The notes: generated from the letters alone by a model not told the origin. A stretch of 64,000 nt of DNA from an uncultured Gammaproteobacteria bacterium (GCA_964510885.1 CAZEDL010000002.1:707-64706); one strand, 5' to 3'. Shown: positions 1 to 64,000, counted from the first letter of the stretch. Made by a program: numbers and translations.

Positions 1-206
1 CGATTAAGAAAAACGGGTAGTTTTTTGGTTTTTAATTGTGTTAAGAATCTCTTTTTAAACATAAAAATTCTCTTGCCCCAAAAGAGATTTGATGCACAAG
101 TAATCTTACACTATTTTCGTAAATTTTTACACTCTACTTATTGTTAATAACTTTTAACACTGCAGTGCCACCCATTATGCCAATTTTGGCCTTATTCAAG
201 CGATAT

Positions 207-235
207 TTGATTGATAATTAAAAATTAGTTAGTAT
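207..235 (+). promoter_or_regulatory. Putative sigma70-type promoter for tgt (TTGATT-17-TAGTAT); predicted transcript is nearly leaderless
   Basis: -35/-10 hexamers with 17-bp spacer about 15 nt upstream of the ATG at 251. Confidence 0.4.
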
Positions 236-250
236 CTGTGGTAGACACCT

Positions 251-1426
251 ATGACCCTTCCACTTTTTCAAGAACTTCACCAGAATGCCAATTGCCGAGC
301 CCGCACCGGGATTATTAGCACTGATCATGGTCAGATCCAGACTCCTATTTTCATGCCGGTCGGCACCCAGGGCACAGTAAAAAGCCTGGATCAGGCAGAC
401 CTGGCCGATATCCAGGCACAGATAATTCTCGGCAACACGTATCATTTGCATTTGAGGCCGGGCGAAGAGCTAATTGCCGCACAAGGAGGCTTGCACAAAT
501 TTATGAACTGGTCAGGACCGATACTTACCGATAGCGGCGGATTTCAGGTATTTAGCCTTGGCAAAAGCAAGCGAGCGGTTGCCGCCACTGAGCAGGCGAG
601 TCAAGGGCGCTTGGTGACTATCGATGAAGAAGGCGTGACATTTACATCGCATATTGATGGCTCTGAACATCGCTTTACCCCAGAAAGCTCCATTGATATT
701 CAACACAAATTGGGGGCCGATATCATTATGGCGTTTGATGAATGCACACCTGATGATGCTGCCTATGATTACACCACCGAAGCTATGGAACGTACGCACC
801 GCTGGGCGGAGCGGTCACTTGCAGCTCACCAAAAAAATACCTCGTACCATGGGTATCCCCAATTTTTATTTGGCATTGTTCAAGGCGCGACACACCGTGA
901 TTTACGCGAAAAATCAGCTCGCTTTATATCTTCATTACCATTTGATGGCGTGGCGATTGGAGGCGAATCGATTGGCTACAACATGAAAGCCACCGCCGAC
1001 ATTTTGGACTGGGTGCACCCGATTATCCCGGCTGACAAGCCGCGCTATGCTATGGGCGTCGGGCTTAATCCATCTGATTTATTAGTGGCTGTCGAGCACG
1101 GCATTGATATGTTTGACTGCGTAGCGCCCACACGGTTGGCCCGGCATGGCATGGTGTATATTAAAGACAAGGCCAATAAACACCGATTAAATATCAAGAA
1201 TGGTAAATTTAAAAACGATCTGTCCTCCATTGATCCAGATTGTGAATGTTCCACCTGCCGCACCTATAGCCGCAGCTATATTCATCACTTATTTGCTGCC
1301 GATGAATTGACGGGCTTGCGCTTGGCCAGCATTCATAACTTACATTTCCTGCTCAATTTAATGGCCAAAACACGGGATGCCATTAACGCCAACCGGTTTA
1401 TGGAATTAAAACTGGAATGGCTTTAG
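251..1426 (+). CDS. tgt: Queuine tRNA-ribosyltransferase
   Basis: 391 aa; the N-terminal stretch and overall length match bacterial Tgt. Confidence 0.9.
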   Translation: MTLPLFQELHQNANCRARTGIISTDHGQIQTPIFMPVGTQGTVKSLDQADLADIQAQIILGNTYHLHLRPGEELIAAQGGLHKFMNWSGPILTDSGGFQVFSLGKSKRAVAATEQASQGRLVTIDEEGVTFTSHIDGSEHRFTPESSIDIQHKLGADIIMAFDECTPDDAAYDYTTEAMERTHRWAERSLAAHQKNTSYHGYPQFLFGIVQGATHRDLREKSARFISSLPFDGVAIGGESIGYNMKATADILDWVHPIIPADKPRYAMGVGLNPSDLLVAVEHGIDMFDCVAPTRLARHGMVYIKDKANKHRLNIKNGKFKNDLSSIDPDCECSTCRTYSRSYIHHLFAADELTGLRLASIHNLHFLLNLMAKTRDAINANRFMELKLEWL

Positions 1427-1430
1427 CGCT

Positions 1431-1603
1431 GTCATCCTGATCCGCCCGAGGCGGAGAAGGATCCCTTAACGCTGACCCCATCGATGTTTTTGAATTTAAG
1501 GGATTCTTCGTTTCACTCAGAATGACAAGTTGATTGCGGTGTGGTGTGTGACTGGATTCCCGCCGGAGTTTACCCCCAGCGTAAGCGGGGGCGGGAATGA
1601 CAC
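1431..1603. repeat. Mosaic palindromic intergenic element, copy R1 (modules GTCATCCTGA..., AAGGGATTCTTCGTTTCACTCAGAATGACAAG, TGGATTCCCGCC...GGCGGGAATGACAC)
   Basis: Nested imperfect inverted repeats sharing modules with copies at 6867, 13483, 21731, 23656, 28644 and 52518. Confidence 0.75.
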
Positions 1604-1629
1604 GTTGTGAGACCAAGCCATCGTGAATA

Positions 1630-1658
1630 TTGACAAAAAACCGCTTTTCAAGTATATT
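1630..1658 (+). promoter_or_regulatory. Putative promoter for rplA (TTGACA-17-TATATT)
   Basis: Consensus -35 and near-consensus -10 with 17-bp spacing, about 65 nt upstream of the rplA ATG. Confidence 0.45.
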
Positions 1659-1723
1659 TTTCCTACTTATTCATGTGGGACCGGCCCCTTGCGGTTGGGT
1701 TAGCACCACGTAACACACAACGT

Positions 1724-2404
1724 ATGTCCAAACGGATGAAAGCCTTGGCGGCCAAAGTCGACAAGAACAAAGTCTACGGCTGGGATGAAGCCGTCAAATT
1801 GGTAAAAGAAACCAGCGGCGTTAAATTCGACGCAGCGGTGGAAATCCATGCCAACCTTGGCATCGACCCGAAAAAAGGTGAACAGCAAATTCGCGCTTCG
1901 GCCACCTTGCCACACGGCACCGGCCGCACCAAAAAAGTGGCAGCTTTTGTATCCGCTGACAAAGAAAAAGAAGCCAAAGAAGCTGGCGCTGACTTCATCT
2001 ATGGTGATGAAGAAATCAAAAAAATCAAAGATACTGGCAAGATTGAATTTGATGTTGCCGTTACGACTCCAGACATGATGCCTAAGCTGGCCGCGATTGC
2101 TAAAGTACTTGGTCCGAAAGGCTTAATGCCGAATCCAAAAACCGAAACGGTATCGCCGCAAATCAAGAAAATGGTGGAAGAGTTGAAAAAAGGTAAAATT
2201 ACCTTTAAAAATGATGATACCTCGAATGTGCACCAGTCGATTGGCAAGGTGAGCTTTTCTGAAGCACAGTTGAAAGAAAATTTGGCGGCCTTTGTAGATG
2301 TATTGAAGAAGGCAAAACCAGCTACGGCCAAAGGGACATATATCAAAAATTTGGTCATGGTCAGCAGCATGGGCCCAGCGATTCGCATTAGTACGGAAGG
2401 TTAA
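1724..2404 (+). CDS. rplA: 50S ribosomal protein L1
   Basis: MSKRMKALAAK... start and overall L1 length and composition; the ORF-track start at 1673 is an upstream extension. Confidence 0.9.
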   Translation: MSKRMKALAAKVDKNKVYGWDEAVKLVKETSGVKFDAAVEIHANLGIDPKKGEQQIRASATLPHGTGRTKKVAAFVSADKEKEAKEAGADFIYGDEEIKKIKDTGKIEFDVAVTTPDMMPKLAAIAKVLGPKGLMPNPKTETVSPQIKKMVEELKKGKITFKNDDTSNVHQSIGKVSFSEAQLKENLAAFVDVLKKAKPATAKGTYIKNLVMVSSMGPAIRISTEG

Positions 2405-2425
2405 ATAACTGCCTTACATTTATTA

Positions 2426-2456
2426 GAAACATCCGCTCGGATGTTTCTTTTTTTTG
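2426..2456 (+). terminator. Rho-independent terminator after rplA
   Basis: GAAACATCCG-CTC-CGGATGTTTC stem followed by T8. Confidence 0.7.
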
Positions 2457-2488
2457 CTTTAAATTAGCCAAAATAAAGCTAAAATGTC

Positions 2489-2517
2489 TTGACAAAACCG
2501 TTAAAATGTGCTATACT
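2489..2517 (+). promoter_or_regulatory. Conserved promoter module (TTGACA-17-TGCTATACT with extended -10) upstream of the GC-rich lipoprotein gene
   Basis: CTTGACAAAACCGTTAAAATGTGCTATACT; near-identical to the modules at 32212-32240(-) and 49776-49804(-). Confidence 0.6.
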
Positions 2518-2603
2518 TCTAAGTTCGGTTTTTCCGAACGATTCAATGCTCTTTGACAATTGATTGTGTGTTATAACCTACTTTTTGCCTTAGGTTAGCC
2601 ATT

Positions 2604-2653
2604 CTGAGCGAATTAGACGGTCTTTTCTGCTAAAGAAAGCCTAATTCGCTCAG
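2604..2653 (+). promoter_or_regulatory. 13-bp-stem hairpin in the 5' leader of the lipoprotein gene (CTGAGCGAATTAG...CTAATTCGCTCAG)
   Basis: Perfect 13-bp inverted repeat between the promoter and the RBS; the left arm resembles the GTCATTCTGAGCG module of the repeat family. Confidence 0.4.
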
Positions 2654-2686
2654 TAATGAACTCAACACTAACAAAGGAGGTTGCCA

Positions 2687-3904
2687 ATGGCGAACCTGAA
2701 CAAGCTCGTGATCCTGGCGTTATCTGCCCTCGTCTTTTGCGCCTGCGGCCAACCACCCTCTTCGGAGGAGCATCTGGCTGACCCGAGCGTTGACATGGGG
2801 CCCGCGTCTGACCTGAAGCCTGCCGATATGGCCGGCCCGAACCCTGACATGACGCCTCCCAAGGCGGACATGGGTGAGGTCGGTACGCGGGATCCGACCA
2901 AGCACCCCTTTGCTTCGAACCACCCGTTCAACACCTCAATCGGTAAGGGGGCAACATATAAGCCTGCTGGCCTCAAGCCGGCCAAGGAGATGGGCTACCT
3001 CTTGGCGGAGGAAGACATCATCGTGATGACCCCCACGGCACCCTCCACCAAGGTGCACCTGAACACGGCGGACTGGGTTCCTGGCGCTGACCGGTGTGAT
3101 ACGACTGGACCTGTCCTGTTCTCGGTTCCGATCCCGAAAGACTTCGTTGTTGCTGGTACCTGGCCGGACAACGTAACCCCCAACTCGTGCGTCTCCATAC
3201 TTAGCGCTGACGGACGGACAGTCATCCAGACTCAGCCGTTCGCGCGGTGCACAGCGGGCATGCCGGCCACTTCCCATTACCTGGTCGATCGTGTCGACCT
3301 GTATGGAACGAGTGCCACAGGCTGCCATGGCGGCAGCGGACTCAGCGGACTCGCTGGAACTCTGCGCATGGGCGAGATGATGCCTGGCAGTGGCCACGTG
3401 CGGCACGCCCTGAAGGTCGAGATGGACGGTAGTAACTACGCCGTCTGCCTCACCCCCGGGACCTGTTTCCGCTGGCCGGCTGTACAGGCTGATTGGGCTA
3501 GCGCCTCTTACACAGGCACGAACCCTGATCTCAAGCCCGGCGCCTTGCTTGCCCTACTCGCGACGCTCGACATCAAGAGCCTCGGCCTGAAGACTGGGGC
3601 TGCAAAAGAGTTGGCCTGGACCCTCCAGCACTACGGCGCCTACGTCATAGATAACACTGGCTGGGACATCTATGCCATCGCGGTGGAACGCGGCACGAGC
3701 AGCGAGTACAATGGACGTTATGTCGAGGAGTTCAAGGACAAGTGGGGATTCGACTTCGCTCCAGCGAACCCGAACAACAACTGGTCCAAGGACATCGCGA
3801 CGATCTTCGCCGCCCTTCAGGTCGTGACCAACAATAGTCCGACCTCGATCGGTGGCCCTGGTGATCGCCTCGACCTGCCCCTCCCCGCCCTCAAGCCCCT
3901 CTAG
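2687..3904 (+). CDS. GC-rich putative secreted lipoprotein, function unknown (possible horizontal acquisition)
   Basis: About 62% GC against about 46% background; AAAGGAGG Shine-Dalgarno 6 nt upstream of the ATG; signal peptide ending in LVFCAC(G). Confidence 0.6.
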   Translation: MANLNKLVILALSALVFCACGQPPSSEEHLADPSVDMGPASDLKPADMAGPNPDMTPPKADMGEVGTRDPTKHPFASNHPFNTSIGKGATYKPAGLKPAKEMGYLLAEEDIIVMTPTAPSTKVHLNTADWVPGADRCDTTGPVLFSVPIPKDFVVAGTWPDNVTPNSCVSILSADGRTVIQTQPFARCTAGMPATSHYLVDRVDLYGTSATGCHGGSGLSGLAGTLRMGEMMPGSGHVRHALKVEMDGSNYAVCLTPGTCFRWPAVQADWASASYTGTNPDLKPGALLALLATLDIKSLGLKTGAAKELAWTLQHYGAYVIDNTGWDIYAIAVERGTSSEYNGRYVEEFKDKWGFDFAPANPNNNWSKDIATIFAALQVVTNNSPTSIGGPGDRLDLPLPALKPL

Positions 3905-4021
3905 CGCCAAGCGTGCTGATTGGTCGCTTGCGGCCACACAACACACGATCAATCAGCGCGGCTGCCGCTTCATAGCAGCCACAATCCAAAGCCGTTCACA
4001 CCGTGGACTGCTGTGGAGTGT

Positions 4022-4054
4022 CAAATCCCCTAAAGAAAGGGGATTTTTTATTTG
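4022..4054 (+). terminator. Rho-independent terminator after the lipoprotein gene
   Basis: AATCCCC-TAAAGAAA-GGGGATT stem followed by a T-run. Confidence 0.7.
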
Positions 4055-4084
4055 GCTGAATCGTAACGACCTAAACCTTGGCAA

Positions 4085-4113
4085 CCCCCGGGTCTTTTGC
4101 TAGAATCAGCTTA
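4085..4113 (+). promoter_or_regulatory. Promoter TTGGCA-17-TGCTAGAAT upstream of the dCMP deaminase gene
   Basis: -35, 17-bp spacer and extended -10 (TTTTGCTAGAAT). Confidence 0.5.
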
Positions 4114-4142
4114 GTTAATTAGCCTTCTTTTTTAGAATTTTT

Positions 4143-4613
4143 ATGACCGAACCGCGCGCCACTTATATCTCGTGGGATGAATGTTTTATGCGCATGGCAC
4201 ATGTGATTGCCGAGCGCAGCAAAGACCCGTCGACCCAAGCTGGCTCGTTAATTGCGACGCCAGATAATGTGGTGGTAGGGCTTGGATATAATGGCTTTCC
4301 CCGCGGGATTAGCAATGATGATTTACCCTGGGAGCGCACAGGCGGATTTCTCGACACCAAATATGCGTATGTCTGCCATGCCGAAGAGAATGCCGTGTAC
4401 AATGCCAACACTCAAACCAAAGGCTGCAAATTATACTGCACGCTATTCCCCTGCAACGAATGCGCCAAAACTATTATTCAAAATGGGATTACTGAAGTAA
4501 TTTTTGAGAGTGATAAATATCACGATGTAGAAGCATTTGTTGCGGCGCGACGCTTATTTGATCGAGCTGGAATTACCTATCGACAGTATTTGTCGGACTT
4601 AGCAAGCGAGTGA
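4143..4613 (+). CDS. dCMP deaminase (deoxycytidylate deaminase, ComEB family)
   Basis: VCHAEENA ... PCNECAK zinc-binding cytidine/dCMP deaminase motifs. Confidence 0.85.
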   Translation: MTEPRATYISWDECFMRMAHVIAERSKDPSTQAGSLIATPDNVVVGLGYNGFPRGISNDDLPWERTGGFLDTKYAYVCHAEENAVYNANTQTKGCKLYCTLFPCNECAKTIIQNGITEVIFESDKYHDVEAFVAARRLFDRAGITYRQYLSDLASE

Positions 4614-4662
4614 AACTTGGAAGGCTAGGAACACTGGGGAAGCGTGTAAATATATTACTCCC

Positions 4663-4700
4663 AAGCCTTCTCAGGCTTTCAAGCTTCCCAAGGCTATCAA
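4663..4700. repeat. Degenerate CAAGC/CTTC-type short repeat block (CAAGCCTTCTCAGGCTTTCAAGCTTCCCAAGGC)
   Basis: Related copy at 5289-5325; together they flank the kinase gene. Confidence 0.5.
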
Positions 4701-4706
4701 AATTAT

Positions 4707-5264
4707 ATGCAAAAAAAATTAATCCTCGGCATTGTTGGCGAAATTGCCGTTGGCAAAACCACCGTCACGGATTATATGCGCGATAAATATGGAGCAGTAT
4801 CGTTTCGGTTTTCGGATATGCTCCGGGATGTTACGAGGCGGCTTCATATCGAACCGACCCGAGGTAATTTGCAAATACTATCAACGGTGCTCCGCCATAA
4901 TTTTGGCGAAGATATTATGAGCCGCGTCCTGGCAGCAGATGCGGCCGAATCGACGCATGAATTTATTATCACCGAGGGAGTACGCCGACCGAGCGATGTT
5001 GAACATTTAAAAAATTTGCCTGGTTTTAAAATTTTAGCGCTGGCAGCCGATCCGCGCACTCGCTATGAACGCCTTACAAAGCGCAGTGAAAATCCGGATG
5101 ACCGTAATAAAACCTGGGAACAATTTGTAGCTGATGGCGCCCAAGAATCAGAGCAGAAAATCAAAGATATTATGGCGGAAGCGGATGTGACTATTGTGAA
5201 CGAAGGAACGACCGAAGAATTGTTTAAGAAGGTTGATACTGTTGTTAAAAGCTGGGGAGGCTAG
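4707..5264 (+). CDS. P-loop nucleotide/nucleoside kinase family protein (CoaE or dNMP-kinase-like)
   Basis: Walker A motif GEIAVGKTT near the N-terminus; 185 aa; sits within the thymidylate metabolism cluster. Confidence 0.5.
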   Translation: MQKKLILGIVGEIAVGKTTVTDYMRDKYGAVSFRFSDMLRDVTRRLHIEPTRGNLQILSTVLRHNFGEDIMSRVLAADAAESTHEFIITEGVRRPSDVEHLKNLPGFKILALAADPRTRYERLTKRSENPDDRNKTWEQFVADGAQESEQKIKDIMAEADVTIVNEGTTEELFKKVDTVVKSWGG

Positions 5265-5288
5265 GTAGGCTTAGGGCCACCCTTTATC

Positions 5289-5325
5289 CAAGCTTCCCAA
5301 GCGTTCCAGGCTTCCCTAGCCTTCT
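5289..5325. repeat. Second copy of the CAAGCTTCCCAAG-type short repeat block
   Basis: CCAAGCTTCCCAAGCGTTCCAGGCTTCCCTAGCCTTC; similar to 4663-4700. Confidence 0.5.
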
Positions 5326-5331
5326 ACACCT

Positions 5332-5751
5332 ATGCAAATAAAAATAAAAAAACTCAACCCTGATGCCGTTATCCCAAACTACATCCACGAAGGCGATGCT
5401 GGTTTGAATGTGTACACCATGGAAGAAGGTATTATCGGGCCGGGGCAGCGCTGGCTGTTTCCATTAGGGTTCGCTATGGAATTCCCAAGCGGCTACGTGG
5501 CGCTGATGAAAGATCGGAGCAGCATGGCCAAAAATGGGCTGCATTGCCTAGGCGGGGTGTTTGATGCCGGGTATCGAGGCGAATATAATGTCTTACTGGT
5601 TAACTTGAGCGATCAGCCCTATCATGTGCAGCGGGGCGATAAAATTGCACAGCTGGTAGTTCAGCCGGTGACGATAGCGGAGATCGTGGAAACGACTGAA
5701 TTGTCGGACAGCGCTCGTGGCACCGGCGGATTTGGCAGTACCGGGAAATAG
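5332..5751 (+). CDS. dut: dUTP diphosphatase
   Basis: 139 aa; dUTPase motifs (GYRGE..., RGxGGFGSTG at the C-terminus). Confidence 0.9.
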   Translation: MQIKIKKLNPDAVIPNYIHEGDAGLNVYTMEEGIIGPGQRWLFPLGFAMEFPSGYVALMKDRSSMAKNGLHCLGGVFDAGYRGEYNVLLVNLSDQPYHVQRGDKIAQLVVQPVTIAEIVETTELSDSARGTGGFGSTGK

Positions 5752-5763
5752 TCTTACTTTAAT

Positions 5764-5946
5764 TTGCTTAACAATTTTTATATGGAACGACAGTCTGAAG
5801 CGCCTAAATTAAAATTACCCGGGGTCGATATCGACGCTATACGCGCACGGGAATTAGCAAAATTACCAGAAATTGACCCCCATGATGTAATTGAAGAAGA
5901 AATCCCAGAAATTGATCCCGATGATATAACTGAAGATAGTGATTAA
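5764..5946 (+). CDS. Small acidic hypothetical protein (60 aa) between dut and thyA
   Basis: ORF only; tightly packed in an operon context; highly acidic C-terminus (EIDPDDITEDSD). Confidence 0.3.
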   Translation: MLNNFYMERQSEAPKLKLPGVDIDAIRARELAKLPEIDPHDVIEEEIPEIDPDDITEDSD

Positions 5947-5954
5947 ATTTTTAA

Positions 5955-6833
5955 ATGTATATGCAGGCATACCTCGATATTGTCCGCACAATTCTTGAAA
6001 TCGGCAAACCCAAAACTGACCGCACCGGCACAGGCACAATTGCGGTGCCAGGCATGATGTTTCAGCACGATATGGCCGATGGGTTTCCGCTTCTCACTAC
6101 CAAAAAAATGCCGTTCCGACTGATCGCGAGCGAGTTAGAATTTTTTATTAAAGGCATTACCGACAAACAGTGGCTGCTCGACCGCAACAACCATATTTGG
6201 GATGAATGGGCGAGCCCGCTCAAGGCTCCGTATGGGCATGATGAAGTGAGTAAGAAACGAATGCTGGACGAGCGAGATCTTGGCCCGGTGTATGGATTTC
6301 AGTGGCGCCATTTCGGCGCCCCCTATCAGAGCTTTGATACTGATTATACGGGCCAGGGAATAGACCAGTTGAAACGCGTGGTCGAGACGCTCAAAACGAA
6401 CCCGAGTGACCGGCGCATGATTGTTAACTCGTGGAATGCTGCCGTGCTTAATCAAATGGCATTGCCTCCCTGCCATTACTCGTGGCAGGTGACGGTGGTT
6501 GACGGACGACTTAACTTGTTATGGAACCAACGATCGGTAGACACCATGCTCGGCCTGCCGTTCAACATTGCAAGCTACGCACTACTCCTGCATTTACTGA
6601 CCAAAGAGACTGGACTTACAGAAGGAGTCTTGACCGGATTTTTGGCCGACGTGCACATCTACACAAACCATGTTACTGGCGCCAAGGAACAGTTGGCTCG
6701 CGATCCGAACACCTACTCACTACCACAGATAGCTACCGAAAAATTCACCTCGATTTTTGATTGGGTGTACGAAGATACCGCGCTCTTGAATTACCAGAGT
6801 CATCCCAAGATTAGTTTTGAAATAGCGGTATAA
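5955..6833 (+). CDS. thyA: Thymidylate synthase (ThyA type)
   Basis: Conserved ThyA motifs including ...LPPCH... and the dUMP-binding region. Confidence 0.9.
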   Translation: MYMQAYLDIVRTILEIGKPKTDRTGTGTIAVPGMMFQHDMADGFPLLTTKKMPFRLIASELEFFIKGITDKQWLLDRNNHIWDEWASPLKAPYGHDEVSKKRMLDERDLGPVYGFQWRHFGAPYQSFDTDYTGQGIDQLKRVVETLKTNPSDRRMIVNSWNAAVLNQMALPPCHYSWQVTVVDGRLNLLWNQRSVDTMLGLPFNIASYALLLHLLTKETGLTEGVLTGFLADVHIYTNHVTGAKEQLARDPNTYSLPQIATEKFTSIFDWVYEDTALLNYQSHPKISFEIAV

Positions 6834-6866
6834 ACACGTAACACTTATCGAGTTTGGTGAAAAACT

Positions 6867-6956
6867 GTCATTCTGAGTGGAACGAAGAATCCCTTAACGC
6901 TAACTTCAGCAGTGAGTTTAACTTTAAGGGGTCCTTCGCTACGATCAGGATGACAG
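6867..6956. repeat. Mosaic palindromic element, copy R2 (GTCATTCTGAGTGGAACGAAGAATCCCTT ... AAGGGGTCCTTCGCTACGATCAGGATGACAG)
   Basis: Imperfect 29-bp inverted repeat arms around a 30-nt loop. Confidence 0.75.
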
Positions 6957-7015
6957 GTGGGGGGTTAATTATTCACTGAGCTCAACACCTATCATTTTTT
7001 TACGTGATACGTGAA

Positions 7016-7496
7016 TATGTCTCTCTCACTCATCGCCGCCGTCTCTAAAAATAACTGCATCGGTAAAAACGGAAAATTGCCTTGGCACTTGCCGGAGGAT
7101 CTTTTACATTTCAAAAAACTGACTACGGGCAAGATAGTTCTCATGGGGCGCAAAACCTGGGAATCATTACCGGAACAATTTCGACCGTTGCCGAATCGCA
7201 AGAATATTGTGGTTACTCGCCAAACCGATTTTAAGGTACCGGCGGGGGTTGAATTTTTTTCTGAAATTAAAGAGGTGTTGGAAAAATATGGAAACAGTGA
7301 AATAATGGTGATTGGAGGCGCTGAAATTTATCTGCAGACGATTGATCTGGCAGACAATCTCTATATCACACAGGTCCACCAAACCGTAGATGGCGATGCG
7401 TTTTTTCCAAATATTGATCCGGCAGTCTGGAAAGAAATTGAACGCGTTGATGAATTTGGACTAAGCTTTGTTACTTACAAAAGGATACCCTCTTAA
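7016..7496 (+). CDS. folA: Dihydrofolate reductase
   Basis: MSLSLIAAVSKNNCIGKNGKLPWHLPEDL...GRKTWESLP...VIGGAEIY, the DHFR signature. Confidence 0.85.
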
Positions 7497-7573
7497 TAAC
7501 TTACCGATATCTTGTGAACCTCTCTCGCCAAGATATAAAAGGAAATTAAAAGGATAGTGGGAAGATATCACCT

Positions 7574-8281
7574 ATGTTTATCATGGTCGACGGGATAGAT
7601 GGCAGCGGCAAAAGCACCGTGGTTGAGACGTGGAAAGAACATTTGATTGCCGAAGGGAATCCGGTATTTGATTTAAAAAAATACTGGAGGGAAACCGGTA
7701 CCTCGCCTAGCCTATCGGAATTAAAAAATTACGATTTTATTATCAGCGGCGAACCAACCTATGTGGGGGTGGGGGCTGTTATTCGCCAAGAATTAATTAG
7801 ACAAGGTACCAGCTATAGTGCCCGATCGATTGCCGAGGCTTATGCGCTCGACCGCTTGGTGTTGTACCACACCCTACTTATTCCACTACTGCAAGAGGGA
7901 AAAATTATTATCCAAGATCGGGGGGTGAGCACGTCGTTTGCCTACCAGCCAGTCACCGATCCCGCTATTACCCCTAGCTACTTAGAGAGCCTCGAGGGCA
8001 ACCGGGTGGCGCTCGAACACCGACCGGATTATTTGGTACTCATAAACACTCCGGCTAGCGTGGCTATGGAACGGCTGCAGTCACGCACTGACAAACAAGA
8101 TAACGTCATTTTTGAACAGCGTGCACTTCAGGAAAAATTGGCCAACCGGTTTGGGAGTTCGGACTATCAAAACTTCTTTAGTTGCCACGGGACTGTGATC
8201 AAAGAGTTGCCGGGCCACACTAATATTGATATACTACAAGCAGATTCTATTGCCTTATTAACATCGTTACTTAAGTTTTAA
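7574..8281 (+). CDS. tmk: Thymidylate kinase (dTMP kinase)-like
   Basis: P-loop GIDGSGKST at the N-terminus; placed in the thymidylate cluster. Confidence 0.75.
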   Translation: MFIMVDGIDGSGKSTVVETWKEHLIAEGNPVFDLKKYWRETGTSPSLSELKNYDFIISGEPTYVGVGAVIRQELIRQGTSYSARSIAEAYALDRLVLYHTLLIPLLQEGKIIIQDRGVSTSFAYQPVTDPAITPSYLESLEGNRVALEHRPDYLVLINTPASVAMERLQSRTDKQDNVIFEQRALQEKLANRFGSSDYQNFFSCHGTVIKELPGHTNIDILQADSIALLTSLLKF

Positions 8282-8294
8282 TCTAGATTTTATT

Positions 8295-9098
8295 ATGCTG
8301 TCGCCAGCCCCGTTTTTTATCAGCCAGAGCTGGAACTTATACCGACGGAACTTCACCGGTTTGCGCCCGTATATGCTTCTATTATTCATCCCGGCCCTTA
8401 TTATGTCGCTCAGCGGAGCTATTGGCGTCGTGTTAAGCGCGTTATTGCCATTCTCTGAGGCTGCAGTTACTGTTGTACTAGCCTTGTTATCCCTGGCATC
8501 TTGGATTTTTAGCATGTTGACAAGCCTCGCCCTGATGATCGCCCAGAAACATATGGTTGAAGCTGGCACAGTTACCCCTTGGAAAGATGCCTACCACCAG
8601 GCTTGGCCGTTTTTACTGCCTGTAATTTGGGTATCAATTTTAGTTGGATTGATCGTACTCGCCGGTTTATTATTACTACTTGTACCAGCCGTTATTTTTA
8701 GCTTCTGGTATGTCTTTAGCGTCTATGAAACCCTGTTTTCTGGCCAACGCGGCTATGCAGCACTCAAAGCCAGCAAAGCACTCGTCAGCGGGCGGTGGGC
8801 AGCTATTGCCTGGCGCGTGATCGCTCCGGGAGCGGTGTTTGCTCTTGTTATGGGGTTAGTCACGTTCTTAGTCACTTTACCATTTGGCATCATGTCACCA
8901 GCTTCATATGGGCTTGGTATTGATCTAGCCACTGGACCAAGTTTATCAACGGTTGGACTTGAAATTGGACATAGCCTATTATCATCCTTAGTGACTGCCG
9001 TTCTTTCGCCGCTGGCCAGTCTTCCCCTGCTACTCCTTTATCTTGAAGCCAAAAAAACTCCGGTAGAAATGGTACCAACTCCGGTCATTCCTTCCTAG
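8295..9098 (+). CDS. Polytopic membrane protein, function unknown
   Basis: Multiple hydrophobic segments; no recognisable motif. Confidence 0.45.
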   Translation: MLSPAPFFISQSWNLYRRNFTGLRPYMLLLFIPALIMSLSGAIGVVLSALLPFSEAAVTVVLALLSLASWIFSMLTSLALMIAQKHMVEAGTVTPWKDAYHQAWPFLLPVIWVSILVGLIVLAGLLLLLVPAVIFSFWYVFSVYETLFSGQRGYAALKASKALVSGRWAAIAWRVIAPGAVFALVMGLVTFLVTLPFGIMSPASYGLGIDLATGPSLSTVGLEIGHSLLSSLVTAVLSPLASLPLLLLYLEAKKTPVEMVPTPVIPS

Positions 9099-9107
9099 AT
9101 AATTAAT

Positions 9108-9137
9108 AAAACGCTCTCGCCTCGGGAGCGTTTTTTA
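9108..9137 (+). terminator. Rho-independent terminator
   Basis: AAAACGCTC-TCGCCTCGG-GAGCGTTTTTT. Confidence 0.7.
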
Positions 9138-9296
9138 GTTGTCAAAAATGAGGTAAAATGATAGGCTTCCACCGATAATTTACCACGGCTTTTGTTAAAA
9201 ACATTCACAAACAATGTAGCACTATAGCAATTTTTTATTGGTATACTGCTAAATTGTTACATTGTTAGACGATTGAATCGAAGCAACCAACTAAAT

Positions 9297-10847
9297 ATGT
9301 CAAAACTTATTCCCATTATCGGCCTTGAAATTCATGTTGAGCTGAACACGAGCAGCAAGATGTTTTGTGCGTGCCGCAACAATCCGTTTGCCGAAGCGCC
9401 GAATACAAATATTTGCCCCGTATGCCTGGCCCACCCAGGCACGTTGCCAGCGCCGAATCGCGAAGCGATTATTTCCACGGTAAAAATTGCCCGAGCCTTG
9501 GGGTGCTCGATAGCAACCGACAGTAAATTTGACCGCAAGCATTATTTTTATCCTGATTTGCCAAAAGGCTACCAGATTTCGCAGTATGATCAACCGGTCG
9601 GGCAGAACGGAACTATCACACTTACCGGATTAGCTAAAAATCACCGGCCCGAAGCCACAATTGGTGTCACGCGCGTACACCTCGAAGAAGATACGGCCAA
9701 GTTGACGCACGGAGCTGATAACACGACTCTGGTTGATTTTAACCGGGCCGGGGTGCCGCTCGTTGAAATTGTCTCAGAGCCGGATGTAGAAAGCGCGGCC
9801 GAAGCCAAATTATATTGCCAGGAATTACAACTGATTTTTAAAACGCTCAAAGTGAGTGGTGCAGAAATGGAAAAAGGACAGATGCGGTGCGAGGCGAATA
9901 TTTCCTTGCAGGCAGAAGGAACGTGGAACAGAGAGCAAGGAGCAATTGTACCCCTAAATGGCGCGAAATTAAATGCGAAAGTGGAGGTCAAAAATTTGAA
10001 TTCGTTTAAGGCCATTGAAAAAGCGATTGAGTACGAAATCAAACGCCAGAGCGAACTGATTGAGAAGGGCGAGAGCTGGATCCCGGAAACGCGGGGCTGG
10101 GATGAGAATAAAGGTGTTACTGTACATCAGCGCAGCAAAGAATCAGCGGCGGATTATCGATATTTCCCGGAGCCAGATATTCCACCATTCAACCCCAGTA
10201 AACTGGCGTCACAGGCTTCATTGCCCGAACTTCCACAGACCAAACGAGCTCGCTTTCATGAAGAATTCGGCTTTTCTCACGCCGATAGCCAGATTTTGAC
10301 AGCTACTATTAGCTGGGCGGATTTTGCCGAAGCTACGATGAGTGAACTGCAAGAATGGGTACACAGCTTACCAGAGAGTAAAGATCTCACGCCCGCTCTT
10401 CTCACCTCGAAAAAACAACAACTGGCAAAATTAGCTGGCGGCTGGATGACAAGCAAGTTAATGGGGCTTATGGCCGAACGAGGAATCGATATCACGAATC
10501 TACGCATCAAGCCGGAAAATTTCTCTGAGTTAACGGCTTTAATCTTCACTAACCGAGTCAATTCTACCAACGCCCTCAAGATCCTGATTGAGATGCTCGA
10601 TTCGGGAGTTGATCTTGATCCCACTCATATTATGGAAGATAAGGGCTATGGCCAAGTGGCAGACGAAGGCAAAATTGGCGCCGTGGTTGACGAGGTGATA
10701 AAAAACTACCCCAAGCAGGTGGCTGAATTTAAAGCTGGCAAGGAACCGATCATTAAATTCTTGCTCGGCATGGCGATGAAAGCGACAGAAGGCAGTGCTG
10801 ATCCAGTGATGACAGAGAAATTATTACGCGAGCAATTATTAAAATAA
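9297..10847 (+). CDS. gatB: Asp/Glu-tRNA amidotransferase subunit B
   Basis: MSKLIPIIGLEIHVELNT...CPVCLAHPGTLP; the ORF-track start at 9273 is an upstream extension. Confidence 0.9.
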   Translation: MSKLIPIIGLEIHVELNTSSKMFCACRNNPFAEAPNTNICPVCLAHPGTLPAPNREAIISTVKIARALGCSIATDSKFDRKHYFYPDLPKGYQISQYDQPVGQNGTITLTGLAKNHRPEATIGVTRVHLEEDTAKLTHGADNTTLVDFNRAGVPLVEIVSEPDVESAAEAKLYCQELQLIFKTLKVSGAEMEKGQMRCEANISLQAEGTWNREQGAIVPLNGAKLNAKVEVKNLNSFKAIEKAIEYEIKRQSELIEKGESWIPETRGWDENKGVTVHQRSKESAADYRYFPEPDIPPFNPSKLASQASLPELPQTKRARFHEEFGFSHADSQILTATISWADFAEATMSELQEWVHSLPESKDLTPALLTSKKQQLAKLAGGWMTSKLMGLMAERGIDITNLRIKPENFSELTALIFTNRVNSTNALKILIEMLDSGVDLDPTHIMEDKGYGQVADEGKIGAVVDEVIKNYPKQVAEFKAGKEPIIKFLLGMAMKATEGSADPVMTEKLLREQLLK

Positions 10848-10903
10848 ACGGCCTTTTGCCAATTAATATAAGCAAGTAACGGTATAAGAATGTCTTAAAT
10901 TTT

Positions 10904-10931
10904 AATGTCAATTATTATTGACATTTTTTTT
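10904..10931 (+). terminator. Rho-independent terminator after gatB, overlapping the next promoter -35
   Basis: AATGTCAAT-TATTA-TTGACATT followed by T8. Confidence 0.65.
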
Positions 10932-10946
10932 AATTTGTGCTAAACA
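10918..10946 (+). promoter_or_regulatory. Putative promoter TTGACA-17-TGCTAAACA
   Basis: The -35 lies in the terminator's right arm; extended -10 TTTGTGCTAAACA resembles the conserved TTTTGTGCTATACT module. Confidence 0.35.
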
Positions 10947-11127
10947 TAGGCGATATACATTTAAAAATTGACGGTATAAAAAGTGCTTACAAAGTACTTT
11001 TTTTGCCGCCAAAACAGCTAGTTGCACTGTTCGCTCGTGTCCCTACTACCTACATGGGCGGCAAATTTTGGCATATTACGCCAGAGGGTAGTAAAGCAAA
11101 ACAGTGTAACACAGAAGAGGAGTACCC

Positions 11128-12084
11128 ATGCGGTGTTTGGTTTTGATAACAGTCCTAGCTGTCGGGTGCCAGGCACCTGACAGCTGGATCCCTCCTGAAA
11201 CCTGTTACGATGGCGTCGAAGATACCGGCGAGACCGGTGTCGACTGCGGGGGCACATGCCCCCAAGGGTGTGGTCCGCGCCAGTGCTTCGCCGATGACTC
11301 GTGTTGCAGCAGTGACGACGACTGCGCCACCGGCCTTAAGTGCCGGAGCGGGTTCTGCGGCGTCAGGGCCTGTGCGGATCAGACCGACTGCGCCGACGGG
11401 TTCACCTGCAGTGCAAACTCGCCCGATGCAGCCAAGTTCTGTAGCTATAGTGACGGATGCTCCGATGGCACACACACCATCGGGCTCGGAGAGACCGATG
11501 TGGACTGCGGTGGGGCGATTTGCCCCCTCTGCAAAGAGGGGAAGCACTGCTACCAGAACATCGACTGCGACTGGTCGGTCGGCCTCGTGTGCGGCGCAGG
11601 CAACATCTGCCAACGGCTCGCATGTTCCGACAACGGCGCGTCATGTGACAACGCCCTGCACCCTCCGGCACGGCCCTGGTTCACCTGCCAAGCCGGGACG
11701 TGCACCGCTCCGTCATGCCGCGATGGGGTGAAGAACGGCATTGAGACGGACGTGGACTGCGGCGGAGAGAGTGGCACCGGCCCTGGGTGCAATTCCACCT
11801 GCAGACCGGGCCAGAAGTGCGGCAGGTACTGGGACTGCCTGGACCGCGGCGCCTGCAACGCAGGCATCTGCCAAGCTCCCACCTGCACCGACGGGGTGAA
11901 GAACGGGGCCGGGGTGAAGACTGAGTGGGGTATCGACTGCGGCGATCAATCCGGGACGTGTCCCGGATGCCACAGTAACACCCCTTGCCAACAGAACTAC
12001 CACTGCGCCAGCGGCGTCTGCCACCAGTGTGCGTTGGGGGACCACAGTCCACCCTGCACCGCCACTGGGAGTTACTGTCAGTAA
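11128..12084 (+). CDS. GC-rich cysteine-rich secreted lipoprotein (about 60 Cys, repeated DCGG/CxxGxC modules)
   Basis: About 65% GC; AGAGGAG Shine-Dalgarno; signal peptide with lipobox LAVGC; repeated 'TDVDCGG..C' units. The many overlapping antisense ORFs in the track are GC artefacts. Confidence 0.6.
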   Translation: MRCLVLITVLAVGCQAPDSWIPPETCYDGVEDTGETGVDCGGTCPQGCGPRQCFADDSCCSSDDDCATGLKCRSGFCGVRACADQTDCADGFTCSANSPDAAKFCSYSDGCSDGTHTIGLGETDVDCGGAICPLCKEGKHCYQNIDCDWSVGLVCGAGNICQRLACSDNGASCDNALHPPARPWFTCQAGTCTAPSCRDGVKNGIETDVDCGGESGTGPGCNSTCRPGQKCGRYWDCLDRGACNAGICQAPTCTDGVKNGAGVKTEWGIDCGDQSGTCPGCHSNTPCQQNYHCASGVCHQCALGDHSPPCTATGSYCQ

Positions 12085-12204
12085 TCCCAAGAGCGGCCCA
12101 GGCACATAGTGCTTGGGACGGCTCTGTCACCTGGGCCGCTCGATTAGATCCATGAATTTCGTGGATGTAATCGAGCTCAGGTGAAAAAATGTATTACGTG
12201 TCAT

Positions 12205-12245
12205 TAAAAAAATCTCATACATAATTGAGATTTTTTTATTTTTCT
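12205..12245 (+). terminator. Rho-independent terminator after the Cys-rich gene (A-run, stem, T-run; potentially bidirectional)
   Basis: AAAAAAATCTCA-TACATAAT-TGAGATTTTTTTATTTTT. Confidence 0.6.
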
Positions 12246-12262
12246 ATCCACACCATTATCCC

Positions 12263-12291
12263 TTGCCCCGGCCACACCCGCTTGGTATACT
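12263..12291 (+). promoter_or_regulatory. Promoter TTGCCC-17-TGGTATACT
   Basis: Extended -10 TGGTATACT with 17-bp spacing; it drives the short leader or mini-transcript that ends at the terminator at 12356-12383. Confidence 0.5.
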
Positions 12292-12297
12292 GGCAAA

Positions 12298-12385
12298 GAT
12301 CATTATGCAGAACCACTCCCTCATCACCACTGTTCACGACACACTTTCATAGACGGCCACCCGCAGCGGGTGGCTATTTTTTTGC
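12298..12385 (+). ncRNA. Candidate leader or sRNA with a 15-codon mini-ORF (MQNHSLITTVHDTLS) plus an intrinsic terminator, upstream of carA
   Basis: Promoter at 12263-12291, mini-ORF at 12305-12352, hairpin GCCACCCGC-AGC-GCGGGTGGC followed by T7 at 12356-12383. Confidence 0.35.
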
Positions 12386-12411
12386 CTATATAGTGCTAAA
12401 TATCCTGCCAT

Positions 12412-13473
12412 ATGCCTACGCCAGTCTTTCTAGAGTCTTGGCTACATCTTAAAAATGGAGCCATCTTTCCCGGTCACTCACCAGCCTGGCAAAAAGGTGC
12501 CCGTTGGTCAGGTGAAGTAGTGTTTAATACCGGCATGACCGGTTATGTAGAATCACTGACCGACCCGTCGTATACCGGCCAAATTCTAGTCTTTACCTTT
12601 CCGCTGATTGGTAATTATGGAGTAACTCCGGAAACAGGTTGGGAATCCCAAAAAATTTACGCTTCAGGAGTGGTGGTAAGTGAAGCTTGTGATGCGTGGA
12701 GTCACCCGATGAGTACCCGGTCGCTAGCAGATTGGCTCAAAGAACAAGGCGTGCCTCTCATTGTCGGAGTGGATACCCGGGCTCTGACGCAGGAATTGCG
12801 TGGAGCAGGCACCATGCGCGGCACGATCAGCGGCAGCGCTACACTGTCAGTCAAAGAAACAGACAAGACCATTTCTAATCCGATTCCAGCCTGTTGTATC
12901 GACAAGCCAACTTCCTATGGAAAGGGCAAAAAAAAGATCATTGCCGTGGATTGCGGAATGAAAGAAAATATTATCCGCTGCCTGACCGAATATAACGTGA
13001 CGGTAAAACGCGTGCCGCATGATTATGATTATTCGGACGAGGCGTTTGATGGTGTGTTCTTGTCCAATGGGCCAGGTGATCCGGAGCAGTACGTACAAAC
13101 CATTGCCATTTTGAAAAAGGCTTTTGCTCGGAAGAAGCCAATTTTTGGTATCTGCCTTGGCTCACAAATTATGGCCCTCGCGGCCGGAGCGAAGACCTAT
13201 AAATTACCCTTCGGGCACCGGGGGCATAATCAGCCATGCTTTGATACAGCTGCTAAGAAAGCGGTGATTACGAGTCAAAACCATGGGTATGCCGTGATTG
13301 AAAAAACCTTGCCTAAAGACTGGGAGGTGACGTATCGGAATTTGAACGATCAATCGGTGGAAGGAATCGCCCATAAAAAATTACCGTTCTTTTCGGTGCA
13401 GTTTCATCCGGAAGCAGCGCCGGGGCCGACGGATACGCGGGATTTGTTTGAGAAATTTTTTAAACTATTGTGA
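12412..13473 (+). CDS. carA: Carbamoyl-phosphate synthase small (glutaminase) subunit
   Basis: GEVVFNTGMTGY...; GATase active-site region GICLGSQ; 353 aa. Confidence 0.9.
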   Translation: MPTPVFLESWLHLKNGAIFPGHSPAWQKGARWSGEVVFNTGMTGYVESLTDPSYTGQILVFTFPLIGNYGVTPETGWESQKIYASGVVVSEACDAWSHPMSTRSLADWLKEQGVPLIVGVDTRALTQELRGAGTMRGTISGSATLSVKETDKTISNPIPACCIDKPTSYGKGKKKIIAVDCGMKENIIRCLTEYNVTVKRVPHDYDYSDEAFDGVFLSNGPGDPEQYVQTIAILKKAFARKKPIFGICLGSQIMALAAGAKTYKLPFGHRGHNQPCFDTAAKKAVITSQNHGYAVIEKTLPKDWEVTYRNLNDQSVEGIAHKKLPFFSVQFHPEAAPGPTDTRDLFEKFFKLL

Positions 13474-13482
13474 TGGGCCGAT

Positions 13483-13664
13483 GTCATTCCCGAGCAGGCG
13501 GGAATCCAGTGGCCAATCACTCTATAACCACTTTGTCATTCTGAGCGGAGCGAAGAATCTCTGTCCGGTGGTGAGGCTAGAAATTAAAACAGAGATCCTT
13601 CACTGCGTTCAGGATGACAGTTGAGACGTGGATTCCCGCCTGCGGGAATGACAGATAGTAAACA
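13483..13664. repeat. Mosaic palindromic element, copy R3 (outer GTCATTCCCG...GGGAATGACAG arms enclosing GTCATTCTGAGCGGAGCGAAGAATCTCTGTC ... GACAGAGATCCTTCACTGCGTTCAGGATGACAG)
   Basis: Two nested inverted repeats; sits between carA and carB. Confidence 0.8.
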
Positions 13665-13696
13665 ATAACGCTACTCTGTAATTAAATTATTACGAT

Positions 13697-16600
13697 GTGA
13701 AAAAGACTAAAATCAAAAAAGTCCTCCTCCTCGGCTCCGGCGGCCTCCGTATTGGCCAGGCTGGGGAATTTGATTATGCTGGCTCACAAGCCCTGAAAGC
13801 ACTGAAGCAAGAAGGGATTAAAACCGTGCTGGTGAATCCGAATATTGCCACGGTGCAAACTGATCCGGGGATGGCTGACCAGGTATATCTACAGCCATTG
13901 AATGTCCGGACAGTGACGGAAATTATTAAGAAAGAGCGACCGGACGGAATCTTGCTTAGCTTCGGTGGGCAAACGGCGCTTAATTTGGGATTAGCGCTTG
14001 AAAGCCAGGGGGTTTTAAAAAAATATGGTGTTCGCGTGCTTGGTACGCCGGTCGCGACTATTCGGGTGACTGAGGATCGTGATTTGTTTAAAAAAGCCTT
14101 GCACGAAATTGGGGTGATGACGCCGAAAAGTGTGGCGGTGACCACTGTGCCGGCAGCACTCAAAGCAGCCGAAAAGATTGGGTATCCGATTATGCTGCGT
14201 TCTGGATTTTCTCTCGGCGGGCTTGGCTCCGGTCGGATTGCTGATAAAAAAGAGTTAGAGATCCGAGCAACCGAAGCGCTGCATAATGCGCCGCAAATTC
14301 TGATCGAAGAATATCTCACCGGTTGGAAAGAAATTGAATATGAAGTGATACGCGATGCGAACGACACCACACTTACGATCTGTAATATGGAAAATCTCGA
14401 TCCGATGGGTATCCATACGGGCGAAAGTATTGTGGTGGCGCCGTCGCAGACCCTGACCAATACTGAATTTCACCTCTTGCGCGAAGTGACGATTAAAGTG
14501 GCCCGCAAAATGGGCATCGTGGGCGAAGGCAATGTGCAATTCGCCCTTAATTCCCAGACGGGCGAATACCGGGTGATTGAAATGAATGCGCGGTTATCGC
14601 GCTCGAGCGCTCTGGCTTCCAAAGCTACCGGGTATCCGCTGGCGTTTGTAGCTGCCAAAATTGCGCTTGGGAAAAAACTGACAGAAATTCCGAATGCCGT
14701 GACCAAGAAGACAACCGCCGCCTTTGAACCCGCACTTGATTATGTGGTGGTAAAAATTCCCCGCTGGGATCTGACTAAATTCAAGATCGACAGCCGCGAA
14801 ATTGGTACGGAAATGAAGAGTGTCGGTGAAGTCATGGCAATTGGGCGCAGCTTCCCGGAAGCGCTGCAAAAAGGGGTGCGCATGCTCAATATTGGGGCCA
14901 GCGGATTGTCGGATTATCCCGTAGCTATCGACACGTATCGCCAGGAAATCGAACGCGCCACGGATCGGCGATTATTTGCGATCTACCAAGGGCTTAAAAA
15001 GGGTCTGAGCCTGGCTGAAATTTGCACCTTATCACATATAGACCCCTGGTTTTTGAACCATATCAAAAGTATTGCCGAGATGGAAAAACAGCTGCTGAAA
15101 GAAAAATTAACACCAGAATTACTCCGAGCAGCGAAGCGTCTCGGCTGGTCGGACAAAGGTATTAGTAAGCTGAAAAAAACCACGGAGCAGGCGATCCGGC
15201 AGCTGCGGCTAAAGCACAAGATTACTCCGGTGATAAAACAAATCGATACCCTGGCTGGTGAATTTCCGGCGGCGACTAATTATTTGTATACCACGTATCA
15301 TGGGGAAAGAAATGACATTGCACCAAGCGCTAAACACCCCTTGATTATTCTTGGCTCTGGCCCCTACTGCATCGGGTCGTCGGTGGAATTCGATTGGTGC
15401 GCAGTGAATACTGCTCGCACCTTGCGCTCGCTCAAAGAAACTACAATCATTATTAATTCTAATCCGGAAACGGTGTCGACTGATTATGATGAATCTGATC
15501 GTTTGTATTTTGAAGAACTGACGCTGGAGAGGGTGCAAGATATTGCGGATTTTGAAAAATCTAAAGGGCTGATTGTATCAGTCGGCGGTCAGATCGCTAA
15601 TAATCTGGCAGCCCCGCTCGCAGCGGCTGGCTACCACCTGCTTGGCACTTCAGCAGCCTCAATTGACCAGGCAGAGGATCGTAAAAAATTCTCTACCCTA
15701 CTCAACACACTTGGAATCGATCAACCGGCGTGGACGGAAGCGACTACTCTTGCCAACGCAAAAGAGTTTGCTGAAGAGGTAGGATACCCAATCTTGGTAC
15801 GCCCTTCGTATGTATTGTCGGGAGCGGCGATGAATGTAATCCACTCAGGGGCAGAGCTGCAGCGATACCTCGATGAAGCTACTGAGCTATCGAGCGATCA
15901 TCCGGTGGTGATTTCACAATTTATCAAAAATGCCAAAGAGCTTGAAGTCGACGGTGTAGCTTATAACGGTGAGGTAGTGATCGATGCCATTTCCGAACAT
16001 ATTGAAAATGCGGGCGTGCATTCAGGGGATGCTACGATCGTGTTGCCGCCGCAGCGTTTGTATCTCGGCACGATTCGACAAGCCAAACACATCACCCGCC
16101 AAATTGTAGCCGCTCTCAAGATCACTGGGCCATTTAATATTCAGTTTTTGGGGCGAGATAACGAGCTTAAAGTGATCGAGTGCAATTTGCGCGCCTCGCG
16201 GTCATTCCCGTTTGTGTCGAAAGTTACCACTCATAATTTTATTGCTCTCGCTACCCGCGCGCTCCTGAACAAATTACCGATGATTCGGCCGTTTGAAACT
16301 CTAGAGCTTAACTATGTAGGTGTGAAAACGCCGCAGTTTTCATACCAGCGCGTGAAAGGCGCTGATCCCGTGACCCGGGTGGAAATGGCCTCGACCGGCG
16401 AAGTCGGCTGCCTGGGGCGCACCTACCGCGAAGCGTTTGTCACCTCATGGCTTGGCACTGAACAAGACATTCGCGGCAAACGCGCCCTGATCTCGATCGG
16501 CGAGGACAAAAAAATGAAATTGCTTGAACATGTTAAAGCGCTGGCTGAGGCTGGTTGGACATTGTTTGCCACCGATGGCACCCATGACCTCTTGGCGCAA

Positions 16601-16894
16601 AATGGCATTATGAGTACCTGGGTAGCCAAAACGCACGAAGCGGCCGAACCGAATGTGCGCACCCTCCTGACGAATCAAGGCGTAGATTTAATTATCAATA
16701 TCCCGCAAAATGGCGGCTCAAACCAAGCCACCAGCGGCTTCGCTTTGCGACGCCTCGCCACCGACCACCGAATCCCCCTGATTACCAATGTACAATTGGC
16801 GCAATTATTCCTCCGCTGCATATCCGAACTAGATTTTACTCATCTGCCGGTGGTATCGTGGCAAGACTATACTAATCGAACCTTATTTTCTTAA
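13697..16894 (+). CDS. carB: Carbamoyl-phosphate synthase large subunit
   Basis: 1065 aa; duplicated ATP-grasp halves and MGS-like C-terminus; apparent GTG start. Confidence 0.95.
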   Translation: MKKTKIKKVLLLGSGGLRIGQAGEFDYAGSQALKALKQEGIKTVLVNPNIATVQTDPGMADQVYLQPLNVRTVTEIIKKERPDGILLSFGGQTALNLGLALESQGVLKKYGVRVLGTPVATIRVTEDRDLFKKALHEIGVMTPKSVAVTTVPAALKAAEKIGYPIMLRSGFSLGGLGSGRIADKKELEIRATEALHNAPQILIEEYLTGWKEIEYEVIRDANDTTLTICNMENLDPMGIHTGESIVVAPSQTLTNTEFHLLREVTIKVARKMGIVGEGNVQFALNSQTGEYRVIEMNARLSRSSALASKATGYPLAFVAAKIALGKKLTEIPNAVTKKTTAAFEPALDYVVVKIPRWDLTKFKIDSREIGTEMKSVGEVMAIGRSFPEALQKGVRMLNIGASGLSDYPVAIDTYRQEIERATDRRLFAIYQGLKKGLSLAEICTLSHIDPWFLNHIKSIAEMEKQLLKEKLTPELLRAAKRLGWSDKGISKLKKTTEQAIRQLRLKHKITPVIKQIDTLAGEFPAATNYLYTTYHGERNDIAPSAKHPLIILGSGPYCIGSSVEFDWCAVNTARTLRSLKETTIIINSNPETVSTDYDESDRLYFEELTLERVQDIADFEKSKGLIVSVGGQIANNLAAPLAAAGYHLLGTSAASIDQAEDRKKFSTLLNTLGIDQPAWTEATTLANAKEFAEEVGYPILVRPSYVLSGAAMNVIHSGAELQRYLDEATELSSDHPVVISQFIKNAKELEVDGVAYNGEVVIDAISEHIENAGVHSGDATIVLPPQRLYLGTIRQAKHITRQIVAALKITGPFNIQFLGRDNELKVIECNLRASRSFPFVSKVTTHNFIALATRALLNKLPMIRPFETLELNYVGVKTPQFSYQRVKGADPVTRVEMASTGEVGCLGRTYREAFVTSWLGTEQDIRGKRALISIGEDKKMKLLEHVKALAEAGWTLFATDGTHDLLAQNGIMSTWVAKTHEAAEPNVRTLLTNQGVDLIINIPQNGGSNQATSGFALRRLATDHRIPLITNVQLAQLFLRCISELDFTHLPVVSWQDYTNRTLFS

Positions 16895-16904
16895 TGTTTC
16901 AGCT

Positions 16905-17834
16905 ATGCCGAAATCTGCATCGTTTAAAGGCAAAGATATTATCTCGATTCGTGATTTTTCGCGAGCGGATATTGAACATGTTTTGTCAGTCGCCAAAAAA
17001 CTAAAACAAAAACCAGCCCCACAGCTCCTGTCCGACACTGTGCTCGGCGCCTGCTTTTTTGAACCCTCTACCCGCACGAGATTGTCGTTTGAATCGGCGA
17101 TGCAGCGACTTGGTGGCAGAGTGATCGGATTTGCCGATCCGAGCGTGACATCGAGTAAAAAGGGCGAAACCTTTCATGATACGATCAAAGTGGTCAACCA
17201 ATTCACCGATGTGATTGTGGTACGCCATTACCTTGAAGGGGCGGCCCGCTATGCGGCCGAAGTATCAAGTGTGCCGGTGATCAATGCCGGCGACGGATCA
17301 AATGAACACCCAAGCCAGGCTCTGCTCGATCTATTTACTATGCAGGAAGCCCAGGGAAAGATTGACGGCTTGCACATTGCGCTCGCCGGCGACCTCAAAT
17401 ATGGCCGCGGCATCCACTCGTTGGTGTTGGCATTACAACACTTTAAAGTTCACTTGTATTTTATTGCCCCGCCCACAGTCAAAATTTCTCCAGCTATTCG
17501 CACCGAACTTAAACGCGCTGGGGTACTATTTTCAGAGCATGCCAGCATCGATGAAGTGATCAAAAAAATCGATATTCTCTACCTGACCCGCATGCAGGAA
17601 GAGCGGTTCCCGGACCGGGCTGAATATGAAAAGGTGAAACACGCTTTTTTTGTGACACCGGAATTGATCGCCAAAGGCAAGCGAAACTTGCGCATTCTGC
17701 ATATTATGCCGCGGGTATGCGAAATGGATACTGCCATTGATAATTCACCTCAGGCCTACTATTTCGAACAGGTACATAACGGCTTATTTGTGCGTGAAGC
17801 ATTATTCGCATTGGTACTTGGAAAAATTTCTTAA
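16905..17834 (+). CDS. pyrB: Aspartate carbamoyltransferase catalytic subunit
   Basis: STRTR motif (FFEPSTRTRLSFE) and HPSQALLD. Confidence 0.9.
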   Translation: MPKSASFKGKDIISIRDFSRADIEHVLSVAKKLKQKPAPQLLSDTVLGACFFEPSTRTRLSFESAMQRLGGRVIGFADPSVTSSKKGETFHDTIKVVNQFTDVIVVRHYLEGAARYAAEVSSVPVINAGDGSNEHPSQALLDLFTMQEAQGKIDGLHIALAGDLKYGRGIHSLVLALQHFKVHLYFIAPPTVKISPAIRTELKRAGVLFSEHASIDEVIKKIDILYLTRMQEERFPDRAEYEKVKHAFFVTPELIAKGKRNLRILHIMPRVCEMDTAIDNSPQAYYFEQVHNGLFVREALFALVLGKIS

Positions 17835-17846
17835 TCGCCAAGATCT

Positions 17847-18317
17847 ATGATTACGTCGAATGAACAACTGCAAGTCGCCGCCATTAAAAATGGCACAGTT
17901 ATTGACCATATTTCAGGAGGCAGTGCCCTTAAAATTATCCGCCTCTTAAATTTACCCAAAGATAAAACGCAGGTCACCGTGGGTCTTAACTTGCCAAGCA
18001 AGCAAATGGGGGTGAAAGATTTAATAAAAGTAGAAAATCGTACTTTAACCCCTGACGAAGCCAATCGGGTGGCGTTATTCGCCCCGTCGGCCAGCATTAA
18101 TATCATTGAAAAATACCGAATTGTTAAAAAATTTACGGTTGCTATGCCGAAACAGATCCATGGTATCGTTGTCTGCCCCGGAGCCAAGTGCATCACCAAT
18201 CATGAACCCATGGAGAGCCGATTTAAAGTAGAAACGATGAACGGCGCCGTATCGCTGCGCTGTGATTATTGTGATACGGTATTTTTGCGCGATGATGTTA
18301 AAGAATATCGGGTATAA
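17847..18317 (+). CDS. pyrI: Aspartate carbamoyltransferase regulatory subunit
   Basis: 156 aa; C-terminal zinc domain CPGAKCITN...CDYCD. Confidence 0.85.
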   Translation: MITSNEQLQVAAIKNGTVIDHISGGSALKIIRLLNLPKDKTQVTVGLNLPSKQMGVKDLIKVENRTLTPDEANRVALFAPSASINIIEKYRIVKKFTVAMPKQIHGIVVCPGAKCITNHEPMESRFKVETMNGAVSLRCDYCDTVFLRDDVKEYRV

Positions 18318-18320
18318 ACT

Positions 18321-19511
18321 ATGGAGATAAAAACATATACTGGCCAAATCATCAATGTACCGCTAGATAGTAAACAAACTGATACCCTTGTGGCACTCCC
18401 CGGCCTGATTGATCTGCATGTCCATTTTCGCACTCCTGGCCAGGAATATAAAGAAGACTGGCAGTCGGGAGCGCGTGCTGCCATCGCCGGCGGCGTGACC
18501 ACGGTGGCGGATATGCCAAATAATAGTCCGGCTATTACCACGGCTGAACTAGTGCGCCAGAAAGTAGCGACCGTGACAGAACACCTAGCTGACGCCGACC
18601 TTCCCCTCCGGCACTACTTCTATATTGGCGCCACACCAAACAATGACACCGAAATAAGGCAGGCAGCGGCCGAAAAAAGTGTGATTGGGATTAAAGTATT
18701 CATGGGGTCAAGCACGGGGACACTCCTAGTGAACAATCGCGATGATCAGCGCCGACTGTTCGCGTTATCAGCTGAACTAGGCGTACCGCTGCTGCTCCAT
18801 GCCGAAGATGAAGCGTTAATAAATGAAAATAAAGTACGGTATCCTAATCCGACACTTCTCGAACACTCATTGATTCGCTCTCCGGCCGTGGCGGCCCGGG
18901 CCCTCGAATCGGCGCTCGAGATGGCCGCAGAATATAAAAATACGATCTATGTACTGCACACCAGCACTGCCGAAGAAATGAATTTGTTGCGCGATGCTAA
19001 AAAATCTGGCATTAAAGTATATGCCGAAACTACGCCCCACCACTTATTTTTGACAACCGAGGATTACGGACGGCTTGGCACCAAAGCCCAAATGAATCCT
19101 CCGCTACGGTCTAAAAAAGATCAGACGGCACTCTGGGAAGCGGTGCAAGACGGAACAATCGATACCGTTGCCACCGATCATGCCCCTCACACGATCGCAG
19201 AAAAAAATAAACCATATCCAGACTCTCCGTCTGGCGTGCCGGGAATAGAAACGATGCTGCCACTGCTTTTGAATGCCTACCGCGAGGGACGGCTTACCCT
19301 GAGTCGACTGGTAGCGCTTACCCATACCAATCCACGCACTATATTTAATCTACCGGAAAGAAATGATTGGGTGATCGTCGATACCGCACTTATTAAAATG
19401 GTCGCTGATACTACTTTAAAAACTAAATGTGGCTGGTCGCCGTTTAGCGGGCAAATACTCACTGGTTGGCCGGTGGCGACCGTTATAGACGGGCAGGTCT
19501 TTACTTACTAA
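18321..19511 (+). CDS. pyrC: Dihydroorotase
   Basis: DLHVHFRTPG metal-binding motif; amidohydrolase fold; 396 aa. Confidence 0.85.
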   Translation: MEIKTYTGQIINVPLDSKQTDTLVALPGLIDLHVHFRTPGQEYKEDWQSGARAAIAGGVTTVADMPNNSPAITTAELVRQKVATVTEHLADADLPLRHYFYIGATPNNDTEIRQAAAEKSVIGIKVFMGSSTGTLLVNNRDDQRRLFALSAELGVPLLLHAEDEALINENKVRYPNPTLLEHSLIRSPAVAARALESALEMAAEYKNTIYVLHTSTAEEMNLLRDAKKSGIKVYAETTPHHLFLTTEDYGRLGTKAQMNPPLRSKKDQTALWEAVQDGTIDTVATDHAPHTIAEKNKPYPDSPSGVPGIETMLPLLLNAYREGRLTLSRLVALTHTNPRTIFNLPERNDWVIVDTALIKMVADTTLKTKCGWSPFSGQILTGWPVATVIDGQVFTY

Positions 19512-19519
19512 TTGCGCCT

Positions 19520-20164
19520 ATGAACCTAGCAGTTGATATCGCTAAACTTCTCCTTGATATTAAAGCAGTCACAGTTAGCATCAATCCCCCGTATACCTGG
19601 TCATCCGGGATTAAAGCGCCGATTTATTGCGATAATCGCCTGATCATTTCTTACCCAGCCGAGCGCCGCCGGATTATTGAAGGATTTAAAAGCATTATTA
19701 AAGAAAAGGGGCTGACCTTTGATGTGATCGGGGGCACCGCTATGGCCGGAGTGCCCTGGGCTGCTTTCTTGGCGTATGAACTTGATAAGCCGCTTATATA
19801 TATTCGCCCCGAACCCAAAGCCCATGGCAAAGGTAAGCAGGTAGAGGGCACGATGCCACGCGGCGCTAGAGTTCTCATCGTAGAGGATTTAATTTCTACC
19901 GGAGGCAGCTCGCTCAAATCAGCGGTGGCGTGCGTGCGCGAATATGAAGCGGTGGTAACTGATATTATTGCTATTTTTACCTACGAGATGCAGTCGGCTA
20001 GGCAGGCTTTTTCTGACGCTGGGATTTCTCTCGCTACTCTTAGCAGCTTCTCTACCTTAATCGAGGTGGCGCAACAGGAAAAATACCTTACCGTTGCCGA
20101 AAAATCAGCAGCCTTCGCGTGGAGCACCGACCCGGAGCACTGGTTCGAATCCCTTACTACTTAA
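19520..20164 (+). CDS. pyrE: Orotate phosphoribosyltransferase
   Basis: PRPP-binding motif VLIVEDLISTGGS; the ORF-track start at 19466 overlaps pyrC and is an extension. Confidence 0.85.
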   Translation: MNLAVDIAKLLLDIKAVTVSINPPYTWSSGIKAPIYCDNRLIISYPAERRRIIEGFKSIIKEKGLTFDVIGGTAMAGVPWAAFLAYELDKPLIYIRPEPKAHGKGKQVEGTMPRGARVLIVEDLISTGGSSLKSAVACVREYEAVVTDIIAIFTYEMQSARQAFSDAGISLATLSSFSTLIEVAQQEKYLTVAEKSAAFAWSTDPEHWFESLTT

Positions 20165-20167
20165 GAC

Positions 20168-20915
20168 TATGAGCTATACCGACATCATTCGCAAACTATA
20201 TAACCAATTTGGCCAGCTATATCACGATTCTCGCTCCGAAGGACCAGGGCGACTACATAATGAATATATTGATCGACCGGCCTTATTAAAACTACTTCCC
20301 AAATCATTGAAGGGGCTGACCGTGCTTGATGCCGGATGCGGTACCGGGATAGTAAGCACGCTGCTAGCCAAGCGAGGAGCCAAGGTAATCGGACTCGACC
20401 TGAGTTCAGTGATGATAGATATTGCCTGCCGTGAAACACCCGCAAAACTGGGAGTAGAATATATCATTGGCACGCTTACTCGCCTGCCTTTTGCCGCCAC
20501 TTCATTTGATCTAGTTGTTTCTAATTACGTATTAGAAAATATTAAAGCACTCCCTACCGTGTTCGACGAATTTTATCGAGTACTTAAAAAAAATGGGAGT
20601 GTTATTTTTTCTATCGCTCACCCCATTAAATCACAAAGCATCGGCACGGAACCGTTAGGAAAAAAGGTGCGAGTGATTGAAGATTATTTTACCCCTGGGA
20701 TGCGTGATGCTGATTTTGGACGAGGTCTCATTGTCCCTAAATTTCGCCGACCGCTCGAAGCCTACACCATCGCTGCGACTGAAGCTGGCTTTTTGATTAG
20801 CGATTTACGCGAGCCGCGCCCTATTGCCGCTGGAAAAAAAGTAGTTCCCGACGGCTATGCAGTCGCTTGTCGGTTACCCCAGTTACTGACAATGAAGTTG
20901 GTTAAATTAAAATAA
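20168..20915 (+). CDS. Class I SAM-dependent methyltransferase
   Basis: Motif I VLDAGCGTG and post-I acidic residue (IGLDLS); inserted between pyrE and pyrF. Confidence 0.6.
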
Positions 20916-20931
20916 TTTTTAACTGCTTTCT

Positions 20932-21705
20932 ATGCTTTCGTATCAGGAACGAGCGGCACGCTGCAGCAACCCAACTGCTAAAAAACTCTTGGAGCTCATG
21001 GAGGCTAAGCAGACTAATCTGTGTCTGGCGGCAGATGCAACGACAAAAAAAGAATTATTAGCCTGGGCGGATGAAATTGGCCCGGAAATATGCCTGCTCA
21101 AAACGCATATTGATATCATTACTGACTTTGACTGGGATTTAATAGTACACTTGCAAGTTCTCGCTAAAAAACATAATTTCTTAATTTTTGAAGATCGTAA
21201 ATTTGCTGACATTGGCAAAACTGTCCAGCATCAGTACCGTGATGGGATGTTTCATATGTCGGAGTGGGCAGATATTGTGAATACGCATACGGTGGCCGGG
21301 CCCGGCAGCATTGAGGCGTTGAAGGAAATTGGACTCCCCAAAGGGCGCGGATTATTGCTCCTCGCAGAAATGACTCCCAAAGGCACCTTGGCCAAGGGTG
21401 AGTACACTGCGGCCTCTATTAAAATGGCGGAGGAGCATCAGGATTTTGTGATCGGCTTTATCACTACGCGAACACTGAGTGACAATCCTTGTTTTATTAA
21501 TATGACCCCAGGGATTCAGATGGCTGGTGGCGGAGACCGGCTCGGGCAACAATATACGTCTCCAGACGAAGCGATCCGAGGTGGGGCTGATGTCATTATC
21601 GTCGGAAGGGGTATTTGCGCAGCCAGCGAGCCCCTAGTAGCAGCCGATGCCTATCGGGAGGCGGGGTGGGAGGCATACCAGGCACGTATAGGTACGAAGA
21701 CTTAA
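20932..21705 (+). CDS. pyrF: Orotidine-5'-phosphate decarboxylase
   Basis: LKTHIDI... and FEDRKFADIG catalytic lysine region; 257 aa. Confidence 0.85.
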   Translation: MLSYQERAARCSNPTAKKLLELMEAKQTNLCLAADATTKKELLAWADEIGPEICLLKTHIDIITDFDWDLIVHLQVLAKKHNFLIFEDRKFADIGKTVQHQYRDGMFHMSEWADIVNTHTVAGPGSIEALKEIGLPKGRGLLLLAEMTPKGTLAKGEYTAASIKMAEEHQDFVIGFITTRTLSDNPCFINMTPGIQMAGGGDRLGQQYTSPDEAIRGGADVIIVGRGICAASEPLVAADAYREAGWEAYQARIGTKT

Positions 21706-21730
21706 TTAAAAACTATTGAAAAATTAATTC

Positions 21731-21917
21731 TCTCCTTAGGAGCTCTGAATTACGAAACTCAATTGTCATCCCGACAACGAAGGAGGGATCTCTGTCTCAA
21801 TTGGCCAACGTAAGGACCGGACAGAGATTGCCTGTGAGGCATCGCGAGACCTCGTCGCCGCGAGGCTCGCTCGGAATGACAAAGCGGTTAATTTCGTAAT
21901 TCAAAGCTTAGGGGGAG
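21731..21917. repeat. Mosaic palindromic element, copy R4, with about 27-bp terminal inverted repeats (TCTCCTTAGGAGCTCTGAATTACGAAA ... TTTCGTAATTCAAAGCTTAGGGGGAGA); MITE-like
   Basis: Terminal inverted repeats plus internal modules GTCATCCCGACAACGAAGGAGGGATCTCTGTC / GACAGAGAT and GTCGCCGCGAG...GGAATGACAAAG. Confidence 0.8.
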
Positions 21918-22046
21918 AATTTTTAGTTAGCAGGTATTTATTGAGTTGCTTTTTTAGAAAAAAATAGACAATGCCAATTTTGGCTAAGATATAAGGGTTA
22001 TTTTTTAATAAATGGCTAATATTAGCCAAAATATCGTCAAAACCCC

Positions 22047-22075
22047 TTGACAAGAGTGGTTTTTTGTGATATACT
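22047..22075 (+). promoter_or_regulatory. Conserved-type promoter TTGACA-17-TGATATACT upstream of the GC-rich secreted-protein gene
   Basis: CCTTGACAAGAGTGGTTTTTTGTGATATACT. Confidence 0.55.
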
Positions 22076-22214
22076 GATTTGTTTAGCATAAAGCTCCAAT
22101 CAAAATTGCTTAGCTAAACAGCACAACGTTGTTTCCTTGGTTTTGTTCATCACCGATTATGGTGGTGCAAAGATGTTCAGAAACAACCTCAAAAAGTGAC
22201 AACAAAGGAGTCCC

Positions 22215-22646
22215 ATGACAAAGTTCCTTCTCGCGCTTCTGGTAATCATCTCGATTGGGAACGCCAACGGCTCTCCCGCCTCAGGTGAGGACGACAACAC
22301 CAGCGACACCGAGGCATACGTCTGGTCCGACGAAGACTGGGCGGAACTCCTCAAGGAGGAGTGGGAGGTCGAGACTCCCGAGGAATGGTTGGGAGACGTG
22401 CTAAAGATGGTGTTTGCCGCCAACGATGTGCAGACGCCCGATGTCGACCAGAACTGGGCGTCGCAATATGACCCCGTCTTCTTTCTCATCTTTAAAGACG
22501 GCTACATGGGGTACACCCCGATCGCCGGGCAGCTGTACCACAACTGCCAAGACGTCGACATTCGCGAGGTCAAGGAGGGGCGATACCCGCGGACACCGCA
22601 TCAGCACGCGGCTCCGCGCATCCCCCCCATGAACCGGTGCCTATAA
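22215..22646 (+). CDS. GC-rich small secreted protein (143 aa), function unknown
   Basis: About 58% GC; AAAGGAG Shine-Dalgarno; N-terminal signal peptide; acidic, Trp-rich mature region. Confidence 0.5.
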   Translation: MTKFLLALLVIISIGNANGSPASGEDDNTSDTEAYVWSDEDWAELLKEEWEVETPEEWLGDVLKMVFAANDVQTPDVDQNWASQYDPVFFLIFKDGYMGYTPIAGQLYHNCQDVDIREVKEGRYPRTPHQHAAPRIPPMNRCL

Positions 22647-22694
22647 GCGCCAACCCGCCGCTGCCAAGTGGCGATAACGGCGGGAAACTCCACA

Positions 22695-22752
22695 CTTCAT
22701 CCGGTCGCTATCTATGAACTCAAACATTGAGCGCATAGATAGCCGGATGAAG
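22695..22752. repeat. 19-22-bp imperfect inverted repeat (CTTCATCCGGTCGCTATCTATG ... CATAGATAGCCGGATGAAG)
   Basis: Long hairpin immediately 3' of the GC-rich secreted-protein gene, upstream of the terminator. Confidence 0.55.
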
Positions 22753-22763
22753 TAACAATATAT

Positions 22764-22800
22764 AAAAACAACCCCAGTCTAATCGGGGTTGTTTTTTATT
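22764..22800. terminator. Bidirectional rho-independent terminator between convergent genes
   Basis: AAAAACAACCCC-AGTCTAATC-GGGGTTGTTTTTTATTTT. Confidence 0.75.
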
Positions 22801-22817
22801 TTACCGTCGAAGAGTGC

Positions 22818-23570
22818 TTAGCCCTGATGTTCGCCCTGCATGAATTTTTTGATATCGCCAATGGTACTCATGAACTGCGCCGGGAAGATAATGGTCGAAT
22901 TCTTTTCAATACTGATCTCGGCCATGGTCTGTAAGTTGCGTAGCTGCAGAGCAATGGGGTGGGCCGCCATCACATCGGCCGTTTCAGCTAATTTTTGCGA
23001 GGAGAGGAATTCACCTTCGGCCGCAATGATCTTGGCACGTTTTTCACGTTCAGCTTCGGCTTGCTTCGCCATAGCACGCTTCATACCTTCGGGCAATTCG
23101 ATATCTTTCATTTCTACTACCGACACAATGACTCCCCAACCTTCGGTGTGGGAATCAAGCACGGTGGTGATTTCTTTATTAATAGTTTCGCGCTCGGTGA
23201 GAATTTCATCGAGCTGGAATTTACCCACGATATTACGGATAGAAGTCTGAGCGATTTGATTGATAGCGTTCATGACATCTTCAATTTCGACGATGCTTTT
23301 GACGGCATCTACCACTTTATAGTATGCGACAGCCGAGACATCCACGGACACGTTGTCCTTGGTGATAATTTGCTGCTTTTGCACTGGCAGGGTGACGGTG
23401 CGGAAATCTACTTTGCGCAGTCGATCAATGAAGGGAATAACCCAGCATAAACCAGGATCTTTTTGACCGACAATTTTACCAAACCGGAATACGACACCTT
23501 TTTGATACTGCTGCACCGTGCGCAAGCCAAAGAGCACGATGAGGACTGGAAGGATAATGAGAACTCCCAT
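22818..23570 (-). CDS. SPFH/Band-7 (stomatin/prohibitin-like) membrane protein
   Basis: N-terminal TM segment followed by an SPFH domain and a coiled-coil tail (AEAEREKRAKIIAAEGE). Confidence 0.85.
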   Translation of the reverse strand: MGVLIILPVLIVLFGLRTVQQYQKGVVFRFGKIVGQKDPGLCWVIPFIDRLRKVDFRTVTLPVQKQQIITKDNVSVDVSAVAYYKVVDAVKSIVEIEDVMNAINQIAQTSIRNIVGKFQLDEILTERETINKEITTVLDSHTEGWGVIVSVVEMKDIELPEGMKRAMAKQAEAEREKRAKIIAAEGEFLSSQKLAETADVMAAHPIALQLRNLQTMAEISIEKNSTIIFPAQFMSTIGDIKKFMQGEHQG

Positions 23571-23655
23571 AGTGATAGGAATTATGAATTAATGATTAAG
23601 AATAAAGAATAACGAATTAAATTTATACCGTGAACTCATCCCAAAATCAATTTAT

Positions 23656-23749
23656 GTCATTCCTGACCAGGATCAGGAATCCAGCACCGTTCACACCAAC
23701 GGACTCAGTAAGACAGGTGTGGATTCCCGCTGCCGCGCGGGAATGACAC
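23656..23749. repeat. Mosaic palindromic element, copy R5 (GTCATTCCTGACCAGGATCAGGAATCCA ... TGGATTCCCGCTGCCGCGCGGGAATGACAC)
   Basis: GGATTCCCGC/GCGGGAATGAC module shared with R1 and R3. Confidence 0.75.
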
Positions 23750-23767
23750 CGAGTGATTGATTGTTTA

Positions 23768-24355
23768 TTATCGAATACTCTGCAACGCTTCTTTCAAGAG
23801 CTGCTCGCTGGTTTTGCCAACGGTATCAAGCTGCTTCAAGACATCACGGGCTTCCAGGGCTGAATAGCCAAGGCCGACCAGGGCATCAATCACATCTGCC
23901 ACCGGATCGGCTACTCCCGGGGGGCGCGTTGCGCCAGAAGCGCTAAATACAGCGTCTTTGAATTTGGAACGTAGCTCTACGATAATGCGCTCTGCGGTCT
24001 TTTTACCAATCCCGCTCACCGCCATCAAGTAGCTGATGTCGCCGCGATTCACCCCGGCGGCGATTTCTTCGGCCGAGCCAAGAGTTAATAATTGCAAGGC
24101 GGTTTTGGGGCCGACACCACTGACTGATAAGAATTGTTTGAATAAAACGCACTCGGCCGTATCTTTGAAGCCGTAGAGCTCCAGAGCGTCTTCGCGGACC
24201 ACGAGGTGGGCGGAGAGCGTAGCATTTTGACCGACCACACAGCTAGTCAGAGCGGCAGGGCTGGCAGCAATTTTATACCCGACTCCCCCACTCGTGAGCA
24301 GAGTTAGGTCTTTGCCGGAGATGTCGACGACCGTGCCGTAAAGAAGAGAAATCAT
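23768..24355 (-). CDS. ruvA: Holliday junction DNA helicase subunit RuvA
   Basis: MISLLYGTVV... start; HhH motifs (SGVGPKTA, VSGIGKKTAE); the ORF-track N-terminal 15 residues read through the repeat and are not real. Confidence 0.85.
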   Translation of the reverse strand: MISLLYGTVVDISGKDLTLLTSGGVGYKIAASPAALTSCVVGQNATLSAHLVVREDALELYGFKDTAECVLFKQFLSVSGVGPKTALQLLTLGSAEEIAAGVNRGDISYLMAVSGIGKKTAERIIVELRSKFKDAVFSASGATRPPGVADPVADVIDALVGLGYSALEARDVLKQLDTVGKTSEQLLKEALQSIR

Positions 24356-24357
24356 AA

Positions 24358-24436
24358 AACACGTAACACGTAACACGTAACACGTAACATACCAGCGCAA
24401 CTAATGTTGCGTGCTATGTGTTACGTGTTACGTGTG
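24358..24436. repeat. Heptamer-repeat palindrome: (ACGTAAC)x4 ... central hairpin GCGCAAC-TAAT-GTTGCG ... (GTTACGT)x2.5
   Basis: Tandem 7-mers in inverted orientation between the nif3 stop (24442) and the ruvA start (24355). Confidence 0.8.
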
Positions 24437-24441
24437 AAGAA

Positions 24442-25404
24442 CTATTTTTTCTTGTTCCGACTGACGCGGATCAGGCCGCCACAGGCCACCACCTCAATCC
24501 CTTTCTTTTCAAGTTCATCGAGGTAGAGGTTCATACCGAGAGAATCGGACGACATATGGCCACAGATCACCACATTCATGTGCGATTCACTGGCTTTGTT
24601 CATCGAATCGTCGCGCATATGCATACCGACAATGGTGCTGATGCCATAGCTCGAGAGCGGCTGATAGACTTTGCTCGACGGGTTGGTGCCACCGGTCATT
24701 TCGAGGAGCACTTTGCCCAGGCGATGATTAGGTGCACCAGCCACAATCTTTGGCCCGGCGCCCATTTTTTTGGCTTGCTGGTATTCCGGAATTTCAAGGA
24801 GTACGGTGATAAGCTCACCGAGTGTTTCGGGGGCTTTTTTATCGAGGTACTGTTGCATGAAAGCTTGAACCAAGTTGTCGGTGACAGTGTGGGTATTGAT
24901 AAAATTTATCTTGAGTAATTCGGCAATATTCACGGCCTGGAAATGGTTAATAGGGTGGACGCCGCGCCCTACTTCGCGCACCCGGTCTTCGGTGATCTTT
25001 TCGGCCATATGCACCGGCACACCTTGCTCCACATACATATCCGTGAACATAGTCATCACTTCATGCAGATTGGCCAAAGCCCGGCCTTCGGGGTGGTGGG
25101 CGATTACGAGATCGATTTTTTTGCCGCGTTCGCCAAGCTGGCTGGCCAACAAAATTTCCGGGGCATTGATATCGATACCGGCCAAGACGCGTTTAACTTC
25201 GGTTTTGCCATCATCAACATGGATAGCACAATCGGGATAGGGATTGGTGAGACGCTCGAGATCAAAAAACTTTTGTTCACTCGGCTTCATGTCTTCGTAG
25301 GCCTTTTTCATGTTGGCCAAATACTTCTTTACCCCCTTTTCACCGCGCGGATCAGCCGCAATGCCCACCTTGAGACTAAGGTCAAAAACACTCTTTACAT
25401 TCAT
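24442..25404 (-). CDS. Nif3-family dinuclear metal centre protein (GTP cyclohydrolase 1 type 2 homologue)
   Basis: HHPEG and C-terminal H..SD metal-binding motifs; 320 aa. Confidence 0.55.
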   Translation of the reverse strand: MNVKSVFDLSLKVGIAADPRGEKGVKKYLANMKKAYEDMKPSEQKFFDLERLTNPYPDCAIHVDDGKTEVKRVLAGIDINAPEILLASQLGERGKKIDLVIAHHPEGRALANLHEVMTMFTDMYVEQGVPVHMAEKITEDRVREVGRGVHPINHFQAVNIAELLKINFINTHTVTDNLVQAFMQQYLDKKAPETLGELITVLLEIPEYQQAKKMGAGPKIVAGAPNHRLGKVLLEMTGGTNPSSKVYQPLSSYGISTIVGMHMRDDSMNKASESHMNVVICGHMSSDSLGMNLYLDELEKKGIEVVACGGLIRVSRNKKK

Positions 25405-25470
25405 AAAAACAGACTAATAAATAACCCTGGTAGTTTAGAAAAAAACGCCAGGGTTGTCAAAAAGAAGTGT

Positions 25471-26985
25471 CTAAATTTTCTTATTAAGCCCAATGGCTTC
25501 GATGATTTTACCCGGCGTAAGATCAGCAAACTTAGGGTCGCGGTCGGGCTGAGAGTAGAGTACGGTATAAATTTCTGGAAGCATCGGCAGCATCATTTCA
25601 TTCAACGTAAGCTGCTTGGACAGGCGCAGAAAATCGGCCACGCCTAGGCGCGGTTCAAGCATAAGATCAATGCCAGTGGCTGGCACAACTTCTGGGCCGG
25701 TATGCGGGAGGCAGGCAAGCATCATGCCGTCACCGCCTAATTCCTTAGTCTGCACGGGTTCGACTGCTTCGGCTTCGTCTAAGTTTCCTACGCGGCGGAG
25801 CCACTCCTGCCAGGCAGTTTTTGATCTGGTTAAATCATTAACTTGAGAAAATCCACCCAAGCATTTCATGCCGTAGTAAAGCGAGATAATAATATAACAG
25901 AGCGTCATGCTCGGGAAAATTTCTTTGGTAGCGAGGCCTTTACTAATCGCGTCGGGGGTAAGCGGATAGACTTGGGTACCATCATCGGAACGAAGCTCGT
26001 CGCCTTTCAAAAACAGCTGCACGCGGCGCATATTCTTGTCTATAGCCCAAAACAGGAAGGTGCCCCAATTATTTTCAATAGAAAAAGCGCCCGGGATATT
26101 ATTAAATAATTCACGGAACAGGCGACGACTTTCGGTATCAAATAAGAACTGATGGATGAGCGAGGCTGTATCTTTGAAATGAATAGTTTGCAGGAGTTCT
26201 GTAACAATCGTTTCGATTTCAATATAAATTACATCCGGCATCAGGCCGTCTGTCTGCTTGAAGAAGTGCTGCCAGAGGCGAAAATTGATTTTGGTTATCT
26301 GCGAGCAGATATCCGGATCGTTAATTACATCAGCGGCACCGAAGTAGGTTTTTAGAATCTCAATAACTTTCTGGCCTTTATCAGCGGGGATTTCTTTGCG
26401 GGCAATCTTTTTTTCGAGTTCGGCGCAGGCGCGATCTAAATTTTCTTGCGAATAGGCTGGGGCGGTGTAGACCGTGGCCATTTTACTTTTATCCGGCGAG
26501 AGCGGTACCCTGAGCAAGGTATTTGAATCAGCGGCATCCGGATGCAACACAACTCCACGCGGGTACGAGGAGTTGTTCATGGAGACCGTGGCAAAGGAAA
26601 AATCGATGAGATAGCGCCAATTTGGATGGCTCTTCTCAAGCAGCGGGAGCCCGGTGATGATATTGGAGTTTAAAAAAAAGGGATGGGTGACCGGGCCATG
26701 ATGATCGGCGGTCGAAACCAGCGGGAGTTCCCGGAGCTGGGTAGCCACACCGGCAGCCACTTCAGGGCCGAGGCGGGCCGCGAGCAGGCGCTCAACCACG
26801 GCAATCAGTTCGGGCTTGCGCGCATCGAGGCGCGGACTTTTATTGATATCTAAAAAATCTTGGGTATAGGAATACAGGGTTTTGTCCCCGTGCTTTTTCA
26901 TGATTTCGCCCAAAATCGGGCGGCGTTGCCAAATAATCTCTTCGAGTTCTGTAATCAAACTACCAGTAGGATCACCATCTCCCAT
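25471..26985 (-). CDS. Hypothetical protein (504 aa), no recognisable motif
   Basis: Long ORF with native-like composition and its own conserved-type promoter. Confidence 0.5.
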   Translation of the reverse strand: MGDGDPTGSLITELEEIIWQRRPILGEIMKKHGDKTLYSYTQDFLDINKSPRLDARKPELIAVVERLLAARLGPEVAAGVATQLRELPLVSTADHHGPVTHPFFLNSNIITGLPLLEKSHPNWRYLIDFSFATVSMNNSSYPRGVVLHPDAADSNTLLRVPLSPDKSKMATVYTAPAYSQENLDRACAELEKKIARKEIPADKGQKVIEILKTYFGAADVINDPDICSQITKINFRLWQHFFKQTDGLMPDVIYIEIETIVTELLQTIHFKDTASLIHQFLFDTESRRLFRELFNNIPGAFSIENNWGTFLFWAIDKNMRRVQLFLKGDELRSDDGTQVYPLTPDAISKGLATKEIFPSMTLCYIIISLYYGMKCLGGFSQVNDLTRSKTAWQEWLRRVGNLDEAEAVEPVQTKELGGDGMMLACLPHTGPEVVPATGIDLMLEPRLGVADFLRLSKQLTLNEMMLPMLPEIYTVLYSQPDRDPKFADLTPGKIIEAIGLNKKI

Positions 26986-27036
26986 ATAGAGAATTAAGTA
27001 CGTTAACTGTCTCCTTTTAGAAATAGCTAAACCCTC

Positions 27037-27065
27037 AGAGTACTCTGATTAGGCTTTTTTGTCAA
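27037..27065 (-). promoter_or_regulatory. Promoter (minus strand) TTGACA-17-TACTCT for the 504-aa gene
   Basis: CTTGACAAAAAAGCCTAATCAGAGTACTCT read on the minus strand. Confidence 0.45.
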
Positions 27066-27267
27066 GCAGGTTTCACTTTTTTGAGACCTTTTTAAGAAGG
27101 ATTGGCGTAGCACTAAGCTTATCGAAATAAGCGCACTGGAACGCCCGTGAGAGTGACCGCGTGCCAAGAAGGCAGCGGGTCTCGCGGGGAAAGGCCCAAC
27201 CTGCCGAGCCGGGCGCGGGGCGCTGGCTGGGGAGGTATGGGTGTGTGGTGGGAGGAGGGGGAGCTCG

Positions 27268-28428
27268 CTACCGCGGGAAGAAGGCCTGGGCCAGCTGGTG
27301 GCCCATCTTGTTGCTCCACACGGCCTCACGCTTCCCACGCAGGATGGCATGGCAGCCGTTGCCGCTGCCCTCGAGGCCCGCGACGTTCGCCTGCTTGCCA
27401 CCGTAGCTGTTGGGGGCGTTGAAATGCCAGGGCTCACCCAGCTCGGTGCTGAGCGAGAAATACGTAGCACCCACGGCCTCCATGGCCTGGAACAGGAGGC
27501 GACGCTCATACTGGGCCTCCCGGAAGATCTCCGGCGTCACGTTGGCGACCCCCAGCTCGCTCAGGTAGCGGCGCAGGATCGGATCGGCGGCAACCTCTCC
27601 AGCATAGACCTCGGGAGTGACGTTCTCCAGGTCGAAGTAGTTGATGACCGCCGGGGAGGCGATCTGATATCCAGGGCGCGCCGTGTAGTCGAAGGGCACG
27701 CCGAGGTTGACGTAGCGGCTGGTCTTGGTATCAATCATCCAGAGATCCACGCTCCCACCGTTGCCGTGGGCGGTGACCGCGTCCTTCTGGAGCGACAGGT
27801 TGTTCTCGCCGAGGTTGGCACGGAAGGTCAAGAGCAGCGTCGCCGCCTCGTCGACGCTCTTGCTGAGCTGTGCGGCGGCGCTCGTCAGCTCCTCGGCCTC
27901 TGAGCCGGTGAGGAGCTTCTGCTTGACATCGTGGAACGTATCGTTCTCGACGACGGCGCAATAGCTGCCGACGTCGTCTGCCTTGATCCCGACATTCAGC
28001 TCGTCGTAGATCGACATGGCCTCGCTGGTCAGGCCGAGCGCACCCATGATCTGCCGGCGCAGGTAGGCCCACAACTCGCGCTGGACCCAGTAGGGACGCC
28101 AGCCGTCGACCACCACCAGGCGGCGATCGTAGGGCGCAAGCAGAAGGTCGGCCTCGACGAGCATGTGGGCCACCGGGGCGCGGACGATCACCTGATCGGG
28201 CGCGCCGGGCAGGCCGGTCGGGTAGTGGACGCAGAGGCCAGGGGTTGCGCCCCGGGAGTAGAGCGGGTGCGTCATGGTCTCGGTGACGAGCACCATGGGG
28301 TCTGGGGCTGACTGCTCGAGGACACTCGTCGGCACGTTGCGGTAGCCGCTATCATCCCCCTCCAGCAGGCTAGTGAAGGAATTGATAGGACGGGTGATGG
28401 GCAGATCGGTCTTGAGGTACTTGTTCAT
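27268..28428 (-). CDS. GC-rich VanX-like D-Ala-D-Ala dipeptidase family (peptidase M15D) protein with extra N- and C-terminal regions
   Basis: LVVVDGWRPY (compare VanX LLWDGYRP), SVDLWMID (Asp of the metal site) and EPWHF (compare VanX EWWH); about 64% GC; AGGAG Shine-Dalgarno; start taken at MNKYLKT. Confidence 0.6.
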   Translation of the reverse strand: MNKYLKTDLPITRPINSFTSLLEGDDSGYRNVPTSVLEQSAPDPMVLVTETMTHPLYSRGATPGLCVHYPTGLPGAPDQVIVRAPVAHMLVEADLLLAPYDRRLVVVDGWRPYWVQRELWAYLRRQIMGALGLTSEAMSIYDELNVGIKADDVGSYCAVVENDTFHDVKQKLLTGSEAEELTSAAAQLSKSVDEAATLLLTFRANLGENNLSLQKDAVTAHGNGGSVDLWMIDTKTSRYVNLGVPFDYTARPGYQIASPAVINYFDLENVTPEVYAGEVAADPILRRYLSELGVANVTPEIFREAQYERRLLFQAMEAVGATYFSLSTELGEPWHFNAPNSYGGKQANVAGLEGSGNGCHAILRGKREAVWSNKMGHQLAQAFFPR

Positions 28429-28583
28429 GACTCGCTCCTGAAAAGGTTGAGGACGTTGGTAGGGACCGGGGAAAACTAGGCTAACATAAGCCCACTTTTC
28501 CCCGGTGTTTCTTCCTAATAACCACACAAATTGTAAAGAACTTGCCTATATTAAGCCAAATTTTGGCAAAATATAACCACTTA

Positions 28584-28612
28584 TAATAGCACAAAATAGC
28601 GAAAAAGTCAAG
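28584..28612 (-). promoter_or_regulatory. Promoter (minus strand) TTGACT-17-TGCTATTAT upstream of the VanX-like gene
   Basis: CCTTGACTTTTTCGCTATTTTGTGCTATTAT; conserved TTTTGTGCTAT extended -10. Confidence 0.5.
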
Positions 28613-28643
28613 GTCTTCGTGGCCGTAGCGCGGTAAATAACTC

Positions 28644-28783
28644 TCATTCTGAGTGAAACGAAGAATCTCTGTCGGTCGGTATAGTGGCCAATTGGACAGA
28701 GATCCTTCACGTTCGTTCAGGATGACAGGTGAATTTCGTAATTCAAAGCTCTAAGGGATCCTTCGCTACGCTCAGGATGACAG
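28644..28783. repeat. Mosaic palindromic element, copy R6 (TCATTCTGAGTGAAACGAAGAATCTCTGTC...GACAGAGATCCTTCACGTTCGTTCAGGATGACAG + TTTCGTAATTCAAAGCTCTAAGGGATCCTTCGCTACGCTCAGGATGACAG)
   Basis: Two tandem hairpin modules including the TTTCGTAATTCAAAGCT inverted-repeat module seen in R4. Confidence 0.8.
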
Positions 28784-28852
28784 GATGGGGTATTATTCGC
28801 CAAGCTAAATGATCATAACTAAAAATTTTTGGCCTAACGTTAGAATAAAAAA

Positions 28853-28891
28853 ACAGCTCTAACCACAAGGATCAGAGCTGTTTTTGATAAT
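28853..28891. terminator. Bidirectional rho-independent terminator 3' of the ATP-grasp gene
   Basis: AAAAAAACAGCTCT-AACCACAAGGATC-AGAGCTGTTTTT. Confidence 0.7.
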
Positions 28892-28892
28892 T

Positions 28893-31313
28893 TTATTTTT
28901 CCCGCACCCGCTTCAGCGACAAACTAATGATCGTCTCTAGTAAATTCCCAAATTTCAGCTTGGTCAATTTGGCTGATTTCGCAAAATCTGACTCTTCATG
29001 CAGAATCGGATTCGGATCTACTTCGAGGACATAGGGGTTGCCATCTTTATCGACCCGGATGCCAACACGGCCATAATCTTGGCAATGGAGAATACGATAG
29101 GCATCGATGGCAATCTCGGTGACTAATTTTTCAAGTTTAGGGCTAATCCGTTTAACCGGATTTTCAATGTTAATGTGGTGATACGGCTTTGGCAGGGTGC
29201 GGCGCGCTTCTTGCGTATAGATGTGCCAATAGCCGGGCGGGAGCTTGGTGAAAACAGAGCGGTACAGCGGCAACACGCGCAAGTCTTCGTTATTGTTGCC
29301 GAGGATCGAGACTTCATATTCATCGCCCTCGATATATTCTTCAACCAAGGCAGTCTGTTTCAAATCAACTACGACGCGTCGGAGCTGTTGTTCGAGTTCA
29401 GCGGCAGTTGTCACCACCGAATCATTGGTAATGCCGAATGAATTATCACTCTGACTTGGTTTTACAATCAGTGGGAATTGCAGCGACTTATCAAGCTCTT
29501 CACCAAAGTGACAGATGTAATCCCATTTGGGAGTCGGCACTTTATGAAATGCCAAAATCTTTTTGGCCATCACTTTATCGCGGCAGAGGGTGAGGGCAAA
29601 TGAACTTGAACCAGTGAACGGCAGGCGGACTGATTCGAATAGTGCCGCTACCTGCGATTTAAGGCGGCGGTTATTGCCGATCTCTTGGGCGGCATTGAAC
29701 ACCAGGTCAATATCGCTTTCGCGGATGTCGTAGAGGGACCGGCTGAGGTTATTAATATCTAAAAAAGTTGTTTTGTACCCAAGTGCTGTCAGCTGTTCTT
29801 GCACACTTTTGGCGGTCATGCGCGAGGAGATGCCGCTGCTATTAATGGCGACATGGCTTTTGGTGCCGGCCACCCCCACATGCAACTGGCGCTGATCGCT
29901 GAGCGACAGCTGGCGGACTTTGGCAAGCTTAGCCGCCTGCAAGATAAAATTCTTTTTTACCACTGCGGCCGAGAACGGATTGTCGCGAGCGGTTTTGCCG
30001 AGCGAGGACTCGTCATCGAATTCTACGATCTTGTAATTAATATGCCGCAAGGCATCTTGCAAGTTATCCTGAGCATCGATAAGGTTGTCACCGGCCACGG
30101 TGAGCCAGCCCAAACGATCATAGCCTTCGGGCGGGCGGAGAATCGCATCGCCAATACCGTAAAAGAAAAAGATTTCTTCAAAATACGACTTGTCTTTGAG
30201 CATCGGCGACACATCAAGTTCGGCCAAGACGCCGGAGGTCGGCACTTGAAAATCCCAGCCGGCCACATAGCGGAACGGTACCTCTGGTTTGTCGATTTTT
30301 ATATATTCGCCAAGCGCAATGTGTACGGCCGCTTCCACCATATCCACGCCCCAGGCGCTTTTGATATATGAGTAGACATAATCGCCGCCCATACGCATAT
30401 TGACTTCGATCGGATAGGCACCGTCGGGGGCGATTTTGGCCTCGAAGTGAATACAGCCGTTTTCAACGCCAGCTTTTTCGAGGGTTTCTTCGGCCATAGC
30501 CACCAGATCGCGCTGCGCTTTTTCTGGCAAGCCCGAGGGCACGGCCTGCCCGGTATCGACGAAAAAGCGATCATGGGTTTTATTAAAATTATCCGCCACG
30601 GAGTGGAATTTGACCTTGCCATTTTGGAGCAGCATGTCGATATCCACCTCATCACCGTCAATAAACTCTTCGATCATCAGTTCGAAATTTTCCCACTCTT
30701 CAGCCAGGCCAAGGTGTTTGATATTATTTCTAATATAACTATAGGTTTCTTCAAGCTCGGCGCGATTGTTGACGCGCAGCACATAGGCACTGCACACGCC
30801 AAAAATTGGTTTCACGACCAATGGATACTTCAGTTTTTTCTCGAGAGCGGGAATATCGCTTTTGCTTTTAAGAAGCAGGTGGCGCGGCGCTTTGATGCCA
30901 TTTTGCGCGCAAAAATCGCGGAATAAATATTTATTCTTCACGCGTTTGGCCACTTCGTATGGAATGCCGATGAACCCAAAGGCATCAACCAGGCTCGAGG
31001 TGAGCATCACGGCTTCATCCCAAAATGTGACCACGCCACCCAGCTTAACATTCTGGTGGTCGCGCATAAAATTGGTGACGGCGGCAATACATTGCTTGGT
31101 GCTAGCGAGGTCTGCCAAAATCCAGTGGTCAACATAGGGCTCGCCCCAGGCTGCTTTGTCTTTGGCGAGACACACCACGCGCAGATTCATTTTTTTGAGG
31201 CGCTGGTAGATAAATTTTTTCCCGGGGCTCATGGAGTGAACCAGCAAGATTGTTTTTTGAGGAATAGTGGGCATAAAATTAAAAAACCCAAAAACTAAAT
31301 TATTTTTGGGCAA
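28893..31313 (-). CDS. Two-domain ATP-grasp ligase (N-terminal ATP-grasp plus C-terminal D-Ala-D-Ala-ligase-like domain), 806 aa
   Basis: The C-terminal half has Ddl-like motifs (PLIVKPS..., EEYIEGDEYEVSILG, GRVGIRVDKDGNPYVLEVDPNP); the N-terminal half has a second ATP-grasp core (PLVVKP..., MIEEFIDGDEVDIDML, IEVNMRMGG). Confidence 0.7.
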   Translation of the reverse strand: MPKNNLVFGFFNFMPTIPQKTILLVHSMSPGKKFIYQRLKKMNLRVVCLAKDKAAWGEPYVDHWILADLASTKQCIAAVTNFMRDHQNVKLGGVVTFWDEAVMLTSSLVDAFGFIGIPYEVAKRVKNKYLFRDFCAQNGIKAPRHLLLKSKSDIPALEKKLKYPLVVKPIFGVCSAYVLRVNNRAELEETYSYIRNNIKHLGLAEEWENFELMIEEFIDGDEVDIDMLLQNGKVKFHSVADNFNKTHDRFFVDTGQAVPSGLPEKAQRDLVAMAEETLEKAGVENGCIHFEAKIAPDGAYPIEVNMRMGGDYVYSYIKSAWGVDMVEAAVHIALGEYIKIDKPEVPFRYVAGWDFQVPTSGVLAELDVSPMLKDKSYFEEIFFFYGIGDAILRPPEGYDRLGWLTVAGDNLIDAQDNLQDALRHINYKIVEFDDESSLGKTARDNPFSAAVVKKNFILQAAKLAKVRQLSLSDQRQLHVGVAGTKSHVAINSSGISSRMTAKSVQEQLTALGYKTTFLDINNLSRSLYDIRESDIDLVFNAAQEIGNNRRLKSQVAALFESVRLPFTGSSSFALTLCRDKVMAKKILAFHKVPTPKWDYICHFGEELDKSLQFPLIVKPSQSDNSFGITNDSVVTTAAELEQQLRRVVVDLKQTALVEEYIEGDEYEVSILGNNNEDLRVLPLYRSVFTKLPPGYWHIYTQEARRTLPKPYHHINIENPVKRISPKLEKLVTEIAIDAYRILHCQDYGRVGIRVDKDGNPYVLEVDPNPILHEESDFAKSAKLTKLKFGNLLETIISLSLKRVREK

Positions 31314-31470
31314 TAGGTAAGCTAACCTCCTTCATATATGCTAAAAAATGTATTGAACGGTTGAAGGAGAGCATAAAAATATTCGTTTGTACTGTAGACT
31401 GCCTGAATGGTAGTGTCAAGGTAAAAAAATAATCTTAGTGAACGATAATATTCTGTGCTATTTTAGTAAT

Positions 31471-31501
31471 AAAAAATCCTGCTGTTTAGCAGGATTTTTT
31501 A
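31471..31501. terminator. Bidirectional rho-independent terminator 3' of the His-rich gene
   Basis: AAAAAATCCTGCT-GTTT-AGCAGGATTTTTT. Confidence 0.7.
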
Positions 31502-31583
31502 TTAGTATCTCCCGAAGAGTACCACTGTCTCCAACGTTGTTAGAGAAACTGGTACGGAGCTCTTCGGGAGCGCCGGTGGCCTA

Positions 31584-32156
31584 TCAGGCCTTCCTTTTTG
31601 GCGCTTGCCTCGACATGGCTTGGGCATCTTTGCCCTTGCCATAGCCGATGTAGGCGCCGATCGCCAGCGCAGCCATGAAAGGCCACGAGACGACCGGAAA
31701 TTTGAGGATGCTGCCGGAAGCAATTCCGAGCAGCAGTGAAGCGACCATCATGGCCGCGATCCCAAACGCTGCCCCGATCACAACGCCCAAACAGACACCA
31801 AGCCCGGGGGCAAGATCCACATCCGGCTTTGACAGCTGGGGTGGCGGGCGGCGAACTGGATAATTGTTATGGTCAAGTTCGACCATCTGCCCATCCGGAC
31901 CCATAACGGTCCGGACGTGGCCGTGGCCGTGCGCGCCGTGGTGATCACCACCGTGTGGATCATGGTGACCATGGTGGTCGTGGCCGTCACTGTGACCGTT
32001 GTCGGTATGGGCCGGGTGGCCGTGATGGGGGGCCTCCTGACCGTGATCGTGATGATCGTGGTCATGGTGGCCGGCAGGGCCACCATGATGATCGTCATGA
32101 CCATCGTGCTCGTGATCACCATCAAAATCATCATCGTCATCGCTGTCGTCGCTCAT
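31584..32156 (-). CDS. GC-rich His/Asp-rich low-complexity protein with two C-terminal TM helices (putative metal-binding membrane protein)
   Basis: MSDDSDDDDDFDGDHEHDGHDDHHG...HGHGH region then LGVCLGVVIGAAFGIAAMMVASLLLGIA; AAGGAGG Shine-Dalgarno; about 60% GC; start taken at the second Met. Confidence 0.55.
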   Translation of the reverse strand: MSDDSDDDDDFDGDHEHDGHDDHHGGPAGHHDHDHHDHGQEAPHHGHPAHTDNGHSDGHDHHGHHDPHGGDHHGAHGHGHVRTVMGPDGQMVELDHNNYPVRRPPPQLSKPDVDLAPGLGVCLGVVIGAAFGIAAMMVASLLLGIASGSILKFPVVSWPFMAALAIGAYIGYGKGKDAQAMSRQAPKRKA

Positions 32157-32211
32157 GTATACCTCCTTGCCAATCATCGGGTTCGCTGAGGACAGGCAAA
32201 AAGATAGTTAT

Positions 32212-32240
32212 TAAACAGAGTAGTATAGCACAAAAACAGG
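32212..32240 (-). promoter_or_regulatory. Conserved promoter module (minus strand) TTGACA-17-TGCTATACT for the His-rich gene
   Basis: CCTTGACAAAACCCTGTTTTTGTGCTATACT; near-identical to 2489-2517. Confidence 0.6.
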
Positions 32241-32295
32241 GTTTTGTCAAGGTCTTTTGGCTTTATTTTGTTTTATTTTAGCCAAATTTTATACG

Positions 32296-32425
32296 AAAAC
32301 ACCCTCGATTATAATCGAGGGTGCTAGCCAAGCCGCGAACCACAGGGTTCACGGCACACGAACGAGCCCGACGGGCAAACCATCCTTGGTGCCGCCGATT
32401 CGCAGGTTGCCACCCCCGTCGAAAC
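32296..32425 (-). ncRNA. Candidate GC-rich structured ncRNA or 3'UTR element between two intrinsic terminators downstream of ileS
   Basis: About 65% GC non-coding stretch; a 10-bp stem GCCGUGAACC-CUGU-GGUUCGCGGC with a single G-U pair; ends in hairpin CACCCTCGAT-TATA-ATCGAGGGTG followed by a U-run (minus strand). Confidence 0.4.
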
Positions 32426-32453
32426 GAAAAAACCGTCCGGGCTGGACGGTTTT
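32426..32453 (-). terminator. Rho-independent terminator 3' of ileS
   Basis: AAACCGTCC-AGCC-CGGACGGTTTTTT on the minus strand. Confidence 0.75.
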
Positions 32454-32467
32454 AATCATTAAATTAG

Positions 32468-35400
32468 CTATATTTTTTTAATGCCTATACGTAGTTCTGT
32501 ATCATCAATTTTTAATATTACTCCTTCGGCCTGGTTATCTGATTCAATTACATCTGCCAGCGTCGCTTGCTTTATTTCAGCGGCTTTAGAGCTGATTAAT
32601 TGCTGCAGCGGCTCGGCAGCAGTTGCGCAGGCAATTATAATCCGATCGTTTACCGTTAGCCCTTTATCCTTGCGTAACTGATTAATGGCCCGAATAATAT
32701 CGCGCATTACGCCTTCTTGTTTTAATTCTTCATCTATTGCGGTATTCAACCAAGCTTTGAGATCGGCAGTTTCTTTGCCAGCGTACTGATCCCCTTCCAC
32801 CGCTTCGGCAAACGACACGGTTTTGACATTGAGTTCATCGGCAATGATACCAAGCAGCTCATGATTTTGGTGGATATTGTTCGCCACAAAAGCTGCTTCT
32901 TTACTAGCGCAGAATACAAATTCGCGGAGCGGCTGGCGGACTTTTAATTTATGTTCGGCACGCAGCGACAGCCCAAGTTCCACCAAATTGCGTACCATGA
33001 TCATGGTATCGAGAATTGAGCTGTCGTGCTGATTGGTACTGACAGTTGGCCACTCGGCCAGGTGAACACTAGCGGGCTCAGCGTTCGGATCGGTTATATT
33101 TAGCAAGGCGCCATAAATTTTTTCGGCAATGAAGGGAGTAAATGGAGCCATGACTTTTGACAATAGCGGCAAGACATAGGCGAGCGTGCCGAGTGCATAC
33201 TGGCGATCTTTAGTATCATCGCCTTTCACCCGGTCGCGGCTGCGGCGCACATACCACTGCGATAATTCGGTGATAAACTCTTCAATTGGGCGAGCGGCGG
33301 CGGCCAGCTCGTAGGCATTGAGTGCAGCAGTGACCGCGGCCACAAGCGCGTGCGCCTTGGCGACTACCCAGCGGTCGAGGGGGTGGGGCGAGGTGTGGGT
33401 GGGCTGGTGCGGGGTGGCGCTAGCAAATAATTCATAGAATTCATACACGTTCCAGAGGGTGTTGACCACTTTGCCAAAACTTTCTTTCACCCCGGCTTCG
33501 GAGAAATTGAGGCTTTCGGCATGCATCACAGGCGATGACACCAAATAATAACGCATGGCGTCGGCCCCATATTTCTCGATGAGCTGATTCGGATCAGGGT
33601 AGTTCTGTAACTTCTTACTCATTTTTTTGCCGTCTTCGGCCAGCACGATGCCATTTACCACCACGTTTTTGAAGGCGGTTTTGTCGAACAGGGCAGTGGC
33701 GAGGATGTGCAAATAATAGAACCAGGCGCGGGTTTGATCTTGGCCTTCGCCAATAAATTCAGCCGGGAAACTGGCTTCAAATGCGGCTTTATTTTCGAAT
33801 GGATAATGCACCTGCGCATACGGCATGGAGCCGGAATCAAACCAGGTATCAAGCACATCTGGCACACGGCGCATAGTGCCGCCGCAGTGTTCGCAGGGGA
33901 AAGCAATCGTGTCCACGATGTGTTTGTGCAAGTCGTCGATCTTTTTTCCTGAGGCTTTTTCAAGCTCGGCTGCCGATCCAAATACCTTGGTTGAATTACA
34001 AGATTTAGAATTTCCACTAGCTTGCTCTGTGCTGTCACACACCCAAATCGGCATCACACTCGCCCAGAAACGTTGGCGGGAAATGGACCAGTCGCGGGCA
34101 CCTTCGAGCCACTTGCCGAAGCGGCCTTCTTTGATATGCTCTGGCGACCAGTTAATGTCTTTGGCCAATTCTAGGGCTTTATCTTTTACTTTTGTTACTG
34201 CGACAAACCAGGACGAGGTGGCGTAGTTGAGGAGCGGAGTATCACAGCGCCAGCAGTGCGGATAGGTATGGACGATATTCTTTTTGGCAAAAAACAGGCC
34301 TTTGTCTTGGAGGTATTTGGTGACGGCAATGTCGGCCGATAGGCGGACTTTGTCATCATCGGAGCGGGGCTTCACTTCTTGACCGGCGAAATCAATCACT
34401 TCGGGCTTAAAACGGCCATCGGGGCTGACGTGCTGCACGAGCGGGATCTGTTCGCGCTTGCCAACCTTGAAGTCGTCGTCACCAAACGCTGGAGCGATAT
34501 GGACGATGCCGGTGCCGTCTTCGGTAGTTACGAAATCAGCAGCTACGACACGGAAGGCTTTTGGCGTGTCTTTGTAATAAGGAAAGAGGGGTTCGTAGGT
34601 AAGACCAACGAGCTCAGGGCCAGAGATTTCTTTGAGTATGGAATATTCTTTATCACCAACAACTTCTGTTAATCTCTCTTTGGCAACAATGTAAGTTCCT
34701 GATTCCCCAGAAATAGTGAATAGTGCGTAGCTAATTTTTTCACCCACGGCCAGCGCTACATTTCCGGGCAATGTCCAGGGTGTTGTGGTCCACGCTACTA
34801 TGTGGACCGGGCTCTCTACCCCAAATAACTCCTTGATTCGTAATTCGTCATTCGTAATTCGAAATTTTACAAACAGCGAAATATCTTTCACCTCTTTATA
34901 CCCCTCGCTGACTTCTTGCTGCGACAGGGTGGTTTCGCAACGTGGGCAGATATGCATGGAGCGATAATCTTGATAGATAAGATCTTTGTCCCACAGCTGC
35001 TTGAACACCCACCAGACAGATTCCATATACTCTTTATCCATGGTGCGGTAGGCATGATCCATGTCGACGAAGCGGCCGAGGCGGGTAATGGTGGTTTTCC
35101 AGTCGGCCACATAGCCGAGCACTTTGCTGCGGCAGAGCTCGTTGAATTTAGCAACGCCGAGAGCTTCGATATCTTGCTTGCTTTTGGTGCCGAGCTCTTT
35201 TTCCACGATGTTTTCGATCGGGAGGCCGTGGCAATCCCAGCCCCAGCGGCGCTCTACCCGGTAGCCCTGCATGGTGAAGTAACGCGGCACCACATCTTTA
35301 ATCAGACTGGCGACAATGTGGCCATAGTGCGGCAGGCCGGTGGCAAAGGGCGGGCCGTCGTAGAATACGTAGGGTTTGTCCGCGGGGCGAGTAGAGACGG

Positions 35401-35473
35401 ATTTTTCGAAAGTGCTGTCTTTGGCCCAGAATTCTAGGATTTTTTGTTCTTCTTGGTTGGCGTTATAGAGCAT
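32468..35473 (-). CDS. ileS: Isoleucine--tRNA ligase, eukaryote-like type 2 form
   Basis: PPFATGLPHYGH (type-2 HIGH region) and KMSKKLQN; 1001 aa. Confidence 0.95.
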   Translation of the reverse strand: MLYNANQEEQKILEFWAKDSTFEKSVSTRPADKPYVFYDGPPFATGLPHYGHIVASLIKDVVPRYFTMQGYRVERRWGWDCHGLPIENIVEKELGTKSKQDIEALGVAKFNELCRSKVLGYVADWKTTITRLGRFVDMDHAYRTMDKEYMESVWWVFKQLWDKDLIYQDYRSMHICPRCETTLSQQEVSEGYKEVKDISLFVKFRITNDELRIKELFGVESPVHIVAWTTTPWTLPGNVALAVGEKISYALFTISGESGTYIVAKERLTEVVGDKEYSILKEISGPELVGLTYEPLFPYYKDTPKAFRVVAADFVTTEDGTGIVHIAPAFGDDDFKVGKREQIPLVQHVSPDGRFKPEVIDFAGQEVKPRSDDDKVRLSADIAVTKYLQDKGLFFAKKNIVHTYPHCWRCDTPLLNYATSSWFVAVTKVKDKALELAKDINWSPEHIKEGRFGKWLEGARDWSISRQRFWASVMPIWVCDSTEQASGNSKSCNSTKVFGSAAELEKASGKKIDDLHKHIVDTIAFPCEHCGGTMRRVPDVLDTWFDSGSMPYAQVHYPFENKAAFEASFPAEFIGEGQDQTRAWFYYLHILATALFDKTAFKNVVVNGIVLAEDGKKMSKKLQNYPDPNQLIEKYGADAMRYYLVSSPVMHAESLNFSEAGVKESFGKVVNTLWNVYEFYELFASATPHQPTHTSPHPLDRWVVAKAHALVAAVTAALNAYELAAAARPIEEFITELSQWYVRRSRDRVKGDDTKDRQYALGTLAYVLPLLSKVMAPFTPFIAEKIYGALLNITDPNAEPASVHLAEWPTVSTNQHDSSILDTMIMVRNLVELGLSLRAEHKLKVRQPLREFVFCASKEAAFVANNIHQNHELLGIIADELNVKTVSFAEAVEGDQYAGKETADLKAWLNTAIDEELKQEGVMRDIIRAINQLRKDKGLTVNDRIIIACATAAEPLQQLISSKAAEIKQATLADVIESDNQAEGVILKIDDTELRIGIKKI

Positions 35474-35482
35474 ACGCTGTTC

Positions 35483-35767
35483 TTAATTTAATATTTTTTT
35501 CTGTGTTAAAAAAGAATCAAGAGCGGCCAGCAATGGTCTTTTTCGATCGTCTGGTAAATTGCCCATCCGATCCATTATATAGTCTGCCCAGCGTTCTTCT
35601 TCGATAGGGGTCAATTTTCTCTCAAGTAACAGTTCGAAATTTGCTCGTCTTTCCTCTGGCATATACTCCGAAAAAGCATGGCGCATGGCGCCAACCACTT
35701 CGGGTGAAAGCAGGCTGATAGCTAATCGTCGCATTGCCCTCTGTTCATATCCGACGATTTCTGGCAT
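35483..35767 (-). CDS. Small hypothetical protein (94 aa) upstream of ileS
   Basis: ORF only; 10 nt upstream of ileS, suggesting co-transcription. Confidence 0.35.
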   Translation of the reverse strand: MPEIVGYEQRAMRRLAISLLSPEVVGAMRHAFSEYMPEERRANFELLLERKLTPIEEERWADYIMDRMGNLPDDRKRPLLAALDSFLTQKKILN

Positions 35768-36032
35768 ACCATTTTAATACCCTTGTTTTCCATAAAAAAA
35801 ATTTAAAAAACACCTAAAAAGGTGTCGAGATCCTGATTTGGTCAGGAGGTACCATCTCGGCGTTGTGCTTAATTACTGCTATGACGGGCATACCCGGAAG
35901 AATCTACTAATTCGATCAGGTCGAAGGTTCTATCTTCGGCTTTCAACGGCCGGTTGAGTCCTGGTGATAGCAGGAATTGCCTAGACAAAAAGTAACATAT
36001 TTATAAGAAGATATCAAATTTTACAAAGAGAC

Positions 36033-36055
36033 CCCCAGCCGAAGTGGCCGGGGGA
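36033..36055 (-). terminator. Rho-independent terminator 3' of the GC-rich cupin-like gene
   Basis: CCCCCGGCCACTTCGGCTGGGGG followed by TCTCTTT on the minus strand. Confidence 0.55.
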
Positions 36056-36099
36056 TTTGGCGTAGCAACTGACCTTGCTGTGGAGCATGGGTAGTTGCA

Positions 36100-36615
36100 C
36101 TAGAAGAAGTTGTGGTCGGAGATCGCCTCGATCCATTCTGCCAGGCACTGCTCGCGCCTGCGGGCGGCCGACTCGTCGTCGCCCGCCCACCCTACTTCTG
36201 GGGGGAAACCGGCCAAATTGGCACGGTTTATAGGCGTTCCGTCCGGATACGTCAGGTAGGGGCCGTCGAGCACCTCGAGGATAGTGCCCGGGCTTGATGG
36301 TGCCACCAACGAATGGTAAGGCTCTGGATCATCCGCTCGTATTAAGAGCGTTTCGCCGGCTTTTAATCGCCGGATGGAGGTGACATCGCCTTCTTGATCG
36401 AAAAATAACAGAAACAGCTCACCGTTTATCACGGTGTAGGACTGTTTCATGCCACGCCAGTAATGTGGTGACGAGTATGACCCTGGCGCGATAGCGTTGA
36501 TCAGGCTTTGTGCCGGATCGCTTGGCACCGACAAGACGATGCAAGAGCGGCGTCGCGGATGTTTACTTGCATCTGCTTCCAAGCGGAGAATCATGGAACT
36601 ATCGATTTTCAGCAT
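36100..36615 (-). CDS. GC-rich hypothetical protein, possibly cupin-fold (171 aa)
   Basis: About 58% GC; AGGAG Shine-Dalgarno before MLKIDSS...; the ORF-track N-terminal 31 residues are probably upstream read-through. Confidence 0.45.
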   Translation of the reverse strand: MLKIDSSMILRLEADASKHPRRRSCIVLSVPSDPAQSLINAIAPGSYSSPHYWRGMKQSYTVINGELFLLFFDQEGDVTSIRRLKAGETLLIRADDPEPYHSLVAPSSPGTILEVLDGPYLTYPDGTPINRANLAGFPPEVGWAGDDESAARRREQCLAEWIEAISDHNFF

Positions 36616-36631
36616 GGCAACTCCTATTCTT

Positions 36632-36668
36632 ACACCCAGGACAGCCGGGATTGAACCCGAACTGTCAA
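36632..36668 (-). other. tRNA-like acceptor/T-arm minihelix (GACAG-TTCGGG-TTCAATC-CCCGG-CTGTC) in the 5' region of the GC-rich gene
   Basis: T-loop-like TTCAATC flanked by a CGGG/CCCG stem and an outer GACAG/CTGTC stem; not a complete tRNA. Confidence 0.3.
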
Positions 36669-36765
36669 TCAACCCTTTTGGGGGCGGGCGCCTTGCCAGG
36701 AACATCAAGAATCGCTACGAGCTGAGACAATTTACGAAAAATTTACCAGTATTAATACCCTATTT

Positions 36766-37518
36766 TTGACGAATAAAACCAGAAAATTTATACTACTATT
36801 TTCAATCTGCAATAAATATATGTTACCAACTATTCCAGGGTATTTATCACTTATATTGTTAGCGGTCAGCCTGGCTCTGTGGTCGGTGTATGCTTATATT
36901 TTAAACAGCTTTACTACAAAAAAAGGGCTGTGGAAACTGGGTTTCATCACCTTGTGGCTCGTTATACATTCTCTGCTAGCTTACTATGCATTTTATCAAA
37001 ACGTTTCCGTGTTGCCGCCACGTCTTTTTGTCTATGTTATTTTGCCTGAAATAGCCGGCATTGTTTGGCTATTTATGCATACTGCCAGCAAAAAATTTTT
37101 AGACAACTTAAATCTAACAATGCTCACCGCTGTCCATGGGTTGCGGGCTGGTATCGAAGTAACGTTGGTAGGAATTGCAGCGCATGGCGCCACCCCCCGA
37201 TTACTCACTTTTGAAGGGCGTAATTTTGACCTGCTTATTGGCATCAGCGCCATCGGCATGGCGGTGGTGGCCAGCAGAAAGAAATGGCCAGGGTTCCAGA
37301 TGGCCTGGCATGCCCTAGGTATACTTTCCCTAACTAATATATTTTTCCACTCTTTGCTGGCGGCGCCTTTCCCATTTCAACGTCTTGCTTTTGAGCAGCC
37401 CAATATTTTTATCTTTTACTTCCCATTTATTTTAATTCCGGCGTTTATTTTTCCATCCATGTTTGTGGCACATGTGGCGGCGCTGTCACAATTAAAAATG
37501 GTGCGGTTAAAAAAATAG
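36766..37518 (+). CDS. Polytopic membrane protein, function unknown
   Basis: Six or more hydrophobic segments. Confidence 0.45.
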   Translation: MTNKTRKFILLFSICNKYMLPTIPGYLSLILLAVSLALWSVYAYILNSFTTKKGLWKLGFITLWLVIHSLLAYYAFYQNVSVLPPRLFVYVILPEIAGIVWLFMHTASKKFLDNLNLTMLTAVHGLRAGIEVTLVGIAAHGATPRLLTFEGRNFDLLIGISAIGMAVVASRKKWPGFQMAWHALGILSLTNIFFHSLLAAPFPFQRLAFEQPNIFIFYFPFILIPAFIFPSMFVAHVAALSQLKMVRLKK

Positions 37519-37595
37519 GGGGTCATTTAATTTGCCAAACAATCTGCTTTTGTCTATACTAACTACGTAAAAATTCCTTATTTTAGAGGCAAAAT

Positions 37596-38039
37596 ATGAT
37601 TTTTATCGCTTCTGACCATCGCGGCTACCAGCTCAAAAAGTACCTGTTACGTTACCTCGATAAACAGCTCAAATTATCGGCTGAAGATTTGGGTCCCTAT
37701 GAATATGTGGCGACCGACGATCTACAAGATTATGCTATTCCCCTCGCCAAAAAAGTAGCTGAAAGTCCTGAAAATAAAGGAATTTTAATGTGTGGCAGCG
37801 GACAAGGAATGTGTATTACCGCTAATAAAATACACAAAATTCATGCTGTTTTAGGGTACAGCATTGAGGCAGCTGAAATGAGCCGTCGCCATGGGAACGC
37901 CAATATCGTTTGTCTCGCAGCGGATGTAGTGAGCGAAGAACATGCGGCAGCGATTGTGAAGAAATTTTTGGAAACCGAGTTTGATAATGAGGAACGGCTG
38001 ATCCGCCGGCTCCAAAAAATCGATGCTATAACAAATTAA
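37596..38039 (+). CDS. rpiB: Ribose-5-phosphate isomerase B
   Basis: RpiB/LacAB family motifs (GILMCGSGQGM, catalytic Cys). Confidence 0.85.
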   Translation: MIFIASDHRGYQLKKYLLRYLDKQLKLSAEDLGPYEYVATDDLQDYAIPLAKKVAESPENKGILMCGSGQGMCITANKIHKIHAVLGYSIEAAEMSRRHGNANIVCLAADVVSEEHAAAIVKKFLETEFDNEERLIRRLQKIDAITN

Positions 38040-38041
38040 GT

Positions 38042-38689
38042 ATGGCTGTCACGCCGTCACTCATCCCGACAATTCTGACGAGCACTTTTGACGAATTCAA
38101 GCGTCAAGTTGGCTTGTTAGATGGTCTTGTACCCTACATTCAAATCGATGTGATGGACGGTCAATTTGTGCCGAATCAATCATTCCCAGACGTCGAAAAA
38201 GTTAACGATCTCGCCACGGATATGCCGTGGGAATTGCACCTCATGGTAAACCACCCCCTTCAAGAAATGCACAAATGGTCACAGATTAAACGGGTGCAGC
38301 GCGTCATTTTCCCTATTGAATCTCTGGATAATCCAGCAGCGTGTATTGCATTTGCGCGCGGCAAGTGCTGGCAGGTGGGAATCGTGCTGAACCCAGAGAC
38401 GCCCCTTGAAGCAGTTGAAAAATATCTTGATCAGATCGATGTTTTGATGTTTATGACAGTGCAGCCGGGCAAACAAGGGAATCCGTTTCTACTGGAGGTG
38501 GGAGAAAAAATTAAAGCCTTTACCAGTCGGCCCGAGCGGCCGCTGTGTGCGGTAGACGGAGCGGTGAGTGAACAAACGATTCCCCTATTAAAAAGTTGGG
38601 GGGTGGAAATTTTTAATGTGGGGAGTGCGCTGATGAAAGCGAGTGATCTTCGAGCTGCTTATGTAAAACTGCAGGCCGCTGTCTGTTAA
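38042..38689 (+). CDS. rpe: Ribulose-phosphate 3-epimerase-like
   Basis: IQIDVMDGQFVPN and HLMV motifs of the Rpe TIM barrel. Confidence 0.7.
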   Translation: MAVTPSLIPTILTSTFDEFKRQVGLLDGLVPYIQIDVMDGQFVPNQSFPDVEKVNDLATDMPWELHLMVNHPLQEMHKWSQIKRVQRVIFPIESLDNPAACIAFARGKCWQVGIVLNPETPLEAVEKYLDQIDVLMFMTVQPGKQGNPFLLEVGEKIKAFTSRPERPLCAVDGAVSEQTIPLLKSWGVEIFNVGSALMKASDLRAAYVKLQAAVC

Positions 38690-38860
38690 TTTACCTAAAA
38701 TACCGAATTCAACCGCTCCCGCCCGATCTGCGATTTACTCCTAATACTAGGACCGCAACCCCCTACCCAAGCAAACCACCCTTAAATATGGAGCCATCCT
38801 GCCTCTTTGCTGCACTTAAGGGACTAAACTAAATTTATTGTTAATTTTCTGAATAAAAGT

Positions 38861-39220
38861 ATGTCTGAAAGATATATCACTCCCCAATCACCACTCACGG
38901 AGCATATTGGTGAAATTGACATCGCATTGACAGAAGCAGAATTACAAGCTAAACAACAGGAATTATTTCAAAAATACGGTTTTTCCCTATGGCAGCGGGT
39001 AACTTTGCCAGAAAGTTATGACAATGACGGATTCGGGAGCACGGCGATAGTAAGAGGTTTGGACATCGCCAATAATAAAGCACCTGACGAACTTGATCAT
39101 TATGGTCTGGACGTTTTGACTGACAGCAAGAACAATGGTGGAGATGCGCTACGTTTAACTGTTTCATTGCGCGAAATAATTAAGTTAAATCCTAAACTGG
39201 AACTTCCTAAACAAAAATAA
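38861..39220 (+). CDS. Hypothetical protein (119 aa)
   Basis: ORF only. Confidence 0.35.
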   Translation: MSERYITPQSPLTEHIGEIDIALTEAELQAKQQELFQKYGFSLWQRVTLPESYDNDGFGSTAIVRGLDIANNKAPDELDHYGLDVLTDSKNNGGDALRLTVSLREIIKLNPKLELPKQK

Positions 39221-39225
39221 TTTGT

Positions 39226-40173
39226 ATGCTTGATCTTGTCATTATCGGGGGAGCCGCGGTTGGCTGTAGCAGTGCCATTTATGCAGTACGCCGCAAATTA
39301 AATTTTCGAATGATTACGGAAAATATTGGTGGCGAAGTTGCCTTATCCGGACAAGTAAATAATTGGCCGGGGATTATTGATATTGAAGGGTATGATTTGG
39401 CACAGAAATTTGCCGAACATACGCGCAGTTATGGGGTGAATATCGAAGAGGGCTGGACAGTGACAGCGATTGAGCCGGTCAAAAAGTATCATATTGTAAA
39501 GGCGAAAAAGGCCAACGGCGAAATACTGGAAATGGAAACGAAAGCGGTAATTATCGGCACCGGTATTCATCCCCGGCGCCTAGGGGTGCTTGGCGAAGAC
39601 AAACTCGACAGAAAAGGCATCACCTATTGCACCGTCTGTGACGGGCCGCTTTATAAAAACAAAGTCACTGCCACGATCGGCGCTGGCAATAGCGCGCTTG
39701 AATCGGCCCTGATGATGGCCGGCATTTCGAAAGAAGTATATGTGCTTAGTAAATATCCTGAGTCTACGGCAGGCGGCTTTCCGAAAGGCGATGCGATTTT
39801 GGTCGACAAATTGAAAATGGCTCCGAATGTGAAATTTTTGTATGAAGTTGCTACCGAGGAGATTGTTGGCGACACCCGGGTACAGGGCTTAAAATATGCT
39901 GACAAACAAGGGGTTATCGCGCAGATTCCACTCGATGCGGTGATGGTACATATTGGCATGATTCCAAATTCATCATTCGTAAAAGGGGTGGTGGAGCTTG
40001 ATAGCCAGGGTCAAATTGTGGCCGATGCCAAATGCCGCACGAATGTGCCGGGAATATTTGCAGCTGGGGATGTGACTAATGTTCCGTATAAGCAGATTGG
40101 GATCGCGACTGGGCAAGGGATTGTGGCGGCACTGGCGGCGATTGAATATATTAATTTGTGGACAGAAGCTTAA
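39226..40173 (+). CDS. trxB: Thioredoxin-disulfide reductase
   Basis: FAD motif VIIGGAAVGCSSAIYA; redox CTVCDG; NADPH motif GAGNSALE; GIFAAGDV. Confidence 0.85.
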   Translation: MLDLVIIGGAAVGCSSAIYAVRRKLNFRMITENIGGEVALSGQVNNWPGIIDIEGYDLAQKFAEHTRSYGVNIEEGWTVTAIEPVKKYHIVKAKKANGEILEMETKAVIIGTGIHPRRLGVLGEDKLDRKGITYCTVCDGPLYKNKVTATIGAGNSALESALMMAGISKEVYVLSKYPESTAGGFPKGDAILVDKLKMAPNVKFLYEVATEEIVGDTRVQGLKYADKQGVIAQIPLDAVMVHIGMIPNSSFVKGVVELDSQGQIVADAKCRTNVPGIFAAGDVTNVPYKQIGIATGQGIVAALAAIEYINLWTEA

Positions 40174-40176
40174 TCT

Positions 40177-40410
40177 ATGCCCTGGCTTTTTAAACTACTT
40201 GGCGCGCTTGGGCTATTATTCATCACGGCCGGAGTATTCAAACGGCAGACTAGCCAAGCACTGCTATTCGCAGTCGGTGGCGGGTTACTGCTCATTTACA
40301 GCCTATACCTGCGTGATCCGGTGTTTATTCCGCTCCAGTTGGTATTTATTGGATCGAGCTTGTACCAATTTCACCAACTTAAAAAAATTGCTCACCCCCC
40401 TATTAATTAG
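40177..40410 (+). CDS. Small membrane protein (77 aa)
   Basis: Two TM helices; paralogous to the next ORF. Confidence 0.4.
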   Translation: MPWLFKLLGALGLLFITAGVFKRQTSQALLFAVGGGLLLIYSLYLRDPVFIPLQLVFIGSSLYQFHQLKKIAHPPIN

Positions 40411-40425
40411 TAACTTTTTTTATCT

Positions 40426-40758
40426 ATGGAATTTTTACTTTCGCATCTGCCTGATTTTTCTACCTGGACTAGCACCCAATTTATTATCTATTTAATTGCC
40501 GCGCTTGGAGTAATCATGCATATTTACGGCGTATTCCTCGAAACTGCTCGCAGGCAAGACTTGGTATTTTGGATCGCGGGCGGATGTTTGTTTGTTTATG
40601 CAACATATATCGGCGACAAGCTGCTCGCCGTGGCGATGTTCGGATTTGCACTCGCCAGTATGATTAAGCTCATCGAAATTATGCGCGGCACGTACCATCA
40701 TGCACCAGCGGTGAAAGATCCGAAAGGGAAGATTTATAAAGTGAATCATGAATCTTAA
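40426..40758 (+). CDS. Small membrane protein (110 aa), paralogue of the preceding ORF
   Basis: Shared G-G-(G/C)-L pattern in TM2 and the Y..Y.(R/G)D motif. Confidence 0.4.
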   Translation: MEFLLSHLPDFSTWTSTQFIIYLIAALGVIMHIYGVFLETARRQDLVFWIAGGCLFVYATYIGDKLLAVAMFGFALASMIKLIEIMRGTYHHAPAVKDPKGKIYKVNHES

Positions 40759-40772
40759 GGCGTGAATCGGAT

Positions 40773-41144
40773 ATGGAAAACCGAGGGGATTTTCATGAAC
40801 AACTTAAAAATCTAATGGATACGTTTGTACATCGAGTATACGATTGTACACAGCAATTTCCACGAGAGGAACTATTTGGCACCACTTCACAATTGCGACG
40901 AGCCGCGTTATCGGTGATTCTTAATTATATTGAGGGATACGCTCGAAACAGATCGGTCGCAGTACATAGAAATTTTTTGGATATTTCTTATGGGTCTCTG
41001 CGAGAGAGTCGCTATTTAGTTGAATTTTCTCATAAACGCGCTTATCTCTCTACCAAAGATTACCAAGAATTGACAGCGCTCAACGATCGAATCGGAGCCA
41101 TGTTGTGGGGAATTCTCTCACGAATGAGAGATACTAATCGCTAA
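40773..41144 (+). CDS. Four-helix-bundle protein (23S rRNA intervening-sequence protein family)
   Basis: FP..E.FG.TSQLRRAALSV..N..EG signature of the four-helix-bundle family. Confidence 0.65.
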   Translation: MENRGDFHEQLKNLMDTFVHRVYDCTQQFPREELFGTTSQLRRAALSVILNYIEGYARNRSVAVHRNFLDISYGSLRESRYLVEFSHKRAYLSTKDYQELTALNDRIGAMLWGILSRMRDTNR

Positions 41145-41162
41145 ACACGCGATTCAAGATTC

Positions 41163-42164
41163 ATGATTTACGAACTTATGTTCAACATCCTCGCCATCGG
41201 CGACCCGATTATTGACACCCATGTACAGATCGAAGACACTTCTACAGAATGTCACTTAGCAGAGAGTAATACCCTGCTGTGTCTTAATTACGGCCACAAA
41301 ATCCCGATCGTTGATAGTTTTCAGAATCTTGGTGGCAATGCGCCTAATGTAGCGATCGGAGCGGCTCGACTTGGCTTATCCGCGGCAGTCCTCTCTACTG
41401 TGGGGGATGATGCCTATGGGCGACTAGCGATGCAAGATTTACAAAAACAGGCTGTGGATACAAGCCTGATCTCCATCGATCCGGAGCATAAAACACGCTA
41501 TTCAATGGTGCTTAATTATAAAGGCGAGCGTACTATTTTGTCTTACTCAGAAGAAAAGAATTACGCCTGGCCAGAAGCGGTGCCACCTGCCGACTGGGTA
41601 TACTACACTGGATTATCTAAGGGGTTTGAAGTGATCCAGGAAAAATTACTCGCCTATCTCACTCGTCACCCCACGGCCCGGCTAGCTGTAAATCCAGGGT
41701 CGTATTTAATGAAATATGCTAAAGAAAGATTATGCGAGGTGTTGCCGCGGACCGACCTATTGATCGTTAACTTGGAAGAAGCCGAAGCAATCTTGAACAC
41801 CACGCTTGAGGCAGAAAAAGGAGTGGGTGGGATTATTAATAAATTACTTGGGGAAGGGGCGAAAGAAGTGGTGCTCACCGACGGGCCCCGGGGCGCTTGG
41901 GCAGGAAATGCCGAAGTTACCTATTTTTTGAAACCGTTTCCGGTGCCAATCAGGTCAAAAACTGGCGCGGGCGATGCCTTTTCTTCGGCCTATATTGCTG
42001 CCCGATTCTATGGTGGCGATATGCGGCAGGGCCTACTGTGGGGCAGTGCTAATAGCGCCGGGGTGGTGCAAGCGCACGGGCCACATGAAGGTTTGCTTGA
42101 TGCACGTGGGATTCAGGCGATTCTAAAACAGTATTCTTTGATTTACCCAACCATACTAGCCTAG
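41163..42164 (+). CDS. PfkB-family carbohydrate kinase (ribokinase-like)
   Basis: N-terminal GG motif (NLGGNAPNVA) and C-terminal TGAGDAF motif. Confidence 0.75.
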   Translation: MIYELMFNILAIGDPIIDTHVQIEDTSTECHLAESNTLLCLNYGHKIPIVDSFQNLGGNAPNVAIGAARLGLSAAVLSTVGDDAYGRLAMQDLQKQAVDTSLISIDPEHKTRYSMVLNYKGERTILSYSEEKNYAWPEAVPPADWVYYTGLSKGFEVIQEKLLAYLTRHPTARLAVNPGSYLMKYAKERLCEVLPRTDLLIVNLEEAEAILNTTLEAEKGVGGIINKLLGEGAKEVVLTDGPRGAWAGNAEVTYFLKPFPVPIRSKTGAGDAFSSAYIAARFYGGDMRQGLLWGSANSAGVVQAHGPHEGLLDARGIQAILKQYSLIYPTILA

Positions 42165-42170
42165 ATAGGT

Positions 42171-42734
42171 ATGCGAAATTTTTTCAAACGGGGCGAGCGG
42201 CCGGATCTTAAAAATTTAGCAGCGGCCATATCACAACGGGCGGAAGCGGATGGTGAACTTGCAAGCCTTACCAATCCAGAGCGGCAAAGCCGCGCTGACG
42301 CAGCTGCCTGGGAGCGACTTGAAGCAGAGGTTGAAGAAGACAGCAGACAACCAACTCCCGAACAGATTAAATGTTATAAAAAACTGGCCGAATCTTTGGC
42401 CGGCAGTACTTGGCTGCCTATTAGTAGTCAGAGACCTGAAGATTTGCAATTACCTTTTCCGGTGATAGTACGGATACTGACCATGGGAGCGCCTAAAGGC
42501 AAAAGCGCGACTACCAGCAGCTTTGGAATTGTAGGCTTGCCTAAAACAGGCTCGGCAGATGAGTGGAGGGACTTTTTTGATTTACCCCTAAAATACCAAA
42601 AAAAGATTGCCACCACAGCGGGCTACCCCTCTCTTTTTTGGGATGCGAGAACTGCTGATTTTCCCAGATCAGCTGTGTATTTCTTGGCTAGAGACGGTTC
42701 TGAACTGAAGGAAAAATTTGAGCATTCACTGTAA
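42171..42734 (+). CDS. Hypothetical protein (187 aa)
   Basis: ORF only. Confidence 0.35.
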   Translation: MRNFFKRGERPDLKNLAAAISQRAEADGELASLTNPERQSRADAAAWERLEAEVEEDSRQPTPEQIKCYKKLAESLAGSTWLPISSQRPEDLQLPFPVIVRILTMGAPKGKSATTSSFGIVGLPKTGSADEWRDFFDLPLKYQKKIATTAGYPSLFWDARTADFPRSAVYFLARDGSELKEKFEHSL

Positions 42735-43250
42735 TGCTGAAACAATCGCTCGCCCAAACTCCCGCGCGGCCGCTGGTCCTTCGGCAGTTATCAGCATCCC
42801 GTCTACTACTACCGGCTCACGCACATAGATCGCGCCGCTGGTGAACAAAATTTCAGGCAGCTCATTATCTCCGTTCCAACCGGTAGCGTGTTTACTCGCC
42901 AGCACTCCGGCGTTAGCCAAGATACGTGGCGAAATACAGATAGCGCCCCACGGTTTGCCGCTTCCTGCGGCTTCTTTAATGACTCGGTACGATTCTTCAT
43001 TATCTAAGTTTTCCAAAGCTCCCGGACCGCCAATAAAAAAGATGCCACCGTAATCATTGATTTGCACGTCGGTCAGAACCATATCAACTGGTTGCGTGCC
43101 ACCGGTTTTGTCTGTAGCTGTTCCGGATTTATTACTTCCCGTTATTACTTCAAAACCAGCTTGTTCCAAAATCTGTTTCGGTTCGCTGTATTCTACCGGC
43201 TGAAAACCGCTGTGGGCGATGATGAGGAGGATTTTTTCAGATAAATGTTC
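42726..43250 (-). CDS. DJ-1/PfpI family protein; no in-frame ATG at the conserved N-terminus (non-canonical start or truncated gene)
   Basis: AICISPRILANAGVL (compare AICHGP..L..AGLL) and VVVDGMLITAEGPAAAREF; the frame stays open upstream through KILLIIAHSGFQPVE... to a stop at about 43253 with no ATG, GTG or TTG. Confidence 0.5.
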   Translation of the reverse strand, partial: EHLSEKILLIIAHSGFQPVEYSEPKQILEQAGFEVITGSNKSGTATDKTGGTQPVDMVLTDVQINDYGGIFFIGGPGALENLDNEESYRVIKEAAGSGKPWGAICISPRILANAGVLASKHATGWNGDNELPEILFTSGAIYVREPVVVDGMLITAEGPAAAREFGRAIVSALQ

Positions 43251-43405
43251 TTTTAAATTGAAACTTCTTACTCTGCTGTACCTGATTTACTCAAAAATCT
43301 CGAGAACATGTTCTAAAACATGTACAAGTTTTTACCAGAAGGAAGCTTGCTATTTTATATACACACTCGTCCTCCTAGGAGGGAATACTGTGTAAAAACC
43401 TCTTA

Positions 43406-45046
43406 TTATTTCTGCCTGTCTATCATTTCATCTACTGAAACATCGAGATCTCTTCCACTCTTCCAGATGTCTTTCACCTGCTCTAATCGTTTCACTTGTG
43501 CCGCAACTGCTTCGACCGACTGACGCACGCTCACCATGTCACTATCTAATCCGCTCAATGTTGTATAAAAAAGATTCTCTCTATCAGAGGCAGATTCTAT
43601 TGAACGAATCTCTGCAAGCTTCTTTTCTATTCCAGGTCGTAGCTCCTGTAATCGAGTGCTACGTTCTGCCAATTCTTGTTCTGCTTGTGAAATACTTTGA
43701 CGGTACTCATCTGCTTGAGAGGTGAGATCACTCTGGTATCCTGCCTGCTGATTAATTTCTTGTTCCAATTCCTGATCCCGCTGTTGGTCCTTTGGTTTTT
43801 TGCTGAACAATTTTTTCGGCAGCTGGGCACGTTGCTCTTTCAGCTCATCTAAGCTACGCTGAGCAGCTTGCAAATTGAGTTCGCTTCCTGATAAATGACG
43901 GCTGTTTACTAATAATTGATCCAAAATTTTATACGCATCTTCAAAGAGAGATGCTGTTTGCTGAAGCTTTTTTAATCGGGTTTGCTGGATTTCAGCCTCG
44001 CCTACGGCACTAGCAAGCATTCGCTCCAATTCAGGCAATTTATTTGCCAAGGCTCTTTTGTTATAATCTTCATTTTCCGCTAGTGCCTGGCTGTGAATTG
44101 CCCCATGAACATCTACTCGATACTCACTCTTACGCAAGCGCTGTTCGAGACTTGCCCGATCTTCCTTATTTATAATCGACTCGTCCACAATTTTGCGCTC
44201 CTGGGGAGAAAAAGTGGCTATAATTCTTTCTTCAGGAATTTCAGTTAAATCAACTCCCTGAGCGCCGTTGTAAATGAGCACACTTTTATTCTGTTCAGGA
44301 TTTTTTTTATTACTATAGTCAAAACGCAATGCGCAATTTCTAATTTTGTCTATTTGATCTGCCTGCAATTTTACTTCTTTCCAACCTCTTCCTTTTTCTA
44401 GAAGGTCCTCCAATTCTTCCTTAAATTTAGTTACATACTCATTATAAATGCGGGCATTATTAAAAATGCCTCTGGGCATACCTCTTAAATGACGGGCCCC
44501 TTCTTCAAAAGAATGAACTACTTGGCTGCTATCGCGTGCTTCGAGCGCCCAATGATTGACAAAATTCCTCGCAGATCCTTTAGCATGATCGCGGTAACTT
44601 TCTACAACCTCTTGCATTCGTCTTTCATCTTGAACATAGTTCCAAACGGCGTCTATCCTAGACTGGGAAATTTCCCGCTCTCCCATATATGCTTTGGCTG
44701 TATCAGACAATTGACGCATATCTCTTTTTGATCGATCTAACACGCGAAGGTCTTCTGTAATTGAATCACGAAGAGCTTGAATTTTTAGCTGCCAAATTTG
44801 AGCATTTTCAGCCGTGGCACGTGGAATTTCTTCTGTTTCAATCCGATGTATCTCATGTTTTGCGGCTTGAATTTTACCGGAAATTTCTTCTATTTGGCGG
44901 GCCAATTGGCCTGATTCTTGATATCCCGTCTCCAACTTAGCAACAACTGCAGAGGTGCTTTGGCCACCGAGTTCGTGCCCAGTAAGTGGTTCTAAAAAAC
45001 TTTTCTCACCGGCTGCCGTCCCTGATTGTTTAAATGTTTCGGCCAC
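43406..45046 (-). CDS. Large coiled-coil protein (546 aa), function unknown
   Basis: Heptad-rich, Q/E/R/L-dominated sequence; no TM or signal peptide. Confidence 0.5.
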   Translation of the reverse strand: MAETFKQSGTAAGEKSFLEPLTGHELGGQSTSAVVAKLETGYQESGQLARQIEEISGKIQAAKHEIHRIETEEIPRATAENAQIWQLKIQALRDSITEDLRVLDRSKRDMRQLSDTAKAYMGEREISQSRIDAVWNYVQDERRMQEVVESYRDHAKGSARNFVNHWALEARDSSQVVHSFEEGARHLRGMPRGIFNNARIYNEYVTKFKEELEDLLEKGRGWKEVKLQADQIDKIRNCALRFDYSNKKNPEQNKSVLIYNGAQGVDLTEIPEERIIATFSPQERKIVDESIINKEDRASLEQRLRKSEYRVDVHGAIHSQALAENEDYNKRALANKLPELERMLASAVGEAEIQQTRLKKLQQTASLFEDAYKILDQLLVNSRHLSGSELNLQAAQRSLDELKEQRAQLPKKLFSKKPKDQQRDQELEQEINQQAGYQSDLTSQADEYRQSISQAEQELAERSTRLQELRPGIEKKLAEIRSIESASDRENLFYTTLSGLDSDMVSVRQSVEAVAAQVKRLEQVKDIWKSGRDLDVSVDEMIDRQK

Positions 45047-45146
45047 ATGTTTATTACTTATGATTTTAACTATTAAAAAATTTTGCTGGTGCCAATTTTT
45101 TATTTTTGCTTAAATTTTTATCCTAAACAGACACGCTCCTATTCCT

Positions 45147-46142
45147 TTACGGCAACGACTGTTCGTACTGCTCATTCGCCAATTTTTTAACCCACTGCCA
45201 GTATTTTACGATAAAATTTGCACCCTTATGGTGATCACCGCCTGGAGCTGTGGAATCTCCAGCTGTCTCTACCGCGGCTGCAAGCGCCGGACAGCCTAGC
45301 TTTATTCGCCTAGAGTCTGGCTTTTGCAAGCCATCTACAGCTTGCTGAGTAAAATCAAGCCCCAGTGTTCCGGCTTCTACATCCCCACTTAGCTGAAAAA
45401 ATTCTGGGTTGAAAGAATCAAAACGATTTTTAAAACCGGGGCGAATATGTGTTAGACGGGTTCGGAGCTGCCTGAGAACACTTCCATGTTCGCGAGCAAT
45501 TGCTATAAACGGGCCGGCTGATTTATCAAGTGTTTTTTGGAACTCGACAGGAGTTGGCATGCGACCAAATTGTTTTTTAAATAATGTGGGGATAATACGC
45601 GCAGTGGCCCACATAAAATCGGAAGCATTATTAACTGCTCCTGCCAAACGAGTGCTTACGACAGCGTCTATCGTGTCTGCTTCAGCAATCACGTTTCGAC
45701 GATTAACCAATAAAGTTTGTTTGAAACGATTATACCTCTTCAGCGAGTCATCCCATTCGCCTTCGGGGAGCTCGTCTAATTGTTTCTCTTTATTTTCACA
45801 CTGGCTCGCCAATAAACCGCGAAGAACAAATTCAGAATATTCTTGAGCGGCAAATGACTGATCCTTACCACGCTCTTCGGCTAAAGCATGAAATTTTCCT
45901 AACCATATTGCGTGTTCTTCTGGCGACATTGATTCTATACACGCAAACGTGTCTGGACCAAGATCTTCGAGAACTATGGCAGCGCTCTTAAAAAGCTCCG
46001 TTTCTACCATCTTCCAAGGACCATGTTCGGGAATCAAATCGCCAAGCGGCCCCAGATCAAGGTTATGTTTTTCACGTCTTAAATTAACCTGCTCCCACCC
46101 GTCACTTAACCTGGCCAGCTGCCCGAATATTCTTTCCGGCAT
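45147..46142 (-). CDS. Hypothetical protein (331 aa) translationally coupled to agmatinase
   Basis: Start overlaps the agmatinase stop region (46142 vs 46150). Confidence 0.5.
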   Translation of the reverse strand: MPERIFGQLARLSDGWEQVNLRREKHNLDLGPLGDLIPEHGPWKMVETELFKSAAIVLEDLGPDTFACIESMSPEEHAIWLGKFHALAEERGKDQSFAAQEYSEFVLRGLLASQCENKEKQLDELPEGEWDDSLKRYNRFKQTLLVNRRNVIAEADTIDAVVSTRLAGAVNNASDFMWATARIIPTLFKKQFGRMPTPVEFQKTLDKSAGPFIAIAREHGSVLRQLRTRLTHIRPGFKNRFDSFNPEFFQLSGDVEAGTLGLDFTQQAVDGLQKPDSRRIKLGCPALAAAVETAGDSTAPGGDHHKGANFIVKYWQWVKKLANEQYEQSLP

Positions 46143-46149
46143 AATGGGA

Positions 46150-47226
46150 TTATAACTTCCCTTGACTTTTAGCCATCAGGTTGGCAAGCCGGTACATGGC
46201 CCGGGCGCCTACAATACTGTCCCAATCATCTTTTACTCCCGGAGCGACTTCGCAGAGATCAAAGCCGATAATGGTTTTGCCTTGTTTAATAAGCATTTCA
46301 ACCAAGTAAAATACTTGTTCAAATTCGAGCCCGCCAGGAACCGGTGTACCGGTGTGCGGGCAGAGGGCCGGGTCAAGCGCGTCAATATCAAAGCTGATAT
46401 ACACTTTATCTGACAGCGGCTTAGTTATTTCGGTGCAGAGCTGTTTCCAGGTGGCGCCTTCGTAGGCGCGGCGCTTTAAATTAATATCATCAAAGGCAAT
46501 TATCTTGCCGTTTGAATCTTTGATCCGGTTGGCTTCTTGCTCGCTGTAATCCCGGATGCCGAGGAGCACAAATTGATCGATGTTTTTGATATTTTTATAA
46601 GCATTGTACTGAATCGAAGCATGTGAGAATTCAAACCCTTCAAAGGCTTCACGCATATCGGCATGGGCATCGATATGTAACATAGAAAAGCTGTCATATT
46701 TTTCAGACAAGGCTTTCATATACCCTTGCGGCACGCTGTGTTCGCCGCCCATCACGCAGACGCTTTTCCCGGCGGCTAATAATTTTTTACTTTCTTTGTA
46801 GACCCAGTCATTTAATTCGCGGCCGGCGGCATTGATTTCATCGTAGTATTTTTTAACTTTTTTATCGGCGGGATTTCCACCGGCATAGAGATGGTCCAAA
46901 CACTTTTCAGCTTTGGGGCGCAGCAGGTTATTTTTCTTTTGCCAATAACTGGAGATGGGGAGCATGCCGATGCCTAGTTTCCAAGCATCTGGAATGTCCT
47001 GATTATATAAATCAATCTGATACGATGCATTGATCATCGTTGCGGGCCCTTTCGCGGTGCCGGTGCGGTAAGATACAGTGACTTCCCAGGGCATGGGAAT
47101 GACTACTACTTCGGATTCATCGTTAGTAAACGGCAAGCCGAAAATATTACTACCTTCGACTGAAAAAGCACTAGGATCAAATGAAGAAATTTTTTTGTTT
47201 TTTTTATCGATATTTTTTTGATCCAT
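46150..47226 (-). CDS. speB: Agmatinase (arginase/ureohydrolase family)
   Basis: Mn-binding motifs GGEHS, DAHADM and SFDIDALDP. Confidence 0.8.
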   Translation of the reverse strand: MDQKNIDKKNKKISSFDPSAFSVEGSNIFGLPFTNDESEVVVIPMPWEVTVSYRTGTAKGPATMINASYQIDLYNQDIPDAWKLGIGMLPISSYWQKKNNLLRPKAEKCLDHLYAGGNPADKKVKKYYDEINAAGRELNDWVYKESKKLLAAGKSVCVMGGEHSVPQGYMKALSEKYDSFSMLHIDAHADMREAFEGFEFSHASIQYNAYKNIKNIDQFVLLGIRDYSEQEANRIKDSNGKIIAFDDINLKRRAYEGATWKQLCTEITKPLSDKVYISFDIDALDPALCPHTGTPVPGGLEFEQVFYLVEMLIKQGKTIIGFDLCEVAPGVKDDWDSIVGARAMYRLANLMAKSQGKL

Positions 47227-47234
47227 AGAGCCTA

Positions 47235-48344
47235 TTAGAGATCAAGCAATACCGCCGCAATCCACGGGAATACTACGGTGGCGTCGCTCTGAATGATTTG
47301 ATAATAGCTCTTAGTTGATAATTTATCCCAAGTGATTTTTTCTTTACCACCGGCGCCAGAGTAGGAGCCATAGGACATTGGGGATGAGCCAATTTCTATA
47401 AACCCAGCCCAGTCGCGTACTTTGCTGTGAAGCTGTAGATCGTGTTTGATAGACGGGACTACGCAAATAGGGAAATCGGCGGCAATACCGCCACCAAGCT
47501 GCAAGAAAGCGATTGGACTATTCTTGGACTCGGCCATGTACCAATCGTAGAGCCAGGTGAAGTAATCAAGGCCAGTTTTCATTACGCGCGGGCTGACGGT
47601 GGGGCTATTTTTATTTTTATATTTACCATTGTAGGTGTAACTGGCAAAGACGTTGCCCATGGTGGAATCTTCAAAGCCAGGAATCACAATGGGGACATTT
47701 TTTTCGTAGGCGGCGTAGGTCCAGCAGTCATTCGGATTAGCAGCTTTATCTGGCTTGATTAGTCCTTCCGCAAATAAGCGACGGAAATATTCGTGCGGGA
47801 AATAGCTCTCCCCTGTCTTCTCGGCTTCTTTCCACATTTTTAATAGGTGCGGCTCCATGATGCGTACACTTTCATCTTCGGGCAGGAAGGTGTCTGTAAT
47901 ACGGCGGAGGCCCGCGTCGCGGAGTTCGGCTTCTTGGTCGGGGGTCAATTCGGTATAGCGTGGGATGTACGAATAGTGGGAATGCGCTACATAGCGGTAA
48001 TACGATTCTTCGTGGTTGGCTCCCGTGGCCGAAATCATATGTACTTTACCTTGGCGGATCAGTTCGGCTAGCATGACCCCCACCTGGAACGAGCTAAGGG
48101 CTCCAGAGATAGTAACCACCAGTTTACCGCCTTTTTTGAGGTGGTCTTTGAGCCAGAGTGCTGCCTGCAGTGTAGATCCTGCGTTGCAGTGATTGAGGGT
48201 ATTCATGGCATAGGCCGATACCGGACTAACGCTCTTTTTTACGGCTTGGCTGATCGTGCCGCCCGACAAAATACGCGTGTTATTTTCCGGGACTATCATT
48301 TTTTTGAGTCCGGCGGACAGTTTGGAAAGTTTGGCTTTGGACAT
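47235..48344 (-). CDS. Deoxyhypusine synthase-like protein (possible homospermidine synthase)
   Basis: DHS-family length and motifs (GGxxxD-like NAD pocket, ...GFEDSTMGN...); sits in the polyamine operon. Confidence 0.65.
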   Translation of the reverse strand: MSKAKLSKLSAGLKKMIVPENNTRILSGGTISQAVKKSVSPVSAYAMNTLNHCNAGSTLQAALWLKDHLKKGGKLVVTISGALSSFQVGVMLAELIRQGKVHMISATGANHEESYYRYVAHSHYSYIPRYTELTPDQEAELRDAGLRRITDTFLPEDESVRIMEPHLLKMWKEAEKTGESYFPHEYFRRLFAEGLIKPDKAANPNDCWTYAAYEKNVPIVIPGFEDSTMGNVFASYTYNGKYKNKNSPTVSPRVMKTGLDYFTWLYDWYMAESKNSPIAFLQLGGGIAADFPICVVPSIKHDLQLHSKVRDWAGFIEIGSSPMSYGSYSGAGGKEKITWDKLSTKSYYQIIQSDATVVFPWIAAVLLDL

Positions 48345-48355
48345 AGGATGAAAAA

Positions 48356-49735
48356 TTACCAGCCGAATAATTTAGCAATTTCTTCGGGTGATTCACGTTT
48401 GCGGAAGACGTTGACGAGACCGTTTTGTAGTACAACTTTGGCTGGAGATGAAAGTAAGCAATGGTGCATGGCAAAGGCATCTTGGTAGGCGCCGGTGTCG
48501 AGCACGGCAATATACATGTCTTCGCCGGGGCCAAGATCTTCAAAGCGCGGCAGGAGCACATGCCCGTCAGCATCGGCATATTTGTCGTCGCTGTCGCAGG
48601 TGAGACCAGATAACCAGACGCGATCTTTCTTTTTAGCATCGAGGTGGGTGGCCGGAATAACATGCCATTTCTGGTGAATGGCCCAAGTGTCGAGCAGGTC
48701 GTTCATAAAGCTGCCATCCACGATATACCACTTTTTGGCGCCGCCATTGCTAGAGTTGTTAATATCTTTGGTGCCGATTACTTTGAAGACCGTGATTTGA
48801 GCTGGTGCAGCAATGTAGCGTCCCCATTCGGTGATGATATTCGGATGGGGCACCCCGGCGCGGTCACTGAGATCTTTGAGAGTAGTGACAATGCGCTTTA
48901 CGACACTTTCTACTTTGTAGAGCGGCTCGGTTTTTTCATAGGGAATCGGGAGGCCACCACCAATATTAATGGTGTCGAGGCTGGGGTTCAATTTGCGGAT
49001 CTTGAGGTAGGCACCGAAGGCTTCACGCACGGCCTGCACCAGATCATTTTCTTTCATAATCATGGAACCGATGTGGTAATGCAGGACTTTCAGATTGCGA
49101 ATTTTGCCGAGGTCGATAATTTCTTGTTCCAAGAGGCCAAACCGGTCGATTTTTTTATCCCAGTGAGAGCTGACTTTGGTCTGAAGATTGATGCGGATAC
49201 CTACATCACCTTTGAATCCACGCAGCGAATCGAGCTCGTCTACCGCTTCGATAATCGGAATGATGGCCAAATTTTTATCTTGTAATTCCTGAATCAGGCG
49301 CAGATATTGGACGGTTTTGGGGCCATTGCAAAGGATGCGGATTTTGGAGTGAAAATTTTCATTTTCCCACATTTTCTTCACCATCCAGAGTTCGTTGGCC
49401 GAGGTGACTTCGAGGTGGGCGCCTTCGGCGACAAGCGGCAAGACAAATTCTTTGCTTTGATTCACTTTCATTGGAAAGTGGTAGGTATATTTGCCTTTAT
49501 ACCCAGCTGATTTCATCGTGGAATAAAAAATCTCCAATAAATTGGAGAGGCGCTGCTCGAGCACGGAGGGCATGAAAATTTTGATGGACGCGTCGAATTT
49601 GCGCGCTAAATCGTAGACAGTGTATTGGTAATTACCTTCGCGAATCACGAGTTCACCATCGGGATTGACGTCAAAAAAATCAGTATTGAATTCTTTTTTA
49701 CCTAGTTTCCAAAATTGCTTGAAATTTTTTTTCAT
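48356..49735 (-). CDS. speA: Arginine decarboxylase, fold-III PLP-dependent (SpeA-like)
   Basis: HFPMKVNQ PLP-lysine motif and NIGGGLPIPY; start taken at MKKNFKQ. Confidence 0.7.
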   Translation of the reverse strand: MKKNFKQFWKLGKKEFNTDFFDVNPDGELVIREGNYQYTVYDLARKFDASIKIFMPSVLEQRLSNLLEIFYSTMKSAGYKGKYTYHFPMKVNQSKEFVLPLVAEGAHLEVTSANELWMVKKMWENENFHSKIRILCNGPKTVQYLRLIQELQDKNLAIIPIIEAVDELDSLRGFKGDVGIRINLQTKVSSHWDKKIDRFGLLEQEIIDLGKIRNLKVLHYHIGSMIMKENDLVQAVREAFGAYLKIRKLNPSLDTINIGGGLPIPYEKTEPLYKVESVVKRIVTTLKDLSDRAGVPHPNIITEWGRYIAAPAQITVFKVIGTKDINNSSNGGAKKWYIVDGSFMNDLLDTWAIHQKWHVIPATHLDAKKKDRVWLSGLTCDSDDKYADADGHVLLPRFEDLGPGEDMYIAVLDTGAYQDAFAMHHCLLSSPAKVVLQNGLVNVFRKRESPEEIAKLFGW

Positions 49736-49775
49736 GCCGCGCCGGGGGTTAGATAAAAATAATAAAAGTAGAGTT

Positions 49776-49804
49776 ATTGTAGCACAAAATAAGGCTTTTG
49801 TCAA
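49776..49804 (-). promoter_or_regulatory. Conserved promoter module (minus strand) TTGACA-17-TGCTACAAT for the polyamine operon
   Basis: CATTGACAAAAGCCTTATTTTGTGCTACAAT; upstream AAAGCCAAAAGG block shared with 32241-32260. Confidence 0.55.
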
Positions 49805-50006
49805 TGCCTTTTGGCTTTAATTTTAGAAATTTTTGAAGAAAATTTTCGCAAGAGTACCGATCTGATGCCGAAAAAGTATCTGAGTATAACTAAATACTAT
49901 TTTTTCTGGCCACTTGATCCAGACGCCAATTAATTTGGCAACTAAACCAGGGGGTTGTCCGTTTTGCGCTCGGGTGAGGCTAGGGGGACAGGGCCTATAG
50001 ATGCTG

Positions 50007-50510
50007 CTAAAGAGTGGGTGGTGTACCGTTGCTTGCCGCAGCGACAGAGAGCACCTCTCTTGCGGCCTGCTGCTGGCCTTTGTACATCAGATAGACAACA
50101 ACCAATGACAGCAGGAAGGCAGCAAGGTGGTAGTAGTTGGTGCGCGGTGAGATACCGGGCAGCACCTGGTTGACCAACCATACAAACACCGGCATCATGG
50201 CAAAAATGGCACGCATTTCAAACGCGCCGACGCCGCGATTCATAGCTTCAAAATAGAGGTAATCGGGAACGAAGAACAGGAATCCGAAGCCTAGGGCAGT
50301 AAAAAGTAGCCAGCCTGATGGTAAATTACCATCCGGATTCCCAGCAGTACGCATTTTGAGCATGATTGCGCCTGTGACGATGAGCATTGGAACATAGAAG
50401 CACGCCATCTGAGCAGGTGTTGAAACCCGCCCAGACAGAAAACGAGCAACGAGAACGTTGAAAAGAGCGCTCGCGAGCATTGCGGCGCACGCAAGAATGA
50501 TTCCAATCAT
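50007..50510 (-). CDS. Membrane protein (167 aa), function unknown
   Basis: Four hydrophobic segments. Confidence 0.4.
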   Translation of the reverse strand: MIGIILACAAMLASALFNVLVARFLSGRVSTPAQMACFYVPMLIVTGAIMLKMRTAGNPDGNLPSGWLLFTALGFGFLFFVPDYLYFEAMNRGVGAFEMRAIFAMMPVFVWLVNQVLPGISPRTNYYHLAAFLLSLVVVYLMYKGQQQAAREVLSVAAASNGTPPTL

Positions 50511-50713
50511 TTTTTCATCTCCTGTGGTTTTGGTTCCGAACAGCGCGCAGCACGCTTACCTAGAAAGAATAAGCATCTGCGTGCTGTTCGGAATACTCAA
50601 AGAACTTGTTCTACAATTATTAGAACAAAGAAATATAGCAAACAATGATAGCGATGTCAATGTTTAGGAATACAAAAAACTAGCAGTTAGGCTAGTTTTT
50701 TGTAGCGAAATGG

Positions 50714-51433
50714 CTAATTATAAAAATCCATCTCAAGTGGCTCGTGAATACCGCGTAGCCGCGTTAATTCGGCTTTGCGGCCGTGAAAAAAGTCAATTGA
50801 TTGGCACACGGCTTCGTGACTCATTTCGGGGGCTAGGAGGCAGAGACCCTCTTCAAAGGCCCGGACCCGGGCGCGGATTTCGTCGACAAGCATTGGATGA
50901 TCAGTTTCCTTATCAGCCAGCTCGTGCAGGCGTTGTAGGTGGCCTTTTATTTCTTCGAGCACAGTTTCAAATTCCACTACTTTGGCCAGATATTTTTGCT
51001 GACTGAGGCCTTTTAACTCTTGTTCGACATAACGGCGCAGATCAAATTGCAGTTCGACCAAGGCTACACAGAGGCGTGTCCGGTCGTCGCTCGTGAAATA
51101 GTCAGCCGGGCGGCCAGAATGCAGCTCGCGTAGATTCCCGCCGTAGGCTTTGAAATCATGGTATTTGGCTTGTAATTCAGCTGGGAGCTTGGGCAAAAAG
51201 AATTTTTCCCCCACGGCAGCTTCGGCCGCAGCTAAAAATTCTTGATAGGCCTTGTTCCAAGGCCAGACTTCGTACCCCCAGGTTATCATGGCGTCTTCGA
51301 TGGCGGTCAGAGTCACTGATTCATCCCTTGAAACATGCTCAATCGCCTCATTCATTTCGTGTTTGAGGTTGTCGGGGAAGAGTGGGGGTAGGTTGTTGTA
51401 GAGTCGCCGAAAGAGGGCGAGGGTGGATTCCAT
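50714..51433 (-). CDS. Hypothetical protein (239 aa)
   Basis: ORF only. Confidence 0.4.
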   Translation of the reverse strand: MESTLALFRRLYNNLPPLFPDNLKHEMNEAIEHVSRDESVTLTAIEDAMITWGYEVWPWNKAYQEFLAAAEAAVGEKFFLPKLPAELQAKYHDFKAYGGNLRELHSGRPADYFTSDDRTRLCVALVELQFDLRRYVEQELKGLSQQKYLAKVVEFETVLEEIKGHLQRLHELADKETDHPMLVDEIRARVRAFEEGLCLLAPEMSHEAVCQSIDFFHGRKAELTRLRGIHEPLEMDFYN

Positions 51434-51437
51434 ATAA

Positions 51438-51908
51438 CTATTGCCGCTTAAGATGTTTAGACAACTCGTAGAGTGCTACCCCTCCCGCAATACTGACATT
51501 TAAACTATTTTTTTTACCACGCATTGGAATTTCAAGGGCTGCATCACAGAGGTCGAGCAGATTTTTGGTGACGCCGGTTTTTTCGTTGCCAAGGATAAGT
51601 GCGAGCGGAAAAGAGAGCTGATACTTATATATACTAACACTCTTTTTAGTTTGCTCCAAGGCAATAATTTGGTATCCGTCGGCTTTTAATTTTTTGATGA
51701 GACGGCCGGGTTGCCTGACATATTCCCAAGGAACGAAATGTTCGGCGCCGAGAGAAACTTTGGCGACTTTGGGGTGGGCGGGAGTTGGCGAATAACCGGT
51801 AATATACACTTTATCTACACCGGCACCGTCGGCAGTGCGGAGCAGTGCGCCGACGTTGTGGGCACTACGGATGTTGGGGAGAATTAAGATAAATTGCGCG
51901 TGATCCAT
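51438..51908 (-). CDS. SpoU/TrmH-family RNA 2'-O-methyltransferase
   Basis: SPOUT motifs (HNVGALLRTADGAG, LILGNEKTGV, NVSIAGGVALYE). Confidence 0.75.
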   Translation of the reverse strand: MDHAQFILILPNIRSAHNVGALLRTADGAGVDKVYITGYSPTPAHPKVAKVSLGAEHFVPWEYVRQPGRLIKKLKADGYQIIALEQTKKSVSIYKYQLSFPLALILGNEKTGVTKNLLDLCDAALEIPMRGKKNSLNVSIAGGVALYELSKHLKRQ

Positions 51909-51951
51909 ATGTCATCGTCTGTTTTAACTGCCTGCTGGTAGGAGCCCGAAT

Positions 51952-52026
51952 AAAGAATCATGAATTACGAATAAAGGAAGCAAAAATGCATTTCCTTACT
52001 TCTTAATTCGTAATTCGTGATTCTTT
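51952..52026. repeat. 21-bp near-perfect inverted repeat (AAAGAATCATGAATTACGAAT ... ATTCGTAATTCGTGATTCTTT) spanning the ruvC stop codon
   Basis: 20 of 21 bp match; contains the GAATTACGAA module shared with R4 and R6; the right arm encodes the RuvC C-terminal HELRIKK. Confidence 0.7.
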
Positions 52027-52499
52027 AGCCACAAAGCCTGTCCTGCAGTGAGCGCTATCGCCAGGGCATCGGCGGCATCGTCGGATTTTACCGGTTGCTT
52101 GAGTTTCAAAATGGTGGCGACGATTTTTTGCATTTGCCCTTTGTCAGCACGGCCGTAACCAGTGACGGATTGTTTTACTTCAAGCGGAGTGAACTCATCG
52201 ATAGCAAGATCATGCTCGATACCGGCTAAGAGCACCACTCCCCGCGCCTGGGCCACCTGAATTGCGGTGGTGATATTTTTGAAAAAGAATAATTCTTCTA
52301 CAGCCAGGCGAGTCGGGTGATAAGTTTTGACCAGATCGGTGACAGCGGTATGGATATCTTTGAGCCGTTCTACAAAGGAGTCCTTCGGATCGGTTTCAAT
52401 ACAGCCGTAGGCAACAGCCTGCCACTCCCTGGTTTTTGTCTGCTCAATAATGCCATAACCCAGGCGACCAAAACCCGGATCGATACCGAGAATTCTCAT
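51996..52499 (-). CDS. ruvC: Crossover junction endodeoxyribonuclease RuvC
   Basis: MRILGIDPGFGRLGYGI... with catalytic D/E residues; the ORF-track N-terminal 9 residues are an extension. Confidence 0.85.
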   Translation of the reverse strand: MRILGIDPGFGRLGYGIIEQTKTREWQAVAYGCIETDPKDSFVERLKDIHTAVTDLVKTYHPTRLAVEELFFFKNITTAIQVAQARGVVLLAGIEHDLAIDEFTPLEVKQSVTGYGRADKGQMQKIVATILKLKQPVKSDDAADALAIALTAGQALWLKNHELRIKK

Positions 52500-52517
52500 A
52501 TAAAACCCTTTAAACAG

Positions 52518-52624
52518 TGTGATCACGAGGAGCGTAGCGACGTCGTGACCCCCTTAATTTTAAAAAATCTGAAAACAGGGGGATTGCCATGTCGGTCGCC
52601 GCGAGACTCTCCTCGCAATGACAC
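52518..52624. repeat. Mosaic palindromic element, copy R8 (GTGTGATCACGAGGAGCG...GTGACCCCC // GGGGGATTGCC...GTCGCCGCGAGACTCTCCTCGCAATGACAC)
   Basis: Imperfect 35-47-bp arms; GTCGCCGCGAG...AATGACA module shared with R4. Confidence 0.65.
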
Positions 52625-52684
52625 TACGATTGCCTTTTTAAACAGCCTCTAAATCACACTACCATTTCCGCCTGGCGGAAATTT

Positions 52685-53407
52685 TCAAGCAGCGTTGGTA
52701 AAATAATCCGCCACATCATCGTGCTCCTCGAGAGCGCCAAATAAATCAGCTAATTTTTCCTGGTCTGCGTCGCTGAGCGCGACAGTATCTTTGGCAATCC
52801 ATTCGATGCCGGAGCGGAGTGGCTCGATACCAGCATCCTTCAGGGCATTGAGCACTTTTTGCAGATTTTCGACTTTGGTACGCACGATTATACCCTCGTC
52901 TTCGTCGCCAATATCTTCGGCTCCGGCTTCGATAAGTTTCATTTCAAGATCAAGGCGGCCATCTTTTAAATAAACCTTACTCACTTCAATCACCCCCCAT
53001 TCACCAAACATCCATTGCACGCTGCCGGGACCACCGATGTTGCCCCCGTTTTTAGAGAAGAGGTGCTTAATTTCTGGGGCAGTACGATTTTTGTTGTTGC
53101 TGACAACTTTGACCAATATCGCAGTGCCGGCCGGCCCAAATCCTTCATACAATAATTCTTCCATACGCGCTTCATCGGCTAATTCGCCGGTACCACGTTT
53201 GACAGCCCGATCGATATTATCTTTTGGCATGCTGGCCGCTTTAGCTTTGTCGATAGCTAGGCGGAGGGAAAAATTAGTGGCCGGGTCGCCACCCTTTTGG
53301 GCGGCTATGGTGACGGCTTTCGCAAGTTTGGTAAACACACCGCTTTTTACGGCGTCTTGTTTGCCTTTTCGGCCTTGAATATTGTGCCATTTGGAATGTC
53401 CGGACAT
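52685..53407 (-). CDS. yebC: YebC/PmpR-family transcriptional regulator
   Basis: MSGHSKWHNIQGRKGKQDA... signature. Confidence 0.9.
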   Translation of the reverse strand: MSGHSKWHNIQGRKGKQDAVKSGVFTKLAKAVTIAAQKGGDPATNFSLRLAIDKAKAASMPKDNIDRAVKRGTGELADEARMEELLYEGFGPAGTAILVKVVSNNKNRTAPEIKHLFSKNGGNIGGPGSVQWMFGEWGVIEVSKVYLKDGRLDLEMKLIEAGAEDIGDEDEGIIVRTKVENLQKVLNALKDAGIEPLRSGIEWIAKDTVALSDADQEKLADLFGALEEHDDVADYFTNAA

Positions 53408-53431
53408 ATTAACGTAGGCTGAAATTATAGT

Positions 53432-53803
53432 TTAATCGATATTTGCTTTAGGAAAGGTAACTGACCAGCCATCAGGAGTTCTCTGTGCGGCAAGGCCTTG
53501 TTCTGCAAGCATTTTGACTTCTTCGTCTGGGTGAATTTTGTATCTTTCCCGCCTTCCCGATCGCCGAGAGCTAGTGCCACTTTTGCTTTGGCCACGAGCC
53601 TGTGACCCTGTTGAAGTCGGTGAAGCAATATCGCCAGTCGGACCTTCGTCTATATCGGTTTGCTCTCCGATAAAGTCTACGTTTTCATCTACGGCCGCTT
53701 CGTCAGGTGCAGGTTTTGTTTTTTCTAAAGCCATTGAATTGAGCACTCCCGTTGGAGCCATAGCAATCTCTTCGGGTGTAGAACGCATTTCAGTATGAGT
53801 CAT
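53432..53803 (-). CDS. Hypothetical low-complexity protein (123 aa)
   Basis: ORF only; S/T/G/R-rich. Confidence 0.3.
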   Translation of the reverse strand: MTHTEMRSTPEEIAMAPTGVLNSMALEKTKPAPDEAAVDENVDFIGEQTDIDEGPTGDIASPTSTGSQARGQSKSGTSSRRSGRRERYKIHPDEEVKMLAEQGLAAQRTPDGWSVTFPKANID

Positions 53804-53813
53804 ATGTTAAAAA

Positions 53814-55667
53814 TTATAAATCTATATACCCGTCTTGATTAAACTTTTTGGCATCAAGCGTGCTATTAGTATTTAGCCACTCTATAAAATCGATTCGACG
53901 TTTTCCGACCATTAACTGTACCTGAGATTTATTTGATTGCAATGGAAAGGCGTACATAGTTTTAACTTTTCCCGCTTGAATCGTCAAACCAACACTGAGG
54001 CCTTCTTGCGTATCCTTAGAAAAATATTGATCAAAAATAAAATTGCCAAGCGAGTAAAAAATAGGACGGTCTTTATATAGCTCCACTTCTTGCACCACAT
54101 GCGGATGAGCACCGATCACTGCGGTTACTCCCCAATCAATAAGGGTGTGGGCCAATTCTTGCTGCGTCGCATGCGAGTGGCGCTGATATTCATGGCCCCA
54201 ATGCATGAAGGCGATTACAGTGTCTGTCTCGGCTTTGGCCTTTTCTACCGTACTTTTGAGGGCCGTCATATCAGTGGGGTGATCAGTGGTATTAATGCCG
54301 ATGAAAGCTACTTTTTCATTTATTCCAGGGATTGATTTTATAAGTAAATACTCGTCGGTTTCTTTCAGTTCGTGGCCAAAATGACTGAGGTCGGCCTCGT
54401 CTAGTGTTTTCATGGTGAAATCGACATTGGCAAACCCCATATCAAGAGTGTGATTATTGGCCAGGCTGACGACATCGAAACCATTGTCTTTAAGAGCGGC
54501 GGCATACTTGGGGTCAAATCGGAAGGCGATGGTTTTGCTGGTGGGCACGCGGCTCGGCGCAAACGGGCCTTCGAGATTGGCTATCATTAAGTCGGTGCCT
54601 GTAAAGAACCGATTCTCGGCACCTTTTAATTTGGCAAAAATGTAATCAAGCCCCTGATTTCCCATGGCTTTAGCCACATTACGATCTAGCATGATATCAC
54701 CAAAAAACTGAAGTGTTATTAATGGACTTTTTTCTGGCTGACCCGGACTAAAATAGCCAATAATATGACTGGTTGTTTCTGTAATTTCGGAATTTCCGAG
54801 GAGTCTTGCACTATTAGTATGGGAAACTTGCCGGAAAGCCTCTATACTGCTTAATTTGTTGTACGTTAGCAAAAATCGTAGGCTAGCCGGACTGTCTATT
54901 TCAATATCCGACAAGCGATCTAAATTACCTGTGGCCAAAATATTAGCTGCCAACTCATCATGAAAGTCAGCTGGGGCCAGTGGTAAATAGTGTGAAAAAT
55001 CAACACTAGCGAGCACGAAGCTGTTTGGCGGAAGCTCTGCTTTCAGCAGTTTTGCAACTGCTTGCAGGGTTGAAGTGGGAGTATTTTCTTTTAAGATAAG
55101 CGGGACTAGTTCGGCGTGCGGCCAGGTGTGTTTGATAAACGGCACCACCGCCCCGATTGAATGCTCAGCATCAATTAATTTTTCGTCGGCAATAGCTAGA
55201 CCAAGTGATTCTAAGGTTTTAACTATCGGTAGATTGACTGGCAATATCCCGTCCGGAGTTTGCCAAGCGCCTTCACTGGTGGCAAGTGCCCATCCTCCAC
55301 GCTGCGAATGATTTGGACCGATGAGCACGACCACGGGTGGCTCTTGCGTACGAGGGCGTTCGAGTGATTTAAAAAATGCCGCGACTGCCTCTCCGGCCAC
55401 CAGATGGTGCGGTATAACGGCTGAATACACTTCTTCGGTAATGCGCTCACTTGAGGTTGCAGAATTATAAAACGAATTGAACAGATTTGGATCAGCTGGA
55501 ATTGTCTGATGAACTGAACTGCCATGTCGGACCACAGATAATTCCTGTACGATGCCGGTGACAGCAGGAAAAGCGTGGCGGTACAGAGCCTTGCCAAGAC
55601 AAAAAGCACCTGCCATAGCAAGCACAAAACTTACAACAATAATAACAACGACTAGGAGACGGTTCAT
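53814..55667 (-). CDS. Membrane-anchored fusion of a Memo/AmmeMemoRadiSam-system-protein-B-like domain and a CapA-family (poly-gamma-glutamate biosynthesis) metallophosphatase domain
   Basis: N-terminal TM (MNRLLVVVIIVVSFVLA); Memo-like AVIPHHLVAGE; CapA-like DVVSLANNHTLDMG ... GAHPHVVQ; the ORF-track start at 55760 runs through the upstream terminator and is not real. Confidence 0.6.
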   Translation of the reverse strand: MNRLLVVVIIVVSFVLAMAGAFCLGKALYRHAFPAVTGIVQELSVVRHGSSVHQTIPADPNLFNSFYNSATSSERITEEVYSAVIPHHLVAGEAVAAFFKSLERPRTQEPPVVVLIGPNHSQRGGWALATSEGAWQTPDGILPVNLPIVKTLESLGLAIADEKLIDAEHSIGAVVPFIKHTWPHAELVPLILKENTPTSTLQAVAKLLKAELPPNSFVLASVDFSHYLPLAPADFHDELAANILATGNLDRLSDIEIDSPASLRFLLTYNKLSSIEAFRQVSHTNSARLLGNSEITETTSHIIGYFSPGQPEKSPLITLQFFGDIMLDRNVAKAMGNQGLDYIFAKLKGAENRFFTGTDLMIANLEGPFAPSRVPTSKTIAFRFDPKYAAALKDNGFDVVSLANNHTLDMGFANVDFTMKTLDEADLSHFGHELKETDEYLLIKSIPGINEKVAFIGINTTDHPTDMTALKSTVEKAKAETDTVIAFMHWGHEYQRHSHATQQELAHTLIDWGVTAVIGAHPHVVQEVELYKDRPIFYSLGNFIFDQYFSKDTQEGLSVGLTIQAGKVKTMYAFPLQSNKSQVQLMVGKRRIDFIEWLNTNSTLDAKKFNQDGYIDL

Positions 55668-55695
55668 ACAGCGATATGCTAACTTACTTGGATAT

Positions 55696-55728
55696 AAAAA
55701 ACAAGCGGCACGAGCCGCTTGTTTTTTA
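55696..55728. terminator. Rho-independent terminator 3' of the 595-aa secreted-protein gene
   Basis: AAAAAACAAGCGGC-ACGA-GCCGCTTGTTTTTT. Confidence 0.7.
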
Positions 55729-55738
55729 TCAGTCTTTT

Positions 55739-57526
55739 TTATCTGATAACCCCTCCCCATTCAACCACGGTGAAGCCTTTTCGTTCAGGTGTCTTGCCAA
55801 GTGGCAGTGTCTCAACTGTGATCGGCGCATCAAGCGGTGTGAAGTCCATTAAGATACGGAACACGGTATCCGGACGAGGGGAAATGGTAAGCGGTGCCAA
55901 CACATTCATTTGACTGGTGCCAAGGAACGTAATGAAATAATACGGCTTAGCTTGCATGCGCGGCAGCCAGAATTCCAGGAAATCAGCGGTTTCTTTGGCA
56001 TTCAGGCCGAGAATGCCTAATTTTTCGCGCAGCGTAGTCTCAACTTCGGCCTTGGCTACTACGAAGCCGCGCTTAGGGGTTTGATACAAGCCGCCGCGGC
56101 CTTCCCAAAAGAGATACGGATAGGTTTTACCACTTGATACTTCGGTTAATGAGCCGTTCGGATCGGCTATAACATGCCAACCGTTGCCGTAGGCTGGATC
56201 GGAGTAGGTGAGGCCGCCTTGTGGGGCTACATTAACCTGTACTCGCGTAGTTTTTTCTGGATACAAATATATTACCGGCTTGCCACATTCGGCCGCTGGC
56301 AAAAATTTGTTGGCCCGTAATTTGATAAGGCGACCAAATGGATCGACCCAGAATAACAGAGGTTTTGTGGCAATAAAATCGGTATAAGAAATTTTTGATA
56401 CACTGCCGTCTCCATTTGTAACTGCCCATAATCCAGAATCATATAAATCTTTGAGCATCTGATGATTTGGGTCTTTTAATTCATATAGCCAATCTCCAAA
56501 TCCGGTTTTGGCTACTCCTGTCAAATCTTTTTCAAACATTAAGCCTTGTTCAGTGCTAATGTCACTGGGGTTTACCACTGAAGCGTAATTAGAGCCTCCG
56601 CAGCCGCCGACATCAATATATACATAGGTGCTGGTGCGCACTTTTCCATCGCTCCAATTGACAGACAAGACTCCATCTTTACTAATAAAGTCTGGCTGCA
56701 GGGCATAGTTAATGGCGCTTCCGTCGGGGCTGGTTAGATAAAAACCACCGGTCCTATCTGCTTGGCGAATTGGGCCGTATTGCGCATCGGTAAAGACAAT
56801 TTTGTCTTTGGGATCGACTTCGGCGGGGGCGGCGAATGCCAGGCTTTGCTGGCGGACAACTGCCTGGCGCGTGCTTGGCCCAACTAGGCGTTCTGGAAAA
56901 TCGAGGAGTGGAATAGTAAGCGTATTATCTACTGCCAAACGACCAGCCAAGACCGGATTCCAGGTTTCATCTTCGCTGCCAGTACTTTGTTGCGGATCAT
57001 TGTACTGATATTTATAGCCGGAATAGTTGCCAAGCATGATGATTTTATTGTCGTATTCTACGAATCGATACCAGACGTTGTCGCCTGGCCCTTCGGGCGG
57101 CACCTGTAACAGAATTACCCGGCCAATTTTGCCACCATAATTAATAGTCCCAACCTGGTAGTATTTGGCTCCTGCGCCATAATCATACTCTGTCTTGACC
57201 CCATCCACATTCGAACTGCTTTTCCCAAACCAGCTTGGCAGCACGGAAATCTCGGTACGGGTGCCCCAGATAATGCCTTTATAGAAATCAGCCGGCAAGG
57301 TTATGGCGGTAACAATTCTGGTGGCAAACTGGCCAGTACTGGTGGCGGAGTTATTTGGGGTGGCGGTGAGGGGCGGCGTGCCTGGCAGCTCGTTAGTAGG
57401 AGCAGTTGGAGAAACCGGATTACTTTTTTTAGCCAAAAAATAGCCGGCGGCGGCACTGCCACCAATCAAAACGACAGCTGCCACGGAGGTACCAATAATT
57501 AGCCCTTTTCGATTAGTTTCTAACAT
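55739..57526 (-). CDS. Membrane-anchored or secreted protein (595 aa), function unknown
   Basis: N-terminal TM/signal segment (LIIGTSVAAVVLIGGSAAAGYFLA) followed by a Pro/Thr-rich linker. Confidence 0.5.
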   Translation of the reverse strand: MLETNRKGLIIGTSVAAVVLIGGSAAAGYFLAKKSNPVSPTAPTNELPGTPPLTATPNNSATSTGQFATRIVTAITLPADFYKGIIWGTRTEISVLPSWFGKSSSNVDGVKTEYDYGAGAKYYQVGTINYGGKIGRVILLQVPPEGPGDNVWYRFVEYDNKIIMLGNYSGYKYQYNDPQQSTGSEDETWNPVLAGRLAVDNTLTIPLLDFPERLVGPSTRQAVVRQQSLAFAAPAEVDPKDKIVFTDAQYGPIRQADRTGGFYLTSPDGSAINYALQPDFISKDGVLSVNWSDGKVRTSTYVYIDVGGCGGSNYASVVNPSDISTEQGLMFEKDLTGVAKTGFGDWLYELKDPNHQMLKDLYDSGLWAVTNGDGSVSKISYTDFIATKPLLFWVDPFGRLIKLRANKFLPAAECGKPVIYLYPEKTTRVQVNVAPQGGLTYSDPAYGNGWHVIADPNGSLTEVSSGKTYPYLFWEGRGGLYQTPKRGFVVAKAEVETTLREKLGILGLNAKETADFLEFWLPRMQAKPYYFITFLGTSQMNVLAPLTISPRPDTVFRILMDFTPLDAPITVETLPLGKTPERKGFTVVEWGGVIR

Positions 57527-57639
57527 AGCATCATAATTTAACTAAAAATATCTTTATATATTTATTTTAGCAGGTCACCGTAAAAATTCAATTGTTATTT
57601 GTAGGTGAACATTGAGCTAAAAAAGAGGCGGCTGACCAC

Positions 57640-57846
57640 AGTCACCATCATCCTTTTCGACGGCCAAGAGAAAACTAGCATATACGACTTGCGATAAACA
57701 AGAGCCAACGCTGACGTCGCCAAGAAAAGTGCCGGGCCCCACGGCCCGGCACACACAACGGAAGGTTTCTCGACCCCGCCACTGCACATGTTCTCAACCA
57801 TATTGAGCCTATGTGCAGCGGGATCGAGAAATTAGGTGCATATTAT
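57640..57846. other. Non-coding structured region (long compound hairpin; 10-bp GC stem GTGCCGGGCC-CCAC-GGCCCGGCAC)
   Basis: Inverted repeats TCTCGACCCCGC / GCGGGATCGAGA enclosing CTGCACAT/ATGTGCAG; no plausible ORF. Confidence 0.35.
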
Positions 57847-57881
57847 AAAACAATCCCGACTGAGTCGGGATTGTTTTTTTA
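57846..57881. terminator. Bidirectional rho-independent terminator (AACAATCCCGA-type)
   Basis: AAAACAATCCCGAC-TGA-GTCGGGATTGTTTTTTT; same motif family as 60487-60533. Confidence 0.75.
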
Positions 57882-57891
57882 ATCGTAATTA

Positions 57892-60429
57892 TTACCAGGT
57901 ATATCGCTGGCTTTTTTGCCCAGACACATCAACCACTTCTGCATAGGCGGAAATAAAAGCCCTAGGCTGCACTAACAAAAAATCATAACTGCAGCTTAGC
58001 TGCACTTTTCCTCCGGCAGTGCAGGTTTTTACCAATGGCAGCGGTGAAATTTTTTGATTATCACTGAGATAAATATTAACCTCTTCGAAATTGCTATCAC
58101 CATTTACCACAGCAGTAAACCTCCAAATACGCTGACCCACCTCGTTAGTAATCAACTGATCAGACGTACTAACCTTAAAAGCGTTGCCGGGCAGCAATAC
58201 CGGGCTAGAAGGCGCTGATTTTGTTTGAGACTTAATAAGGAGCGGCGAGTTCAATTCGCCGGTAGCAACAGAGCGTTGCGATGAGGCGCCAAGCCAGCTT
58301 CCACCTCTGCCGTACACACCCACATTATAAGACCGATTTTTGTCCTCGGCACTAATATCTACTGCACAATCAGCCGTCGTTGGCACGCTCGAAAAACTAC
58401 AATACCTAACCTGTGTCCATGATGGGCCAGACAAATTTTCTGAGCTTGAACCGCTATAGATGGCGATACTGCCTACACCTGCTTGCGCTTTTGTACTGAC
58501 TTCAATGCGAGCTGTATGCTTGGCAGCACCTGGAGCCGCTTCACGCCACCCACTTAGAACACTGATCGAGCCGCTGACCGGAGCAGTGACCGTGCTTTTT
58601 ATTGGCACTGTAGAAAATCCAGTTAGAACACCGGCTGGCACTGATTCGGTCTTTTTGGCAGGTGCTCCAACCGAACTTGTTGCTGGTGAAAGAGTGAACT
58701 GGTATCGAGGAGCTTTGGGATTGGGCCGAGTTGTAGCATCAGACACTAAATTTTGCGGCGGGTTCGTGCGCGCTGCAGTAGCAGCGCTATATGATAACGG
58801 TGAATAATAAGAAATATCCGGACGCTTTATATTAGCAGAACCCTTTGTTACCAATTGCGGGAGCGTCTGAATAACTTTTTTGTAATCTTTAGTATATACT
58901 TGCGCATACTGATATAGTTTTTTTCCAGCCTGCCATGGTACCTGCATTTCGCAAGTACTGTTGCTGACAGTTCCTACATAGCAGCTCTTAGCCAATATCC
59001 ATGGCGCTGATTCGTGATCACGGACATAGACTTCTACCTCAGCTGCCCCGGCAGGGGCAATAACATTTGCCCCGATAATGCCATATTCTTTATGTTCAGT
59101 ATAGGTAGCTCGCCCCGCCGGAGTATCGTACCACTGACCGTAGCTAACCAACTGAGGCACGGTAACCGAAAAGGAAATTGGCGGCAAAACTAAAGTGGAT
59201 GCCGCGTCTTCGGGGGCAATGATTCCGTCGCTCCAACGATATTTTTTGAATTTTAGCTCAACCGATTTACTATTTTTATCGATCCCTCTATTCACAGGAA
59301 TATCAAAATCAGTATCCGCAGGATCAATAAAAAATTCAATTGACTGATAAGCTTTATTACCAACTGGCACAGCCGGGTCAAATATTAATTGAGACGAATT
59401 TGTCTGCCCGCTGTCTACATTTACTAAGCGAATTGTTCCTTGGCGAATTGGATACGATGATGAATCTTTGGCGTTCAGCTGGTAAGAAATAACCAATTCA
59501 TTATCACCTTTGCCGACAGCCAACGCACTTCCGGCTAGAGCCATCTCTAGGCTGTGCAGTTTTGAGACTTCTTTTGCAGGTTTGTCTGAAAAAATCTTGG
59601 GCGTGACGTCAAAAAAAACTGAACCAAGCGAGCTGGAGCGACGACTGGAATCAACTTTGCAACCCGCTTCCGGACAGCGCGTAGGAGTGACGAGACTTTG
59701 ACGGTATACTAATTTCGGCGTAGCTGCATCATTGATGTTGATAGCAACTGCAGGCACTTGGGATTTATCTGAGGTCCTGGCTACTAAATCAGCACTAGTG
59801 AGGCCAGAGGCCGAATACTGACCGGTGTCTTTTTTAAGACTTATACGGGTCGCATTTGCGCTGAGCGCCCCGGATTTGAATATACCTTTAACGGTAACTA
59901 GGCTCGGTTGATTTTTTTGTAGGAGTAACCCGAGCGTTGGCGATAGCGCTGCAGCATCAGGAGCCGGTGAATTGAAGGGTTTATTTAGATTAAAAATAAC
60001 TTCACCATTTTCTGCCCGGGCTCCCGGTACAAAAAACTGTCCTGAGTTGTAGCCAGTACCTAGATATTTGGTGCCATCTGGCAACAAAATATTTTCCGTC
60101 ACCGACCCGCTAGCTACCAAATACCATTTATCCACTTGATTAAAAAATTCAGGATTACTCGTTACCAATGTAAATTTTTCAATATTAATCGGCTGCTCTG
60201 GGGCCGTAAATTTAAACTGAGCCAAAATTATGTCATAGTCATATCCAGGCAGGATGACTATATTATCGCTGCTATCATGTGGACGGCTCGTTAAGGCCGT
60301 GGGTGGCATTGCCTCGATAGTTACTACAGGGGAAGCAGCGGAAACTGGAGCGCCACGATATACCACCACACTACTTAATACGATAATTGCTAAGAAGAAT
60401 GTTATAATTTTGCTTTTGTGAATATGCAT
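57892..60429 (-). CDS. Large secreted or cell-surface protein (845 aa), function unknown
   Basis: Signal peptide (KIITFFLAIIVLSSVVVYRGAPVSA); S/T/G-rich; no catalytic motif. Confidence 0.5.
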   Translation of the reverse strand: MHIHKSKIITFFLAIIVLSSVVVYRGAPVSAASPVVTIEAMPPTALTSRPHDSSDNIVILPGYDYDIILAQFKFTAPEQPINIEKFTLVTSNPEFFNQVDKWYLVASGSVTENILLPDGTKYLGTGYNSGQFFVPGARAENGEVIFNLNKPFNSPAPDAAALSPTLGLLLQKNQPSLVTVKGIFKSGALSANATRISLKKDTGQYSASGLTSADLVARTSDKSQVPAVAININDAATPKLVYRQSLVTPTRCPEAGCKVDSSRRSSSLGSVFFDVTPKIFSDKPAKEVSKLHSLEMALAGSALAVGKGDNELVISYQLNAKDSSSYPIRQGTIRLVNVDSGQTNSSQLIFDPAVPVGNKAYQSIEFFIDPADTDFDIPVNRGIDKNSKSVELKFKKYRWSDGIIAPEDAASTLVLPPISFSVTVPQLVSYGQWYDTPAGRATYTEHKEYGIIGANVIAPAGAAEVEVYVRDHESAPWILAKSCYVGTVSNSTCEMQVPWQAGKKLYQYAQVYTKDYKKVIQTLPQLVTKGSANIKRPDISYYSPLSYSAATAARTNPPQNLVSDATTRPNPKAPRYQFTLSPATSSVGAPAKKTESVPAGVLTGFSTVPIKSTVTAPVSGSISVLSGWREAAPGAAKHTARIEVSTKAQAGVGSIAIYSGSSSENLSGPSWTQVRYCSFSSVPTTADCAVDISAEDKNRSYNVGVYGRGGSWLGASSQRSVATGELNSPLLIKSQTKSAPSSPVLLPGNAFKVSTSDQLITNEVGQRIWRFTAVVNGDSNFEEVNIYLSDNQKISPLPLVKTCTAGGKVQLSCSYDFLLVQPRAFISAYAEVVDVSGQKSQRYTW

Positions 60430-60486
60430 AGAACTAGATAACGCGAGTCAACGCGTGCCCTGAGCAAGAGTCAGTGGCCAGCGCTA

Positions 60487-60533
60487 TAAAAAACAATCCC
60501 GATTTCTATGATAGCGGATCGGGATTGTTTTTA
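60487..60533. terminator. Rho-independent terminator 3' of rpoC (AACAATCCCGA-type)
   Basis: AAAAAACAATCCCGAT-TTCTATGATAGCG-GATCGGGATTGTTTTTAT. Confidence 0.75.
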
Positions 60534-60546
60534 TAGTAAATTACAG

Positions 60547-63500
60547 CTATTGTTTATACCCAGTACCAACCGGGATCAAGCGACCGATAATGACGTTTTC
60601 TTTGAGACCGTCGAGGTAATCGATCTTGCCGGTGGTGGCAGTGTTGATGAGTACGCGAGCAGTTTCTTGGAACGAAGCGGCCGAGAGGAAGCTCTGGGTG
60701 GAGAGGGCAACCTTACTGACACCGAGGAGGAGTTCGCGCCCGGTGGCTAGTTTGCCACCATTCTTTTTGGTAGCACGGTTGGCAAATTCAAGCTGGGCTT
60801 TTTCTACGACTTCGCCAGGGAGAAGTTCGGTATCCCCTGCATCTTCAACGTATACACGGCTGAACATTTGGCGGATGATAAGTTCGACGTGTTTGTCATT
60901 AACTTTCTGACCTTGCGACGAATAGATGTTCTGCACTTCTTCGAGGATGTAACGCTGGACTGCTGGGCGGCCTTTGAGTTCGCAGAGTTCCTGCAGGTTA
61001 ATACTACCATCGGTGAGGCGATCGCCCGCATTTACCATATCGCCATTCTTTACATAGATCTTATACCCCATCGGCACGATGTGTTCGTGAACGCGTGGGC
61101 CTTCGTAGCTGAGCGTGACTTGATTCTTGGCGACTTTGACCTGGCCTTTATATTTGGCTTTGATTTCTTCGCCAGAAGCGCCACGGACTACGAGCACGGC
61201 ATCGGCTTCGACATGGTCGCCGTCTTTAACGGTGATTTCGTCACTTGATTTGCATTTAATCTTCATTTCTTCCATGCCTTCGAAGTGCACGCGGACAATC
61301 TTCTGACCACTACGGCCTTCGAAAACTTTTTTGCCGCTCGGAGCGATTACGATCTTGCCATCAGCATCTTCGATTTCGATTTTGCCAGCGACACGAGCCA
61401 AGAAGGCCTGGTGCTTCGGCGTGCGGACTTCGAACAATTCTTCTACACGCGGCAAACCTTGGGTAATATCGCCACCGGCGACACCACCAGAGTGGAAGGT
61501 ACGCAGCGTAAGCTGGGTACCTGGTTCACCGATACTTTGCGCGGCGATGACACCGACGGCGTTACCGAATTCAACGGCTTTGTTCTGAGACAAATCGAAG
61601 CCGTAGCACTGGCGGCAGACACCTTTTGGTAAGCGGCACTGGAGGAGACTGCGGACGTGAACAGATTGGACTGCAAGTTCATCGATCTGGCGAGAAGCAT
61701 GATCGTCGATCGCTTCGCCAGCTTTGACCAATACTTTATTACCAGCTTTCAGATCAGATACAACATAGCGGCCAAAGACGCGGCTCGACAGTTTTTCACC
61801 CATTTCTTTGGATTGTTCGACGGTGAAGATTTCACCGTTCTGATCACCACAATCTTCTTCGATGACTACCACATCTTGCGACACATCTACCAAGCGGCGG
61901 GTGAGGTACCCGGCGTTCGCAGTACGAAGCGCGGTATCGGACAGACCTTTACGCGTACCGTGACTTGAAATGAAGAATTCAAGTACGTTGAAGCCTTCTT
62001 TGAAGTTACCCTTAATCGGGAGTTCGATAATATCACCAGACGGCGACACCACGAGACCTTTCATACCCATCACCTGACCAAGCTGACCATAGGTACCACG
62101 GGCACCAGAATCTATCATAGCGTAGACCGGGCCATTTTTATCAAGCACAGCCTGGTTGTTGGCCATGATTTTATCTTTGGTTTCGGTCCAGATTTCAAGA
62201 ATCGCTGAGTGGCGTTCAGCCTGGGTCAAGAGACCTTCCTGGAATTGAGATTCCATTTCGCGGATTTTTTCATCAGCATCTTTAATCAAGCCTGGTTTTT
62301 CAACGATAGTCGGGAAGTCATCCATACCAAGCGAGTAGCCAGATTTGGTGACATAGCGATAGCCAAGGTTCTTGATTTCATCAAGCAGGTTGGCGGTGGT
62401 TTGCTGGTCGTAGGTTTCAAGACAGCGGCGGATAATGGCGCCGAGCTTCTTCACATTCACAACATCGTTCACATAGGCCATTTTGGCTGGGATGATTTCG
62501 TTGAAGAAAATGCGACCAACTGAGGTTTCAATTAGAACTGGAGTGTCGTCGGCAAATTTTTCGCGATTAGAGAAGCGCACTTTGATGCGTTCGTGCAAGG
62601 TGACCATGCGGCTCTTGTAAGCGAGCTTGGCTTCTTTTTCGGAGCCGAAGAATTTGGTTACTGGCGCGGTATCGCGACTGTCGTAGTGGGTGAGATAGAA
62701 ACAACCAAGTACGATATCTTGTTTTGGGGTAATCACTGGGTCACCGGTGGCTGGTTTCAAGAGATTCTTTTCAGAGGCCATCAAATTTTCGGCTTCGAAG
62801 CGAGCGCCAGCGGTGAGCGGGAGGTGAACGGCCATCTGGTCACCGTCAAAGTCAGCGTTAAAGGCGGTACAGGTGAGGGGGTGGAGCTGAATAGCTTTAC
62901 CTTCAACGAGACGCGGGTGAAAGGCCTGGATACCAAGGCGGTGCAGTGTCGGGGCGCGGTTAAGAAGCACGCGGGTGGTCTGTGTCAATTCTTCAAGGAT
63001 ATCCCAGACTTCGTCGTGCTCAGCTTCGATAAAGCGGCTGGCACTGCGGACATTATGGGCCAATTCACGTTTGATAATTTCGCTGATGATGAATGGCTTG
63101 AACAATTCAAGGGCCATGCGTTTTGGCAAACCACATTCATCGATGTTGAGCTGCGGGCCAACCACGATAACCGAACGACCGGAATAGTCGACGCGTTTAC
63201 CAAGGAGGTTCTGGCGGAAGCGGCCTTGTTTACCTTTAAGAATGTCTGCTAAGGAGCGGAGCTGGCGTTTCTGACCAGTGGAGGCCGTGACGGTTTTGGA
63301 ATGACGGGCGTTGTTGTCGATAAGAGCATCGACGGCTTCTTGCAACATGCGTTTTTCGTTGCGGCAGATAACTTCTGGGGCATCAAGCTCGGTGAGGCGG
63401 CGCAAGCGGTTGTTGCGGTTGATGACGCGGCGATAGAGATCGTTAAGATCTGATGTCGCAAAGCGACCACCGTCGAGGGCGACCATAGGGCGCAGATCCG

Positions 63501-64000
63501 GCGGGATAACTGGGATCACTTTGAGGATCATCCATTCTGGGCGGATCTTGGTCATCAAGAGACTCTTCAAGAGCTTCTTGCGGCGGATCATACGCTCAAG
63601 TTTGGCGCCTTTGGTGGTTTCTTGTTCGGCGTCAATCTTCTTGATGGTTTCTTCGAGGTTGATGCGGGAGAGCAAATTGTGCACGGCTTCGGCACCGATG
63701 GCAGCCTCGAACAAGTGACCATAGCGGAGCGATAATTCCTGATATTTATTTTCAGAAATGATGCGCATGACCTGAAGTTCTTTCAGATCTTTGTCAGCTT
63801 GCTGGAAGTCGGCTTCGAGCGCTTTTTGCTTGCGTTCGGCATCGTCGCGAATTTCGTCGCCTTTGCTGGCATCGTCACCGGCTTTAGATAGAGCTTCATC
63901 GCGTTCGCGGTCGATTTGTTTCTTTTTCTGTTTATACTCTTGGCGGAGAAGATCAGTGGTTTGTTTTTTACCCGCATCATCGACTGAGGTAATAATGAAC
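60547..64000 (-). CDS. rpoC: DNA-directed RNA polymerase subunit beta' (3' portion; 5' end lies beyond the window)
   Basis: NADFDGDQMAVHLPL catalytic motif; trigger loop; C-terminal GRLIPVGTGY; the frame stays open past the ORF-track Met at 63768 to the window edge. Confidence 0.9.
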   Translation of the reverse strand, partial: FIITSVDDAGKKQTTDLLRQEYKQKKKQIDRERDEALSKAGDDASKGDEIRDDAERKQKALEADFQQADKDLKELQVMRIISENKYQELSLRYGHLFEAAIGAEAVHNLLSRINLEETIKKIDAEQETTKGAKLERMIRRKKLLKSLLMTKIRPEWMILKVIPVIPPDLRPMVALDGGRFATSDLNDLYRRVINRNNRLRRLTELDAPEVICRNEKRMLQEAVDALIDNNARHSKTVTASTGQKRQLRSLADILKGKQGRFRQNLLGKRVDYSGRSVIVVGPQLNIDECGLPKRMALELFKPFIISEIIKRELAHNVRSASRFIEAEHDEVWDILEELTQTTRVLLNRAPTLHRLGIQAFHPRLVEGKAIQLHPLTCTAFNADFDGDQMAVHLPLTAGARFEAENLMASEKNLLKPATGDPVITPKQDIVLGCFYLTHYDSRDTAPVTKFFGSEKEAKLAYKSRMVTLHERIKVRFSNREKFADDTPVLIETSVGRIFFNEIIPAKMAYVNDVVNVKKLGAIIRRCLETYDQQTTANLLDEIKNLGYRYVTKSGYSLGMDDFPTIVEKPGLIKDADEKIREMESQFQEGLLTQAERHSAILEIWTETKDKIMANNQAVLDKNGPVYAMIDSGARGTYGQLGQVMGMKGLVVSPSGDIIELPIKGNFKEGFNVLEFFISSHGTRKGLSDTALRTANAGYLTRRLVDVSQDVVVIEEDCGDQNGEIFTVEQSKEMGEKLSSRVFGRYVVSDLKAGNKVLVKAGEAIDDHASRQIDELAVQSVHVRSLLQCRLPKGVCRQCYGFDLSQNKAVEFGNAVGVIAAQSIGEPGTQLTLRTFHSGGVAGGDITQGLPRVEELFEVRTPKHQAFLARVAGKIEIEDADGKIVIAPSGKKVFEGRSGQKIVRVHFEGMEEMKIKCKSSDEITVKDGDHVEADAVLVVRGASGEEIKAKYKGQVKVAKNQVTLSYEGPRVHEHIVPMGYKIYVKNGDMVNAGDRLTDGSINLQELCELKGRPAVQRYILEEVQNIYSSQGQKVNDKHVELIIRQMFSRVYVEDAGDTELLPGEVVEKAQLEFANRATKKNGGKLATGRELLLGVSKVALSTQSFLSAASFQETARVLINTATTGKIDYLDGLKENVIIGRLIPVGTGYKQ

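Follow-up and report, generated by a model that had tools for sequence, protein, structure and literature searches.

We describe a three-gene locus on the minus strand of a 64,000-nucleotide stretch of DNA (the window) from a member of the CPR/Patescibacteria near the Magasanikbacteria. What the locus suggests is not a vancomycin-resistance operon but D-amino-acid or peptide chemistry of a kind not yet described. Our preferred reading, which we put at a probability of roughly 50%, is a module of an ATP-dependent amino-acid ligase and a hydrolase that would act on D-amino-acid or envelope peptides, with a double ligase next to it that is transcribed independently. The locus appears to consist of a backbone conserved in CPR, namely the IleRS, double ATP-grasp ligase, NIF3-like and RuvA genes, and a slot of variable content, which in the window genome would hold the two-gene module (VanX-like plus 504-aa). 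The evidence comes from the folds and catalytic residues of the proteins and from the neighbourhoods and fusions in which their genes and domains occur. The features are as follows.

28893..31313 (-), 806-aa fused double ATP-grasp ligase; open reading frame (ORF) with ATP-grasp_4, LAL_C2 and Dala_Dala_lig_C (Pfam) and 496 homologues
30021..31313 (-), its N-terminal half (residues ~1-430), LAL-like ATP-grasp with LAL_C2; matches 3vot and BacD, invariant ATP/Mg motif residues
28893..29906 (-), its C-terminal half (residues ~470-806), Ddl-like non-canonical ATP-grasp; matches 3r23 and E. coli DdlB
28849..28885 (-), intrinsic-terminator-like hairpin directly 3' of the 806-aa gene; 16-pair stem, 5-nt loop, T-run
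28583..28611 (-), sigma-70-like promoter candidate 5' of the VanX-like gene; TTGACT-17-TATTAT, extended TG
28465..28506 (-), 18-bp hairpin in the VanX-like 5' leader, on the GC island's upstream border; inverted repeat I3 with 89% complementarity and a 6-nt loop
27268..28428 (-), enlarged VanX-type (LAS/M15D-like) zinc hydrolase, 386 aa, in a GC island at ~27140-28470
25471..26985 (-), 504-aa protein of a CPR-wide unannotated family with a BshC/class I aaRS-like fold, putative ATP-dependent amino-acid ligase

ORF calling in the window recovered the co-oriented arrangement given in a preliminary description of this DNA (28893-31313, 27268-28527 and 25471-26985, all on the minus strand), flanked by genes for IleRS, a His-rich membrane protein, NIF3-like, RuvA and Band 7 proteins. 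We regard all three ORFs as real genes because each has many homologues at E<1e-60. The 806-aa gene was reproduced in an independent Logan contig (L001, SRR16481186) and the VanX-like/504 junction in a second (L005, SRR16481186), so an error of this assembly does not explain the junction.

The 806-aa protein, which NCBI calls as 793 aa from an internal Met, does contain the two ATP-grasp cores claimed for it, with ATP-grasp_4 and LAL_C2 at residues ~20-430 and Dala_Dala_lig_C at ~490-800, and neither half has lost its catalytic residues. Members of the family occur widely among CPR: 496 homologues scored at E<=1e-10, and the best 120 of these 496 (47-61% identity) are named Magasanikbacteria, Parcubacteria, Buchananbacteria or Patescibacteria. 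Judged by sequence, the N-terminal half is an L-amino-acid-ligase (LAL)-like ATP-grasp. In the PDB it comes closest to the L-amino acid ligase BL00235 (3vot, E=5e-28) and next to BacD, and it has the LAL architecture of an ATP-grasp_4 core (PF13535, 109 bits) plus LAL_C2 (PF18603, 35.8 bits; cut-off 29.4) with intact catalytic motifs. Degeneracy of this half had been named as a way in which the reading could fail, and the catalytic residues are instead invariant in 33 family members (K168, E215/E216, H289, E291, K293, E303, N305 and R307).

The C-terminal half had been called clearly D-Ala-D-Ala ligase (Ddl)-like, which stands for its ATP-grasp domain and not for its substrate side. Among PDB entries it matches Ddl 3r23 (E=1e-22) and E. 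coli DdlB best, it scores 112 bits for PF07478 (cut-off 24), and it has the ATP and Mg2+ residues: across 33 members K618, E658 and E659 are invariant, R749 is found in 28/33 and E764 and N768 in 31/33, and Mg-site positions 751/766 covary with a carboxylate kept (E/N in 20, G/D in 5). It falls below the curated NCBIfam Ddl cut-offs, however (PRK01372, 170 against 243 bits; TIGR01205, 135 against 246), and a Pfam search of this half did not find the Ddl N-terminal domain PF01820, for which a canonical CPR Ddl in the closest related locus (L016) scores 108 bits. In a HMMER alignment to 1iov, with DdlB E15 outside the aligned stretch, the DdlB substrate triad is not kept: S150 is replaced by N624 and Y216 by R705, a position that varies within the family (W, Q, F, E or R). 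Because this closest relative carries a canonical Ddl as well, the C-terminal half is not the housekeeping Ddl.

The 806-aa gene is a separate, independently terminated transcription unit. A strong terminator (16-bp stem) closes it, a repeat-bearing spacer of ~360 nt follows, and the promoter candidate before the VanX-like gene has 10/12 consensus matches, a score by consensus only, CPR promoters being poorly defined. The 282-nt spacer between the VanX-like and 504-aa genes contains no predicted terminator. Conservation of the trio in relatives was proposed as a check, and in none of roughly 100 related loci (L002-L100) do the three genes form a unit; this and the terminator at 28849-28885 led us to reject a single three-gene operon.

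The original model went further, placing all three genes in one pathway in which the LAL-like, Ddl-like and 504 modules build a short D-amino-acid peptide and the VanX-like enzyme serves self-protection, editing or recycling. We regard this as unlikely. The genes are co-oriented, and L016 has the order double ATP-grasp, 504 paralogue, 504, canonical Ddl, but besides the window this is the only one of 80 sampled loci in which the 806 and 504 families adjoin. Likewise, L099 packs an 806-family gene tightly with another ATP-grasp gene and a PLP enzyme family that accompanies VanX-like genes in L090, L094 and L100, and 504 domains occur fused to ATP-grasp ligases, whereas the 806-family genes of L097 and L098 have unrelated neighbours. 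The terminator and spacer, the absence of the trio elsewhere and the recent, compositionally foreign character of the VanX-like gene also count against a common pathway.

The VanX-like ORF encodes 419 aa from a GTG, or 386 aa from an ATG at 28428, where the reported Shine-Dalgarno site was confirmed as AGGAG 6 nt upstream. The VanX-like assignment is weak by sequence (Pfam M15, PF01427, 19.7 bits against a cut-off of 27; NCBIfam, 18.3 against 176) and firm by structure and active-site residues. The protein has the LAS fold, with VanX as its closest relative, and R111, H221, D228, E332 and H335, invariant in 20 sequences, correspond to VanX R71, H116, D123, E181 and H184. It thus has the His/Asp/His zinc ligands, whose loss on proper alignment would have spoken against the family, together with the catalytic Glu and the transition-state Arg. 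It departs from the ~200-aa single-domain architecture, with three additions to the core. It has no signal peptide, and the hydrolase is cytoplasmic.

The gene is a recent, compositionally foreign insertion, as its GC content had suggested: 0.649 GC and GC3 0.87, where the window has 0.48 GC and the adjoining genes have GC3 values of 0.54-0.57, the step being limited to about 27140-28470. Two further single-gene GC islands lie in the window (2681-3904 and 11128-12084). The family is rare (a word-filtered search of 5.8 billion sequences gave 20 matches), and its genes are GC-rich relative to the host in most loci. In another lineage, the gene occupies a fixed PolyA_pol/TsaD site with a divergence incongruent with the flank, which implies repeated replacement.

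The 504-aa protein was reported to have no recognisable motif, and we likewise found no match in Pfam, NCBIfam, PADLOC or PHROG. None of 37 examined family members matched Pfam at E<=5, BshC and tRNA-synthetase models included, and a profile search against PDB sequences found neither BshC nor any aaRS. The protein has a Rossmann-type class I catalytic fold like that of BshC and class I aaRS. Invariant DHHG after strand 89-93 would occupy a HIGH-like position and invariant D165-x-x-K168-M169, in the loop after strand 158-161, could be KMSKS-like, both assignments being positional guesses. We infer from the fold a putative ATP-dependent amino-acid ligase. In vitro reconstitution of the BshC reaction itself has never been achieved (PMC5790435), and the best structural analogue therefore says little about mechanism. 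Fusions join the 504 domain to a cyanophycin-synthetase/GshAB-type ATP-grasp (P0361; 7lgn, E=5e-27), to a further ATP-grasp (P0272) and to a DapF/histidine-racemase-like domain (P0267; 6jis, E=1e-13).

VanX-like and 504 genes are paired, 0-1.1 kb apart and in several orientations, in 12 genomes: the window, L006 (divergent), L007, L009, L020 (convergent), L025, L029, L038, L039, L043, L048 and L060. Among 80 loci sampled through the 504 family, nine place a VanX-like gene beside the 504 gene, against about 0.27 expected for one copy per ~1 Mb genome under random placement (Poisson 2e-11), although several have the same Peribacteria arrangement, with 504 followed by VanX-like, and do not count as separate events. 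Other close neighbours are canonical Ddl (5 loci), PBP transpeptidase (5), DUF2156/LPG_synthase_C (5) and CphA-like ATP-grasp (1), so that VanX-like and these partners together account for 25/80 loci. In L090, L094 and L100, the VanX-like gene stands beside a ~440-aa Ddl_C-like ATP-grasp, of the family fused to the 504 domain in P0272, and the PLP enzyme mentioned above, which has an Orn/DAP-decarboxylase/Ala-racemase fold.

Pairing might instead be coincidental, the VanX-like gene being one of several foreign GC-rich single-gene insertions in a recombination-prone slot and having no functional link to 504. The window's other GC islands and the repeated replacement at the PolyA_pol/TsaD site fit this account, and two positions are visibly variable: what lies between the ATP-grasp and NIF3-like genes is not the same in the window, L016 and L097 (IleRS, ATP-grasp, SET, NIF3-like, RuvA; neither VanX-like nor 504), and in Peribacteria the position between the 504 and DHH/DHHA1 genes is empty or holds VanX-like or DUF2156. 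We nevertheless find coincidence doubtful. The cargo beside 504 is atypical of hot spots, consisting time and again of D-Ala-D-Ala or envelope enzymes (VanX-like, Ddl, PBP, DUF2156), adjacency arises in five or more arrangements and involves VanX-like proteins that share no more than 24-60% identity, and the fusions independently link the 504 domain to amino-acid ligases and a racemase-like domain.

The general idea of a ligase working with a D,D-dipeptidase-type hydrolase, put forward in the preliminary description, is supported, though by evidence that was not available to that description: the VanX-like/504 pair recurs and the 504 protein is ligase-like and fused to ATP-grasp and racemase-like domains; the shared VanX-like/ATP-grasp/PLP neighbourhoods agree. 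In our ligase-hydrolase module, the 504-aa protein would activate an amino acid with ATP and join it to an amine or hydroxyl acceptor, forming an amide or ester linkage. The VanX-like enzyme, a horizontally mobile, GC-rich and enlarged zinc hydrolase with the complete VanX catalytic set, would either provide D-amino acid in free form or break down dipeptide product that is incorrect or in excess. Neighbourhoods and fusions suggest functional coupling of the two, and the most likely targets would be D-amino-acid or D-Ala-D-Ala-type peptides in the cell envelope or a small peptide metabolite. The 806-aa fusion of LAL-like and Ddl-like enzymes could add two residues in succession and may belong to the same loose functional network, though not as an obligatory partner. 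Several observations weigh against this module. Most 504 loci (55/80) have only housekeeping neighbours (DHH/DHHA1, IF-2, enolase, adenylosuccinate lyase, IleRS), in 11 of 14 distinct loci whose VanX-like gene is closely homologous to that of the window the fetched flank contains no 504 gene, an insertion hot spot could account for part of the association, the Peribacteria pairs are not all independent, and sequence profiles of the 504 family reach neither BshC nor any aaRS.

In a variant of this reading, which we consider unlikely, the 504-aa protein would depend on tRNA or be a synthetase paralogue dedicated to supplying an aminoacyl donor to transferases that aminoacylate lipids or wall precursors. 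LysX of mycobacteria, a LysRS-MprF fusion, offers an analogy. The DUF2156 link that this variant would exploit occurs in only 5/80 loci, however, no anticodon-binding domain was identified in the protein and no tRNA gene nearby, and tRNA charging is not a known activity of BshC, the best match. The reading as a divergent van (vancomycin-type) cluster for resistance or precursor reprogramming is effectively refuted by gene content: a Ddl-like ligase does lie near a VanX-fold dipeptidase, and a published survey lists many van-like matches in CPR genomes while itself remarking absent synteny with characterised clusters (PMC8651080), but the neighbourhood lacks VanH, VanR, VanS and VanY/T, and with them the single operon of VanH or VanT, VanA/C-type ligase and VanX, usually joined by VanR/S, that marks a van cluster, the VanA/B/C/G models all have cut-offs far above the score of the Ddl-like half, and the terminator separates the 806-aa and VanX-like genes, whose adjacency is unique to the window genome.

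A more speculative reading, which we consider less likely than not, is that the ~500-aa BshC-like family is a hitherto unrecognised, CPR-wide ATP-dependent (D-)amino-acid-activating ligase with interchangeable partners, the VanX-like one being hyper-mobile. If so, the family would carry out an undescribed envelope or peptide step, such as D-aminoacylation of a wall or lipid precursor, with VanX-like hydrolase, Ddl, other ATP-grasp ligases, DapF-like racemase and DUF2156 transferase as partners, and the VanX-like partner would stay GC-rich while being repeatedly replaced at fixed genomic sites.

Compared with VanX and DdpX (MEROPS M15D, LAS superfamily), the window's hydrolase is about twice as long (386 against 202 aa), with a helical insertion of ~90 residues and extensions at the N-terminus and at the C-terminus, the latter carrying further invariant Cys and His; it is 19% identical to VanX, below Pfam and NCBIfam thresholds, and sits outside any van or ddp operon context. 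The 504-aa protein shares its fold with BshC, MshC and class I aaRS at 6% identity and matches no Pfam model, that of BshC included. Its family differs from these enzymes in phyletic range (CPR), in neighbours (VanX-like, Ddl, PBP, DUF2156) and in its fusions to ATP-grasp and DapF-like domains. We found no description of a LAL-like and Ddl-like fusion in the literature searched. The N-terminal half has the same architecture as L-amino acid ligases (BL00235, BacD/YwfE, RizA), BL00235 being the most similar, and the C-terminal half shares with D-Ala-D-Ala ligase the C-terminal ATP-grasp domain and the ATP and Mg residues, without the Ddl N-domain signature or the DdlB S150 and Y216 substrate residues; here, both are fused in one 806-aa chain.

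All three co-oriented minus-strand open reading frames of the preliminary description are present exactly where it placed them, and source names on homologues put the genome within the Candidate Phyla Radiation (CPR; Patescibacteria), with Magasanikbacteria nearest.

25471-26985, minus strand: 504-aa protein, member of a CPR-wide family
27268-28428, minus strand: VanX-like protein, 386 aa (419 aa from a GTG start)
28893-31313, minus strand: 806-aa protein, a double ATP-grasp ligase

We favour, with a probability of about 0.5, a functional two-gene module in which the 504-aa protein would be a putative amino-acid-activating ligase and the VanX-like protein a hydrolase. Both would act on peptides of the D-amino-acid or D-Ala-D-Ala type, belonging either to the envelope or to a small metabolite. 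The double ligase would be its own transcription unit, loosely tied to the same network. We infer the substrates and the direction of coupling within the pair.

The 806-aa gene is followed by a terminator with a 16-bp stem and then by a 360-nt spacer; a promoter-like site lies upstream of the VanX-like gene, and no terminator was predicted ahead of the 504-aa gene. Translation of the VanX-like gene most likely starts at the ATG at 28428 (386 aa), which is preceded by AGGAG at a distance of 6 nt. An Rfam scan of 24-33 kb returned only sub-threshold chance matches. A near-perfect 18-bp hairpin (28465-28506) sits in the VanX-like leader at the exact upstream edge of the GC-rich island described below and could be a regulatory element or an insertion relic. 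The spacer between the 806-aa and VanX-like genes holds two tandem copies of a dispersed repeat, where a short-read contig from the same sample stops, and a further gene lies between those for IleRS and the ATP-grasp protein.

6942, 13606, 28714 and 28769, minus strand: dispersed intergenic repeat CCTGTCATCCTGARCG, four copies against 0.05 expected
31584-32177, minus strand: 197-aa His/Asp-rich protein with a long H/D/G-rich run and hydrophobic C-terminal helices

The 197-aa protein, whose gene has raised GC (~0.58-0.60) and is missing from that position in the relative L097, may be a metal-binding membrane protein.

To examine neighbourhoods we used 80 genomes reached through the 504 family. 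The 806 family adjoins a 504 gene only in the closest relative, L016, and the trio is not conserved as a unit; a single pathway of all three co-oriented genes, as first proposed, is in our judgement unlikely. The genes in L016 run ATP-grasp, 504 paralogue, 504, canonical Ddl, NIF3-like, RuvA, and those in L097 run IleRS, ATP-grasp, SET, NIF3-like, RuvA; this places the double ligase in a conserved backbone with a variable slot next to it. Such a slot leaves room for pure coincidence at an insertion hot spot, which we also hold to be improbable. The VanX-like/504 adjacency occurs at 9 of the 80 sampled loci, against about 0.27 by chance. It was seen in the window, L006, L007, L009, L020, L025, L029, L038, L039, L043, L048 and L060, with at least five arrangements and VanX-like proteins that are 24-60% identical. 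The 504 family is also directly flanked by Ddl (5), PBP transpeptidase (5), DUF2156/LPG_synthase_C (5) and a CphA-like ATP-grasp (1), so that these together with VanX-like genes account for 25 of the 80 loci; at the remainder the neighbours are housekeeping genes (DHH/DHHA1, IF-2, enolase, adenylosuccinate lyase).

The two-gene module also draws on fusions and on wider gene associations. Among the long members of its family, the 504 domain is fused to a cyanophycin-synthetase/GshAB-type ATP-grasp in three proteins (P0361, P0369 and P0404; P0361 matches 7lgn at E=5e-27), to a further ATP-grasp in P0272 and to a DapF/histidine-racemase-like domain in P0267 (6jis, E=1e-13). At three loci (L090, L094, L100), close VanX-like homologues adjoin a ~440-aa Ddl_C-like ATP-grasp, of a family that matches the ligase part of P0272, and a PLP enzyme of the Orn/DAP-decarboxylase/Ala-racemase fold; in L099 a member of that PLP family is tightly packed with an 806-family gene. 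These links make up a coherent guilt-by-association network, in which ATP-dependent amino-acid ligases, racemase/PLP enzymes and a D,D-dipeptidase-type hydrolase come together, and the gene context of the 504 family suggests envelope chemistry that involves D-amino acids or peptides.

The 504-aa protein, described as lacking any recognisable motif, indeed matched nothing in Pfam, NCBIfam, PADLOC or PHROGs, and neither of the last two matched any of the three locus proteins. Its family, for which there is no Pfam or NCBIfam model, comprises 1093 clusters at 50% identity in an exhaustive profile search, with about 50% identity across CPR lineages and 64 invariant columns. We confidently assign it a class I synthetase/BshC-like fold; phmmer, the profile against PDB sequences and Pfam at E<=5 gave no sequence link to BshC or aminoacyl-tRNA synthetases, and literature searches on BshC in Patescibacteria found nothing relevant. 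Tandem or adjacent paralogues occur at 4 of 80 loci (L016, L018, L046, L047), the one in L016 (627-2192) being 32% identical to the 504-aa protein of the window. A heterodimer of 504 paralogues is conceivable, given that BshC is a dimer. The family, typical of CPR, is also present in metagenome-assembled genomes titled ‘uncultured Gammaproteobacteria bacterium’ (L016, L017, L036, L050, L061, L082), and the NIF3-like and RuvA proteins of L016, L017 and L036 are 62-72% and 49-64% identical to those of the window. These titles look wrong, and L065, titled Woesearchaeota, may be mis-binned.

The foreign GC content attributed to the VanX-like gene was borne out: it forms a sharply bounded island (GC 0.649, GC3 0.87) in a window of GC 0.48, with GC3 of about 0.55 in the neighbouring genes. 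Assembly chimerism is out as its origin, since Logan contigs, assembled independently from the same run (SRR16481186), recover the 806-aa gene and span the VanX-like/504 junction, and the break between them falls in the dispersed repeat, away from the island. A simple, recent acquisition from a GC-rich donor does not suffice as an explanation, because every examined member of the close family has the excess (gene about 53-69% GC, genome about 43-54%), standing 8-21 GC points above its flanks at nearly every locus. Plasmid, phage and viral-contig collections yielded no VanX-like homologue, and the island edges carry no convincing mobile-element signature (direct or inverted terminal repeats, tRNA, integron-like site). 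In one host lineage (L002, L004, L088, L096) the VanX-like gene, with GC3 of 0.79-0.93, occupies a fixed PolyA_pol/TsaD site; there, L002 and L004 are 85% identical in PolyA_pol and 52% in the VanX-like protein; for L002 and L088 the values are 64% and 70%. This incongruence suggests repeated allelic or xenologous replacement, with an unsampled GC-rich pool as the source. Two further single-gene islands (GC 0.62-0.65 against the window mean of 0.48) encode proteins with no Pfam match, the first showing no similarity that would make it a VanX-like paralogue.

2681-3904, plus strand: 407-aa putative lipoprotein with a weak PHROG minor-tail-protein match (E=7e-9)
11128-12084, plus strand: 318-aa Cys-rich repeat lipoprotein-like protein, flanked by GatB and CarA

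The 806-aa protein has two ATP-grasp cores, as had been proposed. Residues ~20-430 are of the L-amino-acid-ligase type (ATP-grasp_4 and LAL_C2; closest solved structure BL00235, 3vot, E=5e-28), and this half is not degenerate because, across 33 family members, the residues for ATP, Mg and catalysis do not vary. Residues ~490-800 keep the ATP and Mg residues and are Ddl-like (Dala_Dala_lig_C; top match 3r23, E=1e-22); they fall under curated Ddl cut-offs and lack the Ddl N-domain signature. Relative to DdlB, S150 is replaced by Asn, and Y216 by Arg in the window protein and variably within the family. The first Mg ligand, position 751, is Gly in the window, and most family members have E751/N766 (20 of 33). 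Because G751 is always paired with D766 (5/5), we rejected the Gly as a sign of decay in the C-terminal half; the pair looks like a compensated Mg site. The closest relative carries a canonical Ddl besides, and the C-terminal half is therefore not the housekeeping Ddl. The 806 family is common among CPR (496 scored matches at E<=1e-10, the best 120 at least 47% identical), and literature searches on LAL/Ddl-like fusions and on CPR with ATP-grasp and D-alanine found nothing relevant. A tightly packed Buchananbacteria cluster is a candidate operon for deciphering its function.

L099, 7611-14094: four genes, encoding a 461-aa unknown protein, an 807-aa double ATP-grasp, a 444-aa ATP-grasp_3 protein and a 439-aa Orn/DAP-decarboxylase-fold PLP enzyme

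CPR form a large part of bacterial diversity, no function has been assigned to the majority of their conserved proteins, and their cell-wall biology is mostly inferred from annotation. The locus offers three testable leads: the 504 family, the enlarged VanX branch and the double-ligase fusion. The first is a large unannotated enzyme family, now with a fold assignment and a gene-context pointer, and the last, a natural fusion of L-amino-acid and Ddl-like ligases, could serve enzymatic peptide synthesis. The reaction of BshC, a putative cysteine ligase, has yet to be reconstituted (PMC5790435), and a distant, abundant relative with other partners could help there too.

The likeness to vancomycin resistance first remarked on does not make the locus a van-type resistance cluster, a reading that is effectively excluded. 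The assignment to the VanX family holds, zinc ligands included: the protein is nearly invisible to sequence models (PF01427, 19.7 bits against 27), and profile alignment places invariant R111, H221, D228, E332 and H335 on VanX R71, H116, D123, E181 and H184. Its family is rare: a word-filtered search of 5.8 billion sequences yielded 20 proteins. With three additions to the core and double the length of VanX, it represents a new enlarged branch of the family that lies away from any resistance operon and has an active site predicted to be intact, and it bears on how van-like matches in CPR resistome surveys are read.
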